A DNA stretch of 64,000 nt, taken from NCBI GenBank assembly GCA_900316125.1, contig ONBO01000003.1:418-64417 (forward strand), written 5' to 3'. Below, piece after piece: positions 1 to 64,000 of this stretch (the first letter of the stretch is position 1; the number at the start of each line of letters is the position of its first letter). Both the position numbers and the translations under genes were made by a program. The notes under the pieces were generated by a model that was given only the letters and a program-made list of their open reading frames with translations, was not told the origin of the DNA and ran no database searches. Origin of the DNA: an uncultured Bacteroidales bacterium. GTDB lineage: Bacteria; Bacteroidota; Bacteroidia; Bacteroidales; Paludibacteraceae.

Positions 1-521
1 CCTACTACCCATTCTGGCACAATTCACTTTCAGTACTGTCAAACTCACTTGAAACCTTGGCCACAAACTTTCCAGAAAAGAGAGTTCACATAGTGGAAAC
101 CGCCTATTACTACCAATACCCAAGTGACATTATTTATGATTTCTCAAACATCTGGCCATACACCCCGGAAGGCCAGTCAAAATTCATAAAAGACCTTATT
201 AATGAGCTAAAAAAACACACTAACGTAGATGCTCTATATTGGTGGTTCCCAGAGGAGAACGGGAACGGACCAGATAGTTCAGTGCTTACGGGATGGATAA
301 ACCGCGGATTCTGGAACAACTCCACACATACAGCATTGCCCGGTCTCTATGTTATGAAAGAGTTCCTTGACCGCAGCACAGACGCGGATGAGGCTCACAT
401 AGATGAAAACGTCACCACTCCTCCTGCCTACTTTGACCTTATGGGCAGAGAAGTTTCACAACCCACAGAAGGAATATACATAATGCACCAAGGCGCCAAG
501 ACAAGCAAAATTCTTAAATAA
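1..521 (+). CDS. GH53-like endo-beta-1,4-galactanase, C-terminal fragment (5' end outside window), ending in a T9SS C-terminal sorting domain
   Basis: The frame is open from nt 3 with no stop (YYPFWHNSLSVLSNSLETL precedes the listed ORF, whose first codon at 57 is TTG). The YPFWH and YWWFPEE motifs resemble GH53 barrel strands. The tail YFDLMGREV...GIYIMHQGAKTSKILK looks like a type A T9SS CTD. Confidence 0.55.
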   Translation, partial: YYPFWHNSLSVLSNSLETLATNFPEKRVHIVETAYYYQYPSDIIYDFSNIWPYTPEGQSKFIKDLINELKKHTNVDALYWWFPEENGNGPDSSVLTGWINRGFWNNSTHTALPGLYVMKEFLDRSTDADEAHIDENVTTPPAYFDLMGREVSQPTEGIYIMHQGAKTSKILK

Positions 522-525
522 GAGG

Positions 526-575
526 CAAAAAGAGAGCGGCTAAGACCAAATGTCAAAGCCGCTCTCTTATTTTTC
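526..575. terminator. Bidirectional intrinsic terminator between the convergent galactanase and rplT genes
   Basis: A perfect 10-bp stem, AGAGAGCGGC (531-540) / GCCGCTCTCT (558-567), is flanked by an A-run on the left and a T-run on the right. Confidence 0.7.
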
Positions 576-589
576 AGTTATATACTAAC

Positions 590-934
590 TTACTTTACCT
601 TAGCAACTATAGCTTGGAATGCTTGTGGCTCATTCATTGCAAGCTCTGCAAGAGCCTTGCGGTTGATATCAATACCAGCCTTGTGAAGAGCACCCATAAG
701 CTTAGAGTATGACATACCCTCTATGCGTGCAGCAGCATTGATACGCTGAATCCAAAGTGCACGGAAGTTACGCTTTTTAGCTTTTCTGTCACGATAAGCA
801 TACTGAAGACCCTTCTCCCATGTGTTTTTGGCAACTGTCCAAACATTCTTTCTGGCTCCGTAGTAGCCACGAGTAAGTTTTAAAACTTTCTTTCTTCTTG
901 CTCTTGAAGCAACGTGATTTACTGATCTTGGCAT
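590..934 (-). CDS. rplT: 50S ribosomal protein L20
   Basis: 114 aa. [30 protein letters not shown] is the canonical bL20 N-terminus. It lies downstream of rpmI and infC. Confidence 0.97.
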
Positions 935-1003
935 TTTCTTTAATTTTTGATTGTCAGCGTTATCTGTTTAGATAAACTTTAAGGCTGAACATTCGGTTAA
1001 TAA

Positions 1004-1201
1004 CTATTTAAGACCCAACAACAATTTTACATTTGACTTATCTGCTTTGTCAACCAGACCTGCGTAAGTAAGGTTACGTTTCTGTTTGGTTGTCTTCTTA
1101 GTCAGAATATGACTCTTGTAAGCGTGTTTTCTCTTGATTTTCCCTGACCCGGTAAGGCTGAACCTTTTTTTGGCACCGGAATTAGTTTTCATTTTTGGCA
1201 T
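1004..1201 (-). CDS. rpmI: 50S ribosomal protein L35
   Basis: 65 aa. [14 protein letters not shown]...[14 protein letters not shown] is typical bL35. It sits in the conserved infC-rpmI-rplT order. Confidence 0.96.
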
Positions 1202-1230
1202 TGTCTTAAAATATTTAATTAATAAAAAAG

Positions 1231-1791
1231 TTACTTTTTCTTTTTTGGAGACATCAGTATGGTCATTCTTTTGCCCTCAAGAACAGGCATTTGATCAACT
1301 TTACCATACTCCTCCAAATCATTTGCAAATCTCAGAAGCAAAACCTCACCCTGCTCTTTGAACATAATTGAACGACCCTTGAAGAACACGTAAGCTTTAA
1401 GCTTAGACCCCTCAGTAAGGAAGTTCTGGGCGTGTTTGAGCTTGAAGTTATAGTCATGGTCATCAGTCTGAGGTCCGAACCTAATCTCCTTAACTACAAC
1501 CTTAGCCGCCTTCTGTTTCTGCTCCTTCTCCTTTTTCTTGAGCTGGTACAGGAACTTAGAGTAATCTATAACCTTACAAACCGGAGGAACCGCCGATGGT
1601 GAGATTTCAACCAAATCAAGTTCCTGCTCATCCGCAATTCTTATTGCGTCTTTAATATTGTAGATACCGGGTTCTACATTGTCACCAACTAAACGGACTT
1701 CATTCACACCTCTTATATATTCATTAATACGGTGTGGGTTCTCTTTTACCGGCCGTTTATTGCCACTTCTCGGTACAAAAGTTTGTGCTAT
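1231..1791 (-). CDS. infC: Translation initiation factor IF-3, apparently starting at an ATA codon
   Basis: The listed ORF (to 1707) begins at an internal GTG. The same frame stays open upstream and encodes [28 protein letters not shown], an IF-3-like N-terminus. An in-frame TAA lies two codons upstream of ATA (1789-1791), and no ATG/GTG/TTG occurs in between. Confidence 0.85.
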
Positions 1792-1862
1792 AGGTTACGC
1801 CCTCCAAGCGTTTAATTAATTGATTTTTAAAAAATAAAAATGCTGCTTCAAAAATAAGCGTG

Positions 1863-1870
1863 CAAATATA
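1863..1870 (-). promoter_or_regulatory. Bacteroides-type -7 box (TATATTTG) for infC-rpmI-rplT
   Basis: The reverse complement of caaatata matches TAnnTTTG, about 70 nt upstream of the ATA start. Confidence 0.4.
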
Positions 1871-1911
1871 CAACTTATTCTTGAAACAGCAAAAAGAAAT
1901 TTCAACTTTTA

Positions 1912-2364
1912 TTAGTCGTACTCAAATTCAGTTATCTGACCATTGGCGTTTATCTCCACCTCTGTTCTGTCAGTGAACTTGATTTTGTACTCATAGCCGT
2001 TGTTCTCCATCTTGTAGATTTTCTTGTCACCAAAACGGCTGTCAAGAGTCTCTTGAACAATATCAGGGAGAATCATGCGAGGCATGTTACCGCCTCTTGT
2101 AAGCCAAATCTCATCCCAGCCGCCAAGCATGTCAAACTCAACTATAATACCACCCTTAAGGTAAGCCTTGTACTCAGACACACCGTCATCAAACTTTTGT
2201 GTGGTATTCTTTACAGGGTTGGCTGCAAAATACTGGGTAAGGAACTGCTGAGCCTGCTCTGGGAGCTGGCTATAAGGAATTTTAAGCTCCGGATCTCTTG
2301 CAAGTGCAACCACTGACATAAGAGCGGCAGCAACTAAAATAGCAATCTTTTTCATCTCTTTCAA
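1912..2364 (-). CDS. PepSY-like (putative beta-lactamase-inhibitor-like) exported protein
   Basis: 150 aa with a signal peptide (MKEMKKIAILVAAALMSVVALA). It has two repeats of the LP..A..FL...F pattern followed by Y(K/E)..L..G..(V/I)EFD..G.W. Confidence 0.55.
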   Translation of the reverse strand: MKEMKKIAILVAAALMSVVALARDPELKIPYSQLPEQAQQFLTQYFAANPVKNTTQKFDDGVSEYKAYLKGGIIVEFDMLGGWDEIWLTRGGNMPRMILPDIVQETLDSRFGDKKIYKMENNGYEYKIKFTDRTEVEINANGQITEFEYD

Positions 2365-2406
2365 AATTAGTTTAACGTTCTTTTGACTGTATAAAAATTA
2401 AAAAGT

Positions 2407-4356
2407 TTATTTAATAAAGCTTTTTGTCATCTGGTCAACCTCAGTGTTAATCATCTTGGCAAAATCAGATACGCTCATAGAGCCTTTGTCTCCCTCACCT
2501 TGACGACGTACAGACACAGCGCCCTCCTGCTCTTCCTTTTCACCCACAATAATCATGTAAGGTATGCGCTTCAGCTCATTATCACGTATCTTGCGGCCAA
2601 TCTTCTCATTGCGGTCATCCACAATAACACGCACATCCTCCATTTCAAGCTGTTCAGCCACCTTGCTGGCGTAATCATTAAAACGCTCACTGATAGGCAG
2701 GATAGCCACCTGGTCTGGTGTAAGCCAGAGAGGGAACTTACCGCCGGTATGCTCAATAAGCACAGCCACAAAACGCTCCATAGAGCCAAATGGTGCACGG
2801 TGAATCATAACAGGACGGTGTTTTTGATTATCCTCACCTACATACTCCAGTCCAAAACGCTCAGGCAGGTTATAATCAACCTGAATGGTGCCAAGTTGCC
2901 AGCGGCGACCAATGGCATCCTTAACCATAAAGTCAAGTTTTGGCCCGTAGAATGCAGCCTCGCCAGTCTCAACACGGGCTGGCAGCCCTCTCAGTTTGCA
3001 AGCCTCCACTATAGCGCTTTCAGCCTTCTCCCAAACATCATCAGAACCAATATATTTGCTCTTATTATTAGGGTCACGCAATGAAATCTGAGCCTCAAAG
3101 TTCTTGAAATCAAGGGCGTTGAATATAATGGATATAATATCCATCACCTTAAGGAACTCGTCGAGCAGCTGGTCTGGGCGGCAGAAAATGTGCGCATCGT
3201 CCTGAGTAAAGCTACGTACACGTGTAAGTCCGTGAAGCTCACCACTCTGCTCATAACGGTAAACAGTGCCAAACTCCGCACAGCGGAACGGCAGATCCTT
3301 GTATGAACGAGGTTTGAACTTATATATTTCACAGTGATGAGGGCAGTTCATAGGTTTAAGCAAATACTCCTCACCCTCCTCTGGTGTATGTATTGGCTGG
3401 AAAGAATCCTTACCATACTTAGCATAGTGACCCGATGTTACATATAGCACTTTATTACCTATATGAGGAGTCATTACCTGCTGATATCCAAAACGCTTCT
3501 GAATCTTCTTCAGGAAGTCCTCAAGACGCAGACGCAGCGCAGTTCCCTTTGGCAACCATAGAGGCAATCCCTTACCCACAGTGTCAGAGAATGTAAAGAG
3601 TTCAAGCTCCTTGCCTATCTTACGGTGGTCACGTTTCTTAGCCTCCTCCATAAGTGTCACATAGTCATCAAGCATCTTTTTCTTAGGGAAGGATATGCCG
3701 TAAAGACGTGTAAGCTGCTTACGCTTCTCATCGCCGCGCCAATACGCGCCAGCCACACTTGTAACCTTGAATGCCTTGATTATACCTGTATTAACAAGGT
3801 GAGGTCCTTTACAAAGGTCAAAGAAACCACCCTGCCTGTATATTGTGATATTACCATCCTGAAGGTCATTGATAAGCTCCAATTTATAATTCTCGCCACG
3901 CTCAGCAAACATCTTCTGAGCATCTGCCTTGCTAACCTCCTCACGTACAAGATTTGCCTTACGGCCTACAATCTCCATAAACTTTGCCTCAATGGCAGGG
4001 AAGTCAGACTCCTTGATAACAACGCCGTCACCCGGGTCCACATCGTAGTAAAATCCATTCTCAATAGCCGGGCCTATACCAAACTGGATACCTGGATAGA
4101 GTTCCTGCAAAGCCTCAGCCATAACGTGAGCTGAAGTGTGCCAGAAGGCGTGCTTGCCATCTTCATCATCCCACTTCAGCAGGTTTATTGTAGCATCTGC
4201 TGTTATAGGGCGGTTAGCCTCAATTACTTTGTCATCAACTTTTGCGGCAATAATGTCAGCAGCCAGACGAGGGCTGATGCTCTCCGCAATTTGAAGTGCT
4301 GTTACGCCACTCTCATACTGGCGTACACTTCCATCTGGAAATGTTATGTTTATCAT
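2407..4356 (-). CDS. thrS: Threonine--tRNA ligase
   Basis: 649 aa counted from the internal ATG at 4356 ([13 protein letters not shown] domain start). It has the class II motifs ([11 protein letters not shown], anticodon-binding C-terminus). The upstream 25 codons of the listed ORF overlap the promoter. Confidence 0.95.
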
Positions 4357-4402
4357 AGTTTTACTTTTTAAACGGGTGATACAAGGCCCGTATTGTTTTG
4401 AA

Positions 4403-4466
4403 GGTGCAAAGATACGAATAAGCGAGAGCAAATCAAAATAAATTTTTGATTTGCATAAATGATGAG
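4403..4466 (-). repeat. 64-nt promoter-associated repeat, copy A (contains the thrS -7 box and an 11-bp inverted repeat)
   Basis: 60 of 64 nt are identical to 40206-40269. The TATCTTTG -7 box is at 4407-4414. The inverted repeat is GCAAATCAAAA (4428-4438) / TTTTGATTTGC (4444-4454). Confidence 0.8.
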
Positions 4467-4471
4467 TATTT

Positions 4472-5113
4472 TCACGAGCGAATGCGAGTAAAATTACAAA
4501 CCTGTTTCAAACCACACTCCTCACACTTGGGATTGCGGGCGGTGCAGGTGTAGCGTCCAAAGAGAAGAAACCAATGATGGGCTTTTGAAAGTATCTCCGC
4601 AGGAATATTTTTTGTGAGCACTGCCTCCACCTTGGCAGGAGTGTCCTCTTTCTCTGTAACCAGCCCAAGGCGATGTGAGACTCTGAACACATGTGTATCA
4701 ACAGGCATGGCAGGTTTGCCAAACGCCACCGCCATAACCACATTAGCGGTCTTGCGCCCCACTCCGGGCAGTTGGGTCAGCTCCTCCATGGTCTGCGGCA
4801 CTACCCCGCCAAACTTCTCCACAAGCGTCTGGGCAAGCCCTTTCAGGTGAGCTGCCTTACTATTTGGGTAGGAAATCTCCTTAATATATTGGAATATTTC
4901 TGCATCGGTGGCACGGCTCATAGCCTCAGCATCAGGATATGCGGCAAAAAGCGCCGGAGTGTTCTTGTTCACACGCTTGTCAGTACACTGGGCAGACAGC
5001 ACCACCGCCACTATCAGTTCAAAAGGGTTCCTGAACCGAAGTTCGCTCTCCGCATCGGGAAGCCGCGCCGCCAGCTCCTTCAACACAATACTATAGCGCT
5101 CTTCTGTAGTCAT
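4472..5113 (-). CDS. nth: Endonuclease III (DNA glycosylase/AP lyase)
   Basis: 213 aa. It has the HhH-GPD motif [12 protein letters not shown] and a C-terminal 4Fe-4S Cys cluster ([17 protein letters not shown]). Confidence 0.92.
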
Positions 5114-5194
5114 TATTAATTTTTATTGATTTTTTACCTCTTAATGTTGGTATTGCTTTAATTGCTGTTGCCATACTGATATGATTTGATACTG

Positions 5195-5202
5195 CAAAGA
5201 TA
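5195..5202 (-). promoter_or_regulatory. -7 box (TATCTTTG) upstream of nth
   Basis: The reverse complement of caaagata matches TAnnTTTG, about 82 nt upstream of the nth ATG. Confidence 0.35.
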
Positions 5203-5378
5203 GAATACAAATTTTTCCCGTGCAACACCATTAAAAGGCTTTAACGCAAAAACAAAATCTACTATACAAATCCGTTTTGCTATATGACGCCACACACAGA
5301 TAAGCAAAAAAATAGCTTATTTTCAGCGGAAATACTATAAAAACCACAAATTTCCGCTGGTTATAAGGCAAAAATTAC

Positions 5379-5386
5379 TATATTTG
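5379..5386 (+). promoter_or_regulatory. -7 box (TATATTTG) upstream of the ATPase gene
   Basis: It matches TAnnTTTG, 31 nt upstream of the ATG at 5417. Confidence 0.45.
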
Positions 5387-5416
5387 TAGCGGATTTAATA
5401 TAAAACCATAGAGTTT

Positions 5417-6850
5417 ATGATAATAGGACGAGAAAAAGAGCAGCATGAACTGTTGAGCCTACTTGAGAAGGAAGAATCTCAGTTTTGCGCCGTATATGGC
5501 AGGAGACGCGTAGGTAAAACATATCTCATTAGAGAAACATTCAACTATCATTTTTGTTTTCAACACACAGGGGTGGCAAAGGGGACGCTGCGCCAGCAAC
5601 TGACAGCATTCAGGAACTCTCTGACCGCAGCTGGAATGAAATGTGCGATACCAAACTCATGGATTGACGCATTTGAGTTGTTAAAGGAACATATCAACAA
5701 CTCTCCTGCAGGTAAAAAAGTTCTATTTATAGATGAACTGCCATGGATGGATACTCCGAAGGGTAACCTGATAGGAGCCTTGGAAAACTTCTGGAACGGA
5801 TGGGCTACGGCACGCAAGGAGAAGGATATAATTCTCATTGTTTGCGGCAGCGCAACATCTTGGATTAGCAAGAAACTATTGAAGGATAAAGGCGGACTCC
5901 GTGGACGACTGACCAACAGAATAAAGTTAGCCCCCTTTACACTACGTGAATGTGAGCTATTTGCTAAAAATGCAAATCTCGCCCTTGAGAGAAAAGATGT
6001 GCTGGAACTATATATGATACTCGGAGGAATACCCTATTACTGGAGTTTCTTAAGAAGAGGGCTTAGCGTGGCACAGAACATAGACCAACTGTTCTTTACA
6101 GAAACAGCCCAACTACGTGATGAATTTGACGCCCTCTATTCAGTACTGTTCAAACGTCCCGAGAATTACCTCAAAATCATTGAATGTCTTAGTGACGGCA
6201 AACAGTCCGGAATGACCAGAGATGAGCTGCTCACTAAAAGCAAACTCTCAGACGGAGGTACTTTCTCCACCGTATTGGAAGAACTGGAGGAATGTGGATT
6301 CATTCGTAAATTTACGTCTGCTGACACAGCAAAGATTAACGCGATATATCAGTTGATTGACAATTACACCCTATTTCACTATCTGTGCATCAAAAAGAAC
6401 GCTTTCAGCGATGAGCATTACTGGTCAAACACAATAACATCCACAATGCACAACACATGGAAGGGGCTTGCTTTTGAGCGTGTATGCCTGCAACACATAC
6501 GCCAAATAAAAGCAACCCTCGGTATTTCTGGTGTGCAGACAAATGTCTGTTCATGGTTCACTCGTGGCACGGCAGAGATACACGGTGCACAAATTGACTT
6601 AGTGATTCAACGTGCTGACGGATGTACAGATATTTGTGAAATGAAGCACTCTGCAAATGCGTTTACCATAGACAAAGATTACTCATACAAGTTACAAAAC
6701 AAGATTTATGCATACAAAGAGCTGTCAAAAGACAAGAACACCGTTCATCTTGTAATGGTAACTACAAACGGAGTTGTCCATAACAGTTATTATAACCTCA
6801 TACAGAATGAGGTCACTATGGATGACCTGTTTGACAAAAAAAGTGGCTAA
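5417..6850 (+). CDS. AAA-type ATP-binding protein (archaeal-ATPase/DUF234-like)
   Basis: 477 aa. It has a Walker A motif (GRRRVGKTYL) and a Walker B-like motif (VLFIDELPWM). The C-terminal part is wHTH-like and nuclease-like. Confidence 0.6.
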   Translation: MIIGREKEQHELLSLLEKEESQFCAVYGRRRVGKTYLIRETFNYHFCFQHTGVAKGTLRQQLTAFRNSLTAAGMKCAIPNSWIDAFELLKEHINNSPAGKKVLFIDELPWMDTPKGNLIGALENFWNGWATARKEKDIILIVCGSATSWISKKLLKDKGGLRGRLTNRIKLAPFTLRECELFAKNANLALERKDVLELYMILGGIPYYWSFLRRGLSVAQNIDQLFFTETAQLRDEFDALYSVLFKRPENYLKIIECLSDGKQSGMTRDELLTKSKLSDGGTFSTVLEELEECGFIRKFTSADTAKINAIYQLIDNYTLFHYLCIKKNAFSDEHYWSNTITSTMHNTWKGLAFERVCLQHIRQIKATLGISGVQTNVCSWFTRGTAEIHGAQIDLVIQRADGCTDICEMKHSANAFTIDKDYSYKLQNKIYAYKELSKDKNTVHLVMVTTNGVVHNSYYNLIQNEVTMDDLFDKKSG

Positions 6851-6867
6851 AAAATAATTTTAGCCAC
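6843..6867. terminator. Hairpin shared by the convergent ATPase and LRR genes
   Basis: A 10-bp stem, GTGGCTAAAA (6843-6852) / TTTTAGCCAC (6858-6867), overlaps the ATPase stop codon. A T-run follows on the minus strand. Confidence 0.5.
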
Positions 6868-6897
6868 CCTCAATGCAAATTTATCTTACTACAGATA

Positions 6898-8439
6898 CTA
6901 CTTAACCATAACCTTCACAGCCTCATCACCTACTTTTACTACATACACACCCGATGCAGGCACTGGGTTACCAACTGGCAGACCTGCTGTGTTGTACACT
7001 CTTATATCTGATGGATCTTTCCCATTAACAGTAATCAACTTCTCACTTATAGAGATTGCATCCTTTATATTCTCTGAGGTGCTTTCATTTACATTCACCA
7101 GATCTTCTATGCATTTAAAATTAGAGGAATCAAAATAGTTCCAACCATCCGCTATCATATAATCAACAAGACTGGCACAAGGCACATAAACTTCAACATC
7201 ACTGCCCACATTTACAAACACATCGTTCGATGTTATAGTCGGAGGCACATCGGCACGACAAATAATTCGTTTAAGACTTATACAACCAAAGAAGGCTTCT
7301 TCGTTAATATTTGTAACACTACTTGGCAGATCTACGTTAAGCAACAAAAAACAATACATAAAGGTCTGAGATTCAACAGTTGAGACCCCATTGGGAATTA
7401 TCACATTAGTTAAATTGGTATTTCTAAAAGCACCACTTCCTATAGCTGTAATACAGTCAGGAATAATTATATTCGAAAGTTTAGAACATATATCAAAAGC
7501 ATAATCGCCTATTGACTTCACCGTATTGGGAATTTCTATTGATGTTAGTCCACTCCTGCTAAACGCAGCAGGCCCAATAGATTTAATGCCCATAGGGATT
7601 GTTGTATTTTTACAACCTGACACTAATGACAGGTTTGATTTTTTTATTATAGCATTACAATTATCTCTAGAATCATAAATAATGTTATTTGGATCAACGC
7701 TTATCGATGTTAATCCAGAGCACGCAAATGCTCCTTGACCTATCTCTACAATATTTTCAGAAATGTTTATTGAAGACAATCGTGACCCTCTAAATGCTGA
7801 TACGCCAATAGAAGTAACACTATTAGGGACTGTTACTGTTTCCAACTTTTCGCAACACCAAAAAGCACTATCCCCAATACTTGTAACCCCTTCAGGAATC
7901 TCTACAGTTGTCAACTCATAACAATTACCAATCGCATGTTTTCCTATTGACTTTACACTATTGGGTATTTTCACAGATGGTATGTTAAAACAGTCACTGA
8001 AAGCGTAATCATTTATTTTTTCTACTCCTTGTGGAATTTCTATTGGGCTTAACAAATCACAGCATTTAAAAAAGGCACTATCTCCAATTGAAGTTACACT
8101 ACTGGGAATATTTAAAGATTTAACATTGTAGCATGACGCAAACGCAGAATTACCTATCGATGTTATACCATTACTTATTGTAACCTTTGTTATGCCTTCT
8201 CTACCCTTACATGCATTATCACCAATGGTCTTAACACCGTATGTTTTACCATCGTAGTTTACAACAACTGGGATTGTAACCTCACCCTCATAATCTTTGC
8301 CCTTGACCGACACTATTGTGGCATACTTGCCATCCTCTGATGAATAGCCAATGCCATCAACCTCAAAATTTGTCACAGCGGCAACATCAAATGAAACCGC
8401 CAATAACACGCACACAAAAAAAGGTCTAAATCTTTTCAT
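6898..8439 (-). CDS. BspA-like leucine-rich-repeat surface protein with T9SS C-terminal sorting domain
   Basis: 513 aa with a signal peptide. It has about 14 repeats of the (I/V)P..V..IG..AF..C..L pattern. The tail VYNTAGLPVG...GVYVVKVGDEAVKVMVK is CTD-like. Confidence 0.8.
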   Translation of the reverse strand: MKRFRPFFVCVLLAVSFDVAAVTNFEVDGIGYSSEDGKYATIVSVKGKDYEGEVTIPVVVNYDGKTYGVKTIGDNACKGREGITKVTISNGITSIGNSAFASCYNVKSLNIPSSVTSIGDSAFFKCCDLLSPIEIPQGVEKINDYAFSDCFNIPSVKIPNSVKSIGKHAIGNCYELTTVEIPEGVTSIGDSAFWCCEKLETVTVPNSVTSIGVSAFRGSRLSSINISENIVEIGQGAFACSGLTSISVDPNNIIYDSRDNCNAIIKKSNLSLVSGCKNTTIPMGIKSIGPAAFSRSGLTSIEIPNTVKSIGDYAFDICSKLSNIIIPDCITAIGSGAFRNTNLTNVIIPNGVSTVESQTFMYCFLLLNVDLPSSVTNINEEAFFGCISLKRIICRADVPPTITSNDVFVNVGSDVEVYVPCASLVDYMIADGWNYFDSSNFKCIEDLVNVNESTSENIKDAISISEKLITVNGKDPSDIRVYNTAGLPVGNPVPASGVYVVKVGDEAVKVMVK

Positions 8440-8493
8440 AATTAATTGATAATTAAATTAAAACATTGTAATTAAAGCGAATAAAATTGACAC

Positions 8494-8722
8494 AAAAAAA
8501 GGCGAGACCTCAAAGTTCACTCTATCCATCTTGAGGTTCTAGCAAAACCTTACACTGAATAAAGCAACATGAAGCCTACGCCGTATGTAAAGCCCATGGC
8601 AAAAAGCCACAGGCACAATTACATACCCGTAGGCATTCATTGTCGCAACTATCCGTCAGTGTATTGAAAATTTGCTAGATTCCAAGATGCCGGACTGCGC
8701 GTCAACAAACGCCTAATATGTC
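8494..8722 (-). ncRNA. Candidate ~225-nt structured sRNA (rod-like imperfect hairpin with its own promoter and intrinsic terminator); identity unknown, possibly a 6S-like architecture
   Basis: A TACTTTTG -7 box sits at 8728-8735 (minus), with TTTG 19 nt upstream. About 59 bp of nested pairing spans 8527-8689, with a UUUUU apical loop. Several G-U pairs form only on the minus strand. A terminator-like stem, CCTCAAG/TTTGAGG, is followed by seven T (8494-8500). Confidence 0.5.
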
Positions 8723-8771
8723 GTGTACAAAAGTATGAAAAAAAATCCAACAAACAAAGGCCTCACCCCTT

Positions 8772-8803
8772 TTTGTATTTCATACTAATTTTTATTACTT
8801 TTG
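8772..8803 (+). promoter_or_regulatory. trp operon promoter (-33 TTTG / -7 TACTTTTG)
   Basis: TTTG is at 8772-8775. After a 20-nt spacer, TACTTTTG is at 8796-8803. The trpB ATG is at 8836. Confidence 0.5.
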
Positions 8804-8835
8804 CGGGTCAAAAATAATAAACTCATCTTAATTCA

Positions 8836-10041
8836 ATGAGAGATTTCCAGCAGACAGACCAGAATGGTTTTTACGGCTCATTTGGTGGGGCGTACATTCC
8901 AGAGATATTGTACAAGACGGTAGAGAATCTTAAAGAGAGCTACCTTAGTGTGATAGAGAGCGAATCCTTTAAAAAGGAGTACCACGCACTACTTAAAGAC
9001 TACGTGGGGCGTCCGAGCCCGCTCTACTACGCTAAGCGCATGAGTGAGAAGTATGGATGTCAGCTCTACCTGAAGAGGGAGGACTTGAACCATACCGGCG
9101 CACATAAGATAAACAACGCCATAGGTCAGGCATTGCTTGCAAAAAGGTTAGGCAAGAAACGCATAATTGCAGAGACGGGAGCAGGACAGCATGGTGTGGC
9201 AACCGCTACTGTATGCGCCCTGATGAACATGCCATGCCGTGTGTATATGGGTGCGCTTGACGTGGAGCGCCAGCACGTTAACGTGGAGCGTATGCGTATG
9301 CTTGGAGCAGAGGTGTTTCCTGTTCAGAGCGGCAACAAAACCCTGAAGGACGCAACTAACGAGGCCATCAGGGACTGGTGCTGCCACCCTGCAGACACAT
9401 TCTACATAATAGGTTCAACAGTAGGCCCTCACCCCTACCCCGATATGGTGGCACGCCTGCAAAGCGTTATATCAGAGGAGATAAAGTGGCAGCTTGAGGA
9501 GCACATAGGCCGTGACTATCCAGACTACATACTGGCATGCGTTGGAGGCGGAAGCAACGCCGCAGGTGCCATATACCACTTCCTAAACAATGAGAAAGTG
9601 CGCATTGTGCTTGCTGAAGCTGGCGGACTGGGCATGGAGACAGACAAGACCGCCGCATCGCTGCAGATAGGCACAACCGGCATACTGCACGGAAGCCGTA
9701 TAAAACTTATGCAGACCGCCGATGGGCAGATTGTGGAGCCATATTCAATATCGGCGGGACTTGACTACCCTGGCACAGGCCCTCTGCACTGCAACCTCTA
9801 TGAAACAGGTAGAGCCAAAGTGCTTGCTGTTAATGATGATGAGGCTCTGCAGGCTGCATTTGAGCTCACAAGGCTTGAGGGCATAATTCCGGCACTCGAA
9901 AGCAGCCATGCCCTTGCCCTGCTACCAAAAATGAAATTCAAAAAAGATGATGTGGTGGTTTTGAACGTAAGCGGGCGCGGTGACAAAGACCTTAACACAT
10001 ATCTAGCACATAAAGATGAAATAGACTATGACAAAATTTAA
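8836..10041 (+). CDS. trpB: Tryptophan synthase beta chain
   Basis: 401 aa. It has the PLP-lysine region ([12 protein letters not shown]) and GGGSNA. It is the first gene of the operon. Confidence 0.93.
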
Positions 10042-11428
10042 ATACCATACAGAATCAAAAAGCATATTAGGTGACCTTCTCACCCCTGTAAGCGCCTACC
10101 TTAAGGTTAGGGACGCATATCCGCAGAGTGCGCTGCTTGAAAGCTCTGACTATCATGGCGGAGAAAACGCCAAATCCTTTATTGCACTACACCCAATAGG
10201 CACAGTGAGCATAGCACACGGTACGGGACGTCTGGAATACCCCGATGGCAGCACCGTAGAACACAAGATTGAGGCTGGCTACACATCGGCGGACCTTATA
10301 AATGAATTTCTTAAATCATTCAGCATAGAGGGCGCCGATGCAAAATATTGTGGACTTTACGGCTACACTTCTTTCAATTCAGTGCGCTATTTTGAAAATA
10401 TAAAGGTGAAAGATGAGGTTCAGGAGAAAAACGACGCACCTGATTTGCTCTACATTCTTTACAAAGATGTGGTTGTGTTTAACCACTTTAGCAATGAGCT
10501 GACCATAATTGAAATGCTCTCTGATGGAGAGAGAAATGACCTTGACCAGCTGGAGCGAGACCTTAAAAACCGCCCGTATCAAGCGTACAACTTCAGCCCC
10601 GTGGGTGAGTGTACAAGCACGCTCACTGATGATGAGCACCGTGAGAACATACGCCGAGGCATTGCCCACTGCATGAGAGGAGACGTATTCCAGATAGTGC
10701 TGTCAAGAAGGTTCATACAGCGTTACAGCGGTGATGACTTTAAGCTATACCGTGCGTTGAGAAGCATAAATCCAAGTCCTTACCTCTTCTATTTTGACTT
10801 TGGCGGATTCAGAATATTCGGCTCCTCACCTGAGACTCACTGCAAGATTGAGAACCGCCACGCATACATTGACCCTATTGCAGGCACCACCAAGCGTACT
10901 GGCAATACGGAACAGGACCGCAAAAATGCTGAGTATCTGCGGAATGATCCTAAAGAGAATGCAGAGCATGTAATGCTTGTGGATCTGGCACGTAATGACC
11001 TGTCACGCAACTGCCACGGTGTGCACGTTGATTTCTATAAGGATATGCAGTTCTACAGCCATGTGATTCACCTTGTGAGCCGTGTAAGCGGAGAACTTGA
11101 CCCCGATGCAGACCCAGTGCAGGCATTTATTGACACATTCCCTGCCGGAACCCTTAGCGGTGCTCCAAAAGTGAGAGCCATGCAACTTATAAGCGAATAT
11201 GAGCCACACAACCGTGGAGCTTACGGCGGCTGCATAGGTTTTATAGGGTTTGACGGAAGCCTTAACCAGGCCATAACAATACGCACCTTTGTAAGCCGCA
11301 ACAGTGAGCTGTGGTTTCAGGCTGGCGGCGGCATTGTGGCAAAGAGCAATGTGGAGTATGAGCTACAGGAGGTAAATAACAAATTAGGGGCGCTGAGCAA
11401 AGCAATTAAAATAGCTGAAACATTATGA
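10028..11428 (+). CDS. trpE: Anthranilate synthase component I
   Basis: 466 aa with a chorismate-binding domain ([19 protein letters not shown]). It overlaps trpB by 14 nt. Confidence 0.92.
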
Positions 11429-11991
11429 AAAACATTGTAATCATAGATAATTATGACTCATTTACATACAATCTGAGTCACCTTACAAAAGAGCTTGGCG
11501 CAAAAGTCACAGTTTATAGGAATGACAAATTCCAGTTACCTGATTTAGAAGCTTTTGATAAAATAATACTATCCCCTGGTCCTGGCATACCAAGCGAGGC
11601 GGGTCTCCTTCTTGACACCATACGATGCTACGCAGGCAAGAAACCCATATTGGGCGTATGCCTCGGACATCAGGCCATAGGAGAGGCGTTTGGCGGCACA
11701 CTTACAAACCTAAGTGAAGTATTCCATGGCGTAGCCACCCCGATGCACATAGTAGCAAATGATTACATCTACAGCAGTCTGCCAGATACCATTGAGGTGG
11801 GACGCTACCACTCATGGGTGGTGAACCGTAATGGTTTACCTGAATGTCTTGAAATTACAGGCGTGTCAGATGAGGGCTACATCATGTCATTGCGTCATAA
11901 GGAGTTTGACATCCGTGGCATACAGTACCACCCTGAGAGCATACTAACAAAAGAGGGGCGTGTAATTCTAAAAAACTGGATTGAAAAATGA
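11425..11991 (+). CDS. trpG: Anthranilate synthase component II (glutamine amidotransferase)
   Basis: 188 aa with class I GATase motifs (GVCLGHQ, the catalytic Cys, and HPES). It has an ATGA overlap with trpE. Confidence 0.92.
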   Translation: MKNIVIIDNYDSFTYNLSHLTKELGAKVTVYRNDKFQLPDLEAFDKIILSPGPGIPSEAGLLLDTIRCYAGKKPILGVCLGHQAIGEAFGGTLTNLSEVFHGVATPMHIVANDYIYSSLPDTIEVGRYHSWVVNRNGLPECLEITGVSDEGYIMSLRHKEFDIRGIQYHPESILTKEGRVILKNWIEK

Positions 11992-12986
11992 AAACATACC
12001 TGACAAGACTTGCCGGAGGTGATACACTGAGCCGTGAGGAGACTCGTGAAATACTGCTTCGCATTACACGTAGCGAACTGAATGACTGCCAGATAGCAGC
12101 GTTTCTCATGGCCATTCAGACAAGAGGCATAACTGTGGATGAAATATTAGGTCTGAGAGACGGGATATTAGAGACGGGCAAGAGTGTGGATTTATCTGAT
12201 TATGACAACACTCTTGACATTGTGGGTACTGGCGGCGATGGCAAGAATACATTCAACATTTCCACCTGTGCGGCGTTTGTAATAGCCGGAGCAGGATATA
12301 AAGTTACCAAGCACGGCAACGGAGGCAGCACCAGTGTAAGCGGTGCAAGCAACGTGCTCATGAACCACGGTGTAAAGTTCACAGATAACATAGACACGCT
12401 GCGCCGCTCTCTTGACGAGGCTGGGATCTGCTATCTGCACGCTCCCCTGTTTGCCTACGGCATGAAGTTTGTGGGTCCTGTGCGCAAGGCGTTAGGCATA
12501 CCCACCTGCTTTAACATCTTAGGCCCGCTTGTAAACCCTTCAAGGCCAAAAAGTTCACTCCACGGCACCGCCACTCCGGCACAGATGCGCCTCTACACCA
12601 ATGCACACCAGAGAATAGGAGACAACTTTGGTGTACTCAGCAGCTATGACGGCTATGATGAAATATCGCTTACCAGCGGTTTCAAACTTATAACAAACAA
12701 CTTTGAGAAGGTGTTCACCCCTAAAGACCTTGGGTTCAACTACGTGGAGCCTGCCGAAATATATGGTGGTGAGACTGCCGCTGATGCCATGAAGATATTT
12801 GACAGCGTACTGGAGGGCACATCCACCGAGGCGCAGAAAAACGTGGTGCTTGCAAACGCAGCCTGCGGCATAAGCATAATGGACAGGAATCTCAGCATAG
12901 CTGAGAGCGTGGCTCTAGCTCAGGAATCACTTGAATCAGGCAAAGCACTAAGCGCATTAAAGAAATTTATAGAGATAAACTCATGA
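11988..12986 (+). CDS. trpD: Anthranilate phosphoribosyltransferase
   Basis: 332 aa with the motifs DIVGTGGDG and KHGN. It has a 4-nt overlap with trpG. Confidence 0.92.
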   Translation: MKTYLTRLAGGDTLSREETREILLRITRSELNDCQIAAFLMAIQTRGITVDEILGLRDGILETGKSVDLSDYDNTLDIVGTGGDGKNTFNISTCAAFVIAGAGYKVTKHGNGGSTSVSGASNVLMNHGVKFTDNIDTLRRSLDEAGICYLHAPLFAYGMKFVGPVRKALGIPTCFNILGPLVNPSRPKSSLHGTATPAQMRLYTNAHQRIGDNFGVLSSYDGYDEISLTSGFKLITNNFEKVFTPKDLGFNYVEPAEIYGGETAADAMKIFDSVLEGTSTEAQKNVVLANAACGISIMDRNLSIAESVALAQESLESGKALSALKKFIEINS

Positions 12987-13783
12987 CACAGGACATTCTC
13001 TCAAATATAACAGCGCAAAAAAGGATTGAGGTGGCTAAAGACAAGTCTTTAACCCCGCCTGCGGTGCTTTATAAATCAGTGGAGCTCCTAATGTCTGAAA
13101 ACTATGACACACGGAGCATGAGCGGCTCTCTAATGGCAAGCGCACACGGAATTATTGCAGAGTTTAAGCGCAAAAGCCCGTCAAAAGGCTGGATTCACCC
13201 CGATGTGGAGCCCGAGGATGTGGTACCATGCTACGCAAAAGCAGGCGCAGCCGCACTAAGCATACTCACTGACACAGATTTTTTTGGAGGATGCAGGGAG
13301 TTTATAAAGAGAGTGCGCCCCATGGTGCAGACCCCCATACTGCGCAAGGATTTCATAATTGACGAATACCAGATATTCCAAGCCAAGGAGATAGGAGCTG
13401 ATGCAGTGCTGCTAATTGCAGCCTGCCTGAGCAAACAGGAGTGTGAGAGCCTTATAAACATGGCTCATAACCTGAATCTAGAGGTCTTACTGGAGATGCA
13501 CAGCGAGTCTGAGCTTGACTACGCCACTCTCGGCGCTGATATGCTTGGCATTAACAACCGCAATCTTGGAACCTTTGTAACAGACGTGAACAACTCATTC
13601 AAGATGGCGGAGCTTCTGCCAAAAGAGAGGCTTAAAGTGAGCGAGAGCGGCATAAGCAACCCAGAAACAATAAGACAGTTAAGAGCTGCAGGGTTTAGAG
13701 GCTTCCTTATAGGAGAAACATTCATGAAAGAGAGCAACCCTGGTGCGGCATTGGAGAATTTTATAAAAAACATAGCTGAATGA
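12983..13783 (+). CDS. trpC: Indole-3-glycerol phosphate synthase
   Basis: 266 aa with the motifs IAEFKRKSPSKG and LRKDFI. It has a 4-nt overlap with trpD. Confidence 0.92.
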   Translation: MTQDILSNITAQKRIEVAKDKSLTPPAVLYKSVELLMSENYDTRSMSGSLMASAHGIIAEFKRKSPSKGWIHPDVEPEDVVPCYAKAGAAALSILTDTDFFGGCREFIKRVRPMVQTPILRKDFIIDEYQIFQAKEIGADAVLLIAACLSKQECESLINMAHNLNLEVLLEMHSESELDYATLGADMLGINNRNLGTFVTDVNNSFKMAELLPKERLKVSESGISNPETIRQLRAAGFRGFLIGETFMKESNPGAALENFIKNIAE

Positions 13784-14397
13784 TAGTAAAAGTATGCGGC
13801 ATGCGTGAGCCTGACAATATTAGGGATGTGGAGGCTCTCCACCCTGACATGATGGGCTTTATATGCTGGGAGAAATCTCCCAGATATGTAGCCGCAGTGC
13901 CGTCATACCTGCCTAAGTGCCAGAGAGTGTGCGTTTTTGTAAATCCTTCAATTAACTACGCACTCCAGATGGCGGATAGTTTTAAGGCAGATCATCTACA
14001 GCTGCACGGCAGTGAGACACCAGACTTCTGTCAGGAGCTAAAGCAAGCCACCGGACTTAAAATAATTAAAGCCATTTCCATTGCAAACTCTGCTGACATT
14101 GAAAAAAGCAAAAAATACCAAGGTATAGCAGACATTATGCTTTTTGACACCAAGTGCGCCACGGTGGGCGGCAGCGGAGTAAAATTTGACTGGAGCATAC
14201 TTGACAGTTACTCTGGCACCACCCCGTTCCTGCTTTCAGGCGGGATAGGACCGGATGACGCAGAAAGTATACTATCCATAAAACACCCAATGTTTGCAGG
14301 AGTTGACCTTAACAGCGGCTTTGAAAGTTCTCCGGCAGTAAAAGATATACCAAAACTAAAAAAATTCATAACAAGCATACGATATGAACAGAATTAA
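13780..14397 (+). CDS. trpF: Phosphoribosylanthranilate isomerase
   Basis: 205 aa. It starts MIVKVCGM and carries the LSGGI motif. It has a 4-nt overlap with trpC. Confidence 0.9.
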   Translation: MIVKVCGMREPDNIRDVEALHPDMMGFICWEKSPRYVAAVPSYLPKCQRVCVFVNPSINYALQMADSFKADHLQLHGSETPDFCQELKQATGLKIIKAISIANSADIEKSKKYQGIADIMLFDTKCATVGGSGVKFDWSILDSYSGTTPFLLSGGIGPDDAESILSIKHPMFAGVDLNSGFESSPAVKDIPKLKKFITSIRYEQN

Positions 14398-15160
14398 CCA
14401 ACTATTTGCAAACAAGAAACAGAATATTCTCTCCATATATTTTTGTGCAGGCCATCCAAAGGCCGGAAACTGCGCAGAGGTGATAACATCGCTGGAGCGC
14501 AACGGCATAGACATGATAGAAGTGGGCATACCGTTCAGTGACCCTATGGCAGACGGTCCTGTGATACAGAGCGCAGCCACCGCCTCACTCAGAAACGGCA
14601 CCACCCTTAGCGGAATATTCTCAGAACTTGAGGGCATACGCCAGAGTGTGAACATACCGCTGGTGCTTATGGGCTACCTGAATCCGATATACCACTTTGG
14701 TTATGAGAAGTTCTTTTGCAAATGCAGTGAGACAGGCATTGACGGAGTCATAATCCCTGACCTGCCTTTCAAGGACTACATAGAAGAGGTGAAACCCATA
14801 GCAGACCGCTATGACATTCGAGTAATCATGCTTATAACACCTGAGACCAGCGATGAGCGCATACGCTTCATTGACAGCAATACGGACGGATTCATCTATA
14901 TGGTTTCAAGTGCGGCCGTAACAGGCGCACAGAAAGAGTTTGATGCGGCAAAACAGGCATACTTCAATCATGTTAACAGCATGAATCTGACACAGCCGAG
15001 AATGATAGGTTTTGGCATAAGCAACCGCGCCACGCTTGAGAGCGCACAGAAAAACGCAGCCGGATGTATTATTGGCAGTAAGTTTGTATCTTTGCTTGAA
15101 GAGGCAGGCGGCGATGCAGACAAAGCCTGCGCAGAACTAAGAAAAGCGCTGGAGCTTTAA
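14384..15160 (+). CDS. trpA: Tryptophan synthase alpha chain
   Basis: 258 aa with the motif EVGIPFSDPMADGPVIQ. It overlaps trpF by 14 nt. Confidence 0.93.
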   Translation: MNRINQLFANKKQNILSIYFCAGHPKAGNCAEVITSLERNGIDMIEVGIPFSDPMADGPVIQSAATASLRNGTTLSGIFSELEGIRQSVNIPLVLMGYLNPIYHFGYEKFFCKCSETGIDGVIIPDLPFKDYIEEVKPIADRYDIRVIMLITPETSDERIRFIDSNTDGFIYMVSSAAVTGAQKEFDAAKQAYFNHVNSMNLTQPRMIGFGISNRATLESAQKNAAGCIIGSKFVSLLEEAGGDADKACAELRKALEL

Positions 15161-15172
15161 CACTCCAGCCTT

Positions 15173-16747
15173 TTATCCATTGTTATCCACCACATCAATT
15201 TCATTGCCGTCCTTGTCTGTAAACCTATATTGCAGGTACGGCATGTTTTGATCTGGTAATATGTTAAGACGGAACCAGTAACGGAAGCGCATCTTGCATC
15301 GCAGGCTGATAAAGCCCTTGGTCATATAGGCATAAACAAACGGATGAACCCACAGAGTGGCACGCTTTACATTCATAACCTTGAACACAAAGTAAGCCTT
15401 GCGCTCCAGAAGGTCTGTGAAAAGTATTGATGAAGTGGTTTTACCTGAGCCTCCGCACGTAGGGCAAATCTCCTTGGTGTTTACGTATGTGGCAGGACGC
15501 ACTCTCTGGCGTGTAATCTGCATAAGTCCGAATTTAGATAGCGGCAGAACGTTGTGCTTTGCACTGTCATTCTTCAAGTTCTCCACCATACGCTCATAAA
15601 CCTGCTGTTTATGCTTCTCATTATGCATATCTATGAGGTCAATTATAACTATGCCGCCCATATCTCTGAGCCGCATCTGATGCGCCACTTCATCTACAGC
15701 CATCATATTAACCTCAAAAGCATTTGACTCCTGGCTGTCCTGGTCTTTCTGTATGCGGATGCCACTGTTTACGTCAACCACGTGCATAGCCTCAGTAGTG
15801 TCAATAACCAAATACGCACCCTTCTTGAATGGAACAATCCTGCCAAAAGACGCCTTAATCTGCTTGGTTACGTTATACACGTCAAACAGCGGAAGTTCAT
15901 CATCGTAGAACTTCACAATATCACTTTTGGTAGGCTCTATAAGGCTTATGTAAGACTTTATCTCTTCATAGAACTCACGGTCATTCACCACGATGCTCTC
16001 AAAGTTGCGGTTCAGATTATCTCTGAGCACAGCCTCAGCCCTGTTAATCTCCTCCAGAATAAGAGAAGGAACCTGTTTGCGCTTTGCGGAAATACGGGCC
16101 AGAGCCTCCTCCCAGCGCTTTACTAAAATGACAAGTTCATTCTTAAGCTCATCAGCCTCCTTACCCTCAGCCACAGTACGCACTATGGCGCCGTAATTCT
16201 TTGGACGAGCAGCATTTACAATCTTTCTAAGGCGGTTACGCTCCTTACTCTGCACAATTTTCTGTGAAACAGACACCTTATTTGAGAACGGCATCAGAAC
16301 AAGCGAGCGTCCGGCAAGACTTATCTCCGTGGTAAGCCTTGGGCCTTTGGTGGATATAGGTTCCTTGGTCACCTGAACCAGTATCTCCTGCCCTGCTGTA
16401 AGTGTATTTGAGATAAGACCGTCTTTTGTGGTCTCATCCTTAAACTCAACCTTGTTCATTGAGAGCTGGCGCCCCTTGCCCTTAGGCATATCCTGCAAGA
16501 AACGGTCAATAGTGAAGAAATTGGCGCCGAGGTCAAGGTAATGCAGAAAGCCCTCCTTCTCATACCCCACCTCCACAAACGCCGCATTAAGTCCCGGCAA
16601 AAGTTTCTTAACCTTTGCAAGGTAAATATTCCCAACGGCAAAAGTGGATGTCCTGCTCTCCTTTGTGTACTCCACAAGCGAGGAATCCTCTGTGAGAGCA
16701 ATATCAATTACACCATCCGTTACATTTAGAAGAAGTCTGCTTTCCAT
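15173..16747 (-). CDS. rng: Rne/Rng-family ribonuclease (RNase E/G)
   Basis: 524 aa. It has an S1 domain (GNIYLAKVKKLLPGLNAAFVEVG), a DNase I-like/Zn-link region (VIDTTEAMHVVDVNSG) and a CPTCGGSG motif. Confidence 0.88.
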   Translation of the reverse strand: MESRLLLNVTDGVIDIALTEDSSLVEYTKESRTSTFAVGNIYLAKVKKLLPGLNAAFVEVGYEKEGFLHYLDLGANFFTIDRFLQDMPKGKGRQLSMNKVEFKDETTKDGLISNTLTAGQEILVQVTKEPISTKGPRLTTEISLAGRSLVLMPFSNKVSVSQKIVQSKERNRLRKIVNAARPKNYGAIVRTVAEGKEADELKNELVILVKRWEEALARISAKRKQVPSLILEEINRAEAVLRDNLNRNFESIVVNDREFYEEIKSYISLIEPTKSDIVKFYDDELPLFDVYNVTKQIKASFGRIVPFKKGAYLVIDTTEAMHVVDVNSGIRIQKDQDSQESNAFEVNMMAVDEVAHQMRLRDMGGIVIIDLIDMHNEKHKQQVYERMVENLKNDSAKHNVLPLSKFGLMQITRQRVRPATYVNTKEICPTCGGSGKTTSSILFTDLLERKAYFVFKVMNVKRATLWVHPFVYAYMTKGFISLRCKMRFRYWFRLNILPDQNMPYLQYRFTDKDGNEIDVVDNNG

Positions 16748-16761
16748 AATTTTTAATAAAC

Positions 16762-16806
16762 AAAAAAAAGGAACAAACCCGCCCTTGCAGGCTAAAGTTC
16801 GTTCCT
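16762..16806 (-). terminator. Intrinsic terminator-like hairpin after the small basic-peptide gene, 15 nt before the rng start
   Basis: On the minus strand, GGAACGAAC (16805-16797) pairs with GTTTGTTCC (16778-16770) with one G-U pair. Eight T follow (16769-16762). Confidence 0.65.
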
Positions 16807-16830
16807 ATTTTTCAGACTGAACGTCAACTG

Positions 16831-16920
16831 TTACTTATGTTTGTGACGATTCTTTCTCAGTCTTTTCTTACGCTTGTGAGTAGACATTTTATGTCTTTTT
16901 CTCTTCTTTCCGCTTGGCAT
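16831..16920 (-). CDS. 29-aa highly basic peptide, bS22-like small ribosomal protein candidate (not in the ORF track)
   Basis: The ORF runs from ATG to TAA and encodes MPSGKKRKRHKMSTHKRKKRLRKNRHKHK. It lies 32 nt downstream of hup and is followed by a terminator. The composition and KRxRMxxxKHRKxLR-type pattern resemble the mycobacterial bS22 family. Confidence 0.6.
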   Translation of the reverse strand: MPSGKKRKRHKMSTHKRKKRLRKNRHKHK

Positions 16921-16952
16921 AATAGTATAGTATTAAATTATTTCCTTAATAA

Positions 16953-17228
16953 TTACTTGCTAACTTTCTCAATAAAAGTTTTTGCAGGCTTGAATGCAGG
17001 AATTGAGTGAGCAGGAATATTGATGGTTGTGTTCTTTGAAATATTACGTGCAACCTTGGCAGCGCGCTCTTTAACAATGAAGCTACCAAAACCTCTCAGA
17101 TAAACATTCTCTTTAGCCTCAAGAGACTTCTTAACCTCTTCCATGAAAGACTCCACCACCTGCATAACAGCAACTTTATCAATGCCGGTGCTATTGGAAA
17201 TTTCGTTTACAATTTCAGCTTTTGTCAT
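16953..17228 (-). CDS. hup: DNA-binding protein HU
   Basis: 91 aa. MTKAEIVNEIS...LRGFGSF...R.ARN matches the HU/IHF fold signature. Confidence 0.93.
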   Translation of the reverse strand: MTKAEIVNEISNSTGIDKVAVMQVVESFMEEVKKSLEAKENVYLRGFGSFIVKERAAKVARNISKNTTINIPAHSIPAFKPAKTFIEKVSK

Positions 17229-17270
17229 AGTTGTATGTTGTTTTTAATTATGTATTTCGCAATTGGACTG

Positions 17271-17278
17271 CAAATATA
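17271..17278 (-). promoter_or_regulatory. -7 box (TATATTTG) for hup
   Basis: The reverse complement of caaatata matches TAnnTTTG, 43 nt upstream of the hup ATG. Confidence 0.45.
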
Positions 17279-17318
17279 GTATCTTTTTACGTAACATTAT
17301 AATAATCTGCTGTTTTTT

Positions 17319-20300
17319 TTAATATTTTTTGAATTTACCAGCTTTTACTCGCTTATCGCTGGAATATACAATATTATATATAAACACGCCTCTCTTCTCT
17401 TCATTATAGAGATATCCTTCAGCACACGGAGCGCATATATCCTCACAGTTAGGGTCAACAACAGGAACTTTGGCTATACGCTCTATGGCTCCAGCAAGAT
17501 TCATAATAACCACACTTATATTCTCACATCTTGTGGTGAAACGCCACCCTTCAGTATCAGAGCCTGTGATGCAGACATCATTCTCAGAAGGGACTGTGGT
17601 AGGGTCAAAATCAGCAGAAACAAAATGCACTGTGTACTTATCCTTATGCACGCAATCCTGCGCCACCACCTGCACCTCAACTGCAATCTCTGTTTCAGAT
17701 TCACTTCTCACAACCATCACACCTTGGCCGCTCTCCATAGCAGTAAATGTTACAAGTTCCTTATCCACCGTACTGGCTCCAAACGGCAGCTTTATTTCAT
17801 AGTCATGCACATCAGGGCTGAAATTATCCAGAATTACATCCTTGTAATATATAGCCTGAAGTTTTGTGTTATCAGACAGTTTGATAGATGTTTTAATCAC
17901 ATAGTTTGCTGTTTTTCCGCTTGCCGCCACCGATGTCAGGGTTATGCTCTCACGTGTAACCTGACGCATTGACACTTTGGCGTTAGGGCTCAAGGTCTTG
18001 TACTCCACGTCTTTCACCAGTGGTATAAAAGAGGAGTCTGTATAGGCCTCATGCTCTACAGTGTAAACTGGACGGTCCGGATCAAAACCCTCTATGGTCT
18101 TACCAAACACCCTTAAATCACTGAGTCTGGCCTCATCATCAGGCTGTATCAGAAAATCAACCACATACTCATTAGGCACACCCACCTCAGAGACCACATC
18201 AAGCACCACATTAACATGAGATGCATCAACCACTGTGATTTTTGGAGTTACAGTCTGGGAGCCTGGAGGCGTAAGGTCATAAGTAATTTCCACATCGGTC
18301 GATGTCCCGTATGGGAGCTTCACTTCATATTCGTTCACATTCGGGTCAAACCCTTCAACCTTTATACCGTTGTAATATATCATATCAAGCGTACCCACAT
18401 CACTTGGCACAGGTGATATTTCCACCGTGTAGTTTTTATCATTACTACCGTCAGCGGATTTTACCGTGATATTATAAACAGAGCTTTCTCCCTTTATCTC
18501 AGTGGTTACTGTCTGGTCCTCCGCAAACTTTACTGCCTCTATCACTGGTATTTTATACTCTCCAGCTTTACGTTTCACATAGTAATAGGTACTATCCGGC
18601 TTAAAGTCAAGTTCGTGTCCTATTACCTTGATGTTTTTAAGATCAGCCACATCTTTATCACCCTGCAAAAATAATATTTTGTATGAGACAGACTCTTTGA
18701 GTGACTCGGAAACAGCGGTAACAGTAACAGACAATCCTTCCTTACTCTCCGCATAATCCACATTGCATATCTGGCTTGACGATTTACCTATCACCGTTAC
18801 GTCTGGTATATAGCGGACACCTGCCGGCAGTTCATACTCATACAGGTGTTTCTCAGGATCAAAACCTTCAAGAGGCTTACCATCAACCATAATTGATTTT
18901 ACGCCCACATTATCAGTCTTGCTTCTGGTAACATTAAGGTTGTAGTCTGTATATGTGCCATCCTCAGCATAACTTCTTATGCTTATATGATGCACATTAT
19001 CCTTATACTCACCATAAGTAATGTCATACATCTGGTCCTCCACCTCGCCTTCTATCTCTATCAAAGGTGTTCCAGTGCTTTCTGAGCTTATTATTGCCAT
19101 GACATCAGTACCGTTTATTACAGCCTTTTTACCATCCACTGTAATTTTAGCAATCTTAGAACTGTACTTAAACCTAATGTAATCAACTATGAGTTGGGAA
19201 CAGAGGTCATAGCTAACTGGATCAAATCCATTTTTATAATATGGAAAATCTTTAACACTGTTATACTTTGCACTGTTGACAATTATATTAAGCTGGCTTG
19301 GATTCTTGAATTTACCTGTTATTGGTACACTCTTAACCTTCCATGTGTCATTATATTCATAATCCTTAAAAGAGTATGTCTTAGTGCCACTGTCATCTGT
19401 CAGATAACAATCCATGTGAATGTAGTTATCGTCGATGCCTATATAGTCCTTGTTGTTTGAGACTGGATTGTATCTCATCTCAATGGCATCAGGTGTATTA
19501 TGGAACGGTATGCCTCCTGAGATCTTTACAGTGGTGTAACTGGCCGCCTTAAAATCAACCGCTATATCACCTAAAGTCATAAGGCCAGGGAAACGGCCAG
19601 CCAAAAACCAATAATTACGTACCGTTTTTAGAGTAACCTGACCTTCTCCCTTTTCAATAAGGTATTTGGTGTTAAATCGTCCGTAGGAGCTTTCCACATC
19701 AGCAGGGACAACCCAGCCCTTGGGTTTATCTGTTTTCTTCTCTTCTGAATGCATACATTTAGTCCACTCATCAAACTCACCATTAGGTATCTCATCATTC
19801 TCATAGTGCAGGTATAAGTCATATCTGGCGGGACCGAGTTTACCTGAACCTCCAGTTTCAAACCTTACATGGTTGTTTTCAGAGATGGTCTTATTAAAGG
19901 GGACATCAGCAACCGCTTCAATGCTTTTGGGAGCCCTCTTTACATTTATTATGTACTTGAATTTATCTGGTCTGAAATTTTCAATCGGCTTACCATCTAC
20001 AACAATGCCTTTAATTGCATTGTAAGATTTATGTCTGTTAAAATGGAGGGTGTATCTCACATTTTCCACACCTTTCTGATTTGATATGACATCCAAAAAA
20101 GCATGACCATTATCAGCCGTTGACAGAACTACAGACTGGACATCATAACTCTTTACATACCTCACAACCAACGAGTCTGACATATTTGTTTCAACGTTAT
20201 ATTCAAACACATTAGGATTAAAGTTTTCAACTTCACTGCCATTCACGTTTATGGATTTAAGACGGTTATTCTTACCCGTATAATCATGAACATACCTTAG

Positions 20301-22112
20301 TGTGTAGGTTTTCAAAGAGCCGCTCTTTGATGTCACCATCAGTGATGTGGAATTCTCATACGGACGGTCAACTATCTTAACCGTGGATTCGTCGCACCTT
20401 CTTTGACAAGAGATAACTCTGTTACTGCCATATTCCTCATACATTATATTGTATCTCACAACATCCGGGTCAAAGTCATCTATTATCTCTCCATTAATCA
20501 TTATCTGGTCCAGCCTGTTTTCTGTAGGGTCATCACACTCACTCGGAGCATCAGAGTGTTTGACGCTGAACATTATCCTATATTCACGTGGTAGCTTGGC
20601 ACCAACGGCCGACACTGTAATAGTAGAGACTTCTGACACATCCCTGCTGTCAACAACAACGGTCTGCATACCTTCAGGATACGCAGACTCGTATGTTATC
20701 TTTTGGGCTCCTGTAGTTCCTTCTGGCAGTTCCACTCTGTATATATTTTTTGAAGGGGCGAAATCTTTTATAGGCTCTCCATTGATAAAGATGTTTTTTA
20801 GTGTGGTGTCATCAAACTCCTTAACTCTGAAGTTTATAGTGTACGTGGCACTTATGTCCGCATCCTGGGCGTGTGTAACTATTTTAAGAATTCCAGGCAC
20901 CTTAAACTCCCCTATTTCATAACTCTGATTTTCGTTTGCCTTTTCCACCTCTATCTTTGGTAGTGACGTCCCGTATGGCAGTTCCACCTCATAATCAGTT
21001 ATATAAGAGTTGAAGCCTGGAATTTCCACCCCATTTACTTTAATGGATTTCACATACGGGCTGTTATCAGTCATTGACACAAAGTAGATATTATACGTAG
21101 TGGTGGAGCTACCATCCTCTGCTCTTACTGTTATGGTTGTGGCTCCTTGGTCTTTGGGAGTGTAGTTAATGGAGATTTCATCACCTGAAAGAAGACGTCC
21201 GCTACGGTAGCAAGTTATCTTTGGCAGTTTGTCGTCAGCTACAGAATAGTAGTATTCATATTTGTCCTTTTGGAACTTAGGATAGGCAAAACCGTCAAAA
21301 CGCAGTTCATCAATTTTTGATGAATAAATGAGACTAATGTCATCTACCAATAGTTTGCTGGTCTTTGAGAAATCCGTATCTTCACGTTTGTTTGGATAGT
21401 TGCCAACGCAAAGAATTATATTCATTTTCTCAGGCCTCTCATTTGTCATATATTTTATAGGTATTTTTATTAAAGACCATTCAGGATAGTCTTCTGCACT
21501 CTTCAGCCAGCCTTCAGCCACCTGCACGGCATTACCGCTTGGTGTGCTGCAGGTGTTACCGTCTGAGGTGCGGCAAATGTCAGACTCCTCATCAGTATGT
21601 GACGAACTTATGCAACTGCCAGCTTTGGCCTTATACTTACTGTTATGGGCCGTACCCTTCCATGAGTAGTACATAAGGTTCATTTTCTCACCATTAGGGG
21701 CAATACGTTTTACCCACACAGCCATAGTGTCAGGACGAGCCGTCCATGATATACCGCCATCTGTACCGCCAGAGCCTGTATCAACAGGATCTCTCCATGT
21801 TCCGTAATCAGACCACGGAGTACCAAGTGTAATCCATGACGGCGCCACACTAGTAAAGCCCGCTGCACCCACCTTTTTTGACTGTAGTTCCACAGCATAG
21901 CTACCAGTATGCGAATCAGATGTTCGCCTGCCTATTGCAACTTTACAAAGTGTTTGAGAAATATTTGACAGGTTCCATACGTCCGGCTGCGGTTCTCCAT
22001 CAAAAGAGCCCTTACCCCAACTTTCAAAATTGCTGTTTTGCAACTGGTAGTTGGCAGAATATGCCATAGAGGCTATTGCACTTAACAGTAGTATAAATAA
22101 TGACTTTCTCAT
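17319..22112 (-). CDS. Giant surface protein, 1597 aa: two PCMD-like domains, about 10 cadherin-like beta-sandwich modules and a Cys-rich CTD-like tail
   Basis: It has a signal peptide (MRKSLFILLLSAIASMAYS). The N-terminal NSNFESWG...ISWTARPD domain recurs mid-protein (IPNGEFDEWTK). Repeats follow the pattern L..I.VNG..I.GF.P....Y.V.LP.G. It is a paralog of the adjacent 3097-aa gene. Confidence 0.8.
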   Translation of the reverse strand: MRKSLFILLLSAIASMAYSANYQLQNSNFESWGKGSFDGEPQPDVWNLSNISQTLCKVAIGRRTSDSHTGSYAVELQSKKVGAAGFTSVAPSWITLGTPWSDYGTWRDPVDTGSGGTDGGISWTARPDTMAVWVKRIAPNGEKMNLMYYSWKGTAHNSKYKAKAGSCISSSHTDEESDICRTSDGNTCSTPSGNAVQVAEGWLKSAEDYPEWSLIKIPIKYMTNERPEKMNIILCVGNYPNKREDTDFSKTSKLLVDDISLIYSSKIDELRFDGFAYPKFQKDKYEYYYSVADDKLPKITCYRSGRLLSGDEISINYTPKDQGATTITVRAEDGSSTTTYNIYFVSMTDNSPYVKSIKVNGVEIPGFNSYITDYEVELPYGTSLPKIEVEKANENQSYEIGEFKVPGILKIVTHAQDADISATYTINFRVKEFDDTTLKNIFINGEPIKDFAPSKNIYRVELPEGTTGAQKITYESAYPEGMQTVVVDSRDVSEVSTITVSAVGAKLPREYRIMFSVKHSDAPSECDDPTENRLDQIMINGEIIDDFDPDVVRYNIMYEEYGSNRVISCQRRCDESTVKIVDRPYENSTSLMVTSKSGSLKTYTLRYVHDYTGKNNRLKSINVNGSEVENFNPNVFEYNVETNMSDSLVVRYVKSYDVQSVVLSTADNGHAFLDVISNQKGVENVRYTLHFNRHKSYNAIKGIVVDGKPIENFRPDKFKYIINVKRAPKSIEAVADVPFNKTISENNHVRFETGGSGKLGPARYDLYLHYENDEIPNGEFDEWTKCMHSEEKKTDKPKGWVVPADVESSYGRFNTKYLIEKGEGQVTLKTVRNYWFLAGRFPGLMTLGDIAVDFKAASYTTVKISGGIPFHNTPDAIEMRYNPVSNNKDYIGIDDNYIHMDCYLTDDSGTKTYSFKDYEYNDTWKVKSVPITGKFKNPSQLNIIVNSAKYNSVKDFPYYKNGFDPVSYDLCSQLIVDYIRFKYSSKIAKITVDGKKAVINGTDVMAIISSESTGTPLIEIEGEVEDQMYDITYGEYKDNVHHISIRSYAEDGTYTDYNLNVTRSKTDNVGVKSIMVDGKPLEGFDPEKHLYEYELPAGVRYIPDVTVIGKSSSQICNVDYAESKEGLSVTVTAVSESLKESVSYKILFLQGDKDVADLKNIKVIGHELDFKPDSTYYYVKRKAGEYKIPVIEAVKFAEDQTVTTEIKGESSVYNITVKSADGSNDKNYTVEISPVPSDVGTLDMIYYNGIKVEGFDPNVNEYEVKLPYGTSTDVEITYDLTPPGSQTVTPKITVVDASHVNVVLDVVSEVGVPNEYVVDFLIQPDDEARLSDLRVFGKTIEGFDPDRPVYTVEHEAYTDSSFIPLVKDVEYKTLSPNAKVSMRQVTRESITLTSVAASGKTANYVIKTSIKLSDNTKLQAIYYKDVILDNFSPDVHDYEIKLPFGASTVDKELVTFTAMESGQGVMVVRSESETEIAVEVQVVAQDCVHKDKYTVHFVSADFDPTTVPSENDVCITGSDTEGWRFTTRCENISVVIMNLAGAIERIAKVPVVDPNCEDICAPCAEGYLYNEEKRGVFIYNIVYSSDKRVKAGKFKKY

Positions 22113-22231
22113 AACTAACTTTTTTACATAATGGATAAAGTTAGTTAATAGTTATTAACACACCAGATATTAAATGTTAATAATTTTAATATTTAACATA
22201 TTGAAGAATCTTTTAACATAACCAGACTGTA

Positions 22232-22266
22232 AAAACAACAAAAGCGGAGACCTGAGCCCCCGCTTC
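22232..22266 (-). terminator. Terminator of the 3097-aa gene
   Basis: On the minus strand, AAGCGG (22265-22260) pairs with CCGCTT (22247-22242) across a 12-nt loop. A TTTTGTTGTTTTT tract follows. Confidence 0.5.
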
Positions 22267-22289
22267 TGTAATAAGTTTGTAACAAAACA

Positions 22290-25200
22290 CTACTTACATC
22301 TAATCTTACCTGTAAGCACTCGCTTCTTCTGTGCATACAGGAAGTTGTAGGTTACAACCTGGTTCTGCTCGCCCTTGAATATGTAACCCTCTGCAAGAGG
22401 ACTGCAAATATCCTCGCAGTTAGGATCTACAGTAGGAAGTTCTACTATGCCAAGGAATCTACCACTAAGGTCTGTAAGAATTACATTGACATTCTTGCAG
22501 CGTGTGGTGAACTTCCAGCTACCGTCAGGTGTACTTGTCAGGCAAACGTCAGCCTGAGTAGGCTCTGCAGTCGGGTCGAATTCATCAGGTACAAAGTGGA
22601 TGGTATAGATAGCGTAGCTTTTACCATCCTGAGCCATAACCTGAAGCTGCACGTCAAGATTATCCTTAACAACCATCACTGTCTGTCCAGGTTCCTGAGT
22701 CTCGTATGTAACCAGCTCCTTGTCAATAGTAGTTGCACCAAACGGAATCTTTATGGTGTAATCAAGAATGTCAGGCTCAAATCCGCTTACAAGAACATCC
22801 TTATAGTATATAGCCTTAAGTGCTGTGTTGTCTGATATGCGAATTGTGGTTTGTATTACATAGTGAACGAAATCACCGCTTGGGGCCGTTACCTTTACAA
22901 TAACGCTCTCACGAGTATTTTGCATAATCTCTACAACTTCATTTTCACTCATCTTAACATACTCAACATCCTTTGGATATGGAAGCAGTGAAGAGTCACT
23001 GTAAGCCTCAAGTTCAAATGAGTAGTTATAAATATCAGGGTTGAAGCCCTCAACCGTCTTACCAAACACCTTGAGGTCTTTCAGGCGGTTCTCCTTGTCA
23101 GGGGCTACTGTGAATATTACAGTATACTCATTCTCATCACCGCTCTCAGTTGTTACAGTAATAATAGACTTCCAACCTGTATGAACGTAACTAGAAGTAA
23201 CTACACTTGCTGTCTGATGTCCAGGTACAGAGAAGTCGTATGTAACAACTGGTGCAACCACTGTGCCATACGGAAGCTCAACCTCATACTCATTTTTATC
23301 AGGAGCAAACTCATCAATTGCGTTACCGTTATAGTAAATCATATCAAGTGTGGTGATATCACAAGGCAGCACACTGAATGTTATTGAATAGGTTTCAGTT
23401 GTAACACCGTCAGCGGCTGTAACCTTGATGGTTGACGTGCCTGTCACACTCTCTGTATATGAAGTCTCAACAGTCTGCTCTTCCTCAGCCTTCTCATAAT
23501 CTATGGCCGGAACCTTAGTGGTGCCGAACGGAAGCTTAACCTCATAGAAGAACACATCGCCGTCAAATGAAGGGATAAGCTGACGCTCATCACCAAGAGT
23601 TATGCTCTTAAGTGTGGCGTTATGTGAAGGCTCTTTGGTATAGCTTACTGTGTATGTGCGGCTATCCATGTTCTGAGCTGTTACCTTCACTGAGAAGAAG
23701 AGGCTGTCAGCTGCCACGCTCTTTTCTATGGTCTGGTACTCATCACCCTCTACGTATGTAACGTCAGGAATGTACTTGGTTCCTAGAGGTATCTCTATAG
23801 AGTAATCAAGAGTCTCAGGATCAAAGCCTGGAACAGTCTTACCACCTGACATAAGGTCTGCCAGTGCGGTGTTGGTTGATTTCTCAACATTAAGATTAAC
23901 CTTATATGTCTGCTTAACCTCAACATCCTGAGCTGAAACCACAAGGTCAACACCACCTTCAAACGGAACCTTCTCAACGATCTGCCACTCTGTTCCCTTT
24001 TGATAATCAACAACTACCTTGGTAATGTCTGTGCCAAGAGGCAGGGTTACGGTGTACTCAAGTGTCTCCTTAGCAAAGTTCTCAACCTCATCGCCGTTAA
24101 CATATATCATGTTAAGAGAGGCGTCTTTGCTGAGCACAATTGTATAGTTAAGAGTATAGGTCTTGGTGTTAATACCGTTGCCGGCTTTAACCTCAAGTGC
24201 AACTGTTGTACCATCCGCTATCTTGGTTACAGTCTGTTCATCATCACCCTTGGTGTATGTAATCTCAGGAATTGCAGTAACACCTACAGGCAGTGTAAAA
24301 TTATATTCTGTAACATCAGGAGCAAATCCGCTAATCTCTGTACCGTCAGCGTATATCATTGCCAAGTCACAGTTTGCAGACTTAGCCACGCTGAAGTGAA
24401 TTACGTAGCGGCTGCTGTTCTGTCTGTCTTGTGAGGTAACATTGATTTCAGTATCACCCTCCACACTCGATGTTATGATTACAATATCCTGACCAGCGTC
24501 ACCCATTACAGCCTCAATGGCAGGCAATGTCTCAGAGCCGTATGGCAGCTCAACTGAGTACTCATACTTTGTAGGTTCAAATCCTTCTATTGAGACACCG
24601 TCAAGTTTGATATCAGCCAGATCAGAACCAGATGCCAAGTGGCGTACAAAAGTTACGATGTACTCTTGTGAGTTTCCAGCCTCAGCAATTACAGTTATTT
24701 TATACTTATCACCGTCAAGTACGGCAGATACCCTCTGATTTGGCTCGCCAAGATCAACTGTTATAACAGGGTCATCCTTACCGGCTGGAACATCTACAGA
24801 ATATTCAAACTTCTCAGGCTCAAAGTCTGGTAGTGGAACGTAGTTGGCAGATATGCCGCTAAGCAGCGCATTGTCAGAGAGTGCAACTGTGAAGCTGAGC
24901 ACGTATGTCTGCTCATCGCCGTTCTCAGCATTAACATTTACTGTGGTAGCATCAGAGATAGAGCCTACACTCATACCTAATGTCTGGCTGCTCTGTGCAC
25001 CAAATGCATATACTTCTGGCAGTTTTGTGGTACCTGCAGGAAGCTCAACTCTGTACTCTGTTACGGCAGGGTCAAAGCCTGGAACCTGAGCTCCGCCAAG
25101 AGTGATATCATTCAAGTTCACATTACCGTTTTTCTCTCTGTCAAGATTTACAATGTATGTAAGAGTGTTTCCGTTTGCAGCAGTTACTATGAACTGATAT

Positions 25201-28200
25201 GCAAGCAGAGCGTTATCAGGCATTAAGACAGAGCTCTCAAGAGTCTGCTCTGGCTCACCAAGCACAGGCTCCACAATCAGACCGTCTGTCTCACCTACTG
25301 TAATGTTGTACTCAGTTACCGCAGGGTCAAACTCAGCATAACTTGCACCGTTGACCATAATGGCAGAGAGTTTTGCATTATCACTCTTGCGGTTAGTGAA
25401 TCTCAATTTGTACTCATTCTCTGTCTCTGAAACTTTATTGCTAAGGTTCCATACAAGAGAGTCACTGTTAACTACAACCGCCATTGAGTCTTCTGCAAAC
25501 GCCCTGTTGTAGTTTACAAGAGCGACTTCCTCTATAGCCTTGTCAAACTCATACTCATATACATCCTGTCTGAATGGGACTGGAGCAGCAGCGTCAAGCA
25601 CTTCAATGCCTTCAAGCTGTGATGTGGTCTCAGCACTTGGGTCCACGCTGAACTTAATGTTGTAGGTCAGTTCATTCTCGCCGTCGGCCGATGTAACCTT
25701 TATAGAAGTCATACCATTTACGCCACCCTCTGTAAGAACTACAGACTGTTTGTCTGATATCTTATTGTAAGATATGTGAGGCATGGCCACTGTGCCAGAC
25801 ATCAGTGCAACGGCATAATCTGTCTTGTCCGCCTCAAAGTCAATAGCATAGCCTTCAATTTCAATGTTATTAAGAGCAGCCTTACTGTAATCAGTCTCCA
25901 CAACATTTATAGTGTAGGTCTTGCTGTCACCGTTCTCAGCAGTTGAAACCACTGTGATAACACCATCAGCAAATGATGTCTGAATTGTCTGATATGTTGA
26001 TTTACCCTTAACACTAATATTCTTAATGAAGCGTGTGCCGGCAGGAACAGCCACTGTGTACTCAGTCTGACCGTCATTCAAGCCAACGCTTACGCCGTCA
26101 ACCATAACACTCTTAAGACCTGTCTCAGCAGACTTTTCTCTTGTTATTGTAAGTGTGTAATCAGTGTAGCTCAGATTCTCAGCGTAGCTCACTATGCTTA
26201 CAGTACGTACCCCGTCAACCTCTGTGTCATAGTCAATACGATACATCTGGTCATCAACCTCACCAGTAATCTTGATGTCAGGCAGACCAATATACTCACT
26301 GTCTATTGTAGCGGTGGCAGTTGTTCCACTGATTGATGCGGCCTCACCATTTACAGTTATGGCGGAAATCTTAGAGTTATATAAGAAACTTATGTAATCA
26401 ACATATACCTCGGCCATGTTAAGAGCTGTAAGACCCTTCCAAGTGTTACCGTTAGGGTTAATGGCAATATTCATCTTGGTTGGGTGAACATCTCCAAGCT
26501 CCAGCTGCTTAGTGTACTCAGCATAACCAGAGGTCTCATTCTCAATGAGAATATCTTTGTTAATTTCCGTTCCACCTTCAAAGAAACGTACGGCAAACAG
26601 AGCACCGTCATTAGCCTTGGACTTATAATTATAACGGAGTTTTACAGCATCAGGAGTGTTACGGAATGTTATACCGCCAGAGAATCCAGTTTCAGACTGT
26701 GCAGCCACATTCATATTACAACTTACATTTCCTAGAGTGAGCACGGCTGGGATCTCACCTGCAAGTGCACACTGGTATGTTTTTGTATTAACACCCACTA
26801 CGGTATTGCTTTCCTTGGAGATCTCGTAACCAGCCTTACCGCTTCTAACGCCAGCACAAACAAGAGCTGCCGCTGCTGACACTTTCTGTTCACCAACAAC
26901 ATCCGCCGGACAGTTCCAGCCTACAGGCTTAACTGCAGATGATACAACTGTGTATTTAGGCTTAGTCCACTCTGTGAAGTGGTTGTTAGGAATAACATCA
27001 TCAGAGTAGTAGAAGTATAAGTCATAAACAACACCTGCAAGGCCGTCCTTCTCAAGAGTTTCAAACCTTACGTGGTTTTGGTTGTTTATGGTCTTGTTAA
27101 CATCGCTGCCGTCAGTCATCTCAGCAACAACAGAAGCTGGAGTTGATGTCACATCAATTACATACTTGGTCTTATATGGGTCAAAGCCTGAAATCTCCAC
27201 ATCATCAATCTTAATTGTTGAAGCAACATTATAAGGCAGTGCGTATGTATAGTTTATAGTGTATGTCACATCAGCAACACCATCTTGGTTAGATTTAAGA
27301 GTAATAACACTCTTACCCTGCTCAGATGTTGTAACCACTGCGGTCTGAAGCTCATAATTCTTAACAAATGTTACATCTGGTGTTTCATTAGAATAGAGCT
27401 CAACATTATATTCAAACTTGTCAGGTGCAAAACCGCTCACAAGCGTCTCATTAACCATAAGAGCCTTGAGCACGTTCTCACCTACAGGAGCCTTAGTACT
27501 GAAGTTTAAAGTGTAAACTGTCTCAGAGCCGTCTTCTGCGGTAACTGTAACTGTAGAAGCAGTGTTGTAGCTGTTATCCCTAACTGTTACGAGCGATGCT
27601 GCGTCAGTGCGCACAAATGAGATATCGCCGCGCGTCTCATCAGCCTCAAGCTCAATATTATAGGTAAGAGTCTCTGGGTCAAAGCCTTCAACCATATCGC
27701 CTCCCACTTGGAGTTCATCAAGTGTGCTTACTGAAGATTTCTCCCTTTCAAATGTGATTGTGTAATCAGCGGTGGTCTCACCATCCTCTGCTGTAACCTT
27801 AATGGCAACCGGCTCGCTAAACTTGCCGTATGAAATAAGGTATGTCTGACGCTCGTTAACGCCTACGCAGTTAACAGCAGGGAAATCTGTGCTTGTAATA
27901 GGCAGCTGAACAGTGTAGTCAAACTTGTCAGGAGCAAAGCCCTCAACAGATACAAACTTATTACTTGAGCTGTCATATACCTGCAAATCAGAGAGAAGCG
28001 CGTTATTATCAAGAATAGCCTTGAAGGTTACGGTATACTGCTGCTCGCCACCATCCTCTGCAAGCACCTTTATAACAGCCTTTTTACTGTCTTTGTCAAG
28101 CAGAACTTTCTGAGTATCAGCGCCTCTTGCGTATGTAACAGTTGGAACATAACCACTTGCAACCTCATAGACATAGTCCAGAACACCAGGTGAGAAGTTC

Positions 28201-31200
28201 TCAATGGTAACACCGTCAACCTTCAAATCAGAGAGTGAAGCATTGCTGTCCGCCACAGGTATGAACTTCACAGAATAGGTGGCTTTGTCAACACCGTTAT
28301 CTGCTGTTACATAGAAGTTTGCATTTCCATATAAAGCAGGAAGCACAGCGTCAACACGTGATGAAGCGTCTGCCTTAACAGGCTGTATAGAAGGAAGCTC
28401 AGTGGCATCCTTGCCTACATAGTAAGTATAGTCATACTTGTCAGCAGAGAAGCCCTCAATGGAAACACCGTCTATCTTCAAATCAGAGAGGAGTGCAACA
28501 TCTGACTTTTCTGTGGAGAAGTTAAGGTAGTATGCCTTAAATCTACCACCGGCAGACATAACTGAGATGGTGGTTACACCATTCACACCACCCTCTCTAA
28601 GCTCTACGGTCTGGCCATCATTGCCTTTTACGTATGTAATTGCTGGCAGCACTGTGGTACCCTTAGCAAGAGTTATATCGTATTCTGTCTTATCTGGAGC
28701 AAAACCCTCTACGGTCACACCATCCACGCTAATGTCAGCGAGGTCACAATTACCGCCTGCTGCGCTAAAGATGTTTATGGTGTAAATATTAACTGCACCC
28801 TCTTCAGGTATAACCTTAATGGTTGCCGCACCTGCACCATGAGGCTTTGTAATAACAACTTCCTGATTACCGTCTTTCTCAACTGTAATAGCAGGGCAAG
28901 TTGCCTCAGATGCTGAAAGTGTATAATCGTATGAATAAACATCAGGGGTGAAACCTTCAAGTGCCACACCACCTATGAATATGTTCTTAAGATTTGCGCT
29001 CTCAGACTTCTGTACGTAGAAGTTTATAGTGTAAGTATTCTCATCACCGTCTTCAGCCACAACCCTGATGGTGGTAGCGCCCTTAACGCCACCCTTGGTG
29101 ATATAAACCCTCTGGTACTCATCACCCTGTGTGCAGCTAATTTCAGGCAGCACGGTGGTTCCGGCTGGAAGTTCATAATCATAACTGAACTTGTTTGGAG
29201 CAAAGCCCTCAATGGTGGAGCCTGCAACCTTCAAATCCTGAAGCAAAGCATTATTAGATTTCTCAACACTGAATGAGAGTGAATATACTGTAACATCACC
29301 GCTCTGGGCCTTAACGGTAATACGTGTAACACCATTCACACCACCCTCTATCTTGGTAATCTTCTGTAACTCATCATACGGAGTGTATGTGATCTCAGGC
29401 AGAGTCTTGGTACCGCGAGGCAGTACAATGAAATACTCTGTCTTTTCAGGCATAAATCCCTCAATGCTTACTCCGCCAACCTTAATATCCTTAAGAGTTG
29501 AGTTTGAAGCCTGGGTCACACTGAATGTAATGCTATATGTAGTTACAGAACCATCCTGAGCGGTGACCACAATCTTGGTAATACCGTTAACGCCACCATA
29601 TATAGGCTTTACAGTCTGGTAATCATCACCTTGAATCCAAGTAATCTCAGGCAGGGCTGTAGTTCCCACTGGAAGTACGTATGAGTAAGAAGTAACGTCT
29701 GCTGAGAAACCAGGCAATGTAACTCCACCAACTTTAAGATCAGCGAGTTTTGAATTGCTTGATTTTGTAAGCGGGAAGCTGATTCTGTATATTGAAGTGT
29801 TTATGTTATTCTGTGCCTTAACGGTAATTTTTGTGGTACCGTCAACACCGCCATCCTCTTTGGTGACTGTCTGATAGCTATCACCCTGAGTCCATGTCAC
29901 AGCAGGTACTGATGTGGTGCCGAGTGGAAGCGGATATGTATAGTTAAGAGTAGCAGGAGCAAAACCGCTAATGGTAACGCCGCCCACCTTCAAATCCTGA
30001 AGATATGAGTAGGCTGACTCTGTAACATTATATGATATTTTATAAACGCGGCTCGATGTAGCCTCTGGTGCAGAAACCGTAATTGTAGATGTCTCTGAAA
30101 TATCACGGCTGTCAACAACTACAGTCTGAGCGCCCTTAGGATATGCAGAAACGTATGTAATCTGCTGAGCGCCAGTGGTTCCTACAGGAACATTAACCTT
30201 ATAAATTGTCTTGGTTGGAGAGAATCCCTCAATAGAAACTCCATTCACCAAGATATCTTTCAATGTGGTGTCACTGAGGCCCTTGACAGTGAATTTAATA
30301 TTGTAAACTACAGAGTAATCTGTATTCTCAGCATATACTGTAACCTTAGCTGTGCCAGGTATTGTGTATGGCGCAATGTTTACTGTCTGCTTAGGATTTG
30401 CCTTTACAACCTCTATATTAGGATTCTCTGTGGTGCCGTATGGCAGAGCCACAGTGTAGTCAGAGACGTATGCATTAAATCCTGCAAGTGCAGTTCCGTT
30501 AACCTTAATTGATGTTGGATACTGGTTTGTATCACGTTTTGAAACAAAATTTATAGTGTAAGTGCTTGTAGAACTGCCGTCCTCAGCCTTTACGGTAATC
30601 ACTGTAGGCGCACCGTCAATCTGGCCGTAAGAGATATTAATCTCACTGCCAGAGAGCTGACGTTCACTACGGTAGCATGTAATAACAGGCATACTTCCAT
30701 CAACCTCGTATGTGTATTCATACTTGTCCTTGTTGAACTTGGAGTATGACATTCCGTTAAATCTCAAATCATATATCTGAGATGAGTAGATAAGTGTAAC
30801 ATCATCAGCATAAAGTTTTGAGGAAGTAAACAGACCACTGTTAGCTCGCTTATTAGGATAGTTGGAAGCAGAGAGAATAATATTCATCTTCTGAGGTATG
30901 CTTCCATTAAAATACTTGATTGGAACCTTTATGAATGTCCAGTTATTGTATGTAGTCTTGGTTCTAAGCCAGCCCTCAGCCACTTGAACTGCGTTACCAG
31001 AAGGGCGTCCGCACTCATTTCCGTCTGTTGAGTAGCATATATCAGATTCCTCATCATTCTGTGTCACCTCTGTACAGCCTCTATCCTTATTTTTGTACTT
31101 AGTGTTAGTAGAAGTTCCCGTCCAAGAGTAGTAGACGATGTTCATATCCTCATTGCCAGCTGACTCACGTATAATCCACACTCCCAGGGTATCAGGACGT

Positions 31201-31583
31201 GCGGTCCAACTGATACCACCGTATGTACCAGCTGTGGCAGAGCCTGTTGAGAGGCCCTTAAGGTATGCCCACGGAGTTCCGAGTGTTACCCACGATGGAG
31301 ACACCTCTGTTATACCAAAGGCACCTACCTCCTTATCCTGACAAAGTACAGAATAGGAGCCTGAGTGTGCTCTTGTAGAACGTTCACCGATGCAGAAATC
31401 AAAACCGGCCTGAGACACATTGGAAAGATTCCATGTGGCAGGTTGAGGTTCACCGTTCCAAGTTGAAGGCCAACTTTCAAAATTTGAGTTTGGAACCTGA
31501 TACTGCGCATTAGCGGTAGCTACTGAAAGTAGCATGACAGCTGCAGTAATTTTTGTTAAAAATTTGCAAAAAATTTGTTTCAT
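22290..31583 (-). CDS. Giant surface protein, ~3097 aa: two PCMD-like domains, about 28 cadherin-like beta-sandwich modules and a Cys-rich CTD-like tail
   Basis: I place the start at ATG 31583 (MKQIFCKFLTKITAAVMLLSVATANAQ is a good signal peptide), whereas the listed ORF starts at GTG 31607. I counted 28 occurrences of the (E/S/P)GF.P....Y motif. The N- and C-terminal domains are clearly homologous to those of the 1597-aa neighbour. Confidence 0.8.
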   Translation of the reverse strand: MKQIFCKFLTKITAAVMLLSVATANAQYQVPNSNFESWPSTWNGEPQPATWNLSNVSQAGFDFCIGERSTRAHSGSYSVLCQDKEVGAFGITEVSPSWVTLGTPWAYLKGLSTGSATAGTYGGISWTARPDTLGVWIIRESAGNEDMNIVYYSWTGTSTNTKYKNKDRGCTEVTQNDEESDICYSTDGNECGRPSGNAVQVAEGWLRTKTTYNNWTFIKVPIKYFNGSIPQKMNIILSASNYPNKRANSGLFTSSKLYADDVTLIYSSQIYDLRFNGMSYSKFNKDKYEYTYEVDGSMPVITCYRSERQLSGSEINISYGQIDGAPTVITVKAEDGSSTSTYTINFVSKRDTNQYPTSIKVNGTALAGFNAYVSDYTVALPYGTTENPNIEVVKANPKQTVNIAPYTIPGTAKVTVYAENTDYSVVYNIKFTVKGLSDTTLKDILVNGVSIEGFSPTKTIYKVNVPVGTTGAQQITYVSAYPKGAQTVVVDSRDISETSTITVSAPEATSSRVYKISYNVTESAYSYLQDLKVGGVTISGFAPATLNYTYPLPLGTTSVPAVTWTQGDSYQTVTKEDGGVDGTTKITVKAQNNINTSIYRISFPLTKSSNSKLADLKVGGVTLPGFSADVTSYSYVLPVGTTALPEITWIQGDDYQTVKPIYGGVNGITKIVVTAQDGSVTTYSITFSVTQASNSTLKDIKVGGVSIEGFMPEKTEYFIVLPRGTKTLPEITYTPYDELQKITKIEGGVNGVTRITVKAQSGDVTVYSLSFSVEKSNNALLQDLKVAGSTIEGFAPNKFSYDYELPAGTTVLPEISCTQGDEYQRVYITKGGVKGATTIRVVAEDGDENTYTINFYVQKSESANLKNIFIGGVALEGFTPDVYSYDYTLSASEATCPAITVEKDGNQEVVITKPHGAGAATIKVIPEEGAVNIYTINIFSAAGGNCDLADISVDGVTVEGFAPDKTEYDITLAKGTTVLPAITYVKGNDGQTVELREGGVNGVTTISVMSAGGRFKAYYLNFSTEKSDVALLSDLKIDGVSIEGFSADKYDYTYYVGKDATELPSIQPVKADASSRVDAVLPALYGNANFYVTADNGVDKATYSVKFIPVADSNASLSDLKVDGVTIENFSPGVLDYVYEVASGYVPTVTYARGADTQKVLLDKDSKKAVIKVLAEDGGEQQYTVTFKAILDNNALLSDLQVYDSSSNKFVSVEGFAPDKFDYTVQLPITSTDFPAVNCVGVNERQTYLISYGKFSEPVAIKVTAEDGETTADYTITFEREKSSVSTLDELQVGGDMVEGFDPETLTYNIELEADETRGDISFVRTDAASLVTVRDNSYNTASTVTVTAEDGSETVYTLNFSTKAPVGENVLKALMVNETLVSGFAPDKFEYNVELYSNETPDVTFVKNYELQTAVVTTSEQGKSVITLKSNQDGVADVTYTINYTYALPYNVASTIKIDDVEISGFDPYKTKYVIDVTSTPASVVAEMTDGSDVNKTINNQNHVRFETLEKDGLAGVVYDLYFYYSDDVIPNNHFTEWTKPKYTVVSSAVKPVGWNCPADVVGEQKVSAAAALVCAGVRSGKAGYEISKESNTVVGVNTKTYQCALAGEIPAVLTLGNVSCNMNVAAQSETGFSGGITFRNTPDAVKLRYNYKSKANDGALFAVRFFEGGTEINKDILIENETSGYAEYTKQLELGDVHPTKMNIAINPNGNTWKGLTALNMAEVYVDYISFLYNSKISAITVNGEAASISGTTATATIDSEYIGLPDIKITGEVDDQMYRIDYDTEVDGVRTVSIVSYAENLSYTDYTLTITREKSAETGLKSVMVDGVSVGLNDGQTEYTVAVPAGTRFIKNISVKGKSTYQTIQTSFADGVITVVSTAENGDSKTYTINVVETDYSKAALNNIEIEGYAIDFEADKTDYAVALMSGTVAMPHISYNKISDKQSVVLTEGGVNGMTSIKVTSADGENELTYNIKFSVDPSAETTSQLEGIEVLDAAAPVPFRQDVYEYEFDKAIEEVALVNYNRAFAEDSMAVVVNSDSLVWNLSNKVSETENEYKLRFTNRKSDNAKLSAIMVNGASYAEFDPAVTEYNITVGETDGLIVEPVLGEPEQTLESSVLMPDNALLAYQFIVTAANGNTLTYIVNLDREKNGNVNLNDITLGGAQVPGFDPAVTEYRVELPAGTTKLPEVYAFGAQSSQTLGMSVGSISDATTVNVNAENGDEQTYVLSFTVALSDNALLSGISANYVPLPDFEPEKFEYSVDVPAGKDDPVITVDLGEPNQRVSAVLDGDKYKITVIAEAGNSQEYIVTFVRHLASGSDLADIKLDGVSIEGFEPTKYEYSVELPYGSETLPAIEAVMGDAGQDIVIITSSVEGDTEINVTSQDRQNSSRYVIHFSVAKSANCDLAMIYADGTEISGFAPDVTEYNFTLPVGVTAIPEITYTKGDDEQTVTKIADGTTVALEVKAGNGINTKTYTLNYTIVLSKDASLNMIYVNGDEVENFAKETLEYTVTLPLGTDITKVVVDYQKGTEWQIVEKVPFEGGVDLVVSAQDVEVKQTYKVNLNVEKSTNTALADLMSGGKTVPGFDPETLDYSIEIPLGTKYIPDVTYVEGDEYQTIEKSVAADSLFFSVKVTAQNMDSRTYTVSYTKEPSHNATLKSITLGDERQLIPSFDGDVFFYEVKLPFGTTKVPAIDYEKAEEEQTVETSYTESVTGTSTIKVTAADGVTTETYSITFSVLPCDITTLDMIYYNGNAIDEFAPDKNEYEVELPYGTVVAPVVTYDFSVPGHQTASVVTSSYVHTGWKSIITVTTESGDENEYTVIFTVAPDKENRLKDLKVFGKTVEGFNPDIYNYSFELEAYSDSSLLPYPKDVEYVKMSENEVVEIMQNTRESVIVKVTAPSGDFVHYVIQTTIRISDNTALKAIYYKDVLVSGFEPDILDYTIKIPFGATTIDKELVTYETQEPGQTVMVVKDNLDVQLQVMAQDGKSYAIYTIHFVPDEFDPTAEPTQADVCLTSTPDGSWKFTTRCKNVNVILTDLSGRFLGIVELPTVDPNCEDICSPLAEGYIFKGEQNQVVTYNFLYAQKKRVLTGKIRCK

Positions 31584-31651
31584 TTTCTCATTAATTAAGA
31601 TTAGCACTATCCCTGTTACACATTATTATATAAAAGGGTATAGTTAACGCG

Positions 31652-31659
31652 CAAAAATA
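31652..31659 (-). promoter_or_regulatory. -7 box (TATTTTTG) for the 3097-aa gene
   Basis: The reverse complement of caaaaata matches TAnnTTTG, with TTTG 20 nt upstream on the minus strand. It lies 69 nt upstream of ATG 31583. Confidence 0.45.
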
Positions 31660-31742
31660 GTTAAATTTGATTTGCTAATCAAAGTTGAAATGTTAAAAAT
31701 TTTATGAGGTACTATTTTTTAACATTTCACGTTACAAAATGA

Positions 31743-31784
31743 AACAAAAAAGAAATAAACGAAACCGTTTATTTCTTTTTTGTT
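31743..31784. terminator. Perfect 19-bp hairpin terminating the RND efflux operon
   Basis: AACAAAAAAGAAATAAACG (31743-31761), loop AAAC, then CGTTTATTTCTTTTTTGTT (31766-31784). The arms themselves supply U-tracts on either strand. Confidence 0.75.
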
Positions 31785-31870
31785 ACATGACCTTAAATAA
31801 TGAGGCTACGCCTCTTTACGTGCTTCACACGGCACGCAGAAGCGTGCTTGTCGCTACTTTTCCTAATAGT

Positions 31871-32164
31871 TTATACTGTAGCTTCTATATTCCAGACAAA
31901 CGCCCTCACGCCCACGTCTGTGTTACGGAGGTCAAGTTTGTGAACTGTTTTTAGTAGTTCAGGAACCTTTTCATCTTCCACCACTGTTATAACCGCAGAG
32001 TTCATCTCAGGCCAGCAGTGCGTACCGCGGCGCGGCTCGCCTCCGTTGGTTCCCCTACCCTGCACCTGCTCAAAGAGCGTGAATCCATTTATTTTAAGCT
32101 CATCAAGCAAATACTCCACACGCTCAGTGTTCGCCTGATTAAAAATTATCATTACTGCTTTCAT
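31871..32164 (-). CDS. Small PII/GlnB-like transporter-associated protein (PG0541-like family)
   Basis: 97 aa with the motif VQGRGTNGG..RRGTH and a beta-alpha-beta pattern. Its start is 1 nt after the RND permease stop. Confidence 0.55.
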   Translation of the reverse strand: MKAVMIIFNQANTERVEYLLDELKINGFTLFEQVQGRGTNGGEPRRGTHCWPEMNSAVITVVEDEKVPELLKTVHKLDLRNTDVGVRAFVWNIEATV

Positions 32165-32165
32165 A

Positions 32166-35100
32166 TTATTCTTCCTCTAGTTGCATGAATATATACTCTT
32201 TACGTTTCTCCGCATCCCTGTCACGCTCTCCATGACGTGAAATTGCCGCATAGAATATAGGCACCACAATCAACGTAACCACAGTTGATATCAACAGACC
32301 GCCTATTACCACTATACCCATAGGCTTCCACATCTCAGAACCCTCACCAGAACTTACTGCCATAGGAATCATACCAAGCATTGTGGTAAACGCTGTCATA
32401 AGCACAGGACGCAGACGTGACTCACCAGAAAGCTTTATAGCTTCATTAAGTTCATAGCCACGCTCACGCATAAGGTTAATGTAGTCAACCAGCACAATAC
32501 CGTTCTTTACGGCAATACCCACAAGCATAACCACGCCAAGGGCGCCAATCATATCAAGTGTTGTATGAGTAATCCACAGCGCAAGTACCGTACCTGAAAG
32601 TGCGAATGGTATAGAGCCGAGCATAATAATGAATGGCTTCGACATTGATTCAAACTGTGACGCCATAACCACATATACCAGAAGAATAATGAGTGCGCCA
32701 AGCAGAACCATATCACCAAATGTTTCCTGCTGGTCTTCAAACTGACCTGCGTAACGGATTGATATACCAGCCGGTTTATCAAGCTTTTGCATTGCCGTCT
32801 GAATTTCAGCGGCCAATTCACCAAGTGATGTGTTATACGGTGTTACTGAGACCGTTACCACGCGCTGACGTGTCTTACGGTCAATTTGAGGCGGCTGGAA
32901 GTACTCCACCACCTGAGCAAGCTCACTCAGTTTAACTTGTCCGCCTGTTGGAGTAGGCACGGTCAAGTTCTCAATCTTTGATATAGTGTTACGGTCGTTC
33001 TCCACAAGACGTACCACTATGTTATACTCATCACCATCCTCTTTTAGGTATCCGGCAGTATAGCCGTTCACACGGTTACGCACATACGTTGAAATAGTGG
33101 CTGATGAGAGGCCGTGGCTTGCAGCCTTCTCTTTATCTACCACAATCTTAAGCTCCGGACGGTCATCCTCACGGCTTATGTCAATGTCACGGGCGCCAGC
33201 CACTTCGCTCATAATAAGACGCTTAACATCCTGTGCAAACTGGTTTGTCTGGTCAAAATCATACCCGTAAATCTCCACGTCAACCGTATTTGAGTTTCCA
33301 CCCATACCGCTTGACACCTGACAAGTATAGTCAACTATCTCTGGGTAGCGGCTCATCTCCTTACGCAGAACCTCAGCGATGTCAAATATAGAGCGCTCAC
33401 GCTCATACTTCTTGGAGCAGCGGACACGCATCTGTATCTTATTGTTAGATGTATTGTTAATAAGAGCTGCGAATCCGGCATCGTCAGCAGAACCTGCCGT
33501 GGTACTAATAAGCTCAATCTCAGGAGCAAGCGCTTCAAATCTGGTTTCAAGCACACGGGCAAGTTTCATAGCCTCCTCCACTCTTGTGGTCTGATGCAGC
33601 TCAATGTTCACAGTAAGACGCCCGTTATCTGTCTGTTGCATAAAGTCAGTACCCACAAGCCCGAATATCATTGGTGATATTGAAGCAAAGAAGAACGCCA
33701 ATGTTACTACTATGGTGGTAAACTTGTGATTCAGACACCAGCCCAAAGCATTTGCATAGAAATTATCTACTTTGTCAAGGAAATGCACCACATACCTCTG
33801 GTACCAGCCGGCACGCACGTCCTCCTCTATAAGTTTACCATTTACCACCTTTACCTTCTTGGCTTTCAACAGCTTAGAGCAAAGCATCGGAGTAAGTGTA
33901 ATGGCCACAGTGGTTGATGTACATACCGTTATGGTTACAATCCATCCAAGTTCCTGGAACATTATACCAGCCAGACCTGAAAGCATGGTAAGAGGCACAA
34001 ACACAGCACAGGTTACAAGTGTGGTGGCTATAACAGAAACCCAAACCTCATTTGTGGCATATATCGCCGCCTCACGCGGATTGGAGCCTCGCTCTATATG
34101 CTTGGTAATATTCTCAAGCACAACAATGGCGTCATCCACCACCATACCTATAGCTATGGTGAGAGAGCAGAGAGAGATAATGTTTATTGAACGCCCTGCA
34201 CCCTTTAGGTATATGAACGCCACTATAAGGGCTATAGGAATGGTGATACCAATTATGAAAGTGGCACGCCAGCGACCCAGGAAGAATAGAACCACAAGCA
34301 CCACAAACAGAAGAGCATACATAATTGACTCTTCAAGTGAGTTGATTGAGTTCTGGATGTTCTCAGAAGAGTCATAAATGGTCTGTATCTTGACATCGGG
34401 TGGGAGGGTCTTCTTTATCTCCTCTATCTTTTTGTTCACATCACGGCATATCTGCACTGTATTGGCGCCAGACTGCTTCATTATTATAAGACGAACGCCG
34501 TCGCCACCGTTAAGTTTCTCATCAAGCGACACATCCTTTATTGTATCTCGCACAATAGCCAAATCCCTGACATGCACCTGCTTACCTTGTCTGGTGGTGG
34601 TTACAACGATGTCACCTATCTCACGGCTGTCAACATACTCACTGCGCACCTGAAGCTGGTACTGCTCATCAAGCATCTTCACCTTACCTGATGACATATT
34701 GAGGTTGTTTGTGCTGATGGCACTGCCCACTGTCTCAAGAGGAATACCGTAAGAGTCAAGTTTCTCCTGGTCTATATCCACATACACATAACGCTCAGGC
34801 TCACCTGACATGGAGATATTACCTATACCGTTTACTTGGTTTAGCACAGGAATAACCTCATCATCAAGCAGTTTTTCAAGACCTGGATATGACTCCTCTG
34901 CTGTCACCGCAAACTGGATTATAGGCATTGAACTTGAGCTCAACTTAAAGATAATAGGTGTAGAAGCCCCGTCCGGCAGGTTGTCCTTGGCCATCTCTAT
35001 GTATGAACGCACATCGTTTGATGCTTCATCAAGGTTCCAGCCCCACTGAAACTCCAGAGTAACCACAGACATATTATCCTTTGATACTGAGGTGAGCTCC

Positions 35101-35333
35101 TTAAGACCGTCAACAGAGTTAAGGGTGTTCTCCATCAGTTTGGTAACATTAGTCTCTATTTCAGAGGCATTCGCCCCCGGATAGGTGGTCATTACCATTA
35201 TGTAAGGCGGGTCTATCTCAGGAAACTGGTCTATAGGCAGTTTCAAAAATGAGAAGATACCTATAATTATGACTGCCACAAAGATAAGCGCCGTGGTTAC
35301 GGGCTTGTCAATGGCTGTTTTGTAAATGCTCAT
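32166..35333 (-). CDS. RND efflux transporter permease (AcrB/HAE1-type)
   Basis: 1055 aa. The 12-TM organisation shows the typical AcrB motifs (VDDAIVVLENI, GIAVKNGIVLVDY). Confidence 0.92.
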   Translation of the reverse strand: MSIYKTAIDKPVTTALIFVAVIIIGIFSFLKLPIDQFPEIDPPYIMVMTTYPGANASEIETNVTKLMENTLNSVDGLKELTSVSKDNMSVVTLEFQWGWNLDEASNDVRSYIEMAKDNLPDGASTPIIFKLSSSSMPIIQFAVTAEESYPGLEKLLDDEVIPVLNQVNGIGNISMSGEPERYVYVDIDQEKLDSYGIPLETVGSAISTNNLNMSSGKVKMLDEQYQLQVRSEYVDSREIGDIVVTTTRQGKQVHVRDLAIVRDTIKDVSLDEKLNGGDGVRLIIMKQSGANTVQICRDVNKKIEEIKKTLPPDVKIQTIYDSSENIQNSINSLEESIMYALLFVVLVVLFFLGRWRATFIIGITIPIALIVAFIYLKGAGRSINIISLCSLTIAIGMVVDDAIVVLENITKHIERGSNPREAAIYATNEVWVSVIATTLVTCAVFVPLTMLSGLAGIMFQELGWIVTITVCTSTTVAITLTPMLCSKLLKAKKVKVVNGKLIEEDVRAGWYQRYVVHFLDKVDNFYANALGWCLNHKFTTIVVTLAFFFASISPMIFGLVGTDFMQQTDNGRLTVNIELHQTTRVEEAMKLARVLETRFEALAPEIELISTTAGSADDAGFAALINNTSNNKIQMRVRCSKKYERERSIFDIAEVLRKEMSRYPEIVDYTCQVSSGMGGNSNTVDVEIYGYDFDQTNQFAQDVKRLIMSEVAGARDIDISREDDRPELKIVVDKEKAASHGLSSATISTYVRNRVNGYTAGYLKEDGDEYNIVVRLVENDRNTISKIENLTVPTPTGGQVKLSELAQVVEYFQPPQIDRKTRQRVVTVSVTPYNTSLGELAAEIQTAMQKLDKPAGISIRYAGQFEDQQETFGDMVLLGALIILLVYVVMASQFESMSKPFIIMLGSIPFALSGTVLALWITHTTLDMIGALGVVMLVGIAVKNGIVLVDYINLMRERGYELNEAIKLSGESRLRPVLMTAFTTMLGMIPMAVSSGEGSEMWKPMGIVVIGGLLISTVVTLIVVPIFYAAISRHGERDRDAEKRKEYIFMQLEEE

Positions 35334-35354
35334 AATATACTCTCCATCTAATAA

Positions 35355-36407
35355 TTATTCTTTAACAATCTGCTCCTCTCCAAGCTGTTCACGTGTAACC
35401 ACCTCTATGTGGCTTCCGTCAACAAGCCTGCCCTGCCCCATTGTTATAATCTCATCACCCTCCTTTACATTTCCAATAATCTCCACATACTTGTCAAAAC
35501 GCTGGCCAAGCTCCACATCCACACGTTTGGCCACATCGCCGTCACGAATGAATATGTAACGGTTATTGGAGCCTATAAGTTTAAGCACAGCCTGATATGG
35601 CACCACCAAGGTGGAAGCCTTACCCACTGGCAGCGTGGTATTTACATACATACCAGGACGCAGCAGCTCAGATGAATTAGGAATCTTAACCTTAACAGTG
35701 AATGTGTGTGAAGAGACATCTATAGTAGGATAAACAATCTCCACAGTACCCTTGAACTCCTTGTCGGGATAAATCTCTGACTTGAGGGTCAGAGACATAC
35801 CCTTCTTAATCTGAGGGAAATAGAGCTCAGGTATATTGATATAGGCCTTCAGAACATTAATCTGAGCCAATGCGAGAATAGGCTGACCGGCGCAAAGCTC
35901 ACCACTCTCAAAGTTCTTGGCTGTAATAACGCCAGAGAAATCAGCTTTCACAAAAGTGTTCTTCTCATAAAGGGCAAGGGTCTCACCCAGCTGGTCATAC
36001 TGAACCTTGGTCTGGTCGTATGTCTGCTGAGACACACTACCAGCCTCTTTCAGAGCCTTAACACGCTCCATCTCCACGCCTAAGTTGGCATACTGGAGCT
36101 TATAGTTTGTGTACTGTGTAGGATCCATGCGTACAAGCAACTGTCCCTTTGAAACCTTGTCACCCACCTCCACAAATATCTGGTCAATAATGCCACTTAT
36201 GGTTGAAGATATATTTCTGGTTTCATAACCCTGCAATGTAGAAGGAAGATTAACTTCACGGTCTATCTCCTTCATCTCAATTTTTTCAGTCTCAACCTTC
36301 TCTTTTTTAACAGACTCTGTAGCACTGGTGTCAGCACTCTCCTTTGTACATGATGCCAGCATAACGCCAAGCATCAGGACAAATGTTAATTTAATAACTT
36401 TGTTCAT
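35355..36407 (-). CDS. RND efflux periplasmic adaptor (membrane fusion protein)
   Basis: 350 aa with a lipoprotein signal (MLASC). It has the biotinyl-lipoyl/hairpin pattern (VEVGDKVSKGQLLVRMD). Confidence 0.88.
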   Translation of the reverse strand: MNKVIKLTFVLMLGVMLASCTKESADTSATESVKKEKVETEKIEMKEIDREVNLPSTLQGYETRNISSTISGIIDQIFVEVGDKVSKGQLLVRMDPTQYTNYKLQYANLGVEMERVKALKEAGSVSQQTYDQTKVQYDQLGETLALYEKNTFVKADFSGVITAKNFESGELCAGQPILALAQINVLKAYINIPELYFPQIKKGMSLTLKSEIYPDKEFKGTVEIVYPTIDVSSHTFTVKVKIPNSSELLRPGMYVNTTLPVGKASTLVVPYQAVLKLIGSNNRYIFIRDGDVAKRVDVELGQRFDKYVEIIGNVKEGDEIITMGQGRLVDGSHIEVVTREQLGEEQIVKE

Positions 36408-36439
36408 ATGTATAAATTGTTTAATCGTGGAAACGGTTA

Positions 36440-37732
36440 TTATTCAACATTCAGCAAATCTTTAAGATTCAGGTAAGCCTCCACTGTTGAGAGCAGCGCA
36501 GACACATAGCTGGTCTGAGCATTTATAAGGCTCTGGCTGGCGGTGGTGACATCGGTGCTGGAGCCGTAGCCGTACTCAAACTTCTTAGATGTATTGTCAA
36601 GCACCTTCTGGCACACCTCAATGTTCTTCTCCTGCACCTTGAACTTATCATACGCACTCTTGAGGTTGTAGCGTAGCTGATAGTTTGAAATATTCAGTTT
36701 ATCTTCAGTATCCCTCTGTGTGTTTTCAGCCGCCTCCCTGGCCCAGCGCTTCTCTTTTATTGAATAAGTGTTCTTCCCCGATGTCCACAAAGGTATGCTA
36801 AGTGACACACCCACAACATTAGGCGGAGTATTGTTAAAGCCAGCCTCCTTGCCAAAGTATGATTTAGCGGAATACTGGTAATATGCGCTAAGCGTAGGCA
36901 CAAAGCTCATAGCGGCAAGCACCTCCTGCTTTTTGGCAAGTTCAGTCTGCTTCACAACCAACTGATAGTCAAAGTTATTCTCTATGTTGAAATCAGTGTC
37001 AAGAATAAGTTGGGTCTCCTCCGGCTTCATAAGATTCTCAAAACCGTCAGTAAGCTCAATATTCTCATCCATACCCAAGCCAAGGTAGAGACGCATCATA
37101 CTTGTAAGCACCTCCTTCTGCACCCTGGTGTCAGTTATCTGAGTCTCAAAGCTGTTCACCTGCACCTCTATCTGGTCCGCCGATGTCTGCTCTGCAGCAC
37201 CCACATCAACAGCCTTCTGCGCACGCTGATGCAGTGTTTTAAGGTTCTCATAGTTCTTCTCCAGAAGTTTAAGAGTTGACTCCATTGTAAGAATTGAATA
37301 GTAGGTGGTCACCACATTGTTTATTACAGTCTGCTCGCTCTTCTTAGCTGATATGTCAGCCATCTTAACAGCAAGGTTACTAATAACAGCCGCCATAACC
37401 ATTGTACCAGATACAGCCATTGAGGCCTTTACACCCAATGTGCCGTAAGGGTTCATTGGCACGCCCATACCCATAAGCTCCATCTCATAGCCGCACATGT
37501 TCATATAGTCAAGCGACGCACTTGCCTGTGGCAGCATAGTTGCTATAGACTGCCAGCGTGCTGCATACTTCTGCTTTATAGTAAGTGAAGCATTCTGCAG
37601 GGTACGGTTATGCTCAAGAGCATACTTTTTTGCATCCTCAAGAGAGAGAGCAAGTGTGCCCTCTGTCTGCTCCTGGGCAAAAGCCAGACCTGCAAGCATA
37701 AACGCACTCAACACAAAAATTAATCTTTTCAT
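36440..37732 (-). CDS. TolC-family outer membrane efflux protein
   Basis: 430 aa with a signal peptide. It has two TolC-type repeats rich in coiled-coil sequence. Confidence 0.85.
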   Translation of the reverse strand: MKRLIFVLSAFMLAGLAFAQEQTEGTLALSLEDAKKYALEHNRTLQNASLTIKQKYAARWQSIATMLPQASASLDYMNMCGYEMELMGMGVPMNPYGTLGVKASMAVSGTMVMAAVISNLAVKMADISAKKSEQTVINNVVTTYYSILTMESTLKLLEKNYENLKTLHQRAQKAVDVGAAEQTSADQIEVQVNSFETQITDTRVQKEVLTSMMRLYLGLGMDENIELTDGFENLMKPEETQLILDTDFNIENNFDYQLVVKQTELAKKQEVLAAMSFVPTLSAYYQYSAKSYFGKEAGFNNTPPNVVGVSLSIPLWTSGKNTYSIKEKRWAREAAENTQRDTEDKLNISNYQLRYNLKSAYDKFKVQEKNIEVCQKVLDNTSKKFEYGYGSSTDVTTASQSLINAQTSYVSALLSTVEAYLNLKDLLNVE

Positions 37733-37737
37733 ATATT

Positions 37738-38334
37738 TTATTGTTTTGAATTCAAATAGTACTCAAGCCCCTCACTGTTGCACACCAAGCGCATAAAGGC
37801 GTCAATCTTTAGCGCAAACAAATCCTTATCGCCGCCATCAATAACTGTCATCATCATATTATAGACAAGAGCCACAAAACTATCTCCGGCAGTTACATCC
37901 GCAAGTTCTCCCCTATACAAACCCTCCTGCACTCCCTTTATTATATTATTGTATATGATATTTTTAATAGCCTCCTTATTACTTGCAACAAAGGCATTGT
38001 GAATATCAGGATAATATTTTACAAGGTCACGCATGAACTTCTCATGTTTGAGGCGGCGTTTCTGAAGCGCAGGATGACGGAAAAAGAGCGCCACATCAAT
38101 AGCGTTAGCCGTCTGGCAATGCATGGCGTACTCCTTGTCCTCCTTCTTGTTGGTCTCAGTAACGTGCTCAAGCACAGCGCTTACAAGCTCCTCCTTCTGG
38201 CGGAACTCAGTGTAGAAAGTCTTTTTAGAGATGCGGAGAATTTCACAGATGTCATCAATGCTGACACTGCGTATGCCGTATTTCAGGAACTCTGACTCGG
38301 CTGTTTTAAGTATGTTCTGACGCAAGTTTCCCAT
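37738..38334 (-). CDS. TetR/AcrR-family transcriptional regulator
   Basis: I place the start at ATG 38334 (MGNLRQNILKTAESEFLKYGIRSVSIDDICEILRISKKTFY is a TetR HTH). The -7 box TATCTTTG at 38356-38363 lies inside the longer listed ORF. Confidence 0.85.
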   Translation of the reverse strand: MGNLRQNILKTAESEFLKYGIRSVSIDDICEILRISKKTFYTEFRQKEELVSAVLEHVTETNKKEDKEYAMHCQTANAIDVALFFRHPALQKRRLKHEKFMRDLVKYYPDIHNAFVASNKEAIKNIIYNNIIKGVQEGLYRGELADVTAGDSFVALVYNMMMTVIDGGDKDLFALKIDAFMRLVCNSEGLEYYLNSKQ

Positions 38335-38355
38335 ATTGATATACCTAAGCGGGTG

Positions 38356-38363
38356 CAAAGATA
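38356..38363 (-). promoter_or_regulatory. -7 box (TATCTTTG) for the tetR-efflux operon
   Basis: The reverse complement of caaagata matches TAnnTTTG, 22 nt upstream of ATG 38334. Confidence 0.45.
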
Positions 38364-38525
38364 ACACAATATGGGAAACCCGATGCAAAAATTAGCAAAA
38401 ATTTTAAAAATATTTTATCAACAATTTGACATCTTGCTAATTATCAGTGTTTTATACGGAAACTCTCTAACATTAAGAGTTTTCAAGTGAAAAAGTTTTG
38501 CAACAATTACAAAGCGTTTGCGCCA

Positions 38526-40269
<1,744 letters not shown>

Positions 40270-40422
40270 CGAATGAGCCAAAATAAAGCTTGCTTGATTT
40301 TGGAGAATGAGGTCAGCATTTGGAGCAAAGCAGTCTTTTAAGAGTGCTTTGCCGAGCGTGAGTAACTTCACGAACATACGTAGTATGTGAGTAAAGTACG
40401 AATAAGCGAGAGCCGCATTCCA

Positions 40423-42105
40423 TTAGAATATATATCCGTACGCCACAGTGGCGCTAAAACGAAAGATGTCATCATTATTCAGCACCCACTGGTACTGACC
40501 AATGGCGTTAAACGTAAATTTGTGATGTTTCTTAAGTGTATATGCCAGTGATGTCCGTGCATTGGCGACAAAACGTTGATAAATCTTCTGTTCCAGACCA
40601 ACATTAGCGGAGAGCGAGGATGTCCAGTTAAGCGTCTTTTTAACAAAAAGCGCCGTCACACCAATGGTTGGCCCCACGTATATTGTCTCCAATCCAGCCA
40701 CTTTGTTCCATGTAACATTGGCGGAAGAGTTAAGTGTTACATTCTTCGTCTTAAACATTGCACTGTGCATGAGCGCCGTGTTTAGCATCATTGAGTTACC
40801 TACATCCGGAATACTGTCTCCGTAACGGTCATTAGTACACTGGAAAGAGGCGTTGGCGCTTAGAGACTGAGAACAGAAATCAGTACTCTCAACATTCCAC
40901 ATAGCAGAAAGATACGCATTATGAGACAACTGGGAAAAGTTGAGCGTGTCAAGATTCTCCGTTATGTCATACTGATTTATGTAGTCAAACTGAGAACGAA
41001 CGTTCTTATGCATCTGAAAGTTTGAATACGAGGCAGAGAAATTCATTTTCTCATTAGGAATGTAGGACCAGTTCAAAGACCCTACAAACCTGAGGCTTGT
41101 ATTCGTCTGAGTCTTACGTATATTGTCTCGTTCCACACCCACACTCGCCGTAAGATTCATCTTGTCACTTAGAAAAGCGGAAGCCACGTTCAATGTATAA
41201 TTCTCAAAATCAGAATTGAAATAATATGCGCCAAGCGATGCGTAATCAGGGTCAACATGCTCAAAGGCAAAACCTATGGATGTCTTTTTAACCTGATAAG
41301 AAAATCCGCACTTGGCGGCTTGGTAAAAGCCCAACGTAGCACCATTGGGAATGCGAAAATCATGTTCAAGAAAACTAAAGGCATACTCAGCAAACAGATG
41401 CAGAGCCTTAAACAGGGTGAACCCCACTTCAACATTGGCGGCGACGTTACGCTGAGGGGTTATTCCCAGACTGTCAGGTTTCCACTTGAGGGAGTTTTCA
41501 TAATCCTTTGCTATGAAAACACTGCCGCCCACATAAAATATCCTGTGATCATATCTGAGTTTTGCCGCCGCTCCCAAACGCTTGTAACACGCCGCAACAG
41601 TTGTCTGGGTGTTGTCAGGGTCATATTCCACAGCTTTCTGTAGCCTGCCGAACATTATTGACGCAGTCCAGTGTTCTGGTGTCAAATCAACACCTGCACC
41701 AGTAAACTGATGTCCGCCGAGCGTGTACGGGGAATAACTCATTGAAACGTCACCAATATGAGCCGAAGCCCACTTGTATGACGGATGTATGCCAAATCTG
41801 TTAGGCATATTAGGATACGCGTATGTGAAGCCTGAATTGGTGAAATTAAAGTTAAATGGTAAATCTATGAGTCTGAACAACTTGAAATTAACGCTCCCCT
41901 GTATCATGTAAGTCCACGGCAGATGCCCGTACATCTTACTCGCGGCATAATATGTGCCTGATGCAGACACGCCACCGCTTACCTTAAACAGCTCTTTTTT
42001 TGAGAAGTTCCGTTTCATATCCTCAATGCGTATGGTCTGGGCGGACAATGAGAACATTCCCAATGCCAGCATCAAAGCCACTATGCCACAACGTAAGACC
42101 TGCAA
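40423..42105 (-). CDS. Outer-membrane beta-barrel protein, family unknown (operon gene 8)
   Basis: 560 aa. A TTG start gives a good signal peptide (MQVLRCGIVALMLALGMFSLSAQ). The sequence has an alternating beta-strand pattern rich in aromatic residues and Gly. The C-terminus, YGYIF, has the aromatic terminal residue typical of OMPs. The start is 4 nt after the preceding stop. Confidence 0.6.
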   Translation of the reverse strand: MQVLRCGIVALMLALGMFSLSAQTIRIEDMKRNFSKKELFKVSGGVSASGTYYAASKMYGHLPWTYMIQGSVNFKLFRLIDLPFNFNFTNSGFTYAYPNMPNRFGIHPSYKWASAHIGDVSMSYSPYTLGGHQFTGAGVDLTPEHWTASIMFGRLQKAVEYDPDNTQTTVAACYKRLGAAAKLRYDHRIFYVGGSVFIAKDYENSLKWKPDSLGITPQRNVAANVEVGFTLFKALHLFAEYAFSFLEHDFRIPNGATLGFYQAAKCGFSYQVKKTSIGFAFEHVDPDYASLGAYYFNSDFENYTLNVASAFLSDKMNLTASVGVERDNIRKTQTNTSLRFVGSLNWSYIPNEKMNFSASYSNFQMHKNVRSQFDYINQYDITENLDTLNFSQLSHNAYLSAMWNVESTDFCSQSLSANASFQCTNDRYGDSIPDVGNSMMLNTALMHSAMFKTKNVTLNSSANVTWNKVAGLETIYVGPTIGVTALFVKKTLNWTSSLSANVGLEQKIYQRFVANARTSLAYTLKKHHKFTFNAIGQYQWVLNNDDIFRFSATVAYGYIF

Positions 42106-42109
42106 CCTG

Positions 42110-44968
42110 CTACTTAATTATCAGTTTAAATGTCTGTCTTATACTGTTTTCCGGCAGCATTAGTACCATGATGTACATACCAGCTGTCAGAGACAAGCTC
42201 ATCCGCTCAAAGTACTTGTCACTTCCTGCAAGGTTGAGCGTTTCAGCCACCTGAACACCTTTCACAAAATCACAGATGCGGATCTCTGCGTCAGACGCTT
42301 TGGACAGCTCCAGCGATACGGACACATTACCGTCTGACGGATTCGGTGATACGGAGAATCTTTTAATTGAGAGCCCCTCGTCATCATAATCACCAGCAAT
42401 AAACGGAGCGTCAACAACCTCCACTTTCTTGTAAACAGTCTCCTTGCAACCGTCATGATAGCTGCTCATACCCAGCATATACTCTCCTTCTTCGCTAAAC
42501 CTCATATCCAGATACCTATCTCCCTCCTCCACTATCTCTATTCCCGCATCTTGAGGATAGTGCCACTGGTATGAAGTAAAATTATCCCTTGTAATATTCG
42601 CTAGACGCACCAGGCCGTTCTTCTTGACGGTTGAGGCCACAATCCAGTCACAAGACACCTCTTTGGGTGACTTTATAACCTGCATGGTTGACGTGTCACT
42701 GCACAAACCGTCTGACGCTATTACCGAGTACAATCCGCCATCCGTTACATCTATTGAATCTCCATTAGTTAGATACTCATCACCACGATACCACTTGTAA
42801 ATATTTTCTGGAGCAGGCTTGTCAACTCCCACACGTACAGTCTGACCTTTGCAAACTGTTATCTCATCGGGGATACTCACCTCTATATTGCCATGCTGTG
42901 ACAAACTGACGTCCGTACTACTCGTACGGTTGGCAATATCTATTGCTGTGACGTTGTAGTCTCCAGCTCTAAGGTCTTGCAGTTTCAGCGTATGATTTTC
43001 AACCTTGTAATTCTCAGAGTCATCATTAGAACTGACAGTAACGGAATACGGCGGCTCCCCGCCGTCCAGACTGACGGATATCATACCGTCAGAATATCCA
43101 TAGCAAGTGACATTACGTTTGTCAAGGTTAAGCGCTATTGGTTGATGTATGTCAATCTCTGATGAACCAGTACAGCCATTATGGTCCATGACCTCAACAG
43201 TATAATGTCCTGATTGCAAACTGTTATTCACTACATACGAGGAGCTGAACGGATATGGAATAATAACGTCACCCTCCACCTCGGCGTCATCAGAGCGCCA
43301 ACTGACAGAATACGGAGCACACCCGCCGGTCACATGATTAAAATTCAGCACTCCGTCTGGTTTGCCATATTGTGTAGCGTCCACTCCGGACACACTGAAA
43401 TCCAGCGGCTCGTTTTCAAATATCTCTATGGTTTTGCCATACTGTGCCTGACATCCGTTGCCGTCAATGACCGATAGTGTGTATGACCCTGCGTCCAATC
43501 CTGAGAACTGAACCGCATTTGACTGACGGTTCTTGTATTCTCCTTTTACTGACTGAAGTGTTGCCGTATATCCGCCTTTTGCATTGAGTACGCTGTATGA
43601 AACGCTTCCGTCTTTAGCACCAAAACACGTTATGTCACTTTTCCCTACATTTGCAATTTCAAGAGCGGGTGGTGCCGCCGGCATCGTAACAACCGCACGG
43701 TGACGGGGTGCTCCTGCGTAATACTCATGAAAGTTTCCATTCGTATCAGTCCATCCGCCGCTTATTTCAACCTTGTAGGTTTCAGGTAAAATATCATTAA
43801 ATACAGTTACTGTACTCACATTTGTAGTATCACATATTGGTTTTTCACCATCCAAAGCATTATCCTTTTTTACAATCAAATTGATATTACCTGAAGAAGC
43901 AACCTCTTTGGATAGTTTAACAATCAATTTCCCTTTGTCTCCAGCACATTTAGGTTCCACAACCTCAACATCTATACCTGGAGCGGATAATACTGGTTCC
44001 AACGTAATTGAACCTTCTGATTTTTTACACACAACAGATTCATCCATATTAATATATATCTTATCTCCATCAACAATCATCTGTTTAAATTTTTCCTCAG
44101 AGAACAAATCATATCCGTCAAAAGACAAAAATGGAGCGAAATAATCATCGCCATACAGCATAAAGGCAGTCAAACTCTTGAATGATGATTTTTGTTCGTT
44201 ATGTGTTACTGTGAACTGTGGTTTATATATTCTCTCAGGAAAACCAGGCGTCATCTCAAAATAAACTTCATCCTCTGATGGTAAATTCATTGTAACTCTA
44301 GAATCAGAATTCAACTTATATTGCCAATCACTATCAAATGCATACATTAAAATTCTATTGGGAATTACTGTGAGTACACTCTTAAATGTGCATTTTATTC
44401 TTGCTCCATCATAATTATATTGGAAGGCACTCTTACAGTTATACCCTAAACTTTGGAGCTCAATATCGTTTATTTTCCTTTCATAAGTGAAGGCATTTAT
44501 CTCAATTGGAGTGCCAACTTTAAAAATGAAAGTTGTTTGATTGTTTACCGTTTCATTCCTCAACTCTCTGCAACTACTACTTATTTCAAATGCTCCATAA
44601 TACGACCGAGTTAGATTTATTACATTACCCTCTTTTAAATAATGATTACCTACTGTTGCTCTAACAGACGGGAATGACCTTGATGACTGATTAAATGTAG
44701 ATGATTGTTGAGTGCCGACACCCATAAATGTTTGATTTAGATTATATTTAAAAATGTTTGACTTTGAATTGTGAGATATCCACCCTCCGTTATATTCCTC
44801 AACATATTCAGTGTCAAACTTTATTACATACTCCCCAAACGGAATATCCACATCATCTGAAAAAGAACTCTCCATTGCACAGCATCCAATAGGAATGACA
44901 CACATTGCAATTATGAACGATACAACATGCAATTTAATGTTGCTCTTTATGTTTTTTAAGTTTCTCAT
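42110..44968 (-). CDS. SprB-repeat cell-surface protein with type A T9SS C-terminal sorting domain (operon gene 7)
   Basis: 952 aa. It has repeated C.G..DG.(I/V)......GG..PY motifs (ITCFGAKDGSVSYSV, VTCYGYSDGMISVSLDGGEPPYSV). The tail FSVSPNPSDGNVSV...GMYIMVLML...FKLIIK is CTD-like. Its start overlaps the gene 6 stop (TAATG). Confidence 0.75.
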   Translation of the reverse strand: MRNLKNIKSNIKLHVVSFIIAMCVIPIGCCAMESSFSDDVDIPFGEYVIKFDTEYVEEYNGGWISHNSKSNIFKYNLNQTFMGVGTQQSSTFNQSSRSFPSVRATVGNHYLKEGNVINLTRSYYGAFEISSSCRELRNETVNNQTTFIFKVGTPIEINAFTYERKINDIELQSLGYNCKSAFQYNYDGARIKCTFKSVLTVIPNRILMYAFDSDWQYKLNSDSRVTMNLPSEDEVYFEMTPGFPERIYKPQFTVTHNEQKSSFKSLTAFMLYGDDYFAPFLSFDGYDLFSEEKFKQMIVDGDKIYINMDESVVCKKSEGSITLEPVLSAPGIDVEVVEPKCAGDKGKLIVKLSKEVASSGNINLIVKKDNALDGEKPICDTTNVSTVTVFNDILPETYKVEISGGWTDTNGNFHEYYAGAPRHRAVVTMPAAPPALEIANVGKSDITCFGAKDGSVSYSVLNAKGGYTATLQSVKGEYKNRQSNAVQFSGLDAGSYTLSVIDGNGCQAQYGKTIEIFENEPLDFSVSGVDATQYGKPDGVLNFNHVTGGCAPYSVSWRSDDAEVEGDVIIPYPFSSSYVVNNSLQSGHYTVEVMDHNGCTGSSEIDIHQPIALNLDKRNVTCYGYSDGMISVSLDGGEPPYSVTVSSNDDSENYKVENHTLKLQDLRAGDYNVTAIDIANRTSSTDVSLSQHGNIEVSIPDEITVCKGQTVRVGVDKPAPENIYKWYRGDEYLTNGDSIDVTDGGLYSVIASDGLCSDTSTMQVIKSPKEVSCDWIVASTVKKNGLVRLANITRDNFTSYQWHYPQDAGIEIVEEGDRYLDMRFSEEGEYMLGMSSYHDGCKETVYKKVEVVDAPFIAGDYDDEGLSIKRFSVSPNPSDGNVSVSLELSKASDAEIRICDFVKGVQVAETLNLAGSDKYFERMSLSLTAGMYIMVLMLPENSIRQTFKLIIK

Positions 44969-46032
44969 TATTTTCCGGCTTCAATTACATTCACCAACTC
45001 GTTAATATTAACGGTTAAGTCAGGCGAACCATTCTTGTATTTCTCGTAAATATTATGAGAAAGGATTAAATCACACTTTTGCGGTTCTGGAACCCAATCC
45101 ACTAAAACAACTTCTAAATATTCCAAATTATCACACTCACTTAAATCAATTTTCCGAATCCCGTGACAGTTAGATAATGCCACATTTTTAACGTTTTTTG
45201 CATTTGACATGTTTAATTCTTTAATCGAGAATTTTTCTACCGATAGAGATGTTAACAATGGCATATCAAGTTTTTCAAAACCATATATTGTAGGACAAGT
45301 GGAAGAATTGGATGTTAACGCAATACCTTCTATTACTGATTCAGATGAAAAAATCAATCTTATATGATTAGCCGTACTATTGCAATTAATATAGTTTAAA
45401 TTAATGATTCTAAGTGCTTTATTTCGACTAAAATCAACTGGTCTATCATAATAATAGTCATACTCTTCATCATAATAATCGAGATCTATATAAGCATAAT
45501 AATTAATTTCAGACATAATAACCTTAACATTTTTCAACAAAGAGGCATCTGCCTGATACCACTTGTCAAGCATCTCTATTTTTGACATTTCATATTTTGA
45601 CATAATGCCGTCATTGTTCAAGTCAAGACCTTTACTTATGTAATATGAATCCCCTCCTGAAGGCAAGGTTACAAGTACAACCAATGTATCCTTATACACC
45701 TTCCCATTATTTTCACAATACAAAGAAACGTATGTGGGGTCACTGCTTAATGAGGTTATTTCACACTGTTCATTGACAGAAAGTACAGACGGGTCACACG
45801 GAGTGAATTTAATGTTATAATCTACTGGATTCTCTATCTTCTTATAATCCACATATATATCCGGCTTAATTACATCACCCACTTTGCATTTAATCACACG
45901 TGGCACAAATACTACCGTATTGTTAACTGGCAAGTATTTCTTTTGTGGAGTGTCATCCTTCTTCTCACACCCGCACAACAGCACAGCACCTGCCACTAAT
46001 AGAATAACTGCTCTTAAAATTGTTTTGTTCAT
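44968..46032 (-). CDS. Lipoprotein with Ig-like, EF-hand/dockerin-like and LRR-like segments (operon gene 6)
   Basis: I place the start at ATG 46032 (MNKTILRAVILLVAGAVLLCGC is a lipobox). The sequence has DLNNDGIMSKYEM and C-terminal LRR-like repeats (L..L.......I..L....). Confidence 0.6.
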   Translation of the reverse strand: MNKTILRAVILLVAGAVLLCGCEKKDDTPQKKYLPVNNTVVFVPRVIKCKVGDVIKPDIYVDYKKIENPVDYNIKFTPCDPSVLSVNEQCEITSLSSDPTYVSLYCENNGKVYKDTLVVLVTLPSGGDSYYISKGLDLNNDGIMSKYEMSKIEMLDKWYQADASLLKNVKVIMSEINYYAYIDLDYYDEEYDYYYDRPVDFSRNKALRIINLNYINCNSTANHIRLIFSSESVIEGIALTSNSSTCPTIYGFEKLDMPLLTSLSVEKFSIKELNMSNAKNVKNVALSNCHGIRKIDLSECDNLEYLEVVLVDWVPEPQKCDLILSHNIYEKYKNGSPDLTVNINELVNVIEAGK

Positions 46033-46060
46033 TTCTGTTTTGTTTTTATTTAGGTTAATA

Positions 46061-47278
46061 TTATTTGTTATCACTTTTATCCAATTGCTTTCCATTGAGG
46101 AACTGGTCAAACTCTGATTTGTGTACCCTGTAAAATTCTTTGTTTACGGTAATAGGCTTCTTGAAGATTTCAAGTTCATTCAACTTGTCGTTGCCGTAAA
46201 TAAACCGGTCTAGCAGATAAATCATCTCAACAAATCTGGATTCTACAGAACCCTTGTGTTTTTTCTTGTATTCCTCACTGTCAACAGGACAACCAAAGAC
46301 CATGTGCTTTAAGGCAGCAATATCTTCTATATTATCTGGGAATGGATTCAGTCTTCCTCCTGCAGCATCTAAAATAACCATTTCACAATAATACACGGTC
46401 TCTTCAGACGGTGAGCAAAACAACGTTTTTTCGCCATAGAATTTATTCTCCTCGTTTAACCTGACTATTATAACAAAGTCTTCACACTGCATAAAGAGAG
46501 ATCCGTCGATAAACTCATACCTGATGTTGTGTCTTTCCACAAATTCCTTAAAATAGAATTTCTCTTTATAAATTGACAAATTAACATACGGGCATATCAC
46601 CCCCTTTTTCTCCATCAAACTGAGAATGTCTGGGTCTGGATTTTTCAAATCAAGTTCATACACATCTTCCTTCCCTGTATATTCTTTTTTGAGCGATTTC
46701 TCTATATTGTCGGTTTTCAAATAACGGCGTCGAAGGATAATCTTTTCAATATATCGTTTAGGAATAAATGTATATGAATCATATCCGTCATAGTGGCTTC
46801 CCCCTGATTTTTCTATAACCTCGCTTTGCGGTATGGTCTTCAGTATCTCCTTCTGAATGTCTGTCAACTCCAGTGTGTAGCCTGAATGGGAAAGGATGAC
46901 ATATTCCGGGAATATCTCCGTCATACTCCACAAAAAACAATCTGCCTCCTTCTCAAACTTAACCTCGTATCCGTTTATAACCATTGTGACATAATAGTCG
47001 TAAAAAGCCTCAACTTCTGACTTGCGGATTAAGTGGATAGGATACCAGTAGTCTTTATTATCATTGGACTTAGCCACATGGTCTGGTTTTACAACTACTG
47101 TACCTTTTCCATTATACCATCCGTCAGACAAGACCGATGAATTTTCAGCAAAGCGACACATATCAACAAATGTTACAGTCCCCACTCTTGCTTTTTTTTG
47201 TATCATTGGTCGGCATTCTCTACCATATATTAAAACAGAACCTCTATCATTAAATATATTATTAATAACAATATTCAT
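46061..47278 (-). CDS. Hypothetical cytoplasmic protein, 405 aa, no signal peptide (operon gene 5; immunity-protein candidate)
   Basis: An intact ORF starts 8 nt after the gene 4 stop. I recognise no motif. It is very AT-rich, like the 3' half of gene 4. Confidence 0.5.
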   Translation of the reverse strand: MNIVINNIFNDRGSVLIYGRECRPMIQKKARVGTVTFVDMCRFAENSSVLSDGWYNGKGTVVVKPDHVAKSNDNKDYWYPIHLIRKSEVEAFYDYYVTMVINGYEVKFEKEADCFLWSMTEIFPEYVILSHSGYTLELTDIQKEILKTIPQSEVIEKSGGSHYDGYDSYTFIPKRYIEKIILRRRYLKTDNIEKSLKKEYTGKEDVYELDLKNPDPDILSLMEKKGVICPYVNLSIYKEKFYFKEFVERHNIRYEFIDGSLFMQCEDFVIIVRLNEENKFYGEKTLFCSPSEETVYYCEMVILDAAGGRLNPFPDNIEDIAALKHMVFGCPVDSEEYKKKHKGSVESRFVEMIYLLDRFIYGNDKLNELEIFKKPITVNKEFYRVHKSEFDQFLNGKQLDKSDNK

Positions 47279-47286
47279 AATTCCAT

Positions 47287-50200
47287 TTACTTACTAATCC
47301 ATATTAATTTTTCGTTTACCTCTATCAATTCATATACATTCTCTACTACTCCATTAGCATTATATTGGGTAGCGGTTGCACCTTTCTGCAATGGGAATCT
47401 TACATCCTTTTCCCCAATATAGAACTCCGGAACAATCAAGTCCGTTTCCTTGTGACCTAAAACACCTGTATATGTCTGAGGCAGTTTTTTCTCTACATTA
47501 TTCAAATATTCCTTGGCTTCATACGGACGTTTAACATTTCTTACCATGTCGTCTGTCATTGTTGTCTCAATCTTAACATATCCAGTTGAATTAAGGAAAG
47601 GTGAATTATCATAATGCAAACCTATATCTACTATCAATTGACTTAATTCAACATTATTTAAACTGTAATCAGATGCTTTTAAAATACATCCATTGATTTC
47701 AGTTGAATTGTTTTTTATAAAACGATATTCAAATTTTACAGCTTCAACATATTTAACTACCTTCTCACCTGATTTAGGCAGTTCAAAGCATTTTTCAGAA
47801 ATTGCTCTGGTCAACATTACAAGTTCATCACTTGCATCCCCTGTGGAGGCAAGCCTGTTAATCTGGATAAGTTTACCTATATCATCATCGGTCAACCCCT
47901 CTTTTTTCAGAATATTACAAATGTTCTTGTTCACTTTTGTAATATCTACAGTTTCCAATCCTTCCCATGCTTTTAAAACCTTAGCGTCCACTTTTGCAAA
48001 AGAAGAGAGTCTCTTGTGCAAACTCAACTTTGAAGCGATATGTTCTGCTACCTTTGGCAACTGTTTAACAAAAACAGACCCTGCAACAATTGTTAATACA
48101 GATCTTGTTGTACCCCTGGAGCCTAAATTGCGTTTTCTTCCACCATCAGTTTCATTTAAGCCAAGTTCCCTATATTCATCCGACGTCAGTCCGGTTGCCT
48201 CCTCCAATGCAATGTCAGCAAGCAGTTTGAACAGCACACTCTTGTCTTCTCCTATGGCATCTGCAATGGCTGACAAAGATTGCCTTACCTCTTCTCTTTT
48301 TTCTTCGCTTACAACTAACTCATATCCCGTATAAACAATGGACGTGACATCCGTAACATCTCTTAGAGCGGCTTCTGATGTACCTGTAAGCAACCCTGGT
48401 AACTTTATTATACTTTCACTGTTGTCATTATATATTTTCTGCTGGAATTCACCGGTTTTTAATACTTCAGAAACCATTTCTATTCCAGATGCAGCGATTT
48501 TGAAAAAAGTTTCATTTCCCCTGACCTGAACCTGTTCCCCTCCTGGAAACTCGTCCTCTATATGATTCTTCGTCTTTTCAGACAAAGATGTTACGTTCTC
48601 TTCCTTAAGCCACTGGTTCGTACTCCTGCAAATCTCATCAGACAGTTCTCCGTAATTAACAACACCTATGTTTTGAGACTTGAAATTCTTGTTTATGCCA
48701 ACAACTTTTAGTTGCCATATTCCGTTTTTCTTGTAAATGCGAATCTTTGATTCTGATTCATCCCCAAGAATACCTTGCCTTATATCTTCATAAGTAACAT
48801 TATCTTGTTTAACAACTCCGTTATCTAGATAATATGCCTTTCCGTTGTAGAGAATCTCGAATTGTTGACCCTTTGATGCATATTCCGCCAGTTCTTTCAA
48901 TTGCCCGCTTACAAAATCAGAAAAACATTTTTCAACAATTGAAGTCAGTTCCTTGTTGTCTATAGAGGCATTCTCACATATATTTGAGACATTTGAAGAA
49001 GGGTCACACGCAGAGACAACAATTCCATTGTCAAGTATTACAACAGCATCAACAAAATCCTCTGAAATTACAAAATTAGCATTAGAAAAAAACTCTCTAT
49101 CTGTTATTTCAATAACCTTAGACCATTCTCCGTCTCTGCAACCATACGCTTTGTATGTTTCAACCACATCTATGCCTGTTTCTCTTCTATTGGCATCTGA
49201 ACCGCACTTTCTGATATATGCGTAATCATAACCGGCAAGCTGTTTCACCGCATCTCTAACCCATTCGCTATCCTCATCCTTCTCCCATAGTTCCGTTAGC
49301 AGGGCGGGATTGTGGATTTGGTTCCACTGCCACTTGGCTATGTGCGTGGCTCTGCTTGGTGTGGGGGCGTAGTCCATAAGGTTGTCTGTCTTTCCCTTTT
49401 TGCTCTCCGCTCCCTTTCCGTATTCGCTGTCAAACGTATGGCGCAGGCGGTATTTGCCGTGCCCGAGCTCGTGCGCTATTACAGCCGGCAGGTTTTCAGA
49501 CTTAACGGCGTCTGTGTTTATGTACCCGTACTGCTCGCCGCGCGGCATGAAGCCTGCAAGCTCCCTCTTGGAGCCTGAGCCGTTTGCCGGCATCATAAAC
49601 AGGTAGCACGTTTTGCCGTCATACCTGTCTCCAAGATATGTTTCAAACGCCCTGTTAAGGTTTTTCTGGCGAGAGTTGTAAAGTTCCAGAGCCTTGCTTT
49701 TGCTGTCAAACAGGTACGCTATGCTATCCTTTGGGTATGAGAATCCGTTCTCCTCCGTGACGTTCCACGTTACACCCACCCTGCCGTATATGGAGTTAAG
49801 CCCCGCCTCAATCTGGCTTGCGCTGTATGAACCGCCCAGATTAACCAGACACACACCTGCTCTCATTGGTGCGCGGGTGTCAACATCAAGCATACCTAAC
49901 TGGTAGCACCTGTCTCCCACCATGTAAACCGCATGGACGGTCTGGCGACTGTCTGCCTGTGAGGCGGCAACCGTTACGCTGTACGTCCCGTCTGCATTGT
50001 ACGTTGACGGCAGTACCGTAACACCGCCTTCATCTGAAACAATGAACTGGAGGTCCTCCGGCTTTGGTATCTCCTTCTTGCCTGAGCCTGTGAGCTTGAG
50101 CCTCGCTCGCACCTGCTCCGTGCAACCCTCTCCTATAAAGAGCCACGGCACGTCATAATACGGGTCACAGTTTGACATCCTGCGGTATATGCGCCCGCCG

Positions 50201-51876
50201 CCGTTGGCTCCGTCACTGTTGAGCAGCAGCGCTGCTGTCTCATAGAACTTCAGCGGTGAGTCAAATGTAAACACGCCGCTGTCGTCCTTCTCAAAGGTCA
50301 CGGTCCCAAGGTCTCCCCTTATCCCGCTCAGCTGGCTCTCGCTTATGTATTTGCCAGTCTGGCGCCCTAACGGTGTGAACTTGTACCTGCCTGTAGGTCT
50401 GCTGTCTGTGTCCGTCTCCTCCTCAATCTGAACCAGATTACCATCATTGTCCTTGACCCTTATAGGGAACACAGGCTCGCCCTGCTCGTTCCGAGGCGTT
50501 TCTATTGTGCCTATAACGCTCCCGTTCTCATCTTTAAGGGTAAGCGTTCCTGTGACGCTGTCATACTCAGCTCCGCTTACGTCTGTCAGGAGGAAACCAA
50601 CCGAAAGGTCTGGCAACACCACCCCGTTTTTGAGTCTCTTGCCACCGCCTTGCAGCAGCATGTCCGTGCCGCCTATCTGAGAGCCTGACATGTCACACCT
50701 GACTTCCGTATAGCCAGATATCAGCTGCCTGGATGCGTTCACCTGTATGTTCCTGATATCTACCGTGAAATCCACGCCTATGTACGGTATGAACATATAC
50801 CCCTCTCCGCTGAAGGTGGACCCGCTCTGCGTGAGCGATGTGACAACAACCTTAAAACCTCCGCCCACGGTTATGGTGTCTCCCACCTCCAGATGCTCCG
50901 CAGGGGTGAGGTCTGTCACCGTGTAGCTGTCCTCTCCGCAGCGTGATATGCGCTCAGGGCTCTTGTCAAAGGGGTCCCTGTCTTCTTTACGCTTGACCGT
51001 AACTGTGTCATGAACATCATACCCGTCCGGATGCCTGACATCAAATGTGAACACCTCACTGTAACCTCCGTTTGTAAAATGCACAGTGCCCTCCACGCTG
51101 TACGCCCTGACACACCAGCCGTAACGCTTACCCTCCTCCAGTTCAGGTTCTGACAGGGAGTACGTCAGGCTGGTGGATGCCGTCTCTGTCTGGTATATAG
51201 TCTGCGAGTAGTTATATGCTGACGTGGGGTTGGACAGCGTATCCGCTATCTCCTTGATGGTAATCTCATACATTACTCCGGCTCCTGAATAGCTGTGACG
51301 GGGCTGCCACTGCAGCTGGAAGGAACGTGCGCTCAGCGGACGCATGACTATGCCGTTCTTAGGATACAGCAGTGCTGGGGGCTTGTTTATTGTGAGGTTA
51401 GTGACTGTGGTGTACGGTGTGGAGACTACAACTCCCGTGTGATACTCCACTGCCTCAAATGTGAACGTGGCGAGACCTTCGGGCATCGCCCCCTGGAACA
51501 TGGTGCCTGTGACATCAAGATTGCGAAGCTCAAAGTACGGGGAGAGCTCTGCGGCGCCAAGGCGTTCTGACATACCTGGGTATAGCGTGACAGCCTCAAA
51601 CACGGCCGACGGCTTTGTCCTCAGCATTAGTCCGTTCTGACACTTGACGGTCATGCGAAGGCGAACATCAATGCCTGTACTCATCACATCACGGTTAACA
51701 AGCACAACTGTGGCTCGGTCTTCAAAGCCGCTCACATAGTCTGACAAGTACACTGACGGAGACGTAATCTGTGCGCTGACCTGTACAGGGAAGGATGATA
51801 CTCCCTGCGCAGACACACGCACAACATATAACAGTAGTGATAATGTTAATATTATTTGTTTACTGAATCCTTTCAT
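47287..51876 (-). CDS. Giant exported protein, 1529 aa: N-terminal Ig/Fn3-like region, metzincin-like HExxH domain and AT-rich C-terminal module (operon gene 4; polymorphic-toxin-like)
   Basis: It has a signal peptide (MKGFSKQIILTLSLLLYVVRVSAQG). HELGHGKYRLRHTF is encoded at about 49438-49473 and is followed by NLMDY. Its ATG directly abuts the gene 3 stop (TAAATG). Confidence 0.7.
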   Translation of the reverse strand: MKGFSKQIILTLSLLLYVVRVSAQGVSSFPVQVSAQITSPSVYLSDYVSGFEDRATVVLVNRDVMSTGIDVRLRMTVKCQNGLMLRTKPSAVFEAVTLYPGMSERLGAAELSPYFELRNLDVTGTMFQGAMPEGLATFTFEAVEYHTGVVVSTPYTTVTNLTINKPPALLYPKNGIVMRPLSARSFQLQWQPRHSYSGAGVMYEITIKEIADTLSNPTSAYNYSQTIYQTETASTSLTYSLSEPELEEGKRYGWCVRAYSVEGTVHFTNGGYSEVFTFDVRHPDGYDVHDTVTVKRKEDRDPFDKSPERISRCGEDSYTVTDLTPAEHLEVGDTITVGGGFKVVVTSLTQSGSTFSGEGYMFIPYIGVDFTVDIRNIQVNASRQLISGYTEVRCDMSGSQIGGTDMLLQGGGKRLKNGVVLPDLSVGFLLTDVSGAEYDSVTGTLTLKDENGSVIGTIETPRNEQGEPVFPIRVKDNDGNLVQIEEETDTDSRPTGRYKFTPLGRQTGKYISESQLSGIRGDLGTVTFEKDDSGVFTFDSPLKFYETAALLLNSDGANGGGRIYRRMSNCDPYYDVPWLFIGEGCTEQVRARLKLTGSGKKEIPKPEDLQFIVSDEGGVTVLPSTYNADGTYSVTVAASQADSRQTVHAVYMVGDRCYQLGMLDVDTRAPMRAGVCLVNLGGSYSASQIEAGLNSIYGRVGVTWNVTEENGFSYPKDSIAYLFDSKSKALELYNSRQKNLNRAFETYLGDRYDGKTCYLFMMPANGSGSKRELAGFMPRGEQYGYINTDAVKSENLPAVIAHELGHGKYRLRHTFDSEYGKGAESKKGKTDNLMDYAPTPSRATHIAKWQWNQIHNPALLTELWEKDEDSEWVRDAVKQLAGYDYAYIRKCGSDANRRETGIDVVETYKAYGCRDGEWSKVIEITDREFFSNANFVISEDFVDAVVILDNGIVVSACDPSSNVSNICENASIDNKELTSIVEKCFSDFVSGQLKELAEYASKGQQFEILYNGKAYYLDNGVVKQDNVTYEDIRQGILGDESESKIRIYKKNGIWQLKVVGINKNFKSQNIGVVNYGELSDEICRSTNQWLKEENVTSLSEKTKNHIEDEFPGGEQVQVRGNETFFKIAASGIEMVSEVLKTGEFQQKIYNDNSESIIKLPGLLTGTSEAALRDVTDVTSIVYTGYELVVSEEKREEVRQSLSAIADAIGEDKSVLFKLLADIALEEATGLTSDEYRELGLNETDGGRKRNLGSRGTTRSVLTIVAGSVFVKQLPKVAEHIASKLSLHKRLSSFAKVDAKVLKAWEGLETVDITKVNKNICNILKKEGLTDDDIGKLIQINRLASTGDASDELVMLTRAISEKCFELPKSGEKVVKYVEAVKFEYRFIKNNSTEINGCILKASDYSLNNVELSQLIVDIGLHYDNSPFLNSTGYVKIETTMTDDMVRNVKRPYEAKEYLNNVEKKLPQTYTGVLGHKETDLIVPEFYIGEKDVRFPLQKGATATQYNANGVVENVYELIEVNEKLIWISK

Positions 51877-54800
51877 TTAGTACTTGTAATAAACCTCTAC
51901 ATCTGATGTCTTTATGCCGCCCGGAATTGTATATGAAACAAACGACTTGTATTTTCCTCTTGGCATGGACGAAACGGAATATTTTATAAGCCGCTTTTCA
52001 TAATCATTCAGGGATCCGCCTTGCACCCAGCGGTTCATAACCAGACCTAATAAATCATAAAAGTCACTTGAATAATACAGGCTCAGTCTGTATATGTGGG
52101 GGAATACGCTTAACATTCCACCCTCATCACCATTTGATAGGCAATGTGAATAATACGGGCTTACAGTAATTGCATTAAGCGGCGGCACTCCAATAACAGA
52201 TGTATCCCTGTTGACATTGAATTCTGAGGAAGAATATCCTGAATACAGATTAGGGTATATATTCTGTTTGTAATAAGCGTCATCACCTGTTGAACGTACA
52301 GTGACAAGTGGTTGCGCTGACCACTCTGACGCAAACAGGTCAACAGCGTCAAAACTTTCATCCGCCTTTGCAGCTAAACCGAGCAGCACAGTGCTATAAC
52401 TATTCTCTATGTCCCAGAACCCGCGAAGCGACATGGAATTCACCTTCTGCCTGAACGTCTTGTACTTACTTGTGCGGAATGCGTAACTGAGAATTGATTT
52501 CCCAATATCCGTACGCATCTCACTGTCCGCAACATTATGCTTGGTGCTGATATCCGCATTAACACCTGACAGCTTTTTATAGACAGCCTCATTTTTCACA
52601 GATTTTACCTCTGCGTCCTTAGGCCTGCCGCATAGATTGACATTTAACTCCGTTCCAACTGGGAGTTGTGACGGTACGTCATATTTAATAGTTTTTGAAG
52701 ATTTATCATACTTAATCTCCTGCGAGGCAATAATGTCTCCATCTTCATTTATAAAATCGGCAGTAAACATAAGGGAGTCAGCGAATAGATATGTCTGACC
52801 CTGCTTTAACCGGATGTACCCATGTCCGTACTCTTCCTTATGAAAATTACGCTGATTTCTGACAGGATATGAATACTCTATGTTGCGATCAGGAATGTAA
52901 TCTGGTGCTTTTCCTGTCACAAACACAACCTCTCGTTTCTCCTGACTCGCCTGCCCTGATGTATAGACTGTGCTCCACACCCCTTCCTTGTACTGACGGA
53001 ATCCTACAGAGACATTTATCTTAAACGTGGTTTCAGGGTCAAGAATCTCATGCGGATAAAAACTGTATTTATCCTTCTCATCATTCCAGCTCCATTCACC
53101 CTGTACAATGGCACCAGTCTGCATGTTTGTCAATGTGCAGTTATCTATAACCGCCATCATGTTTACAAATTCCTCGTCCAGCCTTGTCTCAAAAGGTTTG
53201 TTAATTCCAATGTTGAACGCCACCTGCGGAACAGAGAACACATCTACGTCTGATTCAGAAGGAGAAATGTCACCTATCACCTCCATGTCAAGCGGAGACT
53301 GTCCGGGAACAAGCAGATTACACTTTTCTCCAAGTTCAAACTTGAAATCAATACTGCCCTTTATCAAGCCGCCCAAGATGCTAAAATTAACACCCATCTT
53401 GCCTCCGAACCACGTTGGATTTGGAAGCATTCCCTGAAGCAACACAGCCGCGCCACCCTTGATAACCGGGATTTTGGCCTTTATAAACCATAGATTAACT
53501 CCTACTCCGAGTTCACCTGCAAGATAAGCGTACAACTGACCCGTGGCGTACCAGCCATCCATTCCTATGGTTCCGCTACGCCCCGCACACTGCGCATTCT
53601 CATACTGTCTTAGCATCAGGTCAAAACCTAAACCAGCCTGGAATCTGGCGTATAGAATAATACACCAAAGCTCTCCTGTGTCAATTGACAGACTTGAACC
53701 AAAGGCGAAGCCTTTACCCTTGGAAAATGCATCATTATTTCTGCTGACACTAAGGCTGCTTAGTTCAGACGAGCCAAACACTTCAGCAATCTGAGGCGGC
53801 ACAGGTAACGCATCCGGCATATTACACCCGGCCATCATGTATGCAGTGGTCTGAATATGGACAATATCTAATGCATTGAGCTCCACACCTATCGGGTTTG
53901 ATGGTGTTCCTATATGCAGATACCACTCCTTGGGCTCAATATGAAGAGTTACCCATCCTGCACGGCCTTCCGCACCCACTCCCTTTAGAAACCCTTCCAT
54001 AAAGTTTACGTATATTTCAAAATTGGAGTGCAGTACATCATTTACGAAATCATACTCTATGGCAAGATTAGCCACAATTCCATTAGCTGACGGCCTCTTT
54101 CTTACATCTTCATCTGTTTGTGACAGCATGTTCTTTGCTCCGCCCATATTAGACAAAGACGCACTGTCAAGAAATTTGCCCTGCCCGTAAAAACCTACTC
54201 TGTTAACGCCTCCATACCTGTTGAACTCCATCTCAAGCATAAGTTTAAGGCTTGCGACCTCCTGACTTGGAATAACAAGTATGACTCCGGCCTTGAAACC
54301 AAGCCCGCTGTTATTATCAGGTATGTAATTATAGGCGTTTGAATCAATAACACCCAAGCCTGAACGTTTCATACCGTATGACATACCACCAGCAAAGCCC
54401 CCAATGTTTACATATCCCGCACATGGTATAGGTGGCGTAAATGCTGCACTTGCGTCCACATACCAATATGAATCTCCGTTAACCCTGCCAAACACAGCAC
54501 TTGCTTTTATTACAAACTTAACCCCTGCAGACACCTCCAAATCAAGACTTCCTGCATATCCGTTGCCGTAAACTGGATCATCATAACGGGCAGAGGCTCT
54601 GCCTCTTAACTTCACTACTCCTCCTATTTCCGCATATACATCTATCTCCCTCAGTTCAAAACGCTTGAACCTCCACTGCTGAATGCCATCATCCTCCTGC
54701 AAATCACCCAACAATGCGAAACTGGTTGAAGCGCTGGTCACTTGTATGTCCATCTTAAGACCTGCATAGAAGTTAAGTGAACGGTCATTGGCTGTAAGAC

Positions 54801-56232
54801 CAAGCTCTGTGATGGAGACTGGCATATTCATAACAGATGATTCATTCCTATAGCCAAAGTAGTCCACGCTTACATACGGCTGCTCAGTCTGAATATGCAA
54901 ATTCTGGAAAACAACCCCCTTAAATGATGCGATGCTGTCTCCCTTGTCACTTTTTACAGACAGGTCCAGATTGCCGCACAGATTTGCCTCTGGACGGAAA
55001 ACGCCTTCACGCACCGCCAACTTAATGTATGAACCAGGCATGATGTTTGCCTGCGCTTGTAAAACGTCAAAAGATACGGTATCACCAACACTGACCGTCA
55101 TGGAGTAATTATTGTCAATATCCCACATACCTTCATACTCAAAGGCGGAGCTCTTCTGATCTGCTATAGGGATGCCTATGCGTCCGGCAAACGCAGCCTC
55201 TGTAAGCGTATTGGCCATAAGCCCCACTCTGAACTTGTCCACAGAGAATCGCCATCCTGATGCGTTGCCGTCAGAAAAGTCTAAAATAGGGGTCTCAGCC
55301 ACAAAAAGCCCGCTGATACCGTTTTCATCTATCAAAAGGTCATTGGCTGAAAAAGTAAGTCTGCCGCCTTTTTTACCCTTAAACTGCTCCGGCACTGTTA
55401 CCAGGATGCGGCCTGCGTAAAAGCCTTGCCAGATATTAACATCTGGCAGACCGTAGAGGTAGTTTGCTTCATAGTTCTTAGGAAATGTGACATTGCCGTT
55501 TCTGCGATGGCTGAAATCAAACACAACGTCCTCACACGCAAAATCAAAACCGTCCAACCCCATTATGGCAAATCTCGGCAAAGTGGCCTCTGCCAGCCAG
55601 TCTTCCCAATCATCAGCCTTGACCTGAAACGAGGCTCTTACGGCACCTCCATTGGGCTTGCCATCCTCGCTTACTGTCTGCATTATGGATTTGCTGAACT
55701 CCACATCGGCGGCTATTCCAAACCCTGTCACACCCTGACATGAAATATTAGCATAAGTCAAGTCGGCCATCTGACCTGAGTTGGAGATTCCGCCTCTCAA
55801 AATAATTTTTGCGTTATTGTCAAAAATTGGCATCTCAACATCTTGCAATAGAACTAGCCTTGCATCTCCAACAATATCACCATCATTTGACAACATGATT
55901 CCCTCCGCTCCAAAAAACAGAGGGATGCTGTCCTCCGGGCTGTCAGCACTTTTACTTGGTATGAATATACGTGCAAAGATATCCATTGAACAGTATTCCT
56001 TCGTGCTCCGCACCTTTGAAACTGCCAACGTGACGGTGGTGTTACCCATTGTGTGGCGGATTCCCATTGGAAGGTTATTACGAACGCTACCTGGGTCAAG
56101 TTTTGTTACAAAATTCCCGTTGTCGGTCACTTTCTGCAAATATGACCTTGCCTGCTCAATAGTGTTTGATGAGGCATATACAGGAATTGCAATAGCCGCC
56201 AATATGATTAGTTGTAACAGTCTTTTAGTCAT
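51877..56232 (-). CDS. Giant exported beta-rich protein, 1451 aa, family unknown (operon gene 3)
   Basis: It has a signal peptide (MTKRLLQLIILAAIAIPVYAS). The ORF is long and intact and starts 9 nt after the gene 2 stop. I recognise no catalytic motif. Confidence 0.6.
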   Translation of the reverse strand: MTKRLLQLIILAAIAIPVYASSNTIEQARSYLQKVTDNGNFVTKLDPGSVRNNLPMGIRHTMGNTTVTLAVSKVRSTKEYCSMDIFARIFIPSKSADSPEDSIPLFFGAEGIMLSNDGDIVGDARLVLLQDVEMPIFDNNAKIILRGGISNSGQMADLTYANISCQGVTGFGIAADVEFSKSIMQTVSEDGKPNGGAVRASFQVKADDWEDWLAEATLPRFAIMGLDGFDFACEDVVFDFSHRRNGNVTFPKNYEANYLYGLPDVNIWQGFYAGRILVTVPEQFKGKKGGRLTFSANDLLIDENGISGLFVAETPILDFSDGNASGWRFSVDKFRVGLMANTLTEAAFAGRIGIPIADQKSSAFEYEGMWDIDNNYSMTVSVGDTVSFDVLQAQANIMPGSYIKLAVREGVFRPEANLCGNLDLSVKSDKGDSIASFKGVVFQNLHIQTEQPYVSVDYFGYRNESSVMNMPVSITELGLTANDRSLNFYAGLKMDIQVTSASTSFALLGDLQEDDGIQQWRFKRFELREIDVYAEIGGVVKLRGRASARYDDPVYGNGYAGSLDLEVSAGVKFVIKASAVFGRVNGDSYWYVDASAAFTPPIPCAGYVNIGGFAGGMSYGMKRSGLGVIDSNAYNYIPDNNSGLGFKAGVILVIPSQEVASLKLMLEMEFNRYGGVNRVGFYGQGKFLDSASLSNMGGAKNMLSQTDEDVRKRPSANGIVANLAIEYDFVNDVLHSNFEIYVNFMEGFLKGVGAEGRAGWVTLHIEPKEWYLHIGTPSNPIGVELNALDIVHIQTTAYMMAGCNMPDALPVPPQIAEVFGSSELSSLSVSRNNDAFSKGKGFAFGSSLSIDTGELWCIILYARFQAGLGFDLMLRQYENAQCAGRSGTIGMDGWYATGQLYAYLAGELGVGVNLWFIKAKIPVIKGGAAVLLQGMLPNPTWFGGKMGVNFSILGGLIKGSIDFKFELGEKCNLLVPGQSPLDMEVIGDISPSESDVDVFSVPQVAFNIGINKPFETRLDEEFVNMMAVIDNCTLTNMQTGAIVQGEWSWNDEKDKYSFYPHEILDPETTFKINVSVGFRQYKEGVWSTVYTSGQASQEKREVVFVTGKAPDYIPDRNIEYSYPVRNQRNFHKEEYGHGYIRLKQGQTYLFADSLMFTADFINEDGDIIASQEIKYDKSSKTIKYDVPSQLPVGTELNVNLCGRPKDAEVKSVKNEAVYKKLSGVNADISTKHNVADSEMRTDIGKSILSYAFRTSKYKTFRQKVNSMSLRGFWDIENSYSTVLLGLAAKADESFDAVDLFASEWSAQPLVTVRSTGDDAYYKQNIYPNLYSGYSSSEFNVNRDTSVIGVPPLNAITVSPYYSHCLSNGDEGGMLSVFPHIYRLSLYYSSDFYDLLGLVMNRWVQGGSLNDYEKRLIKYSVSSMPRGKYKSFVSYTIPGGIKTSDVEVYYKY

Positions 56233-56241
56233 TTCATGCTG

Positions 56242-57162
56242 CTATTTAATGTCAATTGGAGCCGTATAACCCACAGCTCCTGTATTGAGACGGTATTTAA
56301 TAAAATACGAATATTCAAGTCCGGGCTTGACATCTCGGTCAAGATATGACCTGTAATCTCCTGCAAGTATTTTAATGACCCTTACACCTGCTGAATCATG
56401 CCTGTACACTTCAAAACACTTAAAAGACTCCGTTGTCTTTGGTTTCCAAAGAATCCAGATGCCAATGCCAGGCTCCTTCTGCAGTTTAACAGAAATGTCT
56501 GACTTTTTCTGTGTGACAGCCTTGACTGCTACAGGTTGGGATTCTGATGATTTATTGCTACTGCTGTCAATTGCTGCTATTGAGTAGATGTATTTTGTAC
56601 CAAAATCTGAGTCATTGTCTGTGTATGACAGGCTGTCTTTGGGAATGTCTATGTAAACAGTGTCATTGAGGCTGTCTGTACGTCTCATCCTGTAAGTCTC
56701 AACATCATCTGGAGTGGCGCAAACCCACCTTAATGTAACACCGTCTTTTGTTGCATTAAATGATGTGAAGCATGGTGTCATTGGAGGTATGACATCTGGC
56801 TTTGACAGTCTCACAACCGCACTCTTATCTGATAGGTTGTACCTTTCATCTATGCCAGCAATGGCGTAACAGACACTGCGGTTAAGCATCTTTATGTTGA
56901 CAGTATCAACATAAGCTGTATCAGTTACAACTTCACTGTTGACTTGTATTAAGTGTCCGCCATCGATGTCTGACCTGTAAAGGCGGTAGCCCAATATGTC
57001 AGCATCTTTGTTGGCGTTCCAGCGCAGACGCACCACACCAGCGGTGTCTATCTCGCCTATCAAGCCTATTGGTACCATTGGAGGCACACTGTCTATAGTC
57101 TGGACAAGCACAGGCAGGGATAACTTACGGCTGCCGTCTTTGCCTACTGCGGCTATCTTCAA
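56242..57162 (-). CDS. Fn3-repeat protein, 306 aa; probably the C-terminal part of a split gene (operon gene 2)
   Basis: It has three units of the pattern D..PP..P.GL......G.V.L.W......D(I/V).GYR(L/M)YR....Y.Y.I.A(I/V)D..(S/G)N.S. It begins at TTG in the middle of an Fn3 domain and has no signal peptide. Confidence 0.5.
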   Translation of the reverse strand: MKIAAVGKDGSRKLSLPVLVQTIDSVPPMVPIGLIGEIDTAGVVRLRWNANKDADILGYRLYRSDIDGGHLIQVNSEVVTDTAYVDTVNIKMLNRSVCYAIAGIDERYNLSDKSAVVRLSKPDVIPPMTPCFTSFNATKDGVTLRWVCATPDDVETYRMRRTDSLNDTVYIDIPKDSLSYTDNDSDFGTKYIYSIAAIDSSSNKSSESQPVAVKAVTQKKSDISVKLQKEPGIGIWILWKPKTTESFKCFEVYRHDSAGVRVIKILAGDYRSYLDRDVKPGLEYSYFIKYRLNTGAVGYTAPIDIK

Positions 57163-57176
57163 ATAATTTGTAGGTT

Positions 57177-57300
57177 TTGTTATTGTTTGAACATCAGTTT
57201 CAGGTGGGCGATATCATAGAGATCGAGGGATACCGCGGCAGGGTTTTGGAGATCGGTGTGCGCTCCACAAGGCTGCTGGGCTCCGGCAATGCCGTAATCG
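57177..57300 (+). pseudogene. About 40-codon fragment of an MscS-family mechanosensitive channel gene, antisense to the operon
   Basis: The plus-strand translation LLFEHQFQVGDIIEIEGYRGRVLEIGVRSTRLLGSGNAVI fits the MscS beta-domain consensus (F..PF.VGD.I.I.G..G.V..I.LR.T.(L/I)....G..V.I). It is bounded upstream by TAG (57171-57173). No further channel sequence flanks it. Confidence 0.55.
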
Positions 57301-58151
57301 CCAAACACATCAATGCCTCTTATTTTATAGTGATATGTCTTATGGTTTGCGGCAAGTGAGTCAGGATAGGTGACAAAATCTTTGCCGTCAATATTCATCA
57401 GCGGTATGTCTGAAATAGGACTGAACGTTATTCCGTCTTCTGATTTCCGGATTTCAAATGATGTGTATTGTGTCTTAACGTCCTGGACATTCCATGTCAG
57501 CATCACAACTCTGTCTGAGAACCGTCCTTTGAAAAATGTAATTTTGGGTAAATTTTGTTGTAAAGAATCATCTATATAGACATAGCCGTATTTTATATCA
57601 CGGCAGATGACTGTGTCTGCTGGATATATACGGTACAGATAACTGCATCCTTTCTTAACATCGGAGTCTGTCATACCCCACCCTGCCATACACGCCGCCT
57701 CATAATCCATCTCTGACGCATACATGGAAGTCAGGAATCGCTGTTCCTGCTCCCTGCTGATATTCACTAATGCCGATATTGAGCCCTGGCTTTGACCGCC
57801 TACGCTGAACGAATCTCCATAAAGAGCCTGCGCAATTATGGCCGCATAATTGCTTCTCTTTGAGATTTGTTCCCAGTTATTCAATGGTTCAGCCTTAACA
57901 TGGCTGTTAAAAATTTGTTTGACTGGTGAATCAACAAGCTGTCCGTTCTCTTTTACGACATACCTTTCCACCATAAAACCGCACTCATTAGTGCGACGCC
58001 ATGACGAGGCATCACTTGCAGACCAACGAAGTTTCACTCCTACGTCAGAGAATTTACCCTTTACCGCTATATAGACGCTGTCTGACGCGTGAATCTTTAA
58101 AAGAGAAAATATTAATATACCTAAAAGTAGAGTAAAATTTTTCTTATACAT
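57180..58151 (-). CDS. Exported Fn3-containing protein, 323 aa; probably the N-terminal part of a split gene (operon gene 1)
   Basis: It has a signal peptide (MYKKNFTLLLGILIFSLLKIHA) and Fn3-like segments (VKLRWSAS, VMLTWNV...YHYKIRGIDVFGDYG). The last ~35 codons are the antisense reading of the MscS-like fragment. Confidence 0.6.
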   Translation of the reverse strand: MYKKNFTLLLGILIFSLLKIHASDSVYIAVKGKFSDVGVKLRWSASDASSWRRTNECGFMVERYVVKENGQLVDSPVKQIFNSHVKAEPLNNWEQISKRSNYAAIIAQALYGDSFSVGGQSQGSISALVNISREQEQRFLTSMYASEMDYEAACMAGWGMTDSDVKKGCSYLYRIYPADTVICRDIKYGYVYIDDSLQQNLPKITFFKGRFSDRVVMLTWNVQDVKTQYTSFEIRKSEDGITFSPISDIPLMNIDGKDFVTYPDSLAANHKTYHYKIRGIDVFGDYGIAGAQQPCGAHTDLQNPAAVSLDLYDIAHLKLMFKQ

Positions 58152-58190
58152 TTGACTTTATTGTTATAACTTAGCTTCTGAATCTTTCCC

Positions 58191-59735
58191 CTACACCGCC
58201 TTCCAGCTCTCTATGGTGCGGGATTCTGTGGAGAAGTTGACGCCAACCTTCAGGATGCGGCGTTTGTCAGCTGCGTATGGGTCTGCATAGTGCTTGTCTT
58301 CAATCTGCTTGAGCGCCTCGTCAGCAGACTTGTCAACCTTATACTCAATTATATAGACAGTGTTTGTAGTCTCAAGAATGGCGTCTGTACGACCTGCCGC
58401 AAACGGAACCTCTACCTTCATATTTTGCCCTAAAAGCGTAAGTATCAGATACATTATAGTCTGAAACGCAGGCTCCTTCTTATTCTCATAGTAATATGGT
58501 ATGGCGGCAATATATGCCTTTATATGTGTGAGTGCTGTATCTATATCATCAGCGTACAGTGCTTGAACCACACTTACAAGCATACTGTTACCCACTGCCA
58601 CAGGTATGTTTGACACAGTAGGCAGAAAGGCTTTCAAAAAGCCGTTCTTCACCTCTTTGTTTGGGAAACCTAAGGTATAGAGGTTTAGAATTGGATTATA
58701 TGATTTAATTGTAAGATAGCCACTCTGATAAAGGACAGGTAGCGCAGAACCAGCCACCTCCGGAGAGATGTTGAAATCATCCTCATTCACAACCTTGTTG
58801 TCAATATCCTGTAGCTCAGCTTTAAAGTGACGCATCTGCTCAAAAAGGAATGTAGGTGTGCCTGTGGAGTACCAATACTGGCCTATGCGCTTTGTAGCGA
58901 AAGCGTTTATCAGACTGAATGGATTAAACATATCTTCTGATTTGAACGAGAAATGATAACCATCATAATTCTCGGTCAGCTTATTTACAGCTTCATCATA
59001 ACTGCAACCCATGGAATCCGCCATAGACTGAATATCTGGTTTGCATTGCGAGAGAAGTTCACCTTTTGATATTCCGCAGATACCTGAATAATCAGACTCC
59101 ATGCTAATATCCATCAAATTGTTTATCTCACTAAATATGCTGAGTTGTGAGAACTTGGTTATGAAACCAAAGCGGAGCATTGCGTCACATATCTTGATTG
59201 GAGAATAGAAACTACGAAGCATCTCCCTTAGCTCATCAAAGACCTGCTTATTATGCACAACCTTTAATAATGCAGAATCATACTCGTCTATTAGCAGCAC
59301 CACTTTCTGACCTGTCTCAGCGTATGCTCGTTTTATGATGTTCTCAAGCCTCCTTCCTAATGATATAGAGTCATCCTCTTTGCCATATTGTTTTTCATAT
59401 ACGCCAAGCATGGAATCTATATTATTTCTCACTTCCACAGGATCCATTGACTTTATGGTACTCATGTCGAAACGGAGCACAGGATACTTAACCCACTCTT
59501 TTTCAAGAGCATCAAGAGCCAAACCTTTGAACAGTTCTTTCTTAGCTTCAAAATAGCATTGCAGCGTATCTACAAGCAGTGACTTTCCAAAACGGCGCGG
59601 ACGCCCCAGAAATACATAATTGAACTTATGTGTAATATTATACACAAACCTGGTTTTGTCTACATAAAACAAATCATTTAGCCTTATTTTGTCAAATGTG
59701 TATATTCCTACAGGGTACTCCTTAGTCTGATACAT
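58191..59735 (-). CDS. AAA-ATPase-like / PD-(D/E)XK nuclease family protein
   Basis: I place the start at ATG 59735 (MYQTKEYPVGIYTFDKIR...FYVDKT). It has a Walker A-like motif (GRPRRFGKS), a Walker B motif (VLLIDEYD) and a C-terminal PD-(D/E)XK-like motif (GRTDAILET...IIEYKVD). The -7 box TAATTTTG is at 59765-59772. Confidence 0.7.
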   Translation of the reverse strand: MYQTKEYPVGIYTFDKIRLNDLFYVDKTRFVYNITHKFNYVFLGRPRRFGKSLLVDTLQCYFEAKKELFKGLALDALEKEWVKYPVLRFDMSTIKSMDPVEVRNNIDSMLGVYEKQYGKEDDSISLGRRLENIIKRAYAETGQKVVLLIDEYDSALLKVVHNKQVFDELREMLRSFYSPIKICDAMLRFGFITKFSQLSIFSEINNLMDISMESDYSGICGISKGELLSQCKPDIQSMADSMGCSYDEAVNKLTENYDGYHFSFKSEDMFNPFSLINAFATKRIGQYWYSTGTPTFLFEQMRHFKAELQDIDNKVVNEDDFNISPEVAGSALPVLYQSGYLTIKSYNPILNLYTLGFPNKEVKNGFLKAFLPTVSNIPVAVGNSMLVSVVQALYADDIDTALTHIKAYIAAIPYYYENKKEPAFQTIMYLILTLLGQNMKVEVPFAAGRTDAILETTNTVYIIEYKVDKSADEALKQIEDKHYADPYAADKRRILKVGVNFSTESRTIESWKAV

Positions 59736-59796
59736 AATTGTGATTTTAAGTTTATTGTATTTTGCAAAATTACTAAATAACGAGCGCAAATGCAAA

Positions 59797-60702
59797 TCAG
59801 AATTTGAGTTGCATTACCATTCGGCATTTCTCGTCATCTGGTATGCTGTAGTCTATCCAGTGAATGTTGAAGCCACGTTTCTCCATGCCGCGCAGCCATG
59901 TCATCTGGCGCTTTGCAAACTGATGTATGGCTATCTCAAGGCCGCTGAACATTTCAGAGTATGAGAGTTCACCAATAACATACTGCGTTACAAACTTATA
60001 CTCCAAGCCGTAGTATTTAAGGCTATCCGGAGCCACTCCTCTGTCTATCAGTCCTCTGATTTCATCCACCATACCAGCGTCAAGCCTCGCTTTCAGACGC
60101 TCAGTTATGCGGCGGCGGCGCGCCTCACGGTCTATGTCAACACCAATGATAAGGCTGTCAATAGGCTCATAATCATTGGCTTTAGCTCCATTTTCTGCAT
60201 AGTAGGTTTCAATTTCTATGGCACGTATGGCACGCTTAGCGGTATCCACATCGGTGGAGTTATGGAGGGTCTTGAAACCTTTAAGAATCTCCGTGAGTTC
60301 TGCAAGGCTCTTGTCTTTAAGGCTCTCACGCAGAGCAGGGTTCTCTGGCACCTCAAGCAGGCGGTATCCCTTTAGTACAGACTCAATGTAAAGTCCTGAG
60401 CCTCCGCAGAGTATGGGCTGCACCCCACGGCTCACAATATCGGAGTAGGCATCGTGGAAATCATGCTGATACTCAAATATATTGTACCGTTCGCCTGCAT
60501 TACGTATGTCTATGAGGTGGTACGGTATGGGCTTGCCATCAACCACATAATCTGCGAGATCCTTGCCCGTGCCTATATCCATGCCACGATACACCTGACG
60601 GGAGTCTCCGCTGAGTATCTCCCCGCCTGTTAGATACGCCAAACGGCAAGCAAAGGATGTCTTCCCGCTTGCCGTAGGTCCTATAATGGTTATAAGCTTC
60701 AT
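59797..60702 (-). CDS. miaA: tRNA dimethylallyltransferase
   Basis: 301 aa. It has a P-loop (GPTASGKTS) and the motifs RQVYRGMDIGTGK and VPYHLID-like (IPYHLID). Confidence 0.92.
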   Translation of the reverse strand: MKLITIIGPTASGKTSFACRLAYLTGGEILSGDSRQVYRGMDIGTGKDLADYVVDGKPIPYHLIDIRNAGERYNIFEYQHDFHDAYSDIVSRGVQPILCGGSGLYIESVLKGYRLLEVPENPALRESLKDKSLAELTEILKGFKTLHNSTDVDTAKRAIRAIEIETYYAENGAKANDYEPIDSLIIGVDIDREARRRRITERLKARLDAGMVDEIRGLIDRGVAPDSLKYYGLEYKFVTQYVIGELSYSEMFSGLEIAIHQFAKRQMTWLRGMEKRGFNIHWIDYSIPDDEKCRMVMQLKF

Positions 60703-61742
60703 TTAGCGTTTTTTGGCATCTTCTTGGCAACTGTACGTATATGGGTCAGCACCTTGGCGGCACCCTCATCTGTAAGTTTCTTCTGATGAAAGTCATGTCC
60801 TAAAGAATCTGGAGTAAATGTAACCACCATGTTATCGTCAATGTGCGCCACGCCACGCTCGCTTAGTTCAAACAACTCAGGATTTGTAAGTTGCAGCACT
60901 GTGCAAACATCCCACATACGCTGACCTGTGGCGGTGAAGCACTTTTCATAAACCACTTTTATAGGGTTAAGATTATGTTCTTTGAGGTCTTCAAGCACAA
61001 GTTCCCCAGGATAATCAACTGCCTGCCCCACTTCCATTGGGGAGTAGTATATTGGAGTTGTCCAACCATTAATCAGTATGCGAGCATTCTCCTTATCTTG
61101 CCTGAAATTATAATCAGGCTCAGGATTTCCTGAATAAAACTCACCTGCCATGATATACAACGCCTTAACTTTTTGAGCCACTAACTCAGGGCCTGAGAGA
61201 GGAGAATATTCATCAGCCTCAGATCTAAGCAGATTGGCAAGATTTGTAGCAAAGCCCAACAGACAAATAACCACACTGCTATCCTTTGCCTCAGACAAAA
61301 TCTTGCGGTACAACTCTGTTGCATCTGGTAACTGAGAGAGTTCTTCAAGCGTGAGTGAGCGGCGCAGGCTGTCACCATCAGCTGTTCTATGGTCAAGCAT
61401 AACCCTGGAGTAGTCAATAAACACGTGCGGGTCTTTTACAGCACCTGACACAATACCCATAGGAGTGTCCGGACGTCCGTACCAGCAGTTCATCAAATCC
61501 ATTACGGCATAGTAGTTTATACCTTCTCTATCGGCCATAACAGCCTTTATATCCACGATGCCGTCATCGGCAGCCTTCTCAAGAATATCAAGCGCAAAAA
61601 GATCATCTGTAGATGAGCCCCAGTCTCCGTCTATAATCACAGGCACTGGCTCCTGAATCTCTGTTTCAGATGTTTTATTACAAGAAACAACAAATAAGGA
61701 TATGGCTCCTCCAAGCAAACAAAACAACAATGTTCTTTTCAT
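60699..61742 (-). CDS. Nucleoside hydrolase (IU-NH family) lipoprotein
   Basis: I place the start at ATG 61742 (MKRTLLFCLLGGAISLFVVSC is a lipobox), whereas the listed ORF starts at TTG 61751. It has the Asp cluster IIDGDWGSSTDDLFAL. It has an ATGA overlap with miaA. Confidence 0.75.
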   Translation of the reverse strand: MKRTLLFCLLGGAISLFVVSCNKTSETEIQEPVPVIIDGDWGSSTDDLFALDILEKAADDGIVDIKAVMADREGINYYAVMDLMNCWYGRPDTPMGIVSGAVKDPHVFIDYSRVMLDHRTADGDSLRRSLTLEELSQLPDATELYRKILSEAKDSSVVICLLGFATNLANLLRSEADEYSPLSGPELVAQKVKALYIMAGEFYSGNPEPDYNFRQDKENARILINGWTTPIYYSPMEVGQAVDYPGELVLEDLKEHNLNPIKVVYEKCFTATGQRMWDVCTVLQLTNPELFELSERGVAHIDDNMVVTFTPDSLGHDFHQKKLTDEGAAKVLTHIRTVAKKMPKNAK

Positions 61743-61762
61743 AACTTTCAACTGTCAACTAA

Positions 61763-63109
61763 CTACTCCACCACCTTTCTGTACTTACCTTCAATTATAA
61801 GCATACCAGGGTATATCTCGCCGCCGCCGGTCTTCTTAAAGAATGTGGCGTCAAGGTCTGCCGCATCAGACTGCTCCTCTGCCGCCATGAAGCGGTTATC
61901 CCAAATTTTGCCTTTTACAGGCTTCAGGGAGGCAACGTATTTATACTTGGTTTTGTTTGTGTTAGGATCAACTATACGCTGTATAACCTGGAACTTACTC
62001 TTCTCTGTTATACCCTCCTTCATGCCCACCTTGGCGGTGTAGCCCTCTATCTTGCCTGCGTCATTCATCTTGACCTCATAGATAGGGGTCTTGAGTTTGA
62101 AGTCCTCGTATGCAACCTGCAGAGCGGCTACGTTCTTATCCTGCGAGCGGGTGCAGTTGAGTTTCACAAGGTCACTGCGCTCATATTTGCCTTTAAATGT
62201 GGAATTTGAGTCAAACTCATACTCATGTGCCACATACTTAACCTTGAACAGCGATGTATCATTCATAAAGGCGCTCATTTTAGCCTCATCAGGCACCTCT
62301 GTGTAGTAGTTATTGTAGAATATGGCTGCCACAGAGTCATTCCACTGTAGCTGGTAGAGGTATGAGTGGTTCATAACCTTAAAGCCAGTGAAGCTGTCTG
62401 CAAAGTCACTTGCCGCCTGTGCAAGGTCTGAACCTGTCTTATCCCCTGTAAAGGCATCACCTATAGCACCCAGAATGCCAAGAGCAACCTTGGCAGCTGC
62501 GGCACGCTCCTCTGCGGTAACGTAGGTCATATCGTTTATAAGAATGAATGTCTGGCCAAGAAGCTCCTCTCCGGCATCAGAGAGTGTGGCAAGACCACGG
62601 GTGGTCAGTTTAGCATTCTGCACGTCAAGAGCAGTGGCGTCATACTGGCCGCGCTCCTTGATAAGCTCCATGTTGAATGTGGCGGTGGCAGGGTCTTCAG
62701 ATGAAATATTGAACCACTTGGCCACCATATAGAGGCCCACATTGCTCTTGTTAAGGAACTGCTCTATGGCACGTCCGTTCTTCTCTATATTGCTTGCTGT
62801 AAGTTTCTTAGTGAAAGAGGCCTTATAGAGCCCTGATTTATCCTTGCCTTGAACATTGTAGAACCACTCGTTTTCAAGTACTTTAAGCCCCATATCGTGG
62901 TCATCATACTTGTCTGGCACAGGAATCTTCTCGTATGCTTCACGAATATCCTTGCCAAACTCATCCTCTGGGTGATAAACCATCATTGTGGCAAGGGAAC
63001 TACGGCGGTATTTCTGAAGCGAGCCGTCTTTTGCATTATCCTGCGCCTGAGCCTGCATAGACAGGGATAATGCACTGAAAATAAATACAATAGTAATAAG
63101 TTTCTTCAT
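61763..63109 (-). CDS. Exported hypothetical protein
   Basis: I place the start at ATG 63109 (MKKLITIVFIFSALSLSMQAQA is a signal peptide). I recognise no motif. Confidence 0.55.
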   Translation of the reverse strand: MKKLITIVFIFSALSLSMQAQAQDNAKDGSLQKYRRSSLATMMVYHPEDEFGKDIREAYEKIPVPDKYDDHDMGLKVLENEWFYNVQGKDKSGLYKASFTKKLTASNIEKNGRAIEQFLNKSNVGLYMVAKWFNISSEDPATATFNMELIKERGQYDATALDVQNAKLTTRGLATLSDAGEELLGQTFILINDMTYVTAEERAAAAKVALGILGAIGDAFTGDKTGSDLAQAASDFADSFTGFKVMNHSYLYQLQWNDSVAAIFYNNYYTEVPDEAKMSAFMNDTSLFKVKYVAHEYEFDSNSTFKGKYERSDLVKLNCTRSQDKNVAALQVAYEDFKLKTPIYEVKMNDAGKIEGYTAKVGMKEGITEKSKFQVIQRIVDPNTNKTKYKYVASLKPVKGKIWDNRFMAAEEQSDAADLDATFFKKTGGGEIYPGMLIIEGKYRKVVE

Positions 63110-63204
63110 ACGCAAAATTTTCTGCTTATAAAAAAGAATGAGGGTTACTAAGGAGTGACGTAAAGCTCCCTTAGTCTCCCCCATTCATTGTTTTAAGTCT
63201 ATAG

Positions 63205-64000
63205 TTATCTCATCCAAGGCATAACAAGTGTGGTTGGTTTCTGTCCGTTACCGTAGGCAACACCAACAGCACGTGAGGCCTCAATACGCTGGCTCTCAAG
63301 ATCAACACCGTCCTGCCATTTCTTCATCTCAAACTTCCAGTCATCAAGCACCTTGGCCTTAACCTCATTGTAGAGACCTTGAGCCTCTCCGTAGCACTTA
63401 GCGTCAGGATAAATCTGAGAGAGGTACTCTCCAGCCTCAGCAGCGCCGCCGCTGTTCTGCTGTGCAGCCCATGCAGCCTTTGCCTTGGCAAGGTTGACAT
63501 CGCAGAGGTGGTCTATGTACTGCTGATAAACCTCCTTGGTCTTGGCAAGGGCGTCATCATAGCAGTCACAAACCTCTGGAACAGATGAAAGCTCATAAAG
63601 GGCGTTCTCATACTGTTTCTGGAATGAGAGGTTCTCTGCCTTCTTTATAATGTTAGGACAGTTTGCATTGTAGTAGTCAATGATCTTCTGCTTACCATCC
63701 TGCATAAACTGTGCAATCTCCTTAGAGTTTACGTTTATGGCCTTCACAGCGTTGATGAAGCACTTTGTCTCATTTGTACCTACAGCCTTGGTCTCAATGC
63801 TTGTAGAGGCAAACACCTTCTGGTCAAAGTAGTCACACAGGAAGAATGTAACCTGCATGTTCTGTGCTATCTGCATTGGAGGTCCAGGGAGAATGTCCTT
63901 GGTTATAGGTGTAAGCTCCAGCGATATGAAGAAACGGCTGAAATCCTCATTTGCTGCAACACCGTTATTGGCGGCTATCTGTTTCAACTTGGTGATAGCG
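63205..64000 (-). CDS. Hypothetical protein, C-terminal part (5' end outside window)
   Basis: The frame stays open from 63987 to the window edge (..AITKLKQIAANNG..). I recognise no motif. Confidence 0.5.
   Translation of the reverse strand, partial: AITKLKQIAANNGVAANEDFSRFFISLELTPITKDILPGPPMQIAQNMQVTFFLCDYFDQKVFASTSIETKAVGTNETKCFINAVKAINVNSKEIAQFMQDGKQKIIDYYNANCPNIIKKAENLSFQKQYENALYELSSVPEVCDCYDDALAKTKEVYQQYIDHLCDVNLAKAKAAWAAQQNSGGAAEAGEYLSQIYPDAKCYGEAQGLYNEVKAKVLDDWKFEMKKWQDGVDLESQRIEASRAVGVAYGNGQKPTTLVMPWMR

Follow-up and report, generated by a model that had tools for sequence, protein, structure and literature searches.

What does a large Bacteroidota protein do that combines an export signal, a zincin-type motif and a separate C-terminal domain? 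Gene 4 of the window (the whole 64,000-nucleotide stretch of DNA that was analysed, from an uncultured Bacteroidales bacterium) encodes such a protein, and an earlier note had read it as a metzincin-like protease joined to a possible ADP-ribosyltransferase (ART) toxin. Our analysis indicates that gene 4 probably supplies the toxin of a polymorphic toxin system in a T9SS-bearing gut or rumen bacterium of the Bacteroidota, a reading that takes in the steps proposed below. Polymorphic toxins are a known general type of weapon, and the gene 4 family itself is undescribed. The features on which this reading draws are collected in Table 1.

Table 1 Features of gene 4 and its surroundings, with positions in the window
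Feature	Position	Strand	Evidence
Gene 4 (P0001), predicted exported polymorphic toxin, 1529 aa	47287..51876	-	open ORF
Sec signal peptide, gene 4 ~residues 1-23 (...VRVSAQG)	51808..51876	-	sequence
FN3 domain, gene 4 residues 172-267, inside constant beta-rich N-terminal body	51076..51363	-	Pfam fn3
Putative zincin/metzincin-like metallopeptidase domain, gene 4 ~residues 689-851	49324..49812	-	weak Pfam matches and conserved motif
HELGHGKYRLRH within zincin-like domain	49438-49473	-	
NLMDY, gene 4 residues 832-836	49369-49383	-	
Demarcation motif KWQWNQIHNPALLTELWEKDEDSEW (...KWQWNQIHNP...WEKDEDSEW), gene 4 residues 848-872	49261..49335	-	last conserved stretch before allele divergence
Cys-containing linker, gene 4 residues 873-975, start of variable tail	48952..49260	-	GC 38%
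Module A, gene 4 ~residues 976-1292	48001..48951	-	~50 proteins share module
Module B, gene 4 residues 1293-1529, predicted toxin domain	47290..48000	-	homologs, predicted model
Gene 5, 405 aa, candidate cognate immunity gene with a cytoplasmic product	46061..47278	-	homologs downstream of module B
Low-GC cassette exchanged between strains: gene 4 tail, gene 5, gene 6, first ~431 codons of gene 7	43675..49265	-	blastn vs L003

A constant body and an exchangeable tail

The stop codon of gene 3 abuts the ATG of gene 4, whose product opens with a signal peptide (Kyte-Doolittle 12-residue maximum 2.8) in which the sequence contains no lipobox Cys. The constant body of 872 residues is made up of FN3/Ig-like beta domains, with the FN3 match above the Pfam cut-off (E 9e-6) and present in 17 of 26 family members, and of a zincin-type HExxHGx5H...LMDY domain. 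Gene 4 itself lacks a T9SS C-terminal sorting domain. This body is 96-97% identical across sister strains. Alignment of gene 4 with P0007-P0010 (96-97% identity) and with the more distant P0011-P0015 (58-68% identity) extends over residues 1-871/882 and gives way to unrelated sequence beyond them, and the divergence of all alleles sets in right after ...DEDSE(W). At the DNA level the breakpoint against L003 falls at 49265, and GC content, at 53.5% ahead of the junction, drops sharply to 34-39% beyond it. In the window the tail consists of the linker followed by modules A and B, while relatives end in Endonuclea_NS_2 (E 1e-27), AHH (2e-11 and 8e-12) or NADase_NGA (8e-5) domains.

The exchanged cassette has a GC content of 33-39% inside, compared with 45-53% outside. 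Comparison with L001 revealed a mosaic in which identity rises from about 65% to 95-100% at gene 4 residue ~800 and returns to 65% in the toxin core (residues 1359-1458). L001 retains a 172-bp orphan copy of the toxin core of the window, 97% identical, and in L008 an orphan ORF encodes module B together with a tandem double immunity gene. As a separate observation, gene 6, which is a lipoprotein gene, and the N-terminus of gene 7 both lie within the swapped cassette, and a simple toxin-immunity model leaves both unexplained.

A zincin-like domain ahead of the junction

The His codons given in the earlier note for the metzincin-like motif (49471-49473, 49459-49461 and 49438-49440) proved exact, and HELGHGKYRLRHTF corresponds to gene 4 residues 802-815. 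The combination HELGHGKYRLRH...NLMDY is kept in relatives that are only 25-30% identical and is therefore no chance match. In an alignment from 10 genomes, with identity down to 26%, residues H802, E803, H806, G807, H813, F815, N832, L833, M834 and Y836 are invariant, and the HExxH...H...Met arrangement was found again in distant family members. Because the HExxH site is fully conserved, it is probably active. Pfam M57 matched the region with an E value of 3e-4 and 20.8 bits (cut-off 21), matches to Reprolysin_3/4/5 were weak in gene 4 and its relatives, and the structure model was poor (pLDDT 57), with its C-terminal half left unfolded by AlphaFold; archaemetzincin and MMP7 are weak structural matches derived from this poor model. 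Since the Pfam matches are borderline and the model is poor, we label the domain a zincin/metzincin-like, putative metallopeptidase, so that the conserved zincin-type site proposed earlier stands and its membership of the metzincins is tentative.

What gene 4 has in common with the metzincins (M12 reprolysin, M43, M57) and the M64 IgA peptidase is an HExxH helix, a third His and a Met conserved further downstream. Its motif resembles M43 and M57 in ending with HTF, and M64 has the same HExxHG..L..[D/H] spacing (E 1.3). Unlike metzincins, gene 4 has its third ligand one residue further along (HExxHx6H), lacks Gly at the metzincin +3 position, and scores at or below the family cut-offs, its metzincin fold being putative.

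The further suggestion, that this domain is a processing protease for the C-terminal module, fits its position, which is 50-70 residues upstream of the constant/variable junction in every gene 4-type allele. A zincin HExxH domain just N-terminal of the toxin region is likewise found in releasing peptidases such as the PVC-metallopeptidase, for which autoproteolytic toxin release has been proposed (PMC3482391). The PVC type is marked by an HExxHxxQ...E signature and contractile injection systems, whereas gene 4 has HExxHGx5H and a conserved Met and is metzincin/M64-like. The alternative that survives best concerns the release step only: the HExxH domain would be an accessory enzyme acting on the target envelope or a partner protein, or an inactive plug, and the tail would be freed in another way or stay uncleaved. 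Several proteins that join module A to a toxin have no HExxH domain (P0025, P0026, P0033 and others), and release by that protease therefore cannot be a general requirement; in addition, the cleavage site is not known, and zincin domains serve as toxins themselves in some polymorphic toxins (PMC3482391). Set against these points are the constant placement just ahead of the junction, the position shared with known releasing peptidases, and the location of the domain in the constant part with no immunity gene of its own. On balance we consider this alternative rather unlikely, though it deserves to be taken seriously.

Two-part tail and cognate immunity candidate

Module A is a pre-toxin module that precedes many different C-terminal toxins in the ~50 proteins that share it (an AHH nuclease in the case of P0025) and gave no match to PDB or Pfam. 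We infer that it is an entry or translocation unit.

Module B begins with a helical lead-in (residues 1293-1363) that is followed by an alpha/beta core, and F1364, K1375, P1466, T1468, G1474, P1483 and E1484 are invariant among ~20 homologs. The earlier note was right to set apart a C-terminal module, which it placed in the last ~190 aa; the independent domain covers ~1293-1529. Inside VgrG-Tle1-DUF2931 islands at L006, L007, L009 and L010, this domain stands in fusion with DUF4280, which is a PAAR-like T6SS tip (PMC5014421, PMC13402684). Module B is swapped between gene 4 alleles and shared with DUF4280 proteins, and it emerges as an autonomous mobile domain of ~240 aa, predicted to be of toxin type, in agreement with the toxin module first suggested.

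In 6/6 complete contexts the gene immediately downstream of module B is a gene 5 homolog (E 1e-15 to 1e-31), and the conserved core of gene 5 covers ~residues 75-230. The earlier pairing of gene 5 with the C-terminal domain is borne out by this recurrence, and the two are therefore a predicted toxin-immunity pair. The downstream gene varies with the tail, encoding 405/407 aa with window-type tails, an unrelated 433 aa with the P0007 tail and 147 aa where the tail is NADase-like. None of the gene 5 homologs contains a signal peptide or TM segment; because signal peptides are lacking, the target of module B is probably cytoplasmic.

Module B as an improbable ADP-ribosyltransferase

The last ~190 aa had also been likened to an R-S-E ART toxin, with R1385 as Arg, S1430/T1431 as the S-T element and E1477-x-D1479 as the acid pair. 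The positions of FEYRF (1382-1386), FLNSTGY (1427-1433) and GHKETDLIVPEF (1474-1485) are correct, as are the spacings of 45 and 47 aa, but the motif is no better than chance, its residues being unconserved among the ~20 homologs: R1385 is kept in 3/19, S1430 and T1431 each in 3/21, E1477 in 5/15 and D1479 in 11/21. The invariant residue of strand 1 is a Lys, neither Arg nor His. No ART Pfam family matched any of 14 module B members even at E<=10, a profile search of PDB sequences returned no ART, and hhalign against six Bacteroidota ADPrib_exo_Tox domains gave a probability of 0.3%, with E1484 not pairing with the ExE motif. Structure prediction yielded a confident model (pLDDT 87, pTM 0.84), yet Foldseek found no PDB neighbour at E<=0.001, ART or other, and neither Pfam, the PDB profile search nor Foldseek gave a recognisable fold or catalytic motif. 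In favour of an ART, three such toxins are among the few faint Foldseek matches other than viral spike proteins, namely pertussis S1 (7ski_B; E 0.11, TM 0.24-0.30), Vis toxin (4y1w; E 0.81) and CDTa (2wn8; E 0.86), the other matches being irrelevant; the invariant E1484 stands just before a beta strand like the catalytic Glu of ARTs, and an immunity protein located in the cytoplasm would be consistent with a toxin that uses NAD. We judge the ART reading highly improbable; module B is no recognisable R-S-E ART.

Operon partners and proposed mechanism

Of 301 genomes sampled from the order, 43 contain the carrier, which corresponds to 37 of 209 genera. Homologs of gene 3, genes 1-2, gene 7 and gene 8 adjoin it in distant genomes, and the conserved operon partners are an FN3 protein, the 1451-aa gene 3 product, a SprB-repeat/T9SS-CTD protein and a 560-aa barrel. 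The genome of the window carries the T9SS genes GldK and SprA and no TssC sheath gene. Since T9SS is nearly universal in the order (287/301 genomes), its co-occurrence with gene 4 is uninformative.

We propose that gene 4 would be exported by Sec and reach the cell surface with the help of these partners, where its zinc-protease domain may cut the chain near the junction and free the tail. Module A would then mediate entry into a neighbouring bacterium, and module B would act on its target in the cytoplasm, relying on K1375 and E1484 and probably also on T1468, Y1422 and D1417. The gene 5 protein would protect the producer and its kin by binding and neutralising module B. An alternative role for gene 4, mainly as a zinc protease or an adhesin that is secreted or sits on the surface, with a C-terminus whose variation is antigenic or concerns substrate binding and with gene 5 as an unrelated neighbour, would suit the fully conserved HExxH site, the FN3/Ig-like N-terminal modules, as in surface proteins, and the SprB-repeat T9SS cargo of the operon, but this is the least probable reading of all, given that relatives end in nucleases and an NADase-like domain, that PAAR-like T6SS effectors also bear module B, that module B is paired with a gene 5 homolog in 6/6 unrelated contexts, and that orphan toxin and immunity remnants exist.

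Comparison with known systems

The closest described class is that of the TANFOR-domain polymorphic toxins of Bacteroidetes (Jana, Salomon & Bosis 2020, PMC7073777), whose T9SS-linked export is a proposal only (PMC7073777). As is predicted for gene 4, these large Bacteroidota proteins are exported by Sec, end in a variety of toxins (AHH, other nucleases, NADase/TNT), and have an immunity gene downstream and neighbourhoods rich in SprB-repeat, Fn3 and T9SS-CTD proteins. Gene 4 differs in having a zincin-like domain at the junction, another demarcation motif and module A, and no TANFOR domain (TIGR02542) was found in it, in gene 3 or anywhere in its genome.

CdiA and Rhs/YD toxins (CDI; Zhang et al. 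2012, PMC3482391) resemble gene 4 in their constant body, demarcation motif (VENN or PxxxxDPxGL; PMC3482391), swappable tail, immunity gene directly downstream, orphan modules and GC drop. In CdiA an entry domain and a toxin domain together form the tail, and the gene 4 tail is likewise two-part. In contrast to these systems, that of gene 4 has no TPS/FHA repeats, Rhs/YD repeats or TpsB transporter, its demarcation motif is ...WEKDEDSEW, and its phylum and putative export route are different.

DUF4280 (PAAR-like) T6SS effectors (PMC5014421; Bacteroides Pte3, PMC13402684) share with gene 4 both module B and a gene 5-type immunity gene, whereas gene 4 lacks DUF4280 and its genome lacks TssC. One predicted warhead, module B, is thus borne by two carriers, the gene 4 body and the DUF4280 T6SS effectors.

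Constant head and variable tail of gene 4

On the minus strand gene 4 is an open reading frame encoding 1529 aa, for which a homolog search returned eleven relatives. Four relatives are 96-97% identical to gene 4 across residues 1-871/882 and unrelated beyond, five behave likewise at 58-68% identity across the same span, and a single relative (P0006) is collinear over the full length. All alleles diverge directly after the conserved motif KWQWNQIHNPALLTE[LV]WE[KR]DEDSE[WL] at residues 848-872. Gene 4 is therefore built of a constant head and a variable tail, and the sister tails are toxins: one relative carries an Endonuclea_NS_2 domain (Pfam, E 1e-27), others carry AHH nucleases (E 2e-11 and 8e-12), and one tail contains an NADase_NGA-like domain (E 8e-5). 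The segment in which the window differs from L003, a sister locus with another tail, is also where GC content falls sharply. The constant/variable break, the toxin tails of the relatives and the GC drop at the cassette together constitute the anatomy of a polymorphic toxin, a known kind of protein.

Locations and GC content of features in the window and in related loci
Feature	Location	Remarks	GC
Gene 4	47287-51876 (-)	whole ORF	
Gene 4, constant part		ahead of the divergence	53.5%
Gene 4, tail			34-39%
Gene 5		directly downstream of gene 4	36.7%
Gene 6		lipoprotein gene	33.3%
Gene 7, first 431 codons			34.7%
Gene 7, remainder			45.8%
Exchanged segment	43675-49265	differs from L003	
Gene 6 and start of gene 7	43675-46110	within the exchanged segment	
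Zinc-site His codons	49471-49473, 49459-49461, 49438-49440	gene 4	
Counterpart of L001 orphan	47639-47810	window-type toxin core	
Split FN3 gene	56242-58151	two ORFs	
Break in FN3 gene	57193-57292	not alignable with relatives	
ATPase/PDDEXK_9 gene	58191-59795	directly upstream of operon	
Extra elements in L001	L001:15785-16630	between gene 5 and gene 6 homologs	
Free-standing module B	L008:1-5698	P0022 and neighbours	
~245-aa gene	L006:9255-9983	upstream of DUF4280-module B gene	
~245-aa gene	L007:6896-7630	upstream of DUF4280-module B gene	
~245-aa gene	L009:5158-5910	upstream of DUF4280-module B gene	
~245-aa gene	L010:5245-5997	upstream of DUF4280-module B gene	

Recombination at the cassette

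Comparison of gene 4 with its counterpart in sister locus L001 revealed ~65% identity over residues 1-790, a stretch of 95-100% identity that begins at ~800, exactly where the HExxH motif lies, and lasts until ~1355, and 65-67% identity in the toxin core (1359-1458). Beyond the core, window and L001 are 92-100% identical again, on into the first part of gene 5; identity along gene 5 itself is patchy. L001 additionally harbors a 172-bp orphan with 97% identity to the window-type toxin core. It lies past the immunity gene that belongs to L001 itself, next to a duplicate of the gene 6 5' end. The orphan is one of three extra elements between the gene 5 and gene 6 homologs of that locus, the others being the duplicated gene 6 start (a 57-aa ORF) and an extra 147-aa ORF; the stretch looks like a displaced orphan module.

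The exchanged cassette of the window extends further, over lipoprotein gene 6 and, in the SprB/T9SS-CTD gene 7, over the first ~431 codons. The lipobox of gene 6 (LLCG|C) precedes EKKDD, which may act as a surface-export signal; identity of gene 6 to the L003 version is just 43%. Gene 6 and the gene 7 N-terminus co-vary with the toxin, and they could form a specificity or adaptor unit.

Gene 5 as candidate immunity gene

A 407-aa homolog with 78.6% identity to gene 5 (405 aa) occurs only beside the collinear allele. An unrelated 433-aa gene lies downstream of the P0007-type tail, and a 147-aa gene lies downstream of the NADase-like tail. The C-terminal part of the gene 4 tail, module B (residues 1293-1529), was followed by a gene 5 homolog (E 1e-15 to 1e-31) in all six of its complete contexts (the window, L001, L006, L008, L009 and L010), which represent two delivery types; the pairing is obligate. 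The homologs share a core corresponding to gene 5 residues ~75-230. Neither a signal peptide nor a hydrophobic segment was found in the gene 5 homologs compared, which argues for a cytoplasmic target; gene 5 itself is cytoplasmic.

Taken together, gene 4 displays the traits by which polymorphic toxins are recognized (Zhang et al. 2012): a shared N-terminal body with unrelated C-termini, recognized toxin domains among the alternatives, a downstream gene that co-varies with the tail, and orphan remnants along with cassette recombination. We consider it likely that gene 4 encodes a polymorphic toxin and gene 5 its immunity protein.

In L008, module B is a free-standing 320-aa ORF (P0022). Ahead of this ORF stand another gene 4-type gene and an immunity gene akin to the one found with the NADase-like allele; behind it comes a 502-aa protein in which two gene 5-type immunity domains are arranged in tandem.

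Modules of the tail and their carriers

An exhaustive HMMER search retrieved 77 representative proteins matching residues 877-1529, and the matches fall into two independent modules. Module A (~976-1292) is present in some fifty large proteins, each time ahead of a different C-terminus, as exemplified by the AHH nuclease behind module A in P0025. It has no match in Pfam, NCBIfam or the PDB, and a search of the PDB with its profile gave faint colicin/pyocin DNase matches only, which stem from the C-termini of other members.

Module B forms the C-terminus of otherwise unrelated proteins and is mobile between carriers. A word-based search retrieved two homologous proteins and a profile query seven. 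Five proteins (P0062, P0082, P0096, P0097 and P0098) are fusions of module B to DUF4280, the PAAR-like spike tip of a non-canonical T6SS (PMC5014421; PMC13402684), and the fusion genes are located in VgrG-Tle1-DUF2931 islands. This placement makes module B a candidate warhead that other bacteria fire through a T6SS. Gene 4 and T6SS PAAR-type effectors have module B alone in common, with no DUF4280 in gene 4 and no VipB/TssC in its own genome. Across 400 genomes of the phylum, no additional copy of module B was retrieved with its profile, the remaining matches being to DUF4280 only.

Searches of Pfam, NCBIfam and PADLOC returned nothing for the tail, modules A and B, gene 5 or their homologs. 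A single-protein sequence search of the PDB gave nothing relevant, the sole match of the module B profile there was to the DUF4280 portion of a T6SS effector, and the full-family profile was swamped by FN3 matches.

In the T6SS islands, each DUF4280-module B effector gene is immediately preceded by a conserved ~245-aa gene without a Pfam family, which may encode an adaptor or chaperone.

Candidate activities of module B

The earlier note had seen in three segments of the tail a weak resemblance to the motifs of an R-S-E type ADP-ribosyltransferase (ART). These segments are present, namely FEYRF at 1382-1386, FLNSTGY at 1427-1433 and GHKETDLIVPEF at 1474-1485, but the proposed catalytic residues are poorly kept among ~20 homologs: R1385 in 3/19, S1430 and T1431 each in 3/21, E1477 in 5/15 and D1479 in 11/21. 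The residues that are invariant in these homologs are F1364, K1375, P1466, T1468, G1474, P1483 and E1484, with Y1422, F1427 and G1471 nearly so. Among invariant K1375, T1468 and E1484 there is no second acidic partner, and the R-S-E set (strand-1 Arg, S-T-S, ExE/QxE) is absent. Family profiles likewise argue against an ART, with no Pfam match to ART families in any of 14 module B members at E<=10, as does profile-to-profile comparison, in which hhalign gave a probability of 0.3% against six ADPrib_exo_Tox domains from Bacteroidota genomes.

AlphaFold modeled module B from 11 sequences with good confidence (pLDDT 87.3, pTM 0.84); in the model, four helices lead into an alpha/beta core with a beta-meander at the end. 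Foldseek returned nothing from the PDB at E<=0.001 for this model. What favors an ART is that its top match was pertussis S1 (E 0.11, TM 0.24-0.30) and that two further ARTs, the Vis toxin and CDTa, were among the matches, in a set of fold and profile tests whose sensitivity is limited by thin alignments and a PDB-only library. Conservation, family profiles, profile comparison and structure all argue against that reading, and we regard an ART activity of module B as very improbable. The predicted fold is one without a representative in the PDB, and K1375, E1484, T1468, Y1422 and D1417 are candidate catalytic residues. Three other activities were rejected: a PD-(D/E)xK or HNH nuclease, given the absence of an invariant His and the wrong order of acidic and Lys residues; a Cys protease, as Cys is not conserved; and a pore-former, as module B is a soluble alpha/beta domain whose immunity protein is soluble and cytoplasmic.

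Zinc-protease-like site ahead of the junction

The earlier note had also recognized a metzincin-like core in gene 4, consisting of HELGHGKYRLRHTF at residues 802-815 and NLMDY at 832-836. Both elements and the three His codons lie where it had placed them, and its description of the spacing was accurate: the third His is one residue beyond that of canonical HExxHxxGxxH and the Gly is missing. In the motif HELGHGKYRLRH, Y809 takes the place of the Gly at metzincin position +3 after the second His, as in all relatives, and neither gene 4 nor its relatives match the extended metzincin zinc motif HExxHxxGxxH/D. Pfam scores are marginal. Peptidase_M57 reaches 20.8 bits in gene 4 (E 3e-4) against a cut-off of 21, and 21.7-21.9 bits in P0007-9 and P0012. 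Reprolysin_4 and Reprolysin_5 stay below their cut-offs in gene 4 (E 3e-3 and 0.03) and reach 1.7e-4 in P0015 and 2e-4 in P0020, respectively.

Conservation is a stronger argument for a real zinc site than these scores. In an alignment of the protease region from ten genomes, with identity down to 26%, H802, E803, H806, G807, L811, H813, F815, N832, L833, M834 and Y836 are invariant together with the following K..QW, and the signature AHE[LIVC][GA]HGxFxLxH[TP]F...NLMDY...[WY]QW is also present in distant metagenomic members. M834 of NLMDY, invariant in this alignment, is almost so family-wide. The turn beneath the zinc site was not confirmed by the AlphaFold model of residues 601-912, because that model is poor (pLDDT 57) and falls below 50 past the HExxH helix. 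For the same reason the Foldseek list obtained with it is mostly noise, with archaemetzincin 2x7m (probability 0.94, TMt 0.43), 3lmc and MMP7 appearing among unrelated matches. The sole PDB sequence match of the protease-domain profile was the M64 IgA protease, at E 1.3, whose HExxHG..L..[D/H] spacing is that of the gene 4 site. The conserved zinc site lies directly ahead of the constant/variable junction. Judged by its sequence, we read it as a zincin site, metzincin/M64-like in type and probably active.

Genomic setting and proposed delivery

The genome carrying gene 4 (2.07-Mb assembly, 96% complete) encodes the T9SS components GldK and SprA. SprA occurs in 287/301 genomes of the order, and this near universality renders the co-occurrence of T9SS with gene 4 uninformative. 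The constant part of gene 4 was found in 43/301 sampled genomes of the order (37/209 genera), often in multiple copies. Counterparts of gene 3 and of the FN3, SprB/CTD and barrel genes also adjoin its homologs in distant genomes, with their order shuffled. Near-identical contigs stem from metagenomes whose names (STEW19, XIEF21) point to a probable rumen or gut source.

SprB, Fn3 and Por_Secre_tail domains are reported to be overrepresented around TANFOR toxins (PMC7073777). The neighborhood of gene 4 is alike, as gene 7 encodes SprB and Por_Secre_tail domains, genes 1-2 correspond to an FN3 protein, and the genome is T9SS-positive. The difference lies in the TANFOR domain: neither gene 4 nor gene 3 gave an NCBIfam match to TIGR02542 at E<=0.1, and the own genome gave none either, although the model was also silent in all control genomes.

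In the mechanism that we envisage, the gene 4 product would be exported by Sec and displayed on the surface together with its operon partners. The zincin domain, which we lean slightly towards regarding as the enzyme that releases the tail, would do so by self-cleavage, an analogy drawn from the peptidases that free the toxin region in other polymorphic toxins (PMC3482391). By analogy with bipartite CdiA-CT, module A would mediate entry into the target, where module B would act in the cytoplasm; in the producer and its kin, gene 5 would neutralize module B. More tentatively, and with doubt prevailing, we propose that the operon is a dedicated, undescribed T9SS-linked system for contact-dependent delivery in Bacteroidota, a sibling of TANFOR, in which a junctional metzincin-like cutter releases an entry module and a toxin of a fold absent from the PDB, and in which target or kin specificity is set by the lipoprotein and the SprB N-terminus that are exchanged along with the tail. 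Its parts would be the FN3 protein, the 1451-aa gene 3 product, gene 4, the surface lipoprotein, the SprB/T9SS-CTD protein and the 560-aa barrel.

No named member of the gene 4 carrier family was found in the sources, and no paper was found that describes this carrier, either of the tail modules A and B, or the family of gene 5; on this basis we take the carrier, the junction and the toxin/immunity pair to be new. Bacteroidota dominate gut and rumen communities. To our knowledge, their contact-dependent weapons are essentially T6SSs, and a T9SS-linked toxin route has so far been proposed for TANFOR proteins alone. The locus adds a second, widespread carrier family that retains the same kind of partners, and its junction is marked by a defined motif and accompanied by a candidate protease for self-release. 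Together, module B and gene 5 make up a clean predicted toxin-immunity pair, lacking a Pfam family or structural neighbor, which also serves T6SS effectors. The locus thereby offers a handle on how T9SS-bearing bacteria deliver toxins into neighbors.

Two further features were observed. An FN3-rich gene of 677 aa, whole in L001 and L003, is divided in the window into ORFs of 323 and 306 aa; at the break, 99 bp of the window cannot be aligned with 223 bp of the relatives, which reflects either a disrupted gene or a MAG assembly fault. A gene with AAA-ATPase_like and PDDEXK_9 domains lies directly upstream of the operon and keeps this position in L001, L003 and L004.
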